Shown in pieces: positions 1 through 30,978 of a stretch of 30,978 nt of DNA (the stretch's first letter is position 1; the number at the start of each line of letters is the position of its first letter). The position numbers and the translations under genes are program-made. The stretch is from Candidatus Helarchaeota ASGARD archaeon Hel_GB_B (GTDB lineage: Archaea; Asgardarchaeota; Lokiarchaeia; Helarchaeales; HEL-GB-B). The stretch is taken from NCBI GenBank assembly GCA_005191425.1, contig SUPR01000036.1, forward strand, positions 1-30,978. Direction: 5' to 3'. Under the pieces are notes generated by a model. It was not told where the DNA came from. It saw nothing but the letters and a program-made list of their open reading frames with translations, and did not search any database.

Positions 1-110
1 ATAATAATATTTATATTTATAATACATTTTTAAAATCATCTCATATTATGATTAAATAAAAATAATAGTTTGATATAGAAAAATCTTTTTTAATTTAGTC
101 GGAGAAAGAA

Positions 111-130
111 ATTTATTTATTTATTTATTT
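111..130. repeat. (ATTT)5 microsatellite just upstream of the nucleotidyltransferase start
   Basis: Direct reading: atttatttatttatttattt at 111-130. Confidence 0.8.
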
Positions 131-138
131 ATATATTT

Positions 139-561
139 TTGCCGGGCAAAGGTTTTTGTAAAATCTCGAAATATATAGAAACTATCAAAAAAAATTTAGA
201 GCCATTATGTATAATTCTTTTTGGGTCTGTAGCAAGAGGGGATTATAACGAGCGTAGTGATATTGATTTGGTCATTATTTCTAATTCATTTCCTAAAAAT
301 TCTCTAAAAAGACTTAAATTACTGATGGACTTAATAGGTAATTTGACACCAATTGAACCTTTTGGTTATACCGATGAAGAATTTAAAAATATGATTGAAA
401 AAAGACATCTGACAGCACTCTTTGCTATGGAAGAAGGAATAGCACTTTATGGTACCAAATATTTTAAAAAGTTAAGAAAACAATATAATATAATGAAAAA
501 AAGAACTGGACTGGTACTCGAAGATTGTATCTGGGTAACTACAAAGCTAATTAATGAATAA
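139..561 (+). CDS. Minimal nucleotidyltransferase (MNT, Pol-beta superfamily)
   Basis: IILFGSVARGD...SDIDLVII is the GS...DxD signature of MNT proteins; 140 aa; TTG start. Confidence 0.9.
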   Translation: MPGKGFCKISKYIETIKKNLEPLCIILFGSVARGDYNERSDIDLVIISNSFPKNSLKRLKLLMDLIGNLTPIEPFGYTDEEFKNMIEKRHLTALFAMEEGIALYGTKYFKKLRKQYNIMKKRTGLVLEDCIWVTTKLINE

Positions 562-610
562 ACAATTAATTAAATGTCCAATAAGTTTAATATTGAAACG
601 CGTCAAACTA

Positions 611-665
611 TGCCGTCATTACCTTATTTTGTTTTGGATATTAATAAAAGAGGCATGACGGTGCA
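611..665. other. Imperfect stem-loop in the MNT-uvrC spacer
   Basis: ccgtcat (613-619) is the exact reverse complement of atgacgg (655-661); inner cctt (622-625) pairs with gagg (650-653, one G-U); GC-richer than the flanks. Confidence 0.4.
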
Positions 666-759
666 ACTAAATTTATGTAATCTTTAAAGATTAAGGTTAT
701 AAGGAATTTATTAATAAAAAGTTGCAATAAACATCATTTTAGAAGGTCTAATTAAAAAT

Positions 760-2025
760 ATGGATCAATTACTTGAAAACCTCCCAGACAAGCCAGGAGT
801 TTATTTTTTTAAAAATAAAGATGGGAGGATATTATATATAGGAAAGGCTGCAGATATTAGAAAAAGAGTAAAGGACCACTTTAAGTCATCTTCAAATATT
901 TATCTTAAGGATGAAATTTTAAATTCTAAAGAAATTATTGTAGAGTACAAAGTAACTAACTCTGAAATTGATGCATTACTATTGGAAGCTAAGTTGATAC
1001 GAGAATATAGTCCATTATATAATATTAGACAGAAGGATGATTCTTCATATCCATATATTGTTATTACAAATGAAAAATATCCCCGAATTTTCTATGAACG
1101 AAAATTAAAGGAAAAGAAAACTGGAGGGACATATTATGGACCATTTGTAAGCGTAAAAGCAGTGAAAGAGACAATAAATTTTATACAACAAGTCTGGAAA
1201 ATTGCTAGTTGTAAATATAAGAAATTTCCGAAAAGAAAATGTTATAAATTTCAAATTGGGTTGTGCTCAGCACCTTGCGAAGACGGAAATGTCCCACTTA
1301 AATCATATTTAAATAATATTAAGGAAGTAAAAGAGTTTTTGGGCGGTAAAAATAAACAAAGAATCATCGATGAAAAAACAGAATTAATGGAAAAATATTC
1401 GCAAGAACTAAAATTTGAAGAAGCTGCAAAATTAAGAGACCAAATTAAAGCGTTAAATAAAACAATTGAGAATTATCAGGTATATATCCCACAATATTAC
1501 ATAAAAAATAGCCTTAAAGAAATTCAAAAATGCTTTAATCTGCCAGAAATTCCCGTTTCTATTGAGGCTTTTGATATTTCAAATATTGGAACTGAATTTG
1601 CCGTAGGTGCAATGGTATATTTCCATAACGGCTATCCAGATAAAAATAACTACCGAAGATTCCGGATAAAAACAATAAAAAATAGACAAAATGACGTCCT
1701 TATGATGCGAGAAGTTGTCCATAGAAGGTATTCAAGACTTTTAAAAGAGAACAAAGAGCTCCCAAACTTAATTATAATTGATGGAGGAAAAACGCAGTTA
1801 AGTAGTGTTATTAAAGAATTAACAGACCTTAAAATAAAAATTAATACAATTGCTATTGCTAAAAAATTTGATAATATCTATTTTTATGAAAATGAACAAA
1901 TTAAAAAGATAAATTTACCCGAATCTTCCCCAGCACTACTCCTTATTAAAAGAATTCGCGATGAAGTCCACCGATTTGCAATTAAATATCACCGCTTGAT
2001 TAGGTCCAAACAATTTAAAAATTAA
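760..2025 (+). CDS. uvrC: Excinuclease ABC subunit C, C-terminally short (no HhH)
   Basis: GIY-YIG (PGVYFF...ILYIGKA), Cys cluster (CKY...KCYKFQIGLCSAPC), UVR motif (LKFEEAAKLRDQI), RNase H-like nuclease (IEAFDISN, LIIIDGGKTQL, RIRDEVHRFAI). Confidence 0.93.
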   Translation: MDQLLENLPDKPGVYFFKNKDGRILYIGKAADIRKRVKDHFKSSSNIYLKDEILNSKEIIVEYKVTNSEIDALLLEAKLIREYSPLYNIRQKDDSSYPYIVITNEKYPRIFYERKLKEKKTGGTYYGPFVSVKAVKETINFIQQVWKIASCKYKKFPKRKCYKFQIGLCSAPCEDGNVPLKSYLNNIKEVKEFLGGKNKQRIIDEKTELMEKYSQELKFEEAAKLRDQIKALNKTIENYQVYIPQYYIKNSLKEIQKCFNLPEIPVSIEAFDISNIGTEFAVGAMVYFHNGYPDKNNYRRFRIKTIKNRQNDVLMMREVVHRRYSRLLKENKELPNLIIIDGGKTQLSSVIKELTDLKIKINTIAIAKKFDNIYFYENEQIKKINLPESSPALLLIKRIRDEVHRFAIKYHRLIRSKQFKN

Positions 2026-2091
2026 TTTGGTGCCGATTTCATTTATAAAACGGACAAAGATTTTTATTAAAAAAACAAAATAATTTCTCTA

Positions 2092-4614
2092 ATGGTATTA
2101 TTATCTCAGAAAAATGGTTCAATTTTTATGGAAAATGAATGGGAACGATTAGAAACTAATCTTGAATTGGGCATATTTTCTTTATATGATAATAAGACAA
2201 AAACCTATTATTTTAAAAATGCGACCAGTTATATTATAATTGACCAAACCGATAAAAAAACACAAAAACAGACCAGTAAAGAACCAAATACTAAACGACT
2301 TGATTTAACTGAAGATTATAAAAGGACATTTGAGATAGAAGATGTCCAAGATGAGATAGGAAAAGGTAAGAAAATTACTATAAAACAATTTAATGTCGAA
2401 TTTCAAATAATTTTATCACTTGAAATTTCAATTTACGATAATGACCCAGGGATTAAATTTGTTTTAAGACTTATAAATAATGGAGAAAATATAATAATAT
2501 CGGATTTTTATCCTTTTTTGATTATTAAAGGGAAAACTGGTGCACAACTTGAATTTGGAAAAGTAGAAGATTGGAAAATATTTAAAATTGGTTATCAATC
2601 TTGGTCTAATTCTGGAATAGTAAATTATTCGAGCAAATTCAGATTACCAAACATAGGTTGGGCGAGATTTCCGATTTATAATTTATATAATGAACCTGTA
2701 CCTGCAGGACAAATAAGGAGCAACTATTTCACAGTTATAAAAAATGCAGCCACTAAAAAAAATTTATTAATTGGCTTTTTAACTTTCAAGAACCAATTGT
2801 CCCAAATATTATTGGATTTTGATCTTGAAAATCGGAAATTAAAATCAATTAAAGCCCGATCACAAGCTGATGGGATTATTATTAAGAATGGAGAAACAAT
2901 AAAATCGGAAAACTTATATATTTTATTTTCAGATGACGAAATTTCAAGTTTAAATTCATATACAGATCTTGTTAGTATTATTTCTGACGCAAAAAAATGG
3001 GATCATGTCCCGACAGGTTTTAGTACCTGGTATAATTATTACCAGAATATTTCAGAAGAGGACTGCATTAAAAACATTAAAAGCATTAAATCACATAAAT
3101 CTGAAATACCAATTGAATATTTTCAATTAGACGACGGTTATGAAATTGTGTGTGGAGATTGGCCCGAACCAGCAAATAAAAAATTCTCGAATGGAATGAA
3201 ATATCTTGCAGATAAAATAAAAGAGATTGGGTTAATACCTGGGATCTGGATAGCACCTTTTTTAGTTTCACCAATATCAAAACTTTATAAAGAGCACCCA
3301 GATTGGGTTGTTAGAAATAGTAAAGGCAGGCCAATTTCCGGTGGGTTTAACCCGAATCTTTATGGTGGGAGTATATTAAGATTAAAATCAATAAAAGGTT
3401 TAGTGTCTTCTCTGTATGTCCTTGATACCACTCACCCCCAAGTCCAAGCATGGCTCCACCAACTGTTCTCAAAAATAGTAAATGAGTGGGGATTTCAATA
3501 TATAAAAATTGATTTTATTTATGCTGCAGCACTAGAAGGTATCAGATACGAACGAGTAACCCGGGCACAAGCTTATCGAAAAGGTATCCAAATAATACGA
3601 GATGCTGTTGGAGATAATGTATTCATCTTAGGATGTGGTGCGCCGTTAGGTCCATCAATCGGAATTGTAAATGGGATGAGAGTTAGCTGCGATACCGCAC
3701 ACATTTGGGAATCCACTGCCTCAAAATTCTTAGAAAAAATAATTAAATTACCACCAAGTTTGGGGTTATTACCTGCATTGACAAATGATATTTTACTTTC
3801 ATTCTTACATAATAAATGGTGGATAAACGACCCGGACTGCCTAATGGTTAGAAACAAAGGAAGTAAATTAACTTTAGATGAAGTTCGGACTCAAATTACA
3901 TTAATTGGTTTAAGCAACGGTATTTATATGATAAGTGATAATTTAACAGTTCTAGAGCCAGATAGATTTAAATTAATTAAGAAGTTTATTCCTATCGATA
4001 ATATAAACTCTTTTTCACCTGACCTTTTTGAAGCCGAAAATATTCGGCCCGAGTTAACTTTACCTAAATTCTTTATGAGAGAGGTAAAAACAGATTTTGA
4101 TAAGTGGTATATTGTGGGAATCTTCAATTGGAAAGACAAGCCTATAAACAATTTAATAATAAATTTTTCCGATTTAAAACTCGATATAAATAAAAAATAC
4201 CACGTTTACGAATTTTGGAGTGAAAAATATCTTGGGATTTTTGAAGATAAATTTGAACTCCCCTCATTAAAAAAACATGCTTGTTTTTTAGTAAGAATTT
4301 GTGAAGTTAAAGATTTCCCACAATTAGTAGGTTCAGGACTGCATTTTCTTCAAGGTAAAGCTGAAATCTCTTCTTTTCAATTTGATGAAAATTCTAAGAA
4401 ACTGAATATTGAGTTAAAGTTTAAGGGACACAATAAAGAAAATATTTTTATCTACACACCCACTCGCCTTTATCCATACGGCTCAGAAAATGAAGCAATT
4501 AATTGTAATTGCGAAATTATTAAATCAGAACCAAACTATATGATAGTTCAAATAGAATTTATCGAGAATGGAAAAATAATAATAGATTTGAGCAGAGGAA
4601 ATAAAAAAATTTAA
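2092..4614 (+). CDS. GH36-family alpha-galactosidase-like glycoside hydrolase
   Basis: GFSTWYNYY, YFQLDDGY, IPGIWIAPF, YIKIDFIY (nucleophile Asp), MRVSCDT (acid/base Asp) and WINDPDCL motifs. True start may be the second Met (MENEW). Confidence 0.88.
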   Translation: MVLLSQKNGSIFMENEWERLETNLELGIFSLYDNKTKTYYFKNATSYIIIDQTDKKTQKQTSKEPNTKRLDLTEDYKRTFEIEDVQDEIGKGKKITIKQFNVEFQIILSLEISIYDNDPGIKFVLRLINNGENIIISDFYPFLIIKGKTGAQLEFGKVEDWKIFKIGYQSWSNSGIVNYSSKFRLPNIGWARFPIYNLYNEPVPAGQIRSNYFTVIKNAATKKNLLIGFLTFKNQLSQILLDFDLENRKLKSIKARSQADGIIIKNGETIKSENLYILFSDDEISSLNSYTDLVSIISDAKKWDHVPTGFSTWYNYYQNISEEDCIKNIKSIKSHKSEIPIEYFQLDDGYEIVCGDWPEPANKKFSNGMKYLADKIKEIGLIPGIWIAPFLVSPISKLYKEHPDWVVRNSKGRPISGGFNPNLYGGSILRLKSIKGLVSSLYVLDTTHPQVQAWLHQLFSKIVNEWGFQYIKIDFIYAAALEGIRYERVTRAQAYRKGIQIIRDAVGDNVFILGCGAPLGPSIGIVNGMRVSCDTAHIWESTASKFLEKIIKLPPSLGLLPALTNDILLSFLHNKWWINDPDCLMVRNKGSKLTLDEVRTQITLIGLSNGIYMISDNLTVLEPDRFKLIKKFIPIDNINSFSPDLFEAENIRPELTLPKFFMREVKTDFDKWYIVGIFNWKDKPINNLIINFSDLKLDINKKYHVYEFWSEKYLGIFEDKFELPSLKKHACFLVRICEVKDFPQLVGSGLHFLQGKAEISSFQFDENSKKLNIELKFKGHNKENIFIYTPTRLYPYGSENEAINCNCEIIKSEPNYMIVQIEFIENGKIIIDLSRGNKKI

Positions 4615-4701
4615 TTTATTGAATAACTCATATCTTTTATAATTTCAAGGAATATTTTTAATTTAATCAATAAATTAATTTGATTTGGTCATGGTAAGCA
4701 T

Positions 4702-5814
4702 ATGAAATTAAGTAGCGGATGGAAAAAATTTTGGACTTCTATAATTTTATTTCTGGTCATTTTTCCACTAATAATTGGGACTATTTCATATTTTCAAATA
4801 AGACAGGAGGATACGTTAATAAGAGTCGCGGATTATACAATGAAAGAGATGGATTTCTCATTTGGCACGTGGGGAAAAGGGATAATGATGGCAGGATTGA
4901 TAGACGCATATAATATTACGAAAGACCAAAAATATCTCGCTTTTGTTAAATATTGGATAGATCAATCTATTTTTACCCAGACAAAAGATGGAGTATTTTC
5001 CCACGGAGAAACTACCGTTGGTGATTCCAGTGCAATTGGTATTTCAGTTCTATATTTTTATAAAATCACGAATGATATTTTTTATTTAGATGGGGCCAAA
5101 AGAAATATGGAATATCTATTAAATAAACCGCCCAAGACCGCAGAGGGCGGAATTTCGCATAGAATGTCTAATTTGGAACTATGGATTGACACACTTTATA
5201 TGGTTAGCCCATTTCTAGCAGAACTGGGCATTATCACCAGTAATAATAGCTTGATTGATAAAGCTATAGAACAAGTTTTCATACATGAAAAATATTTACG
5301 GGATGAAAATACCCATTTATATTCACACATATGGACTTGGAATGGAGTCAATGATGACCCAAACTTATGGAGTAGAGGAATCGGATGGATGACCTCTACT
5401 ATTGTTGACCTCTTAGATATAATCCCCAAATCGCACCCAAATTATACGGATCTGGTTAAACTTCTCCAGAACATTATTCCTGCAATATCAAGCCGCCAAG
5501 ACCCTTCTGGCCTGTGGCATACAATTATAAACGATACGTCCACACCATTAGAAACTAGTTGCACAGAACTTTTTGCATATAGTATTGCTCTTGCAGTAAA
5601 TAAGAGCTGGATCGAAGATAATGGTAATAAATCAGTTGCAATTAAGGCATTTAATGCTGTACTCAATAAAGTAAATGATGTAGGCATAGTAAGAGGTGTC
5701 TCTGGAGGGACTGGATACAATAGCTATAATGCACCGATATATACGAGAGCAATTTCTTGGGGACAAGGACTTTTTATGAAAACATATAAATTATTTAAAA
5801 TTTTGGGATGGTAA
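4702..5814 (+). CDS. GH105/GH88-type unsaturated glycuronyl hydrolase with N-terminal membrane anchor
   Basis: LWIDTLYMVSPFLA, WSRGIGW, GLWHTII, ETSCT and WGQGLF match YteR/GH105-type motifs; hydrophobic segment WTSIILFLVIFPLIIGTISYF at the N-terminus. Confidence 0.85.
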   Translation: MKLSSGWKKFWTSIILFLVIFPLIIGTISYFQIRQEDTLIRVADYTMKEMDFSFGTWGKGIMMAGLIDAYNITKDQKYLAFVKYWIDQSIFTQTKDGVFSHGETTVGDSSAIGISVLYFYKITNDIFYLDGAKRNMEYLLNKPPKTAEGGISHRMSNLELWIDTLYMVSPFLAELGIITSNNSLIDKAIEQVFIHEKYLRDENTHLYSHIWTWNGVNDDPNLWSRGIGWMTSTIVDLLDIIPKSHPNYTDLVKLLQNIIPAISSRQDPSGLWHTIINDTSTPLETSCTELFAYSIALAVNKSWIEDNGNKSVAIKAFNAVLNKVNDVGIVRGVSGGTGYNSYNAPIYTRAISWGQGLFMKTYKLFKILGW

Positions 5815-5817
5815 TAT

Positions 5818-6465
5818 TTGAATGAAGATAATATAATTACAAGGATTTATGGAATATTTATTAATACAAATTTAACATTTAAAAATATAAATAATCGTCC
5901 GACCCGGTTTTCAATTATTTTCCCTGGAATTATCTTGTATTATTCACTAATTTTTTATTTCTTATTATTTATCCCGACTATCTGGAGAAATATCTTTTTT
6001 ATTCAGCTAAGTGGGATTCCATCTTTAGAATTAATTGGAATATTTTTTGTAATAATGGTAATATTTGCAAGTTTCTCGATTTTAGGAATATTAATTATCA
6101 ATTTCTTTAGACAAATAATAACAAATAAAGGTAAAAAGAAAAAGCTTATGGTATTAAATTATTACTTTTATAGTCTTTCCCCTTTTTTACTATTATTGAC
6201 CCAACTTCCTTTTATTTTCATTTTTAATGGCCACTATCAACTTCACTATCTAACTTATTTTTATGTTACAATTTTATGTTTTACAATCTGCGCGCATATA
6301 ACCTATCTTGGAAAGGGAATACAACTTGCACTCAAATTAAATTGGCAGAAAACTTTAATTTTTATCATAATTTATGCCGGTTTTGTGGTAAGCATATTAT
6401 TTTTTATGTTTTATTTGGTCTACTTTTCAAATATTTCCTATTCATGGCTAGGTTCGTTATTCTGA
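5818..6465 (+). CDS. Polytopic membrane protein (about 5 TM; possibly Yip1-like)
   Basis: 215 aa with about five long hydrophobic segments; starts (TTG) 3 bp after the GH105 stop. The Yip1 resemblance is weak and topological only. Confidence 0.6.
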   Translation: MNEDNIITRIYGIFINTNLTFKNINNRPTRFSIIFPGIILYYSLIFYFLLFIPTIWRNIFFIQLSGIPSLELIGIFFVIMVIFASFSILGILIINFFRQIITNKGKKKKLMVLNYYFYSLSPFLLLLTQLPFIFIFNGHYQLHYLTYFYVTILCFTICAHITYLGKGIQLALKLNWQKTLIFIIIYAGFVVSILFFMFYLVYFSNISYSWLGSLF

Positions 6466-6510
6466 TAAATTTTAAGCCGATATGTTTTTTTTAAAAAAAA
6501 AGAAAAAGAA

Positions 6511-7542
6511 TTAAATATATCCAGCTTCTTTGGATAGTTCCACCACAAATTGAATTCGATTTACAGTTAAAGGATGAGTCCGTTCAAGTTCATTTCCACT
6601 TTTCTTTTCCTTCTCCATTTCTTTTTCTAGTTCGTTTTGGTCGATGTCTGGGTCGTCGATTTGATCTGCTATCTCATGAATTGAGTTGATAGTCTTGGCT
6701 AGATCATTAGTCTGTCTTGCAACGCTGTGAGGATCAATAATACACAAAGAATTTATCTCCTTTCTTGTTGCAAGTAACTTATTTCCTTTTCCAATATTTT
6801 TATAGGTTATTTTAGCTAAAGCTGCAGCAATTGGAACCGGACTTTTCATCATTTGAGTTGAATTGGCATCTGCATTATACTCCCGTAGCCGACTTATATA
6901 TAGAGACAAATATGTATTGACAATAAGAGCTACAAAAAAGACCAAAATTATCAAAAGCCAAGATAAGGAATCTTTCTTATATTTACCTGTCGATTGTGAA
7001 AAGCTATAAAAAGTATGTATGAATATCGGGATCGTTGAAAGAAAAATCATTGCCTTTAGATCGCCATGTTTTACATGCCCAATTTCATGCCCACAAACAC
7101 CATGTAGTTCTTCGGTGTCTAACCTATTTATCAAACCTTCTGTAAAAACGATTGTATTTCCATCACCAAGTCCCCAATATACAAATGCATTTAATTCATC
7201 GGTTTGTAGAATACCAATTTTTGAAAACTTCACTTTTGCCTGTTGGGCCATTTTATCCACCATGTCCCAAACTTGTGGGTTCTCCCCTTGAGTTATGAAT
7301 CTAAGTTTATTTCCAAAATGTGACTGTATAGACCATGGAGCAAGAATAAATTGTAGTAATATCTGTATTCCAGCGTATATTGAAGCAATTATTAAAATAT
7401 TTATAAAATCAAGTGTAGAAAATATAAACCAACTCCCCAGCGCAACTAACAAATAACATGTAAAAAAGGTTAATGCAATTGAAAAAAGAACAGACAATGC
7501 TAATTTGCCTTTGATCCTTTTTAAAGATTTTGTTTCACTCAT
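6511..7542 (-). CDS. htpX: M48 family zinc metalloprotease, HtpX-like
   Basis: N-terminal TM pair, LNAFVYWG, VFTEGLI, GHEIGH (HExxH), SRLREYNAD (third ligand Glu) and THP motif. Confidence 0.88.
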   Translation of the reverse strand: MSETKSLKRIKGKLALSVLFSIALTFFTCYLLVALGSWFIFSTLDFINILIIASIYAGIQILLQFILAPWSIQSHFGNKLRFITQGENPQVWDMVDKMAQQAKVKFSKIGILQTDELNAFVYWGLGDGNTIVFTEGLINRLDTEELHGVCGHEIGHVKHGDLKAMIFLSTIPIFIHTFYSFSQSTGKYKKDSLSWLLIILVFFVALIVNTYLSLYISRLREYNADANSTQMMKSPVPIAAALAKITYKNIGKGNKLLATRKEINSLCIIDPHSVARQTNDLAKTINSIHEIADQIDDPDIDQNELEKEMEKEKKSGNELERTHPLTVNRIQFVVELSKEAGYI

Positions 7543-8015
7543 ATTTAAAACCTAAATTAAATTTAAATTTGTAATTTTTATTATCTCAAATATTTTTTAT
7601 ATATTTTTATTTACATGTCTGAAATTTTTGTTTTTCTTAAAAAATATTATTTCCATGAAATTTTTAAAAATATGTTCAATTTCTCTTTAATATCTAAAAA
7701 ACATAGAAAAAACAACATTGTTAAATATTTCTAGTCGATCAATAAGAATTCGTCCACTGTCTAAAGACGGTTAATTTTATTGTTCATATTTTTTGAAGCT
7801 ATTTTATGCCTGTTTTTTCAACGCTCTTTTAATAATACCGTTAGAATGGATAAAACGGTCCTAATCAATTTTTGACAATTACAAATTTCCAAAATATAAA
7901 TAAATTTTCATTAATATTTATAATTAACAATAATTTCTATAAATTAATTATAATTTATTTAATGATAAAAAATTTATATAATCTTTAAAATAAGAATTCA
8001 TCACCACTAAAACAA

Positions 8016-9092
8016 TTGGACTGTATATGTATGGATGAAGAAATAAAATATAAGAGGTCAAATGCCAACAAAAATGAGAAGATTTTTGAAGTAAGAAAAA
8101 TCCAGCTCACTGGTGGTTGTACCTATCTTATCAGCCTTCCAAAACAGTGGGTAAAAAAAATTAAATTGGACGCAGGAGACCAAGTTGCAATTTTTGAGAG
8201 CGATATTTACGAAGGTAGCCTGGTCATAAACCCGCAATACGTAGAAACAGATAGGATTAAGGAAATAACTATTAAAATTATTGACGATAAAGGTTTTGAT
8301 CTAAGCAGAGAAATTCTCGCCAAATATTTATATGGCTATGACTTGATCAATATAGAATCAGACCAGAATATCTCTCGAGACCAGCGAGAAGAAATCAAGA
8401 AAATTACACAGAGACTTATAGGCATAGAAATTGTCGAGGAAAGCTCTAAAGTAATAAAAGTTCAATGTCTAATTTCACCCATAGCATTACCTGTTGAAAA
8501 AACGATTGATAGAATTTTTTTAATTGTTTCCCAGATGTTAAAAGATGCAGTACACGCAATAATTACAAATGACGTCGAATTGGCTAAAAATGTGGGCGAC
8601 AGAGACGATGAAGTCGACAGGTTATATTTTTTATGCGTGAGGCAGCTAAGGTCGTCAATCCAAGACGCAATCATAGCCAAATATAGTAAAATCACACCAC
8701 TAGAGTGCTTAGACTATAGGGTCATCGCAAAAGCAATTGAAAATGCAGGAGACCACATAGTAGAGATCAGTAGAATATATAAAAATGTAATTGCAGCTAA
8801 TAACATAAAATTACCTGACAATGTCAAGACCAAGTTGTCCAAGCTGTCTTCTATGATTTTTAATTTAATGAATAAGGCCAAAAAAGTTATGAAATCTCAT
8901 TCAATGGAGCTTGCACATGAAGTTATCGAGCCAGACCGGGGACTAATTAAGGAAGAATCTGAAAACCTCAAAATAATAATCAATTCTCAAAAAACTGAAA
9001 ATTGGACATTGCCTATCGATACAATTTTAGACCTCTTAATAAAAATCTCGGATATTGCTGGTGTCGATATTGCAGACCTTGTAATGGGTTAA
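8016..9092 (+). CDS. phoU: Archaeal phosphate uptake regulator (AbrB-like N-terminus + PhoU domains)
   Basis: RKIQLTGGCTYLISLPKQW (AbrB/MazE type), RDDEVDRLYF, IENAGDH. Likely start is ATG at 8031. Confidence 0.88.
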   Translation: MDCICMDEEIKYKRSNANKNEKIFEVRKIQLTGGCTYLISLPKQWVKKIKLDAGDQVAIFESDIYEGSLVINPQYVETDRIKEITIKIIDDKGFDLSREILAKYLYGYDLINIESDQNISRDQREEIKKITQRLIGIEIVEESSKVIKVQCLISPIALPVEKTIDRIFLIVSQMLKDAVHAIITNDVELAKNVGDRDDEVDRLYFLCVRQLRSSIQDAIIAKYSKITPLECLDYRVIAKAIENAGDHIVEISRIYKNVIAANNIKLPDNVKTKLSKLSSMIFNLMNKAKKVMKSHSMELAHEVIEPDRGLIKEESENLKIIINSQKTENWTLPIDTILDLLIKISDIAGVDIADLVMG

Positions 9093-9289
9093 ACTAAAAA
9101 AAATTAAGGGATATTTAACCACTCATTATTTCAATTTACAATTAAACACATATTTTGTTATATTATACTTCCAACTAAAAGCGACTTAATTTTAACGGCT
9201 AAAGCATTTTATGGAGAGAATAAAATAAATATTTTAATTATAAATCATGCATTAATCCAATATTTTTTGAATGCTAATAAAAAGTTGGA

Positions 9290-9643
9290 TTATTGCAATT
9301 TTCAATATCTATTTTAAATATTTTATTCGGTCGTTGGAGATGGAACAATATTCCACGTTTATTTGGAATAGAAGAAGCGGAAATAAGTTAACACCAGTAT
9401 TTTAGATGAAAATAGGAAGTTTTAATTCATTTGCTAATTTGATAAATTTTTGAATCTGTTTCGAATTTTCTGACAATACCACAAAAACTAGTGCCTTTCT
9501 TTCCAAATTTCCTATTAGGTTTTGGTCACTATTATAGCATATTAAAATTTCAAGTTCATCAGAAACATATTCTTTTCCTACAATTTCTTCTAATCTTTAT
9601 ATATCTCTTTTTTATTATCTAATTCTGGGAATAGATCACTCAT
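9290..9643 (-). pseudogene. Decayed N-terminal part of a GlcD/D-lactate-dehydrogenase-like FAD-binding oxidoreductase
   Basis: Hand translation across frameshifts from ATG 9643: MSDLFPELDNKKEIY/LEEIVGKEYVSDELEILICYNSD...LVFVVLSENSKQIQKFIKLANELKLPIFI*NTGVNL/SASSIPNKRGILFHLQRPNKIFKIDIEN. This follows the FAD_binding_4 N-terminal pattern (LxEIVG..V, LAN..K.P..PRG.GT.L, GGI..DL.RMNKI..ID.EN). End approximate. Confidence 0.78.
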
Positions 9644-9653
9644 TTAACAATAC

Positions 9654-10510
9654 TCACTCCAAATATTCAGTAATATCATAAATTTCCAAATTTTTAATTT
9701 CATCGGATTTTACATCCTATTTTTTTCACTAAAGAGGCATACACTTAAAAAGTATTTCTGATTTTATTGATTTTGTTTCAATCAATTGTTATCATGCTGT
9801 TTAGTTCGCAAAATCATTATAAGCTGATTGGACACCACTCATGCATCACAACACCAAGCATTCTGTTTTATTTGATCCATTTCCATAAAATTTCCACTTG
9901 CTGTTATTTCAATTATTTTGTGTGGTGCTTCAGATACCTAAAAATATCTCACTAAATGGTATGGATCGTAATATGTGATAATTTTATTTAATTTTTTCTT
10001 TTTTTTTCTAAATTTCTTTAACATATTTTAATAGAAATTCAGTAATATGAAGTACTTCAAAATTATACTCTTCAAATTTTGGAGATATTAATTTAAAAGT
10101 GCGATAACAGTCTGCATATGAAAAAATAATTTTTTCAAATTTTTCAATCACATCTAAATTATGGCGCATTTAGTTAATACCTTCTTTTTTTGTTCCGTCA
10201 TAAATAATGGACTACCACAGCACCATTCTTCAGTCCCTAATAATGAATGTTTAATTCCGAAATAATTTAATTATTTAATAGTAGAAATTGCGATTGGTCT
10301 TTTTCTATATGAAAATGTATACCCTACAAAATAAGCGATTTTAGCACCATCATGCTCTTTTGATATTTCTTTGAGATTGTCAAACATATTTTCATGAAAC
10401 TCATCATATAGATTGAGATTTTTAATAACACTAGCCCGCAAATCTTTCATATTCTGGTAATGATTCTTCATTTTCAGCAATATTATATATGAATTCTAGT
10501 AGTATATCGC
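9654..10510 (-). pseudogene. Decayed two-CCG-domain Fe-S protein (HdrD/GlcF-like)
   Basis: Hand translation: KIAYFVGYTFSYR...STIK*LNYFGIKHSLLGTEEWCCGSPLF (CCG at 10222-10214) / FSYADCYRTF...EVLHITEFL / ITYYDPYHLVRYF*VSEAP...NAWCCDA* (9862-9839) / GVQSAY...ILLSVCLF / EIYDITEYLE* (TGA 9656-9654). Multiple stops and frameshifts; 5' limit approximate. Confidence 0.88.
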
Positions 10511-10981
10511 AGGTCTAATGATTAAATAATTCTGATACTTTTCACTTTTTAAATAATTTATTTCTAAGAGAGTGATATAATTATAGGTTGAATGTAAATA
10601 ACAAATAATAAAAAAGGGTGTCGATAAATTAGGGGAAATATAACGAGGAGTAGTAATAAAAATAAATAAAATGAGTGATAAATGAAGAGAAAAAAATTTG
10701 AGTAGTAAAGAGTTATTATAAAGAGAATAGAGAATCAAAATAATTTTAGAAATTCAATAAAAAAGGAATTGAATGATTTTAAGAAAGTTATGAATATAAA
10801 TGTATAATACCCAATAAATGAGATAAGAAAATAAATTAAATTTATTTATATAAATGATTAAAAAATTGAAAATCGGAAAGGAAAGAGAATTAAAAATAAA
10901 TTTCATTCTTAATATTGAGTAAAACTTTATAGAAAATAGAATATTATAGAATATTATTATTAATTTTCAATTTCTAAATTT

Positions 10982-11887
10982 CTATTTGAAAATATCCCTT
11001 TTTAATTTAATAAATTGAATATTTAAATATTTACAAACACTTTCATAATCATTATAATTTGATGATAAAATTTTATCGCTTGAACTTGAATCTGTAATTA
11101 AGAAAAAATCACCAATATCCCTACATAATTTATAAATGTTATTTTGGCATGGGGGTGTTCTATTTAAATTAGAATTCAAAATAATTAATGAACCAATCCA
11201 ACTTGGTTTAATTATTGGAGAATCAAAATCTTCATACAAATTAATAATATCTTTAATTATATTTTTATGATCTTTAAACCAATGAACAATAATTTTTTTT
11301 TCTTTACACATAAATCTTGAGCAACCATATCCAATATTTTTAATTGGGGCATTTATATGATTGACATATCCACTTAGATCAAAATTAGCCCATTGACAAT
11401 CGATCTTACTCTTTCTGATATTAAAAATTGGATCAATAAAAATTGCGTCGAAATTGGATATATATGTATATAAATGAAGTAAAATAGTTCTTAAAGGATT
11501 TCTGATTGATCTACCTGAAGAAATATCGGTAATGAGATTTTCTAAACTTTCAAGAATCATATTTTGAACAATATTTTTTATACGTTCTTTTCTTCTTGTT
11601 CTCTTGATGGGTAATAATCTATTTAAAATGTCTTTAAAATGTTGTATATAGTTTTTTAAATTCAAATTATTCTCATCATTAACATCTTCCAATTTTTTTA
11701 AAAAAATGTTGTAAGAAAAAACAAGAGCATCAAGCATTGTTCTGTATAATTCACCTTTAATAAAAGTTGTAATGCCTATTTCTTCTGTTCTATTTCTACA
11801 ATCTTTTATTAAAGAATCGATAAAATCTCGTTCTTTTTTGGTACCCCAATATCTTATTATAACCACATCAGTATCAAATAATATCAT
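10982..11887 (-). CDS. Expanded PIN-domain protein (putative RNase/toxin)
   Basis: N-terminal ILFDTDVVI (first PIN Asp), TTFIKGELYR (conserved Glu), C-terminal IGDFFLI...KILSSNYNDY (last acidic residues); 301 aa, about twice a VapC. Confidence 0.65.
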   Translation of the reverse strand: MILFDTDVVIIRYWGTKKERDFIDSLIKDCRNRTEEIGITTFIKGELYRTMLDALVFSYNIFLKKLEDVNDENNLNLKNYIQHFKDILNRLLPIKRTRRKERIKNIVQNMILESLENLITDISSGRSIRNPLRTILLHLYTYISNFDAIFIDPIFNIRKSKIDCQWANFDLSGYVNHINAPIKNIGYGCSRFMCKEKKIIVHWFKDHKNIIKDIINLYEDFDSPIIKPSWIGSLIILNSNLNRTPPCQNNIYKLCRDIGDFFLITDSSSSDKILSSNYNDYESVCKYLNIQFIKLKRDIFK

Positions 11888-11935
11888 TTTTTAATTTTCC
11901 AAATTTTTTCATGATTTTTAATATTTTTTATAAAT

Positions 11936-11969
11936 ATGTATTAAAATTATTAATGTATTAAAATTATTA
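11936..11969. repeat. Perfect 17-bp tandem duplication (ATGTATTAAAATTATTA x2)
   Basis: Direct reading: 11936-11952 equals 11953-11969, in the spacer immediately upstream of the PIN gene. Confidence 0.9.
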
Positions 11970-11987
11970 TTTAACCCTTCTTAGTAA

Positions 11988-13061
11988 TTATCTAAGAGGC
12001 GTAATATACAATAAATTTTTGTTAAAATCTTTTATAATTTCAAGTAAATTTTTCTTAATAGCCTCATTTTTTTCATTTGTTTGAAAAATTGCATGCATAT
12101 GTATTTTTTTAATGAGAGATAATGGAATTTCCCTATTTTTATTATACTTTAATAATAATTCAATATGACTCCAATATTGTTCTAAAGCTATATTTTTAGC
12201 CATATAGCTATAATCTGCATAATTTATAGATGCTTGTAAGATTTCGAAATATAATTTTTTATAATTTCTATTTTCTATAAAATTAGACATTTCATTAGTA
12301 ATTTTTCTCATCCAATTTATTTTGCCTTTAGTTATAAATTCATTATCAGTTGGATAAATATATTTACATATCTGATTAATTTGTGTTTCACTTGAAAATG
12401 CAGAAAGAGCAGCAGAATCCGGCAATATAATAAATAAAGTTCTCAATAGTGAGATAAATTTATTGTTATCTACTTCTTGAAGAATTTTTTCTTTTATAAG
12501 AGATTTTGATGCTCCTTTTGGATTGAGAATATATAATAATCCAGTTAATTCTTTCCAATTTATATTTCTTAATAATAATTCTTTTAACTTTAAAAAATCT
12601 GTCCATTTATTAATTGATAAATTCTTACTTTTTGCTAATTGCTCATAAATATTTGAAAATGTCTCGTATAATTGTTTATTAACATTTTTATCAATAGAGC
12701 TTATCGTATATTCATTTAAATCATCCCTACTGAATTGTGTTTGCATTTTAATAAAACCAATAGAGGCCAATTCTTGAGTAATATCTTGTATCCATGCTGC
12801 GTACTGACCATAATAATGTGGTTTTAATGATTTTATCTCATCTGGATTAATTATTTTTCCAAAATCTAAAACTGTAAGGAGAAAATCAATAAATTTAGTT
12901 AATTGAATATCTAATATATATCCGTCTAATCCTAAAAAAATTGATAAAATAAAATCTCTTTTGGAGAAATTTTTGATATTTATATGATCGTTTAAACTAA
13001 TCTTAATAATTAATCCCTCCTTAAGAATTTTTTCCAGATTTTCGGTGCAGAACCTTTCCAA
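11988..13061 (-). CDS. DUF4065/Panacea (SocA/YwgA-like) winged-helix protein with unknown helical C-terminal region
   Basis: IQLTKFIDFL...LKPHYYGQYAAWIQDITQELASIGFI resembles the LqKl.yf...F....YGP(Y/F)s..l...l..L...G.I pattern of this wHTH family. The start may lie near 13010 rather than 13061. Confidence 0.5.
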   Translation of the reverse strand: MERFCTENLEKILKEGLIIKISLNDHINIKNFSKRDFILSIFLGLDGYILDIQLTKFIDFLLTVLDFGKIINPDEIKSLKPHYYGQYAAWIQDITQELASIGFIKMQTQFSRDDLNEYTISSIDKNVNKQLYETFSNIYEQLAKSKNLSINKWTDFLKLKELLLRNINWKELTGLLYILNPKGASKSLIKEKILQEVDNNKFISLLRTLFIILPDSAALSAFSSETQINQICKYIYPTDNEFITKGKINWMRKITNEMSNFIENRNYKKLYFEILQASINYADYSYMAKNIALEQYWSHIELLLKYNKNREIPLSLIKKIHMHAIFQTNEKNEAIKKNLLEIIKDFNKNLLYITPLR

Positions 13062-14317
13062 TTTTCAAGTTTTTCAATAAATAAATCATCGGATAAATTT
13101 TGAATTTCAATCCATTTTATTAAACAATGTTCCTTTATTTTTTTAGTTTGACTACTATCTGATAGTCCAAGAGTTTTTATACCCATTGAAATTTTTTCTC
13201 CTTTCTTTTGTCTAATTCTAATTTCACTTCTTTTTTTTAATAATTCAGGTATTGTTAAATTAACTTTTTCTTTTATCTCATTACATGCCTTACAACTACA
13301 ATTAAATGAATTAAATAGCTCATTATTTCTTAATAATTGGAACTCAGATACAAAAGTTCCATATTGCGGATGATAAATATGCCTAGTTCTTCTTCCATAG
13401 TTTAATATAAAGTTATGTTGAGCCCATCCATCCACTTTTACACAGCAATTCCTAAAAATTTCGGGAATAAGCCTGTTTATAAAAATACCTCCATATCTTA
13501 AATAAAATTTCAGATTTTTGAAATTAATAAAAGAATTAACAACTTCATTTAACTTATTAATATCATTCATTTTAGCATTAAATTCTGAGAAATCAATAAA
13601 CCATATCCAGACTTTTTTAAATTTAGAATCAATTAAAGAGAGTAAATCATAAATTTTTTGATTTTTCCAAGAATTTATATTAGTAGATATTAAGGGAATG
13701 CATAACTTATTTTTAAATTTAGAAGGTGCATTTTCTAATATTTTAATATTACAATCAATACTATTTTTAAAGTTTTCTGTATCATTTTCTAATATTATCG
13801 GGATATAAGGTAGTGTAAATGCTTCGAGTTCGGTATGTATATGCTTTTTATTATTACCGATTAACAAATATCCTGTAATATCCCTATGGACTCTTCCTAA
13901 ATTTTCTCTCATAAAAACATCTATATTATTTTGATAATTCAACCAATTTTCAATTATATCAAAATTTTCATTAAAAAGTATTGTTTCGATAATTCCTTCT
14001 AAACATGTATTTTTTCCTAATGCCTCAAAAAAGGTCTTAACTTTAGTTGATAGTTCTTTTTCTTCACTAATAGATTCATTATATTTCTCTTCGATTTTAG
14101 AAACAAATTCTTGATCAATCAATTTCCAAGAATCGCTATCTATTAATATTTTTTTCCCAAAACTATAAACTAGCTCTAAAATACTATCTTGATCTTCTCG
14201 AGCTATAAGATCTAAAGGTAAGATAAACCCTTTAATATTATTTTCAATTAAATTCTTATTCAATACTAATACTTTTAGGTTTATTTTATTATTAATCTCT
14301 ATCCAATTTTCCATCAA
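13010..14317 (-). CDS. TGT-like (tRNA-guanine-transglycosylase fold) protein with C-terminal CxCxxC...H zinc site, function unknown
   Basis: FNCSCKAC...KEHCL zinc motif near the C-terminus, KILIDSDSW where TGTs have DSGG, FYLRYGG and RHIYHP. The ORF itself is secure; the fold call is inference. Confidence 0.45.
   Translation of the reverse strand: MMENWIEINNKINLKVLVLNKNLIENNIKGFILPLDLIAREDQDSILELVYSFGKKILIDSDSWKLIDQEFVSKIEEKYNESISEEKELSTKVKTFFEALGKNTCLEGIIETILFNENFDIIENWLNYQNNIDVFMRENLGRVHRDITGYLLIGNNKKHIHTELEAFTLPYIPIILENDTENFKNSIDCNIKILENAPSKFKNKLCIPLISTNINSWKNQKIYDLLSLIDSKFKKVWIWFIDFSEFNAKMNDINKLNEVVNSFINFKNLKFYLRYGGIFINRLIPEIFRNCCVKVDGWAQHNFILNYGRRTRHIYHPQYGTFVSEFQLLRNNELFNSFNCSCKACNEIKEKVNLTIPELLKKRSEIRIRQKKGEKISMGIKTLGLSDSSQTKKIKEHCLIKWIEIQNLSDDLFIEKLENWKGSAPKIWKKFLRRD
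13015..13022 (-). promoter_or_regulatory. Shine-Dalgarno-like AAGGAGGG inside the last codons of the TGT-like gene
   Basis: Minus strand reads AAGGAGGGAT-TAA-TT; the TAA is the upstream stop and overlaps an in-frame ATT of the next ORF. Confidence 0.4.
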
Positions 14318-15540
14318 ATATATTGCTTCCTTACTATATTATTTCTACTAAAAAAAATCACCTTACTATTTATAAGAATATAGGTTTAATCACTTTTATA
14401 TTTTTTAGAAATAAATTTTGTCTTTTTATTAGCTAATTAATTTCATAAATCATTAACTGTATAATAGTAAATTATAATTTATAATATTATTTAATTAAAG
14501 TTCGATGCATCGACCAAATGAGATGATATAACGAAAATGATTTGATAGAAAAGAAGATCTATACAAGAAGATAAATGAAATAAAGCAAAATTTAATTGAA
14601 AAAACTTTAAAAATAAGTGAAAAATGTAATATATGGATATTTTACCGATATTTCATGATGAATGAAATAACCAAACTTTTAATAATATGGGGCTAACATT
14701 ATATATCGAAAATCAAGCGAAATTAGAATTATACAAATAATAATAAAAAATATCAGACGTCTGAATTATATAAAAAAAATAAAAGAAGATGAATTTAAAA
14801 TAGCAAAATAAAACTTGTTTATAATAAAGAATAAAGAAATTTTAAGGTCAAATTTATATTCAATTATAGCGAATTTTTTAAATTTTAAATACATTTTTCA
14901 AATTTTTTTTAGCCTTTGATCAAATTACAAATTTGGAGTAGAGTAAAAAAAACTGAAAATTATAAATTACCGATATTGAAGATAAATAGATTTTAAGGGA
15001 TTAAATGACGAATTCAAATTTTTTTCAAAGTTTCCTATTAAAATTGAAAAAATATGATGAAAATAAACTAAAATCGTAGAATTTTTTAATTAAATCTTAA
15101 AATGAAATTGGAATTTTTTGGTATTTTTTAGGAAACAAATATTCGGATTGCTTGTTATATTAGATAACATAACTATATTTTTTCAATATTTTTAAGGTTA
15201 TTTATGTAAATAATTTAATTTATAATATAGATATTAATACCAATGGGAGATTAAAAAAATATTATTAGAAATAATTTGTAGGTCTTTATTTCATATAAAC
15301 TCATTTTTTATTATTTAATAATAATATAACGAATTATTTTTAGTATTTTTGTTTTTAATATAACCAAAATAAATTAAAGTAAAAAATTAAACTTATAATA
15401 AAAAGGAATTAAATTACAAATAAAAAGGAATTGAGATAAAAAATTTAATAATAAAAACTATACATTATTAACAAATAAATTTTTAAATTGCTCAATGAGA
15501 TTTTTAAAAAATATGGTATCTTTCTTTAAGGTGTTTATTA

Positions 15541-18369
15541 ATGCATGATGCCAATGAGATTAAAAATGATTACTATTACCAGTTAACAAAAGATGAAGTT
15601 TATAAAAAACTTAATACTTCTGAAAAAGGACTTAATTCAGACGATGTAGAATTAAGACTGGAAAAATATGGGCTAAATGTCCTCGCAGAAAAAAAGAGAC
15701 GATCAATTTTTAAGATGTTTTTGGGCCAATTTAAAGACATTTTAACGATCCTTTTAATTGTAGCCACTGTGATTTCATTATTTTTATATATAATGTCCGG
15801 GTTTACGGATTATGAAAGTCTTATTGACGCGATGGTCATCCTCGGAATTTTGATTGCAAATGGGCTAATAGGTGTCAGACAAGAATATAAGTCCGAAAAA
15901 GCACTAGATGCTTTAAAAAAACTATCTGCACCCGAAGCAACTGTAGTTAGAGACGGGAAAATGGTGAGAATAACTTCTAAAGAAGTAGTCCCTGGTGATT
16001 ATATGATCCTACAGACCGGAGATAAAGTAGTTGCAGATGTAAGACTTATCAAAGCTATGAACCTAAAAATTGACGAGTCTATGTTAACAGGTGAATCAGT
16101 TTCGGTCACAAAAACAGACATACCAATTAAAGAACCAAATTTACCATTAGCAGACCAAAAGAACATAGCATTTTCCGGCACCATTGTGACATACGGGATG
16201 GGCGAAGGAATAGTTTTTGGTACGGGGATGAACACAGAGATGGGCAAAATTGCTGAAATGATCCAGACGGCTGAAGAAAAAACCACCCCGCTCCAGAAAA
16301 AATTGGCACAATTTGGAAGGTGGCTAACGATATTAATTGTAGTAATATGTATAATAGTTTTTTCAGTGGGGATTTTCAGGACATTTATTAATAAATATCC
16401 AGCCACATTAACTTTTGGTGATATTGAACAATTATTTTTAGCTGCAGTAGGACTTGCGGTAGCTGCAGTACCAGAAGGACTAGCAACTGTTGTAATAGTT
16501 ACGCTCAGCCTTGGAGTCTCCCGAATGGTCAGTAAAAATGCACTTGTAAGGAAGTTATCTGCCGTAGAAACTTTGGGGTGCGCTACAGTTATTTGCTCGG
16601 ATAAGACCGGTACAATTACCCAAAACGAAATGACGATTAGAAACATATACTTAAACAATAAATTATATTCAGTTAAGGGAATTGGATATACACCAGTAGG
16701 AGAGTTCGAAATTAATGGAAACGTAATTGACCTCAAAGAAGACCCACATTTGAAAATGTTATGTAAAATAGGTATATTATGTAATGATGCAGAACTAATA
16801 TATAATGAAGATGAGAAAATTTGGGAAATATTTGGGGACCCAACAGAAGCTTCATTGTTAGTATTAGCCGGTAAGATCAATATGTGGAAAAAGGATATTT
16901 TAACAGAATATCCAAGAATTAATGTGATCCCATTTGACTCCTCAAGAAAAATGATGTCTACGATCCATAAATATGCTGATAACAAGTTTTATGCATTTGT
17001 CAAGGGCGCTCCAGAAAATATTATCAAGCGGTGCACGAGGATCCTTGAAAATAATACGGTCAGCCCATTAACAGACGAAAAAAGAGATGAAATCTTAAAA
17101 ATTAACGAAGATTTGACCAGAAAAGCCCTTAGAAATCTAGCCCTTGCCTATAGAGAAATTGACCCGAATAAATACAATGTGGATGAAGTGGACTCCGAAC
17201 ATATAGAAAAAGACCTGATATTTGTTGGTCTGGTGGGGATGATCGACCCCCCAAGAAAGGAATCGAAACTTGCATTAGAAGAGTGTCGGTCAGCCGGTAT
17301 GAAGGCGGTCATAATTACTGGAGACCACAAGTTGACCGCAAAAGCTATTGCTAACGAATTGGGGATGATAGAAGAGGGCGATATAGCCTTGACTGGTAGT
17401 GAAATTGACCAGATGAGCGACGAACAGTTTAATGACATAGTCGAACGGGTAAAAGTTTTTGCCAGGGTTTCTCCGGAACACAAGGTGAAGGTGTGTGTCG
17501 CGCTTCAAAATAAAGGGAACATAGTTGCAATGACGGGAGATGGTGTGAATGATTCGCCGGCGATAAAAGCTGCAGATATTGGAGTAGCGATGGGCATATC
17601 AGGGACGGAGGTCACTAAAGAAGCGGCGGATATGACTTTAATGGACGATAATTTTGCCACGATCATTAATGCAGTCAGGGAGGGGAGAGGGATATATGAT
17701 AATATCCGTAAATTTATATTTTACCTGTTGTCAAGTAATATCGGAGAGATATTGACGTTGTTTATAGCCATTTTAATTGGTTTTGAAGGGTATATCCATG
17801 GAGAATATACGCTCGCACTTCCGCTTGTCCCAGTCCAGATACTCTGGATTAACTTAGTAACTGATGGCCTCCCGGCGACTGCGTTAAGTGTTGAACCAAA
17901 AGACCCAGACATAATGCAGCGCCCACCAAGAGACCCAAAAGAGCAAATAATCAACAGGAGGTTAGCTGTCCACATGGCAATTATAGGAATAATAATGTGT
18001 GTTGGTACTCTTTCTGTTTTCTATTTTGGGCTCCTGAATTTTAATGGGTATCCGTTAGACACATATGTTACTTACGCCAGAACCATGTCATTTAACACCT
18101 TGATGATGTTTCAGATGTTTAATGTAATGAGCTGCCGTTCGTTAAAGCTGCCAGTATTCAAGTTAAAGTCGCATAATAAGGCATTATACGTGGCAATTTT
18201 ATCCTCAATACTCCTACAATTATTTGTTGTTTATGTGCCATTTGCTCAGCCGGTTTTTTATTGTATGGCACTAAATGGCGTGGACTGGCTTATTATTGTT
18301 TCTGTTTCGTCCACAGTTTTTGTCTTTAATGAAATATACAAATATTTCATGAGTAGAAATAATAAATAA
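15541..18369 (+). CDS. Ca2+-transporting P-type ATPase (P2A, SERCA-like)
   Basis: TGES, VAAVPEGL, CSDKTGT, KGAPE, DPPR, TGD, MTGDGVNDSPA, SSNIGE and WINLVTDGLPA motifs. Confidence 0.95.
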   Translation: MHDANEIKNDYYYQLTKDEVYKKLNTSEKGLNSDDVELRLEKYGLNVLAEKKRRSIFKMFLGQFKDILTILLIVATVISLFLYIMSGFTDYESLIDAMVILGILIANGLIGVRQEYKSEKALDALKKLSAPEATVVRDGKMVRITSKEVVPGDYMILQTGDKVVADVRLIKAMNLKIDESMLTGESVSVTKTDIPIKEPNLPLADQKNIAFSGTIVTYGMGEGIVFGTGMNTEMGKIAEMIQTAEEKTTPLQKKLAQFGRWLTILIVVICIIVFSVGIFRTFINKYPATLTFGDIEQLFLAAVGLAVAAVPEGLATVVIVTLSLGVSRMVSKNALVRKLSAVETLGCATVICSDKTGTITQNEMTIRNIYLNNKLYSVKGIGYTPVGEFEINGNVIDLKEDPHLKMLCKIGILCNDAELIYNEDEKIWEIFGDPTEASLLVLAGKINMWKKDILTEYPRINVIPFDSSRKMMSTIHKYADNKFYAFVKGAPENIIKRCTRILENNTVSPLTDEKRDEILKINEDLTRKALRNLALAYREIDPNKYNVDEVDSEHIEKDLIFVGLVGMIDPPRKESKLALEECRSAGMKAVIITGDHKLTAKAIANELGMIEEGDIALTGSEIDQMSDEQFNDIVERVKVFARVSPEHKVKVCVALQNKGNIVAMTGDGVNDSPAIKAADIGVAMGISGTEVTKEAADMTLMDDNFATIINAVREGRGIYDNIRKFIFYLLSSNIGEILTLFIAILIGFEGYIHGEYTLALPLVPVQILWINLVTDGLPATALSVEPKDPDIMQRPPRDPKEQIINRRLAVHMAIIGIIMCVGTLSVFYFGLLNFNGYPLDTYVTYARTMSFNTLMMFQMFNVMSCRSLKLPVFKLKSHNKALYVAILSSILLQLFVVYVPFAQPVFYCMALNGVDWLIIVSVSSTVFVFNEIYKYFMSRNNK

Positions 18370-18403
18370 TATTTAATTATCTTTTATTTTTTATTTTATT
18401 TTT

Positions 18404-21400
18404 TCATTTACTTATTTTAACGGCTTTACTGTCGTATATAGGGCCGATTATATTGAAAAACAGGTTGATGTGTCCTTCTTGGACAGATATTATGCCGCTA
18501 ACAGCTTTATCGTCTTCTTCGCCTGGTGCGATTAAGACTTCTTGTTTGTCTCTAAACGCGCCGTAGAAATTTTCTTTGATGTTAAATATGAGGATATTGT
18601 CTTTATCGAGTAATTTTATGACTTTTTCGGATTTTATTAAGGTATCGGAGAGGTTGGTATATAACCTAACGTCAATTGCGGGTTTAATTTTATTTAATTC
18701 ATCAAAAGGGATGTTATTTGGGTCGGGGATCAATAAGATTATGGAAGATGTTGTTCTAGAGATCATGTCCTTGATATGTTCAATAACGGCGCTGAGTGTC
18801 TTCAATTCCCAGGTGCCACTTTCTCTTAGCTTTTGTTTGTTTTGTAGTTCTTGCCAGACATAACGTAGCAACAGCTCGGAGTCGGATGTTTCTTTTTGGA
18901 GTTCGTTGATTTGGTCGATAAAAATTTTGGAAGTTTTGGACACCTGGTCAGATATCACTTTAAGAAATTCAGAGGTAATGGTCGTGAAAATACCTTGGGA
19001 CATGTCTTTTTTGTTTTGAAGTTCATTTTTTTGGTCTTCAATAAATTTTGAGATCTTTTTTTGGATATCAATTAATAAATTATTGATATTTTGCTTTTGG
19101 TCGTTGATCCTTATTTCAATGTTTTCCTTAGAATTATTTAGGAGGAGTTGATTTTGGTCGGCATGGTTTTTTATCGACTCATCGATGGCTTCTATTAAAT
19201 TAGAGTTCAAGTTTTGGTATTCTTCCGTAATCCACTGAACGGAATTTTTGACGGACTCGCTAAACAATTTTTGGATTTTTTCGATATTCTGGGCGTTTTT
19301 AGTCAATATATTTTCCATTTTAGACTGAGGGTCTTTAATACCTTCCTTTAACTTACTAGAAGAAGATTCAATGGAAGATTCAAAAGTATCTCGGACATCT
19401 TTCATTAATTTAATTCCAGACACGACATTCTCATTATAAAGGGAGATCGACTGGTTTTGGAGGGTTCGTATAAATTCCTTGATGTTGTTTCTGAGGGTAT
19501 TAAATGAGTCTGTGAATAACGAAGAGAGTTCTGTTGCACCTGTTTTTAAATTGGAGATATATTCAGAAAAATTGGCATTGGAAGTGTCTTTTAGCGACAA
19601 GAAAGAAGTGGCAGATTTGTTCTTTAACTCCACGAGAGTTCCAGTTAAATTTTTATTGATATTCATGAGGACGTTGTTGAATAATTTACCATGAGTATTG
19701 ATCCTTTTTTTGATGGTGCTTTCCATTTTATCGATCGTGCTAATAAATTCGGATTTAATTTTGCTTAATTTTTGGGTGAAATCGGTTAATTTGTCTTGAA
19801 AATCTTTTATAGTATTATCAGAATATGTATTTCCGATTATTTCAACTTCGTTAATTAAGGACTCATTTTTTTGGTTAAAAGAGATGTTGTATGATTTGAT
19901 TAACTCTTCAATTTTTTGAGAATATGTTTCGTTTAAATTTCTATTTTCATCAGATATTGAAATAATTGTACTTGTTATATTCGATATCATTTCGCTGACA
20001 TTTGACTTTATAAATTCCAGGCTTTTATTTAGGGTCTTATCAAAGTCAGTAAGTAGAGTGGACAACAGTTCTTCTGAATTTGTAATTTCTCTTGTTAATT
20101 CTACAGATATTGCAGACTTAATATTTTCAAGCAGTAAATTATAGTTAGACGTCTGTTCGGTAATATTTTTGTTCAAGTTGTCCTCAATTATTGTCGCAAT
20201 TTGGGATATGATATTGAATTGGTTTTGAAATTCTTCTTGAAGTTTAGTCTCGAACCTTTTGGTAGTGTCAATAATGGTTTGAATTCTTTTTTCATATAAT
20301 TTTTTAAAGTTTTCTTCTAAATTAGAGAGTTTTTCCCGGGAGGTGGAAGCCTGTAAGTCGATCTCCTTAAAAATTCTTTTGACCAGGTTTTCTATGCCGT
20401 CCTTAAATAGTGAGATTTGGTCATTGAGCATGTTTTGGCTATCTTGGAGGAAGGAAATAGATTCAGAGTTAAATGACCTGGTATCCTCCAAAATATGTTT
20501 TATTTCTCCATTGATGACTTCAGAAAATCTAGTTTGTGTTGGAACAATATTGGTATTTACCAATTCTATTTGTGATTTAATTACATCCTTAAGTTCATCA
20601 TTTAATTTTATGAGTTTCTCTTGGAATTGTTTTTGAGTTTCTTCTGTTCTGCTTAAAATTTCATTTTTTAGCTTGTTTAAACCGGCACGAGCATTTGTCA
20701 GTTTAGTTTTCATGACTTCAGAAAATTCATTTAGGAAATTTTTTGCGGAGGACTCATACAATTCTACGTTATCTTTAAGGTTATCATTAAGATTTAACTC
20801 GAATTCTTTTGAAATATTGGAAAATTTTTCGAGGTGTTGTCCTAACCCATCGATGATACTTTTATTTAATTCATCAGATAAATTAATAATTGAAGTGTTG
20901 ATAAAAGTAATATTTTTCTTGAAATCCTTTTTGATGGTTTCAATATTCTTATTTAATGAATTAAAATATTCGCCAAATAATTCATTAACGCCTTGTTCTA
21001 TTGTGTCCGAAAACTCTATAAATTTATTTTTTCCACCAGATAAAGATTCAACCACGTCCTTATCAAAGTTTGAAATCATGTCATTAATTACCTTTAAAAG
21101 ACCACCGATTAGCTCAATTTCTTTTGTGTGCAAATTATCGATTTCGGTCTCAATAGTATTATGGATAGTTTCCATTACCTCGAGAAAATTATCATTTAAG
21201 GAAGAAGTTAACTCAAGGTTTTGGTTTAGTGCGCGTTCGATATGATTTTTTAATAGATTTTGTGTCTCATAAAAAATTTTATCGGCAGGTTCATTAAATT
21301 CTTTAACGAAATTTCGTTCCAATTTCTCGAGTTCGATGGAAGAATCTCGAAACGTATTTAAAAAATTGATAATCTTTTGAGTAAAAGTCTGACGGAGGTT

Positions 21401-22144
21401 AATTACGTCATTGGAGAAATTATTTAGGACGTCAATAAAAATTGTGGTCGCACTCTCAATAGCCTTTTGTGTGTCATTTTTACTCATCTGAATAAATTCA
21501 TCGATATGCATGTTTAAATCATTTTCACCTTTTCTTGAAATATCCCGAACTTCGTTAGTTAAATTTGAGATCTTGTTAACAATTTCGCTCTTAATATCGG
21601 ATAATATTTTATCAAATTCTTGTATATATTTTTCTGCAAATGATTGGAGTTCTTTATTGATTACATTTAAATGTTTGGATATTTCAGCTTTTGTAATTTT
21701 AAAATTATCTTGAATATTTTTGTTAAGGAGTTCAGATTTACTTGTAATAGACTGAATGTAAGAGTCGAATTCACTTTTTACTGTATCAATCTTATTATTT
21801 GCGATATCCCCAATTTTCTGTTCTGTTTCTACCGCAATACTATTAATTTTATTTATAATTTTACTGATATTTTGTTCTAATTTATTTAATTTTTCTAAAT
21901 ACCCTTTATATGGAGGGAGTGCCTGGTAATTTTTAATTAACCCTGGGAGTTCGACAATTAAATTTTTCTTTTTCAACTTTTCGATACACAAAGTGAGGCT
22001 CAAATATTCGAGTTTAGAGTAAGAACTTATCTCGCCCATAGTCAATGGGCCATAATTTAAAATAGTTAGGTAAGTAATGACATCAAATTCATCTAGATTT
22101 AAAATGTCCATTAATACTTTGTTAATATGGGGTTTCTCCATCAA
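18404..22144 (-). CDS. Giant TrmB-like regulator: N-terminal HTH, about 1000-aa helical/coiled-coil insert, C-terminal TrmB-type effector domain
   Basis: LNLDEFDVITYLTILNYGPLTMGEIS...KLKKKNLIVELPG..KNYQALPP (TrmB HTH); C-terminal IEHIKDMISRTTSSIILLIP; the middle is amphipathic and Pro-poor. SD-like GAGGTGG upstream of TTG/ATG. Confidence 0.72.
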   Translation of the reverse strand: MMEKPHINKVLMDILNLDEFDVITYLTILNYGPLTMGEISSYSKLEYLSLTLCIEKLKKKNLIVELPGLIKNYQALPPYKGYLEKLNKLEQNISKIINKINSIAVETEQKIGDIANNKIDTVKSEFDSYIQSITSKSELLNKNIQDNFKITKAEISKHLNVINKELQSFAEKYIQEFDKILSDIKSEIVNKISNLTNEVRDISRKGENDLNMHIDEFIQMSKNDTQKAIESATTIFIDVLNNFSNDVINLRQTFTQKIINFLNTFRDSSIELEKLERNFVKEFNEPADKIFYETQNLLKNHIERALNQNLELTSSLNDNFLEVMETIHNTIETEIDNLHTKEIELIGGLLKVINDMISNFDKDVVESLSGGKNKFIEFSDTIEQGVNELFGEYFNSLNKNIETIKKDFKKNITFINTSIINLSDELNKSIIDGLGQHLEKFSNISKEFELNLNDNLKDNVELYESSAKNFLNEFSEVMKTKLTNARAGLNKLKNEILSRTEETQKQFQEKLIKLNDELKDVIKSQIELVNTNIVPTQTRFSEVINGEIKHILEDTRSFNSESISFLQDSQNMLNDQISLFKDGIENLVKRIFKEIDLQASTSREKLSNLEENFKKLYEKRIQTIIDTTKRFETKLQEEFQNQFNIISQIATIIEDNLNKNITEQTSNYNLLLENIKSAISVELTREITNSEELLSTLLTDFDKTLNKSLEFIKSNVSEMISNITSTIISISDENRNLNETYSQKIEELIKSYNISFNQKNESLINEVEIIGNTYSDNTIKDFQDKLTDFTQKLSKIKSEFISTIDKMESTIKKRINTHGKLFNNVLMNINKNLTGTLVELKNKSATSFLSLKDTSNANFSEYISNLKTGATELSSLFTDSFNTLRNNIKEFIRTLQNQSISLYNENVVSGIKLMKDVRDTFESSIESSSSKLKEGIKDPQSKMENILTKNAQNIEKIQKLFSESVKNSVQWITEEYQNLNSNLIEAIDESIKNHADQNQLLLNNSKENIEIRINDQKQNINNLLIDIQKKISKFIEDQKNELQNKKDMSQGIFTTITSEFLKVISDQVSKTSKIFIDQINELQKETSDSELLLRYVWQELQNKQKLRESGTWELKTLSAVIEHIKDMISRTTSSIILLIPDPNNIPFDELNKIKPAIDVRLYTNLSDTLIKSEKVIKLLDKDNILIFNIKENFYGAFRDKQEVLIAPGEEDDKAVSGIISVQEGHINLFFNIIGPIYDSKAVKISK

Positions 22145-22178
22145 TATCCACCTCTTTTAATGAATAATATTAAATTAA

Positions 22179-23033
22179 TTATTTAAAATTGTCATAAACT
22201 ATCTTGAAAATTTCTTTTATTGTTTTTACATTCAATTTTTCACTTTCCCAATTTATATTTTTTGGAGTTTTTAAGTTAATTTTTAATTTAAAGTCATCAA
22301 AAGTCGAATAAAAATTGACATATTCAACATATTTTTTCATTTCTTGCTTGAACTTTAATATTTTATCATCAGCAATTTCTAATTTTTTTGGAAAAGTGAA
22401 GATCAATTTCCATAGACCAAGCAATTCTTGTTCAATTTCAAATTTCAGTTTATATTTTTGAGCCAATAAATTTAAGACCATTTTTAATTCTTCTTCGGTT
22501 TCGACAAAACTGTTATGCCAATTGATTATTGCTATTTGTTTATCGAAATCCAGGAAGTAAAAAGTGCCATTTAACAGGAAAATGACCTTACCAAGACCAT
22601 TTCTCTCGTCTCTTACAATAAAAAAGTCATTTTTGCTTAGTTCAGACAGTTTGACAATTAATTTAGAATATAAACTGTCAGAATTTCTAAATTTGATTTT
22701 TTTCTCATTAATAACGACATTTATGAAATCATTTAAAAAAATTTTAACATCAACAGGTTCTATTAAATTTACTTTTCCATTCATGAACCTAATTACTGCT
22801 TGTAATTGTTGATTATAACAAAATTGAGGCAGGTCTTGGTATTGAACGCCGAGTTCAATTTGTATTTTAAGCAGCTTGCGGTCGCCACAGTGAGGCTGGA
22901 GTGCACAATCTATAGGAGTTGCATTGCAAATTTCGCATTTCTTCTTAATTAAGGATAAAATTTCGTTTTTTAACAGTGATTCTTTATACAACCCGGCTTT
23001 TACTAATTCGTCTAATTGATTTTGTAGACTCAT
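22179..23033 (-). CDS. Hypothetical protein with N-terminal Cys cluster (CxxC-x6-C-x5-C...C)
   Basis: 284-aa ORF, KKCEICNATPIDCALQPHCGDR...QFCY; SD-like GAGGT upstream; co-oriented between cdc6 and the TrmB-like gene. Confidence 0.7.
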   Translation of the reverse strand: MSLQNQLDELVKAGLYKESLLKNEILSLIKKKCEICNATPIDCALQPHCGDRKLLKIQIELGVQYQDLPQFCYNQQLQAVIRFMNGKVNLIEPVDVKIFLNDFINVVINEKKIKFRNSDSLYSKLIVKLSELSKNDFFIVRDERNGLGKVIFLLNGTFYFLDFDKQIAIINWHNSFVETEEELKMVLNLLAQKYKLKFEIEQELLGLWKLIFTFPKKLEIADDKILKFKQEMKKYVEYVNFYSTFDDFKLKINLKTPKNINWESEKLNVKTIKEIFKIVYDNFK

Positions 23034-23165
23034 TATTAGGTACCTCTGTTGAAATGTAAATTAGAAGTAAATTTTTAGAGAACTCTAATACAATTAAATT
23101 TTATTGACTAAAATTAAAAAATCTAACGAAAATCAATAAAATAAAATTATTAAAAAATGAAAAAA

Positions 23166-24467
23166 TTATGATAAAAGTATCTTGTCTAATCTTTCATTTC
23201 TAAGTTTAAAATTTAATAGAGGTGATAAAGTAGGGTCAGACCGTATCATATCTTCAATTATTTTTAGAGGTATGTCTAGTCTTATTTTCTTAGTCCTGCC
23301 ATGTCTACCTAGACTTACGACTTTTGCATTAATTATGCCCAACATATCTAGTTCATTAATCAGGTCGCCAACTCTTCTCTGGGTAAGTGGTTCGACTAGC
23401 CCCAACATTCTACAAACTTCAATATAGGTGGAATATACATCGCCAGTAATGTTTTCTTTTAAATTTTGTTTCTCAAGTAGATATATACTCCATAAAATTA
23501 GTTTAGACTGTAGGGGAAGAGTTTCAACAGATTCTTTAATTTTATCATGTTCGATATTCTGAATAGCTTCTTTTATGTGTTCATATGTAATTTTATTTGC
23601 GCATTTTCTTTCGGCTATTTCGCCGGCGACTCGTAATAAGTTAATAGCCCTTCTCGCATCGCCATGTTCTCTTGCAGCCAGCCCTGCTGCCAAGCTTATT
23701 GTACCGTCATCGATAACGCCGTCTATAAGGCCCATTTTTGCCCTTTCTTTTAATATATCTTCCAATTCAATTGAGTTATATGGGGGGAAGACGATTTCCT
23801 CTTCACCCAGACTACTTAGAATCCTACCGTCCAAGTAATTTTTAAAATTTAAATCGTTTGATATCCCGATTAAATGTATCTGAGTATTTTTAAGGGTAGA
23901 ATTAATACGCGTTAGTCCATATAATGCCTTATTGGGTCTTTTGTTATTTTTATCGTTTTTAATTAATTGGTCTATTTCGTCCAAGACAACAATCATTAGA
24001 CCTTTATCGAATTCATCTAATTTATTTACGAATTTCTCATAAACAATATCAGTTGGTAGCCCTGTAAATGGAATTTCAAGTCCAATTTTTTCACATAGAC
24101 GAGCAAATACCCTATAACTAGTGTCCACATGTCTGCAATTTATGAAACACTGTTTTATATTATTTATTTTATTCTCTTCACATTTCCTCATGATATGCTT
24201 TAAAACAAACATTGTTACAGCAGTTTTACCAGTACCGGTTTTTCCATAAAGGAATAAGTTGCTTATTGAGCGATTTCCATTTTGTAATATTGGTGCGAGG
24301 ACCTGTATCATTTTCTTGATTTGGTTATCACGGTGTGGTAAATTTTGAGGTATGTATGTTGAACACATTACATCCCGGTTCTTAAAAATCTTGCTGGGTT
24401 CTTTAATAATTTGTTCTAAATAATCATCTAAATCAAATATATCACTATTCTTATTTTGTCCCATCAA
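23166..24467 (-). CDS. cdc6: Orc1/Cdc6 replication initiation protein
   Basis: YIPQNLPHRD, Walker A YGKTGTGKT, Walker B VVLDEID, sensor-2 HGDARRAI, C-terminal wHTH with GRHGRT wing. Confidence 0.96.
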   Translation of the reverse strand: MMGQNKNSDIFDLDDYLEQIIKEPSKIFKNRDVMCSTYIPQNLPHRDNQIKKMIQVLAPILQNGNRSISNLFLYGKTGTGKTAVTMFVLKHIMRKCEENKINNIKQCFINCRHVDTSYRVFARLCEKIGLEIPFTGLPTDIVYEKFVNKLDEFDKGLMIVVLDEIDQLIKNDKNNKRPNKALYGLTRINSTLKNTQIHLIGISNDLNFKNYLDGRILSSLGEEEIVFPPYNSIELEDILKERAKMGLIDGVIDDGTISLAAGLAAREHGDARRAINLLRVAGEIAERKCANKITYEHIKEAIQNIEHDKIKESVETLPLQSKLILWSIYLLEKQNLKENITGDVYSTYIEVCRMLGLVEPLTQRRVGDLINELDMLGIINAKVVSLGRHGRTKKIRLDIPLKIIEDMIRSDPTLSPLLNFKLRNERLDKILLS

Positions 24468-24962
24468 CTTTTAAATACACCGACGAAAATATTAATTAAA
24501 AAATATTATTAATTTAATACAATATGAATAAATAATTTTGAGTAAATAATTGATTTATTGCTTAGATTAAGTTATTTTTAAAGTTTTTTATTTTAAAAAG
24601 CTTTATATTTTATTTAAAAATATTTATTTCTTTAATATTCTATATCAGTATCAATATTATATCTATATAATTATACAATTGACCATAATTAAAAATTTCC
24701 TAATTCTGTCGATTTGGACAGAAATTTTAATTTGTTAAAAATAAATATTTTCATCTCGCTCATTTTTACTTTTTCAAATTATTTAGACATTTGAAACACA
24801 ATTCCCAAAAAATCATAAATATTTATTCAAAGAATTAGAAAAAAGGGGTTCAATTTAAGAATTTTATAATACCTTAATATAATTGGTTTTTAAAAATAAT
24901 GAGAAAAATTAGAAATCTTATATATATTAAAAATTATTGCTTATGGGAACCACTATCATGGT

Positions 24963-25850
24963 TTAACTAGAATCTTCATTATTGTCCGGCTCACTTTTAG
25001 TGTCAAGATCCTCAGATGAATCATTTTGTGTATTATCTTTAGAATCGCTAATATCTTCGAATGGAGGAGTTACAAATTCTGCGACATAATAATTAATGCC
25101 GCGCTGCGATTTTTCTTCAATTATATTCAAGTTAGCATAGTCATTTTTGAAACACATCATTCTGAACCGCCGACCATCCAGTTTATTTTCAATCATAATT
25201 GAATGTGCGATATTGATTATTTGCTGGACAAATTCAGTCCCTTTATTTATTTCGTCTATATTGTTTTCTATAAAACCTTGGATGTTATCGTTTGCGAATT
25301 GCAGCCATTTTTTTTGGAATAAGTAGTTAATCAAGGTTGGTGCAATACAGGATACTAACACAACCGGGATCATAATGTACCATTCAATACCACTTACAAG
25401 TAGTCCAGTCCATGAGAGAGCGATAACTGCACCCATTGCTGCTATTGAACCAATATAGATGGGTAAATTATATTTTCGAGTTAATTCATTTATTGATTTA
25501 GTATATCCGCCTTCTGCAGCAAACTTTTTGGCATTAGACAGAATATTTGTTGTTATTTCATCTATTTTGAATTGTTCATGAGCTTGTTTAAATTCGTCAT
25601 TATTTTCTAAAAGAGGATTAATGACTTCAATATTATATTGATTAAGAGCCTTTGCTTGAAATATCATATCAAAAGGTCTATTAATAATATAATCATAAAA
25701 ACCAATTGCAGTTAACATGTATTGCAGAAATATAGTTGGAGGAGAATCAGGAGTCAATACTATTTTTCTCTTTTTATTTGCTCTTTTTTTATCTTTAGTT
25801 TTTTTCTCATCTTTTAAATTTTCTTCATTATTTTCTTCGGATTTTGTCAT
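24963..25850 (-). CDS. Hypothetical membrane protein (2 central TM, charged termini)
   Basis: Hydrophobic segments LPIYIGSIAAMGAVIALSWTGLL and WYIMIPVVLVSCIAPTLINYLF; Lys/Glu-rich N-terminus and acidic C-terminal tail. Confidence 0.72.
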   Translation of the reverse strand: MTKSEENNEENLKDEKKTKDKKRANKKRKIVLTPDSPPTIFLQYMLTAIGFYDYIINRPFDMIFQAKALNQYNIEVINPLLENNDEFKQAHEQFKIDEITTNILSNAKKFAAEGGYTKSINELTRKYNLPIYIGSIAAMGAVIALSWTGLLVSGIEWYIMIPVVLVSCIAPTLINYLFQKKWLQFANDNIQGFIENNIDEINKGTEFVQQIINIAHSIMIENKLDGRRFRMMCFKNDYANLNIIEEKSQRGINYYVAEFVTPPFEDISDSKDNTQNDSSEDLDTKSEPDNNEDSS

Positions 25851-25996
25851 TTTTTACACATTAATAATTTATTTCTTAAAATTTTAAACTAATTCATTTT
25901 TAATACATTCGGTTCTTTAAATTTTGTTATTTATTTTGGATGGATAAAAAGAAGAAAAACTAAGACTTTTTATTTACAAATAGATACTATAATATA

Positions 25997-27046
25997 ATGG
26001 TTATAAAAATTATAATGACAGAAGTACATGGAGAAATACTCAATTCCACAAATTCTTTAAAGTTACAAAATGTTATAAAAAGTTCCAATTTCTCAATACA
26101 TTTTTTAAAAGGGAAAATAGATGCCAAAGTCCTAAGAAATTATCATGTTTTAATTATTGGTGGTCCTACAGTACCATTAGACCTCTCAGAAATTTTAGCA
26201 GCTGAGAAATTTGTAAACCAAGGGGGGTTTCTAGTTTTATTGTCAGTGGCGGGAGGTGATTTAAGCAACAATAATTTATCAGAGTTGAGCAGGAGATTTG
26301 AATTTGAATTTAACCCAGATTATGTAGAGGATTATAAGCATAATATCAATAATAACCCGCGACTACCTATTATTCGTTATATTAAGAAAGGTTTCTCAAT
26401 AACAAAAAGTGTTAACAAGATAGTATTTACTGGTTGCTCAATATCAGTCTTAGATGACAGCGTAAAGGGCTTTTTATATACGGATAAAGATGCATTACCA
26501 TATATGGCTACTTTAGGAGTAGTTTCTCTAGAAAAAAACATTATTGGACTTTCAAGTTCATCTATTTTCAATGATACGCTTCTTGATAAATTTGATAATA
26601 AAAGATTATTACAAAATATTCTTAATTATATAGAATCGATTTTTAAAAAAATTGAAAAGGAATTACGAGTAAAACACAAAAATTTAACCCCATTGAGGGC
26701 ATCTAAAATTATAGAACACCTAATAATATTAAATTCTAAAAAACTTGAAGAAATAGATAAATTAATAGACAAGATGTGGAGTAGAATTATTGATCAAATA
26801 CCAAGATTGGAAAATAAAATAATATTAGAGAATTTAGAGAAAAGTTATAAATTAATTCTTCAAAAAATTGATTTGCTGGACTTCGAAGTGGGGCAAAAGA
26901 ATTCTGAATTTAATTTTCTTGGTGAAAAATATCAAGAATCAGTACAACAAGCAATGAATAGGTGGTATGAAACAGAAGCTGAAAAAAGAGAGAAATTAGA
27001 TATGATCAAGAACAACTTACTTACAAGAATTAATAATTCTAATTAA
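25997..27046 (+). CDS. GIFT/DUF4350-type (IFT52/GldG-like) domain protein + helical C-terminal domain, paralogue 1
   Basis: YHVLIIGGPTVPLDLSEILAAEKFVNQGGFLVLL...NNLSELSRRFEFEFNPD and SSIFNDTLLDKFDNKRLLQNILNYI match the GIFT pattern; no signal peptide. Confidence 0.72.
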   Translation: MVIKIIMTEVHGEILNSTNSLKLQNVIKSSNFSIHFLKGKIDAKVLRNYHVLIIGGPTVPLDLSEILAAEKFVNQGGFLVLLSVAGGDLSNNNLSELSRRFEFEFNPDYVEDYKHNINNNPRLPIIRYIKKGFSITKSVNKIVFTGCSISVLDDSVKGFLYTDKDALPYMATLGVVSLEKNIIGLSSSSIFNDTLLDKFDNKRLLQNILNYIESIFKKIEKELRVKHKNLTPLRASKIIEHLIILNSKKLEEIDKLIDKMWSRIIDQIPRLENKIILENLEKSYKLILQKIDLLDFEVGQKNSEFNFLGEKYQESVQQAMNRWYETEAEKREKLDMIKNNLLTRINNSN

Positions 27047-27163
27047 ATATAAAAATATCACTAGTATAAAAAGGAATAAATAGTGAAGTCCTACATTTTA
27101 TTATATTAATATTAAATTTACCAAATTCTTATTTAATATAATTGCCTAAAATGATTTGAAAAA

Positions 27164-28261
27164 ATGAACTACAGAATAGTTTTTGATGAAACCCATCATG
27201 AGATTTTCTCGAACAAAAACTGTAAAAAACTTTCAAATTTATTAAAAAAGCATTCGTTTATATCATTTCGACTTTTAATTGGTCCAATTAAACCAGATAA
27301 TTTAACTGAAGAAGAATATTTATTTATAGGTGCCCCAAAGGATTCATTTTCTCATGAAGAAGTCGAAACAATTATTAATTTTGTGAGGAACGGAGGTTTT
27401 ATAATAATTGTTTGTAATTCTATGAGAAATAATTCGTTCAATATTAATTCTCTCGCAAAACATTTTGGCATCAGGTTTGATTTCAATCATGTAAAGGACT
27501 CAAAAAACCACTGGAAAAGTGCAGAATATTTTCCTTTAATTACTAACTTCAATAAGAGCCACTTAACAAAAAATGTGAATAAATTATATTATTCAGGAGC
27601 GACTTTAACATTAAACAGAAATGATTGTTATCCGATTGCATTTACTTCTAAAGATGCTGAGCCACCAAATAGTCCTATAATTGCAATATCAAGTAAAGGG
27701 CATTGTATTGCAATTGGTGGTTCTACAATGTTTTATGATGATGAATATGGTATTTCTGCAGGTAATAATTCTGTATTTGTTTCTAATCTTTTTAAATATC
27801 TAATTTGGGCTAAAAAGTATCCTGATAAGGTCATTGAGTACAGACAGATATCGCCGCGTCCAGATTTTTCAACCCGTAAAATACCATTGAAAAAAGCATC
27901 AGAGATTTTAAATAAAAAGATTAAAGAAATATACAACGATTATAATAAAATATTCGATAAAATAGATAAATTAATGGACAATATCATTAATATAATACAA
28001 ACTGAGAGAAATAAGGATACAGAAGCAAAATTAAAAAGCAATTATAAGGAGATACAAGATCAAATTCAATCATGGCAGATATATTTGTTTGAAGTGATTG
28101 AAAAACTGGAAAATGACGTAAATAGGCCCTTAGAATTTGTAAAAATAAAAAATGAAAAATTGAATGAATTTTATGTTAAGGAAAGTGAAGTAATAGAACA
28201 TTTGGATAGAATTTATGGGCGGTTAAGTTATTATATTAAACATCCAGAAGCAATTCCATAG
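27164..28261 (+). CDS. GIFT/DUF4350-type (IFT52/GldG-like) domain protein + helical C-terminal domain, paralogue 2
   Basis: RIVFDETHHE, LFIGAPKDSFSHEEVETIINFVRNGG, NINSLAKHFGIRF, YYSGATL, PPNSPIIA, GGSTMFYDDEY...NN; no signal peptide. Confidence 0.78.
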   Translation: MNYRIVFDETHHEIFSNKNCKKLSNLLKKHSFISFRLLIGPIKPDNLTEEEYLFIGAPKDSFSHEEVETIINFVRNGGFIIIVCNSMRNNSFNINSLAKHFGIRFDFNHVKDSKNHWKSAEYFPLITNFNKSHLTKNVNKLYYSGATLTLNRNDCYPIAFTSKDAEPPNSPIIAISSKGHCIAIGGSTMFYDDEYGISAGNNSVFVSNLFKYLIWAKKYPDKVIEYRQISPRPDFSTRKIPLKKASEILNKKIKEIYNDYNKIFDKIDKLMDNIINIIQTERNKDTEAKLKSNYKEIQDQIQSWQIYLFEVIEKLENDVNRPLEFVKIKNEKLNEFYVKESEVIEHLDRIYGRLSYYIKHPEAIP

Positions 28262-28404
28262 TTATTTCTTAAAATTTTCTAAATTATAAATTTATAAATA
28301 TTTTACAATTTAAAAAAGATTTTTTAATGACCTTTTAGGTAAATTTATTAAAATTAAAATTTTATATTTTAACTTCAAACAACAATTTATTAGGCGTATT
28401 AGGA

Positions 28405-28773
28405 TTGGTCATAGAAAATAATTATGAGGCTATCTTACAGAAATTAATTGACCAGACAAAAATTTATGGAGCTTCACTTAATACAATAGATGGTCTGCCG
28501 ATTATCTCGATATTTAAAAATAATAAATCCATTGAAGATGCATTTGTCTCAGCCATATCATCGGCAATGACTATGCATTCAGAGAAGGTAATGTCGGAAT
28601 TTGAATGTGGAAACCTTGATAATTGTAAAATACAAGGAGAGAATGGTCAAGTATTAATATTTAAGATTAACTCTTTAATTCTTTTGGTTCTAGCTCCTAA
28701 ATCCATTTCTCAAGGAATCCTTCATTTAGGTGTAAAGAGTTGTATCAGAGAAATTAAAAAATTAAACTCATAA
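28405..28773 (+). CDS. Roadblock/LC7 (MglB-like) domain protein
   Basis: GASLNTIDGLPIIS...VSAISSAM...GNLDNCKIQGENGQVLI...LLVLA, 122 aa; TTG start. Confidence 0.85.
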   Translation: MVIENNYEAILQKLIDQTKIYGASLNTIDGLPIISIFKNNKSIEDAFVSAISSAMTMHSEKVMSEFECGNLDNCKIQGENGQVLIFKINSLILLVLAPKSISQGILHLGVKSCIREIKKLNS

Positions 28774-28865
28774 TTATTAATATACAAACAATTTTTTTGT
28801 TCAATTATTGGAATTATTCAATTAATGGTTTTTAAAATTGACAAAATTAAATTGAGGAATTTACA

Positions 28866-29183
28866 ATGAGTGAAGATGAAATATCCGTAGATTATGTGTG
28901 TGATGCTACACAATTGACTTGGGTAGAAGATAATTTGATAAATGAGTTAATGACATTTTTAGAGGATAAAATCCGAGATTATGGCGGTATTGTCGAAATA
29001 GATGGTAAGAAGATCATAATTGGATTTACTTCGGATGAAAAATTGAGTAAAAGAGCGATTAAAACATACATTAAAAGATTTTTATATAAATATGAATTAT
29101 TAGACCGTCTTAGAGTTATATCATCGGGTGCAAATGAATATATGATCCATAAATTAAAAGATGTAACCGTTAAAAACTTATAA
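28866..29183 (+). CDS. rpl22e: Ribosomal protein eL22 (L22e) homologue
   Basis: LSKRAIKTYIKRFLYKYELLDRLRVIS...EY parallels the eukaryotic eL22 C-terminal pattern (FSKRYLKYLTKKYLKK..LRDWLRVV....Y, recalled from memory); 105 aa. Confidence 0.82.
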   Translation: MSEDEISVDYVCDATQLTWVEDNLINELMTFLEDKIRDYGGIVEIDGKKIIIGFTSDEKLSKRAIKTYIKRFLYKYELLDRLRVISSGANEYMIHKLKDVTVKNL

Positions 29184-29214
29184 TTGGAATCTCTATTAAA
29201 AGGGACGGTCTTTT

Positions 29215-30189
29215 ATGGACAATGACATAAAGAACAAGAAAAAGGTATTAAAGAGATCGTTCCGTAAAGCTTCAAAAAGAAAAATAAAAAAAAGTAGCAG
29301 CAGAATGACCTGGACAAAAGTCATTATAATTTCATCGATAATAATTATTCTTATGGTCTTTATTGGTGTAATATCATGGGTAAATAGCCCATCACCGCAT
29401 GTAAATATGACAGAAAAAGATGAGATTTTTGCTGATTTTGATGGCGCAAATATATGTATAGAATATTTAGATACCTACTTTTATATGGCGCCAGTACTAA
29501 CCTCAATAGAGCCCATTATTTTTGATTACTTCCCAAGCCAATATCAGCCCACATTTTCTTCATCAACGATACCTTTTTCAATAACTGAAAATTATATTCA
29601 ATTTTTCCCAGATGAAATTCAAAAGAATACAGCCCTATCTTGGGATTATAAATTAAACATAACTGATAAAGACTTAACAACTTGGATCAGTAATACGAAC
29701 ATAGAAATAAAAAATAATCATATCCCTAACAATACTGAGACTACTGTAAACATATCTACAAGTTTTAAAGCTCTTAAAGATTTTACCATATGTAGGATAA
29801 GGTTAGGATTTAAAAATTCTTTACAAATTGGTAATAGCTCCGTAATAATTAAGCCAATTTCGCAGGGATATCACATATTTAGCTCCGGATTTTATTATGA
29901 GAAATTTGAAAGTTCAGTCCAAAAAAATTCCATAATAAAACTAGAATTCCGAATTAATGTGACCTTAAATTCAGGCACACCGCTTGATATATTAAATGGT
30001 ACATCCCAGAATGATTATAGAAATATCTATATAAAAATGAATAATAAATTGATCAATAACTTTTTTACTGATGGTTTTACAGAATCATCCGTAACATTTA
30101 CTGGATTTGCGAGCCCACCACCAATTGTTAAAAATAATATTTTTGCAATTAATTTAGAGTTTAAAAATATAACTCTTTATCCAGTTTAA
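29215..30189 (+). CDS. Type II membrane-anchored, probably N-glycosylated surface protein
   Basis: Polybasic N-terminus, single TM (WTKVIIISSIIIILMVFIGVISWV), then a beta-rich domain with eight NxS/T sequons (NMT, NIT, NNT, NIS, NSS, NVT, NGT, NIT). Confidence 0.7.
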   Translation: MDNDIKNKKKVLKRSFRKASKRKIKKSSSRMTWTKVIIISSIIIILMVFIGVISWVNSPSPHVNMTEKDEIFADFDGANICIEYLDTYFYMAPVLTSIEPIIFDYFPSQYQPTFSSSTIPFSITENYIQFFPDEIQKNTALSWDYKLNITDKDLTTWISNTNIEIKNNHIPNNTETTVNISTSFKALKDFTICRIRLGFKNSLQIGNSSVIIKPISQGYHIFSSGFYYEKFESSVQKNSIIKLEFRINVTLNSGTPLDILNGTSQNDYRNIYIKMNNKLINNFFTDGFTESSVTFTGFASPPPIVKNNIFAINLEFKNITLYPV

Positions 30190-30231
30190 AATTAATATCT
30201 TAATTTTGAAGATGATTAAATTACAATGAAT

Positions 30232-30702
30232 TTACAATTCTCTTTCTAAAACCGAATATACTTCTTTAAAACCAAATTTATTAAATAATTTTACAACGTT
30301 TGGGAGTTCTGACCGACAGTTTGTCCTAACGTATCTGCAATTCTTAGATTTTAAATAATCTAGTGCTCTTTCTACCATTAAAGTCCCGATTTTTAGTCCG
30401 CGATAATCTGGATGAATAATAAAATTTATAATTTGGCCTAAAATCGCACCACTATACCAATCTCTACCAGAATCTGCAATTAACATCCCGATTATTTTCT
30501 TATTTTCAACCTCAATTGCAATTATTACGCTTGCAGGGTTCGTTTCCAGACGATATTTCATATCCATTAACCATGGCTTTTCATAAAACGGACTTCCGAA
30601 GGTCTGGCATAAAATTCTCATTAATTCACTCAAATCCTGGAGGTCATCTATTTTTGCTGCCTTAATTTTAATGTTGGGTAGTTCAACCGACATGTTCATC
30701 AT
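30232..30702 (-). CDS. GNAT family N-acetyltransferase
   Basis: FIIHPDYRGLKIGTLMVERA (motif A) and VVKLFNKFGF (motif B). Confidence 0.9.
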   Translation of the reverse strand: MMNMSVELPNIKIKAAKIDDLQDLSELMRILCQTFGSPFYEKPWLMDMKYRLETNPASVIIAIEVENKKIIGMLIADSGRDWYSGAILGQIINFIIHPDYRGLKIGTLMVERALDYLKSKNCRYVRTNCRSELPNVVKLFNKFGFKEVYSVLEREL

Positions 30703-30961
30703 TTTTAATAATTGAGCATTATAAATTTGTATATTGGACTATTAATTTTATAAGATCACAGACTATATTTACTATCTTATTTTTCCAATTAAAAATTGGT
30801 ATTCAAAATTACTTATCAATACCTTATTAAATTCTTTCTTTCTCGATATAACACAATGTTAAAACTGAAAATAAAAAAAAATATAAACATAAATGAATAA
30901 AAGTTGGAAAATGAAACGAATAAAATAACCAAAATCATTTAATTTTTAATTTTTAAAAGTA

Positions 30962-30978
30962 AGAGGTATCTAAAATGG
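30962..30978 (+). other. Probable SD (AGAGGT) and ATG (30975) of a gene running off the window
   Basis: aagaggtatctaaaATGg at the window end. Confidence 0.35.

Follow-up and report, generated by a model that had tools for sequence, protein, structure and literature searches.

A divergent TGT-like zinc barrel, predicted to have lost the canonical aspartate triad, heads a rare three-gene cassette of Asgard archaea

The window that we analysed, 30,978 nucleotides of contig SUPR01000036.1 from the Asgard archaeon Candidatus Helarchaeota Hel_GB_B, contains a minus-strand gene (hereafter gene A) whose product carries motifs that recall TGT enzymes. A sequence-only reading had seen in it a TGT-superfamily barrel with a zinc site, candidate catalytic aspartates and a changed base specificity. 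Is the product of gene A related to TGTs, does it keep their active site, and what could it do at this locus? The motifs that had been quoted are real: we verified their coordinates by translation, and all of them sit in the 435-aa reading frame (Table 1). This length is counted from a TTG; the next codon is an ATG at 14314, which is the probable true start, and the database copy of the protein (P0001) has 434 aa.

Searches with the Pfam, NCBIfam and PADLOC HMM libraries gave nothing above noise for gene A, and there was no match to PF01702, TIGR00430/432/449 or PADLOC models at E-values up to 0.1-10. Comparisons with PDB sequences, by phmmer and with the family profile, returned noise or nothing, and the protein atlas offered matches to unnamed clusters only. 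Five relatives came out of an exhaustive HMMER search that covered 1.84 billion proteins. The nearest relative is 48% identical, and across the homologue set (n=22) identity drops to 16-20%. We found no match to gene A by tblastn in phages and plasmids, and no relatives when viral and metagenome contigs were scanned with A1 of the gene A family.

Table 1. Coordinates of the cassette genes, of the segment that carries them and of the gene A motifs, as positions in the window
Feature	Coordinates	Strand	Basis or remark
Low-GC (~22%) segment, ~6.5 kb, carrying the cassette	9105..15591	(.)	a same-genus genome has the two flanking genes without this segment between them
Gene C, 301 aa, predicted PIN domain, interrupted by a Cys-containing insertion (D5, E46, D260, N277)	10982..11887	(-)	homologue HMM match, BLAST chain
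Gene B, 357 aa, conserved partner, weakly Panacea/SocA-like N-terminal region	11988..13061	(-)	52-nt overlap with gene A
Gene A, predicted TGT-superfamily zinc TIM-barrel protein	13010..14317	(-)	ORF call, predicted model, structural matches, homologues
IDSDSW, residues 59-64, predicted strand 3 end, place of TGT DSGG(F/Y)Q	14126..14143	(-)	model and alignment
D242-F-S-E245, C-terminal end of predicted strand 6, candidate remodelled active site	13583..13594	(-)	conservation and model
RYGG, residues 274-277	13487-13498	(-)	translation
D296 (VKVDG), just past predicted strand 8, topological place of the TGT nucleophile Asp	13430..13432	(-)	model and alignment
R309-R-T-R312, paired with the PTRxxR segment of TGT	13382..13393	(-)	hhalign
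CxCxxC (CSCKAC), residues 340-345 (C340, C342, C345)	13283..13300	(-)	invariant in the family; hhalign to TGT CxCxxC
Insertion of ~20-30 aa (basic helix and loop) between CxCxxC and His, residues 356-383	13169..13252	(-)	long-form clades only
H397 (KEHCL), candidate fourth zinc ligand	13127..13129	(-)	later His common to 22/22 members

Fold and zinc subdomain of the gene A product

The final AlphaFold model, built with the 22 homologues, has a pLDDT of 83.5; an earlier model made with six sequences had a pLDDT of 51 and gave uninformative Foldseek matches. In an unbiased VIA-align comparison with 48,161 PDB chains, ranks 1 to 5 were all occupied by the TGT superfamily, led by ArcTGT (Z 17.9 over 297 aa, rmsd 4.0) and Zymomonas TGT (rank 2, Z 16.2). 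QTRT2 and DpdA each scored Z 15.0 and Cap10 13.4, and the best TIM barrels outside the superfamily had a Z of at most 12.4. A second structural comparison gave Z 18.3 for ArcTGT, and the highest TM-scores in Foldseek were those of TGT entries (0.43-0.47, full length). The usable hhalign match between the gene A family and an Asgard TGT alignment was obtained in local mode on the C-terminal halves (P 1.4e-4, 127 colinear columns); it pairs RYGG with RYLMGxG, VKVD with the GxDxFD strand, GRRTR with PTRxGR and the two CxCxxC motifs with each other. The full-length match was weak (P 1.1e-3, probability 21%), and the profile searches revealed neither a TGT HMM match nor similarity to PF14350/Beta. 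In agreement with the barrel proposed from the motifs, the model thus portrays the protein as a very divergent member of the TGT structural superfamily, with a predicted (beta/alpha)8 barrel, C-terminal hairpin and Cys3-His zinc subdomain.

The zinc-site feature that marks the TGT superfamily, a CxCxxC followed by a His some 22-26 residues later, appears to be present as well, as had been proposed. The CxCxxC is kept in all 22 homologues and the downstream His in 22/22, and the persistence of these motifs down to the lowest identities puts them beyond chance. In the window protein, 51 residues lie between C345 and H397. Short forms have the His at +28, a TGT-like spacing, and long forms at +47 to +58; this indicates that the basic stretch is a clade-specific insertion. 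The sequence-only reading had described this stretch as a basic insertion and taken it for an added nucleic-acid-binding helix. The insertion exists, but it is basic in some clades only, and the short-form homologues are often acidic (pI ~5). A nucleic-acid-binding helix is therefore not a feature of the family, and the acidity of the short forms counts against direct binding of nucleic acids across the whole of it.

The active-site region

Three active-site aspartates, acting as general acid/base, base-binding residue and nucleophile, are invariant in TGT and DpdA (PMC10164549). The idea that the acidic residues of IDSD and VKVDG are these conserved aspartates, in an enzyme that differs from TGT in base specificity alone, was not supported by the comparison of the 22 sequences, in which residue equivalences to the TGT site were drawn from the predicted strand order and a low-confidence HMM alignment. 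D60 and D62 occur in just two sequences, those of the window protein and of its 48%-identical relative. Position 296 is occupied by Asp in 16/22 members, by Ser in five and by Asn in one. Predicted strand 4 ends in an invariant Pro170, and no conserved acidic residue is found there. The TGT/DpdA triad thus appears not to be conserved in the gene A family, and no alignment could yield three invariant Asp. In the triad's stead, the model and the alignment point to an acidic pair on the catalytic face of predicted strand 6, together with the basic RRxR segment. D242 is invariant and E245 nearly so (one member has Asp), and they are the sole conserved acidic residues among the 22 sequences; P170 and G277 are invariant too.

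Partner genes and genomic setting

Most of the functional information on gene A comes from its operon partners, which the sequence-only reading had overlooked. Homologues of genes A, B and C follow each other in this order in seven loci, with A/B overlaps of either 8 or 52 nt. Gene C probably encodes a PIN domain protein, split by a Cys-containing insertion of ~190 residues. Its window copy has no direct PIN HMM match in scans with Pfam, NCBIfam and PADLOC; the homologue in locus L047 scores 25.8 bits against the Pfam PIN model (PF01850, cut-off 23.6), and a BLAST chain leads to it from the window copy through the homologue in locus L006 (8e-22 for the first step, 4e-12 for the second). D5 is kept in each copy with a called N-terminus, E46 and D260 are invariant, and the fourth position is N277. 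Gene B has no match to PF13274, nor any above noise in the Pfam, NCBIfam and PADLOC libraries. A weak hhalign alignment to Asgard Panacea proteins (P 0.026, 31 columns) and weak atlas leads (scores of 0.79-0.82, TM 0.3) suggest that its N-terminal region is weakly Panacea-like. In 5/7 loci, gene A is preceded by a small PD-(D/E)xK gene, with a weak alignment of its core to P4 cII (P 0.0099); no remnant of it was detected upstream of gene A in the window.

The three genes are a rare, probably horizontally acquired Asgard cassette. Its distribution is patchy (8/400 Asgard genomes), and the PhoU-like and P-type ATPase genes that are ~290 bp apart in the same-genus genome G001 are separated by 6.5 kb here. 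A search for att-like repeats flanking the ends of the island returned only AT-rich chance repeats. At other loci gene A has housekeeping neighbours, and its relative in genome G005 adjoins a type III R-M system and a DpnII-like REase. The host genome has separate genes for TgtA and a Q-type Tgt at other places, hence gene A is not the housekeeping TGT; a tblastn search of phages with ArcTGT retrieved ordinary tgt genes only. Among the ORFs of the window, most of the larger of which were compared with Pfam and six also with NCBIfam, there are no queC/D/E, folE or dpdB-K-like genes, and when QueC was searched for in all six frames of the genome, the matches were partial, to the N-terminal part of the model only. 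The sequence-only reading was therefore right to set this locus apart from both housekeeping TGTs and standard Dpd systems.

Possible functions and known systems

Since gene A opens a rare cassette, inserted in this genome, whose third and last gene encodes a putative PIN nuclease, it is probably part of a toxin-antitoxin or antiviral module that has not been described before. We think it fairly probable that gene A encodes a triad-less TGT-superfamily protein heading an acquired A-B-C toxin-antitoxin or abortive-infection module, with functional roles that we infer as follows. The split PIN nuclease of gene C would be the toxic effector, and the product of gene B would be its protein-level inhibitor or adaptor. 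The TGT-type pocket and the zinc subdomain of gene A may bind nucleic acid or a nucleobase-bearing ligand; the protein would then serve as a sensor or regulator and might catalyse a base-directed reaction of a new type. Together, the three genes would form a tripartite toxin-antitoxin or abortive-infection module. A bolder possibility, to which we hold only tentatively, is that gene A is the founder of a new Asgard-restricted TGT branch. In that case a new nucleobase-directed reaction, be it excision, exchange or sensing, would take place in the remodelled pocket, formed by D242/E245 and in most members also D296. The base could belong to invader nucleic acid, to tRNA or to a small ligand, and the reaction would switch the PIN nuclease on or off, in an immune or addiction module of a new kind that relies on base-flipping chemistry.

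The same observations might be explained by a catalytically dead, QTRT2-like adaptor with a TGT fold, whose only task would be to bind tRNA or another RNA, either as a sensor of it or to hand it to the PIN nuclease. The zinc subdomain and the basic segment are kept despite the loss of the Asp triad, one of the top structural matches (Z 15.0) is QTRT2, itself a TGT paralogue without catalysis, and PIN toxins of the VapC type often cut tRNA. Yet, D242, E245, P170 and G277 are placed at the C-terminal ends of the barrel strands, the usual location of TIM-barrel active sites, which suggests a retained pocket with chemistry; given also the acidic short forms, we regard a dead adaptor as unlikely. 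Another reading, the one put forward from the sequence alone, is an active transglycosylase of the DpdA or TGT type, which would place a 7-deazaguanine or some other base in DNA or RNA and draw on precursors from elsewhere in the cell. This would fit the fold and the zinc site, the Asp residues at the ends of strands 3 (D60/D62) and 8 (D296), and the pairing of the RRxR segment with PTRxxR. It is nevertheless improbable, because none of the three Asp positions is invariant in the family, when all are in TGT and DpdA (PMC10164549), and because the window has neither preQ0 genes nor a partner like DpdB, a ParB-like ATPase, and the QueC-model matches of the genome are partial and N-terminal.

The organization of the cassette also recalls the TIM-B family (phage P4 Beta, PF14350), whose TGT-related barrel is associated with swappable effectors and an REase (preprint 10.64898/2026.10.19.760177), much as the cassette of the relatives has a PIN effector and the small PD-(D/E)xK gene with its weak cII alignment. 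Membership of gene A in this family is very improbable, and we rejected it: PF14350 has no match in six family members (E up to 10) nor in the six frames of the host genome, hhalign comparisons of the gene A family with the Beta alignment gave P 0.37 and 0.42, P4 Beta lacks the CxCxxC-His motif, and the profile match of gene A is to TGT itself. We give hardly any credence to an unrelated TIM-barrel hydrolase, for example a glycosidase-like one, with a convergent CxCxxC. Foldseek's two best E-values were indeed for a GH18-like protein and a dehydroquinase, and a D-x-x-E pair at a strand end resembles glycosidase motifs, but these matches have a TM of 0.28-0.29 against 0.43-0.47 for TGT, five TGT-superfamily representatives rank above all other barrels, and the zinc motif, the hairpin and the RRxR segment are colinear with TGT.

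To our knowledge, the TGT fold was long known solely from tRNA modification. Its reuse in conflict systems is now apparent from DpdA on DNA, from Cap10 on protein and from the regulators predicted in TIM-B systems, and the gene A family would be a further offshoot, with zinc kept, triad lost, and so far found in Asgard archaea only, whose immune repertoire is little explored. An active gene A product would imply new base-directed chemistry; an inactive one would be a prokaryotic analogue of the pseudo-enzyme QTRT2 acting as a sensor. The A-B-C cassette is a compact three-gene system, and directly testable.

Gene A shares with ArcTGT/TgtA (PDB 1IQ8/1J2B) and bacterial TGT (Zymomonas, e.g. 3UNT) the predicted (beta/alpha)8 barrel, the C-terminal hairpin, the CxCxxC...His zinc subdomain, and segments resembling RYLMGxG and PTRxxR. 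These are its best structural matches (Z 17.9-18.3 and 16.2-17.1, respectively). However, identity to them is 13-14% at most, PF01702/TIGR00449 do not match and the Asp triad is not conserved; gene A has a helical insert of ~100 residues after strand 3, lacks PUA or C-terminal tRNA-binding domains, and belongs to a mobile cassette instead of the housekeeping genes. DpdA, the DNA preQ0 insertase of the Dpd system (PDB 7UI4; PMC10164549), resembles gene A in its TGT fold, in a structural Zn site (CXCX2CX22H) and in an insertion near that site, and it too is a case of the TGT fold taken into a conflict system. Unlike gene A, it has kept the three aspartates, depends on DpdB and ATP, and is encoded in clusters with preQ0 genes, and as a structural match (Z 15.0) it falls below ArcTGT. 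Cap10 of type IV CBASS (PDB 9NTN; bioRxiv 10.1101/2025.04.06.647259) is likewise a TGT-family barrel with a non-tRNA role in an immune operon. It has no Zn site, and its partners are a QueC-like Cap9 and a CD-NTase (same preprint), neither of which is present here; its match to gene A has a Z of 13.4.

On the side of the partner genes, type II PanA-PanT pairs (Panacea/DUF4065; PMC8832971) and VapBC-type PIN modules have, like the cassette, a PIN-type toxin gene immediately behind a candidate antitoxin gene at tight spacing, but here B is under the PF13274 thresholds, the PIN domain is split by ~190 residues, and a larger, TGT-fold third gene is constant. The TIM-B systems (phage P4 gop-beta-cII; PF14350; bioRxiv 10.64898/2026.10.19.760177) would share the logic proposed for the cassette: a TGT-related barrel, predicted to regulate the effector, stands beside a toxic effector and often a REase-fold gene. 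Even though no sequence or profile similarity of gene A to Beta was detected, Beta lacks the zinc motif, and the partners of gene A are PIN and weakly Panacea-like rather than Gop, HigB and others, the TIM-B systems are the closest published concept for the gene A cassette.

A divergent relative of tRNA-guanine transglycosylases

Our results place the gene A protein in the tRNA-guanine transglycosylase (TGT) superfamily as a new branch, one that is rare, keeps the zinc site and lacks the aspartate triad. It is housed in an undescribed PIN cassette (A-B-C) whose function we infer. The sequence-only reading had described a divergent TGT-like protein with changed base specificity and a basic nucleic-acid-binding insertion, outside any standard Dpd system. 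Its observations are confirmed, including every quoted motif at its position in the translation, and its interpretation is partly supported. It had also reported no preQ0-synthesis or dpd genes in the window, and we found none among the larger ORFs scanned there (Pfam on most of them, NCBIfam on six).

Searches of Pfam, NCBIfam, PADLOC and PDB sequences did not recognise the protein, and among 1.84 billion representatives an exhaustive HMMER search found five proteins that match a profile built from two sequences. Repeated rounds of word-index searching, together with six-frame searches of 400 genomes from the phylum, enlarged the family to 22 full-length sequences, all of which belong to the same archaeal class or to metagenomes bearing Asgard names. 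It is present in 8 of the 400 genomes, and identity to the window protein drops to 16-20% among its members. No relatives emerged when phages and plasmids were searched with gene A by tblastn, or when viral and metagenome contigs were scanned.

The model built from a 6-sequence alignment was unusable (pLDDT 51); that from the 22 sequences (pLDDT 83.5, pTM 0.84) has eight strands alternating with helices. The top Foldseek TM-scores against the PDB belong to TGT entries (0.43-0.47 over ~470 columns), other barrels scoring ~0.3. VIA-align, which is independent of Foldseek, ranked archaeosine-type ArcTGT (Z 17.9), Zymomonas TGT (Z 16.2), the TGT paralogue QTRT2 (Z 15.0), the DNA preQ0 insertase DpdA (Z 15.0) and Cap10 (Z 13.4) as its first five among 48,161 representatives, with generic TIM barrels at Z 12.4 and lower; a repeat structural comparison gave Z 18.3 for ArcTGT. 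Against 31 aligned TGT and ArcTGT sequences from Asgard archaea, the full-length profile-profile match was weak (P 1.1e-3), and the C-terminal halves gave P 1.4e-4 (probability 53%, 127 colinear columns). That C-terminal alignment pairs RYGG with RYLMGxG of strand 7, VKVD with GxDxFD of strand 8, GRRTR with PTRxGR, and CxCxxC with CxCxxC of TGT. We consider it very probable that gene A encodes a true, if very divergent, member of the superfamily.

A conserved zinc site without the aspartate triad

The CxCxxC motif is invariant in the family and a downstream His is present in every member. The 51-residue Cys-His spacing noted from the sequence is correct, but it reflects an insertion of ~20-30 residues in the long forms, because the His lies at +28 in the short forms (400-414 aa) and the spacing in DpdA is CXCX2CX22H (PMC10164549). 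Most short forms have this His within YHNYHSF, a motif reminiscent of the HN in TGT; the His of long forms is found at +47 to +58 (KEHCL in the window protein). The insertion of the window protein is predicted to form a helix (356-371) followed by a loop. Zinc tails of long forms are basic (net +3 to +10), whereas those of most short forms are near neutral or acidic, with a whole-protein pI often near 5.

TGT and DpdA share three invariant aspartates in the active site (PMC10164549). The gene A family has invariant P170, F233, W239, D242, G277 and the three Cys, and a nearly invariant E245. We infer residue equivalences from strand order in the predicted model. The end of strand 3, which carries the canonical DSGG motif, reads IDSDSW in the window protein and is non-acidic in most clades; the invariant Pro170 takes the place of the base-binding Asp at the end of strand 4; and the position of the nucleophile Asp, just after strand 8, is D296 (Asp in 16 sequences, Ser in 5, Asn in 1). 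Strands 6 and 7 end in D242-x-x-E245 and G277. Under this mapping the conserved residues would cluster on the catalytic face. D242 is the one Asp among the invariant residues, so in any register the family as a whole lacks the canonical triad.

The same genome encodes two housekeeping Tgt types (table), and the QueC model gave short N-terminal matches only; together these hint that the archaeon salvages 7-deazaguanines rather than synthesising them.

The cassette and its genomic setting

The A-B-C order recurs in six further loci, where A and B usually overlap by 8 nt, and BLAST chains join all B copies and likewise all C copies. Gene C encodes a PIN domain interrupted by a Cys-containing insertion of ~190 residues; one homologue exceeds the Pfam PIN threshold, and E46, D260 and N277 are conserved, as is D5 in every copy with a called N-terminus. 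The N-terminal pattern of gene B is weakly reminiscent of Panacea/SocA. Five of the seven loci have an extra upstream gene (~140 aa) with an E...D...ExK motif, absent at the window locus; its invariant residues form a PD-(D/E)xK pattern, and its profile weakly matches phage P4 cII / sce7726 (P 0.0099). The tandem duplication between B and C could serve in regulation or reflect slippage.

Coordinates of features (in the window, or after the handle of a locus elsewhere)
Feature	Coordinates	Details
Gene A	13010-14317 (-)	single ORF, 435 aa (database copy 434 aa); TTG start at 14317, ATG next codon
Gene B	11988-13061 (-)	357 aa; 52-nt overlap with A
Gene C	10982-11887 (-)	301 aa
Tandem duplication	11936-11969	perfect, 17-nt unit (ATGTATTAAAATTATTA x2) in the 100-nt B-C gap
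Island	9105-15591	22% GC
Island piece	~9952-10135	69% identity to C104, a separate contig of the same-genus genome
MazE/AbrB-PhoU fusion	8016-9092 (+)	MazE/AbrB-type N-terminal domain fused to PhoU domain; at the left border of the island
TrmB HTH protein	18404-22144 (-)	1246 aa; N-terminal HTH, long apolipoprotein-like helical region
GIFT cluster	25997-29183 (+)	two tandem IFT52-GIFT-domain proteins, then Roadblock/LC7 protein and ribosomal protein eL22
ArcTGT (TgtA)	L002:1438-2616	same genome, contig C150; 483 bits
Bacterial/eukaryote-type queuine Tgt	L003:1465-3099	same genome, contig C111; TIGR00430, 441 bits
Small upstream gene	L045:9448-9891; L046:5202-5603; L047:9642-10082; L048:9587-10009; L007:7673-8086	invariant E35, D44, E62, K64
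DpnII/MboI-like REase, N6/N4 DNA methylase, type III Res-like helicase-endonuclease	L006:12254-18000	genome G005, directly downstream of cassette

The PhoU-like and P-type ATPase genes flanking the cassette are 6.5 kb apart here and ~290 bp apart in the same-genus genome G001; the island between them is therefore an insertion or deletion polymorphism. On either side of the cassette (9105-10980 and 14318-15540) it has no ORF of at least 100 aa, which, with the C104-like piece, is consistent with genes that arrived with the island and have decayed. In one relative (G005) the cassette adjoins a type III R-M system and a DpnII-like REase, a defence-island setting; its neighbours at other loci are housekeeping genes.

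The host genome is archaeal (3.5 Mb, low GC), and the gene A homologues bear Asgard labels in public records. This genome carries Cdc6/Orc1, TrmB, eL22, Roadblock and GIFT-domain genes, the last three being eukaryote-like signature genes.

Comparison with known systems

TGT-fold proteins act within immune systems on DNA (DpdA; PMC10164549) and on a protein (Cap10; 10.1101/2025.04.06.647259). Cap10 lacks the zinc site (10.1101/2025.04.06.647259), unlike the gene A family with its CxCxxC and His. TIM-B (P4 Beta, PF14350) is a TGT-related barrel coupled to swappable effectors and a REase, and is predicted to restrain its effector (10.64898/2026.10.19.760177). The setting is similar, but membership of the gene A family in TIM-B is unsupported: PF14350 matched neither the six family members scanned nor the genome to which the window belongs, hhalign against six Beta homologues gave P 0.37-0.42, and P4 Beta lacks the zinc motif that the gene A family has kept. 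By profile and zinc site, the family is nearer to TGT proper. For the B-C pair, the nearest model is provided by the PanAT systems (PMC8832971).

Follow-up and report, generated by a model that had tools for sequence, protein, structure and literature searches.

We think it fairly probable that two adjacent genes, here called A and B, in the 30,978-nucleotide stretch of Asgard DNA under analysis (the window) are old, order-specific tandem duplicates within a soluble IFT52-type GIFT family that is nearly universal in the Asgard archaea, and that their products are two-module adaptors, with a non-catalytic head for docking and a tail for assembly or targeting. The features that bear on this reading are collected in Table 1.

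Table 1. Gene pair A/B, its predicted modules and its neighbours (positions in the window; residues in the protein)
Feature	Position in window	Strand	Residues or length	Remarks
Putative membrane protein	24963..25850	-	295 aa	divergent from A
Gene A	25997..27046	+	349 aa	ORF; predicted IFT52-type GIFT head and three-helix tail
Gene A head	25997-26662		~residues 1-222	
Gene A tail	26675-27043		residues 227-349	
A-B spacer	27047..27163		117 bp	
Gene B	27164..28261	+	365 aa	ORF; predicted GIFT head and three-helix tail
Gene B head			residues 1-228	
Gene B linker			residues 228-236	low model confidence
Gene B tail	27872-28258		helices 242-280, 284-318, 322-359	
Roadblock/LC7-domain protein	28405..28773	+	122 aa	PF03259; 143 bp downstream of B
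Ribosomal protein L22e	28866..29183	+		PF01776, 35.4 bits

The original prediction had described two adjacent, co-oriented open reading frames of the same architecture, and both are present on the forward strand with the lengths it gave. The common architecture is borne out by BLASTP, which aligns A with B from one terminus to the other (27% identity, E 4e-26) and makes them paralogues. The spacer between them measures 117 bp in the window versus 28-65 bp in the relatives examined; these lengths fit a co-transcription of A and B, which probably takes place. The proteins had also been described as free of signal peptides and transmembrane segments, and the hydropathy scan agrees: no 19-residue window in A or B reaches a Kyte-Doolittle value of 1.6, and the first strand of the domain is the immediate start of both chains. 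Because there is no hydrophobic window and the proteins start directly at this strand, neither a signal peptide nor a membrane segment is predicted, and A and B are, as far as their sequences tell, soluble proteins. Scans of the window for tRNA genes and Rfam families found none.

Judged by both sequence and predicted structure, the heads of A and B are specific relatives of the GIFT domain of IFT52. Both pass the gathering cut-off of the Pfam family IFT52_GIFT (PF23355; 27.2 bits), A with 36.4 bits and B with 50.2 bits. IFT52 is the only significant sequence match in the PDB for both heads; in phmmer searches A matched 5fmr at E 5.6e-8, and B matched 8bd7_B and 5fmr at E 2e-9. The AF2 model of B has a pLDDT of 90.5 and a pTM of 0.63, at which the placement of the head relative to the tail is uncertain. 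The best Foldseek matches of this model are to the N-terminal domain of IFT52 (5fmr and 5fms; E 5.5e-14 to 7e-13, TM by target 0.76-0.87), with 19-26% identity. With IFT52 ranked first by Pfam, by the PDB sequence search and by Foldseek, the proposed IFT52-likeness of the heads holds. It extends to single residues: among 68 aligned Asgard heads, all of which are matched by PF23355 (best E 2.2e-29), the invariant or at least 90% conserved columns are D8, P58, E66, V74, G77, N93, F101, D112, P167, G185, F190, G196 and N208, and Chlamydomonas IFT52 has the same residues at the near-invariant P58, E66, V74, G77, N93, F101 and D112.

The GIFT fold is an alpha/beta fold that resembles class I glutamine amidotransferases, and the likeness of the heads to ThuA and amidotransferase folds would leave room for a small-molecule or enzymatic role. 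Foldseek lists ThuA-like, amidotransferase and glycoside-hydrolase domains at E ~1e-6, ThuA (PF06283) weakly matches 37 of the 68 heads, and one relative carries the NCBI label "ThuA domain-containing protein". We nevertheless regard it as unlikely that A and B are ThuA-like or class I amidotransferase-like enzymes acting on a sugar or another small molecule, with tails for oligomerisation only, given that their closest solved relative by far is IFT52, a non-enzymatic scaffold, that neither Cys nor His, and hence nothing like the catalytic Cys-His-Glu triad, occurs among the invariant or at least 90% conserved columns of the 68 heads, and that no metabolic partner genes are conserved beside the pair.

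A second possibility is that the heads are generic members of the DUF4350/GldG group. Both A and B fall below the cut-offs of DUF4350 and of ABC_transp_aux (23.1 and 29.5 bits, respectively, against 34.7) and above that of IFT52_GIFT. These sub-threshold ABC_transp_aux matches are what speaks for a GldG-type role, in which A and B would act on the outer side of the cytoplasmic membrane as accessories to an ABC transporter or a gliding apparatus. Such a role is very improbable for proteins with neither a signal peptide nor a membrane anchor, and no ABC transporter gene lies in the window or in the syntenic loci.

The two-module proteins of the window stand within a much larger Asgard family. 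Of 400 genomes searched in the phylum, 392 have PF23355 matches, usually several each, and in 373 the matches exceed the cut-off; in samples of two other phyla PF23355 finds matches in 4/121 and 6/121 genomes. The genome studied here holds a third GIFT paralogue of 447 aa on another contig, which scores 68 bits with IFT52_GIFT compared with 36 for A and 50 for B. From these comparisons A and B appear as a diverged, order-specific offshoot of the phylum-wide family. In a phylogenetic tree the A and B family is monophyletic (support 100/100), and the upstream, A-type genes form one clade (support 100/99) that spans the three families of the order and includes A; the downstream, B-type genes form no single supported clade in the same tree. 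The tree places the tandem duplication before the split of the three families of the order. The retention of both genes since before that split suggests that A and B have distinct, possibly joint, roles.

The tandem pair is kept in four genomes (G123, G125, G126 and G128) and in metagenome relatives. Five complete or near-complete genomes representing other orders of the class showed no tandem pair, and their matches to B were confined to its head. Among the genomes checked, conservation of the pair is limited to one order. One genome, G127, has a single GIFT copy, so a heteromer is not obligatory for the family. A prediction of the full-length A and B complex, run with a separate alignment for each protein and without controls, gave a score of 0.00 against a mark of 0.32, a result that speaks neither for nor against binding.

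We now turn to the tail. The C-terminal similarity of A and B that had been noticed by eye is real: an alignment of 18 tails from both gene types has eight invariant columns (A9, D32, Y58, I65, E104, D112, I114 and L118, in B-tail numbering), and the profile built from it scores the A and B tails at 130-147 bits, with A at 130. The tail of B is modelled as a closed three-helix bundle (pLDDT 95.1, pTM 0.83). It aligns with known three-helix bundles over 105-125 residues at Z 10-14 and an rmsd of 2-4 Å, although such Z values can be reached by shape alone among helical bundles; with the spectrin repeat in particular, Z is 10-12, a value that helical bundles can reach by chance, and Foldseek gives E>=0.1. 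No Pfam family covers the tail of either protein, the only hint being a SESTD1-like spectrin at E 0.15, and Foldseek searches with the tail model returned nothing at E<=0.001. Common descent with the known bundles is not established, since the Z values lie in the range of shape alone and there is no Pfam match.

Sequence matches to the tail are few. At E<=1e-10, a search of 1.84 billion representatives yields a family of 15 clusters. When ten of the tail-bearing clusters were scanned, seven passed the IFT52_GIFT cut-off and one fell just under it. All seven searched genomes of the order, the source genome included, contain tail matches at E 1e-33 to 1e-43, and the remainder of the 400 genomes of the phylum lack strong matches. 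Of the proposed novel C-terminal helical domain, then, the novelty stands for the sequence family, which appears new and very narrow, and falls for the fold, whose three-helix bundle is, according to the model, of an ordinary kind and of a generic shape resembling a spectrin repeat. The weak profile matches outside the order were to long coiled-coil proteins only and were taken as composition noise. A "MLDYIR" tail motif seen in another Asgard family was not significant by HMM, and a feature search of the Atlas with the tail gave no usable match.

The tail is also found on two other proteins, P0058 and P0060, which have long hydrophobic N-terminal regions and, as judged by eye, are polytopic membrane proteins. 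The extra C-terminal part of P0058 has no similarity to Roadblock by BLASTP or Pfam, and the tail itself compared with the upstream membrane-protein family at an hhalign probability of 0.2%.

Because the tail is helical, one might also think of an ESCRT-I-like adaptor, in which the tail would correspond to the stalk and "steadiness box" of Vps23/Tsg101. Among the readings considered here this is the least probable. The Vps23_core family (PF09454) matches contigs C128 and C122 of the genome and not C114, even at E<=10; comparison of the tail profile with both Vps23_core-bearing proteins gave an hhalign probability of 0.2%; and where a steadiness box would be a helical hairpin, the model of the tail shows three helices in a closed bundle.

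How might the two modules of A and B work together? What we infer from the sequences and by analogy is non-catalytic docking combined with tail-mediated assembly. The GIFT domain of IFT52 docks the TPRs of IFT88 and the coiled coil of IFT57/38 (PMC9753473). By this analogy the heads of A and B, with no conserved triad, would most likely present a docking surface for other proteins. The tail, a lineage-restricted bundle of about 120 residues, would most likely be an assembly or targeting module, a role suggested by related archaea, in which polytopic membrane proteins end in the same module.

The genes around the pair recur to different degrees. The divergent 295-aa protein upstream of A has a hydrophobic central stretch resembling two membrane helices, by eye, and no significant Pfam match; each of the order's three families has homologues of it adjoining GIFT genes (L035, L038, L047, L050 and L051). 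The gene for ribosomal protein L22e recurs near GIFT genes across the order (L035, L036, L047, L050 and L051). The Roadblock protein scores 23.9 bits with its Pfam family, barely over the cut-off of 23, and its orthologue in G127 scores 36.6 bits. It lies at the same position in relatives whose A and B are 54-63% identical to those of the window. In G127 the single GIFT gene is followed by genes for a TPR protein and Roadblock, so that Roadblock lies two genes downstream; in G123, G124 and G125 it is found elsewhere. The Roadblock neighbourhood is thus retained in part of the order only.

This neighbourhood bears on the boldest reading of the locus. IFT52, the backbone of the IFT-B complex, belongs to the core of the machinery for building eukaryotic cilia, and the original prediction had suggested that the pair may lie close to its origin. 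Extended to a trafficking module, the idea would make A and B a heterodimeric scaffold working with Roadblock/LC7, a protein of the dynein-light-chain or MglB-type fold, and would make the Asgard family the direct stock of IFT52; we consider this improbable. A profile of the 68 Asgard heads does find IFT52 as its best non-Asgard protein, at E 2.7e-32 and 101-115 bits, and the next match, OST48, has E 0.03 and 17 bits. IFT52 leads the non-Asgard prokaryotic relatives only narrowly, however: some of these, euryarchaeal and actinobacterial proteins, score 86-106 bits with the same profile, with a maximum of 106.5 among 484 sampled non-Asgard genomes, and the relation is gauged here by profile scores. 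The Asgard heads do lean to IFT52_GIFT in Pfam, where the best non-Asgard matches lean to ABC_transp_aux or DUF4350. Against this, a language-model search put eukaryotic IFT52 at rank 22, behind small bacterial and archaeal GIFT-like clusters. Three word-indexed homologue searches, with B alone, with the full-length alignment and with the heads only, returned no eukaryotic IFT52, and their hits were Asgard-labelled or unlabelled proteins and one with a bacterial label.

The other parts of IFT52 and its partner tell against the same reading. At E<=1 neither A nor B is matched by the IFT52_central family (PF23352), which has chance-level matches only (E 0.28 or worse) elsewhere in the genome, and IFT46_B_C (PF12317) was not found in the genome, which is 93.7% complete. 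That Roadblock adjoins the pair here and in the closest relatives, and follows a TPR gene in G127, would suit a trafficking module, but Roadblock is not adjacent in G123-G125, and the tail is confined to one order. As for the pair itself, the claim of closeness to the origin of IFT52 is a poor fit: A and B are order-specific and lie further from IFT52 than does the third GIFT paralogue of the genome, and nothing in the sequence comparisons shows them to be the ancestor of IFT52. Nor is the closeness of the whole Asgard family to that origin established, since non-Asgard proteins reach such similar scores. It is improbable that the soluble Asgard GIFT family was the source from which the eukaryotic ancestor drew the IFT52 head and that in this order such proteins already act as paired, tail-assembled scaffolds, tethered to membranes through the tail module that polytopic membrane proteins share and coupled to a Roadblock-type regulator, as a pre-ciliary trafficking adaptor.

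The family has a wider bearing all the same. The origin of the IFT52 GIFT head has so far been linked loosely to bacterial GldG-type proteins, and we found no paper in the literature searched that joins IFT52 with the Asgard archaea. Soluble, endowed with a specifically IFT52-type head and present in almost every searched genome of the phylum, the Asgard GIFT family is a candidate eukaryotic signature protein, and its members provide concrete sequences for a proper phylogeny. The window adds to this a tandem duplication of old date, a new and compact module in the tail, shared with membrane proteins, and recurring neighbours in the form of the membrane protein, L22e and Roadblock. If the Asgard family turns out to be just one of many prokaryotic GIFT lineages, A and B would be an ordinary lineage-specific adaptor pair.

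[quoted passage not shown] The central region of IFT52, which binds IFT88 and passes through IFT70, and its C-terminal domain, which pairs with IFT46, are absent from A and B, and the three-helix bundle stands in their place. IFT52 also works in cilia, while the host of A and B is an archaeon without a cilium. A second eukaryotic GIFT-type domain is the luminal domain of OST48/DDOST/Wbp1 (PF03345), a membrane-anchored protein that serves oligosaccharyltransferase as a luminal subunit. It shares the fold, with Foldseek values of E 2e-8 to 2e-6, but differs in its marginal sequence signal to the Asgard heads. Bacteria and other archaea have GldG/ABC_transp_aux (PF09822) and DUF4350 (PF14258) proteins of the same superfamily, with weak matches and a place among the structural neighbours in the ESM Atlas; A and B differ from them in leaning to IFT52_GIFT and in having neither a membrane anchor nor transporter neighbours. 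The modelled tail is similar in shape to three-helix bundles such as spectrin repeats, syntaxin Habc domains and domain I of the ribosome recycling factor. Also to be compared are the other soluble IFT52-like GIFT proteins of the Asgard archaea, listed in databases as hypothetical proteins, which have a head of the same family and a helical or coiled-coil tail, and from which A and B are set apart by their order-restricted tail sequence family and their tandem duplication.

Two tandem, co-oriented ORFs of common architecture, as the original prediction had described, are indeed present in this stretch (genes A and B in the table below); they are separated by a spacer of 117 bp, and their products align from end to end with 27% identity (BLASTP, E 4e-26). 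The proteins had also been read as free of a signal peptide or transmembrane segment, and this reading stands: in Kyte-Doolittle hydropathy no 19-residue window of either exceeds 1.6, and in both the first strand of the domain starts at the very N-terminus, which predicts soluble, cytoplasmic proteins. The window is AT-rich (G+C of 22-43%), tRNA and Rfam scans of it gave no matches, and the remaining genes, encoding UvrC, glycoside hydrolases, an M48 peptidase, a P-type ATPase and a 1245-aa protein, are unrelated to the pair. At one locus of a relative (L038), the corresponding position beyond Orc1 is occupied by a gene with a 1304-aa product. The nearest orthologues of B are labelled "Candidatus Helarchaeota" or "Promethearchaeota" at NCBI, which marks the organism as an Asgard archaeon; the presence of L22e agrees with this.

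Features of the window and of related loci
Feature	Source	Coordinates	Strand	Remarks
Orc1/Cdc6	window		-	upstream of A, beyond the 295-aa protein
1245-aa protein	window	18404-22144	-	N-terminal TrmB-type winged helix, long apolipoprotein-like helical repeats
Upstream-type membrane protein, 295 aa	window	24963-25850	-	upstream of A; hydrophobic central stretch; no Pfam family
A	window	25997-27046	+	ORF, 349 aa
B	window	27164-28261	+	ORF, 365 aa
Roadblock/LC7 protein	window		+	downstream of B; Pfam score barely above cut-off
Ribosomal protein L22e	window		+	after Roadblock/LC7
324-aa protein	window		+	after L22e; membrane-anchored
GNAT acetyltransferase	window		+	after the 324-aa protein
Upstream-type membrane protein	L047	357-1166		no Pfam family
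Upstream-type membrane protein	L050	549-1394		no Pfam family
Upstream-type membrane protein	L051	6780-7547		no Pfam family
Protein after B-type gene	L047 (G125)	5385-6290	+	302-306 aa
Protein after B-type gene	L048 (G123)	2447-3364	-	302-306 aa
GIFT, TPR and Roadblock genes	L051 (G127:C5)	3727-5950	-	
Third GIFT member	L001 (own genome, C149)	1366-2709		447 aa
P0058	L190	1011-3707		898 aa
P0060	L191	7001-8236		411 aa
Actinomycetota GIFT-like frame	L196 (G829:C24)	13016-13705		315 aa

The N-terminal domain, or head, had been taken for an IFT52-like GIFT domain, and several lines of evidence bear this out. Both A (36.4 bits) and B (50.2 bits) exceed the gathering score of 27.2 for PF23355 (IFT52_GIFT), and their scores for ABC_transp_aux and DUF4350 fall under the cut-offs of those families; that the pair could be a GldG-type transporter accessory is accordingly a very improbable proposal. 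Among PDB chains, the sole matches in single-sequence phmmer searches were IFT52 of Chlamydomonas (5FMR, 8BD7_B) and mouse (5FMS), B giving E 2e-9 and A 6e-8. A profile built from 68 Asgard heads matched IFT52 with E 2.7e-32 (115 bits; mouse IFT52 4e-28), the next protein being OST48 at merely E 0.03. For B, an AlphaFold2 model with pLDDT 90.5 likewise has the IFT52 N-terminal domain as its top Foldseek match (E 5.5e-14, TM by target 0.76-0.87), followed by OST48/Wbp1 at 1e-8 to 1e-6 and then by ThuA-like proteins and amidotransferases. The last of these matches raise the thought of an enzyme, which we regard as unlikely; conserved positions of the 68 heads include neither Cys nor His, so that an amidotransferase-type catalytic triad is lacking. 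In the first half of the head, the conserved Asgard positions carry the identical residues in Chlamydomonas IFT52. We read the homology of the A/B head to that of IFT52 as specific.

The family to which these heads belong is widespread in the Asgardarchaeota. Of 400 genomes from the phylum, 392 contain PF23355 matches (above the cut-off in 373, mostly several per genome). Two further samples of 121 genomes each, one from the phylum to which a Flagellimonas belongs (Bacteroidota) and one from that of a Methanomicrobiaceae genome, had matches above the cut-off in 4 and 6 genomes, respectively; 14 control genomes gave no match. A third member in the window's own genome combines the head with a long coiled coil and, with 68 bits for IFT52_GIFT, is nearer the IFT52 model than either protein of the pair. 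The same genome also holds a 1277-aa open frame (contig C146, L039) above the cut-off for ABC_transp_aux (36.8 bits), a different, GldG-like GIFT protein.

Whether this family stands near the origin of IFT52, as had been proposed, was approached by proxy, scoring the Asgard head profile against non-Asgard genomes and comparing profile scores. Asgard family members reached about 190-340 bits; the best scores elsewhere were 113-115 bits for Chlamydomonas IFT52, 106.5 in one Actinomycetota genome of 121, 101 for mouse IFT52, 97.4 in the Methanomicrobiaceae-type phylum (several at 84-94), 77.4 in Bacteroidota and 59.5 in Chloroflexota. By these scores IFT52 is therefore the best-scoring outsider, by a small margin. 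The Actinomycetota protein, from a sample drawn from the phylum to which a Streptomyces genome belongs, is the sole match in that sample and scores almost at the IFT52 level. Pfam sets the groups apart, the Asgard heads leaning to IFT52_GIFT and the best non-Asgard matches to ABC_transp_aux or DUF4350. Speaking against this, a language-model search placed small bacterial and archaeal GIFT-like clusters before eukaryotic IFT52 (rank 22), and a structural Atlas search returned Asgard, Chloroflexota, Actinomycetota and eukaryotic clusters intermixed. The specific homology of the head thus holds, but with non-Asgard proteins scoring up to 106.5 bits, an ancestry of IFT52 in the Asgard GIFT family is no more than possible.

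The C-terminal tail was claimed as a novel helical domain, which is right for its sequence and not for its fold. In the full model of B, three long helices follow a linker of low confidence; modelled alone, the tail is a closed three-helix bundle (pLDDT 95, pTM 0.83). Its fold is ordinary, since Foldseek gave no match at E<=0.001 and an exhaustive aligner gave Z 10-14, a range attained by helical bundles through shape alone, against designed bundles, spectrin repeats, syntaxin Habc and ribosome recycling factor. In sequence, the tail family is real and very narrow: A-type and B-type tails share eight invariant columns, including an E-[SA]-E...L-D-x-I motif near the end, and among the 400 genomes the tail profile is strong in the seven that belong to the window's order and only weak in 17 others, with 35 proteins at E<=0.001 (15 at 1e-10) among 1.84 billion representatives. 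Seven of ten tail carriers scanned passed the IFT52_GIFT cut-off and one fell barely under it; another, P0051, has no Pfam match, yet its head region aligns to B (BLASTP). In related Asgard MAGs, the module (64-70 bits) stands at the C-terminal end of P0058 and P0060, whose long hydrophobic N-terminal regions read by eye as those of polytopic membrane proteins; some 165 further residues of P0058 past the module match no family, and on the MAG contig of P0060 there are also genes for a Ras-like GTPase and an actin homologue. A weaker copy occurs in G128, a genome of the order, on a protein with a hydrophobic N-terminal region. Because the module is common to soluble GIFT and membrane proteins, it suggests a role in assembly or tethering. 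An ESCRT-I-like adaptor is the faintest of the alternatives, slightly behind the transporter accessory.

Conservation of the pair across Asgard genomes was found within the order and not beyond it. Tandem orthologues with spacers of 28-65 bp occur in metagenome relatives (54-63% identity) as well as in G123, G125, G126 and G128; the G124 contig stops at the B-type gene, and G127 has one GIFT-plus-tail gene instead of the pair. Five genomes that belong to other orders of the class matched B through the head only, and none showed a tandem pair. An IQ-TREE tree of 28 sequences, including other Asgard GIFT proteins, recovers the A+B family as monophyletic (100/100), and the upstream genes of the three families of the order form one clade with the G127 gene (100/99); the downstream genes fall into three supported family-level groups whose union the tree does not resolve. 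With clades spanning three families, the duplication is thus older than the radiation of the order, both copies having been retained, which fits distinct or joint roles but is no proof of binding. An obligatory A-B heterodimer we consider doubtful.

The neighbours are held as candidate partners only, because synteny within one order may be simple inheritance. The upstream-type membrane protein (256-306 aa) adjoins GIFT genes in all three families, with L22e directly after it in two; as a relative of the tail it was ruled out, being unrelated by hhalign. In the window and the closest relatives, the gene after B is Roadblock, an arrangement that would suit a proto-IFT module with Roadblock. In G123-G125, Roadblock lies elsewhere, and in G123 and G125 its position is taken, 15 bp after B, by a protein of 302-306 aa that has no Pfam family. 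We think a proto-IFT module improbable, if foremost among the rivals, at much the same level as the enzyme. In G127, genes for a 178-aa TPR protein and then for Roadblock/LC7 come after the single GIFT-plus-tail gene, a trio that was seen in this one genome of the order and recalls the TPR partners of IFT52.

GIFT proteins are a known kind, and database pipelines already apply the PF23355 tag to A/B-type proteins. What is new is that the head is combined with a three-helix tail, that this architecture has been duplicated in tandem, and that membrane proteins carry the tail as well. In our literature search, no paper connected IFT52 in this sense with archaea, whether Asgard or other. The pair itself is a local offshoot; it is the Asgard GIFT family as a whole that is of interest for where a core ciliary protein came from. 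On balance we favour, with some reserve, the reading of A and B as non-catalytic adaptors, probably made from one transcript, in which the tail would be an assembly or targeting module and the head a docking platform. The central region of IFT52 and IFT46 have no counterparts in this genome; the analogy is with the GIFT head of IFT52, which makes contact both with the IFT57/38 coiled coil and with the TPRs at the C-terminus of IFT88 (PMC9753473).
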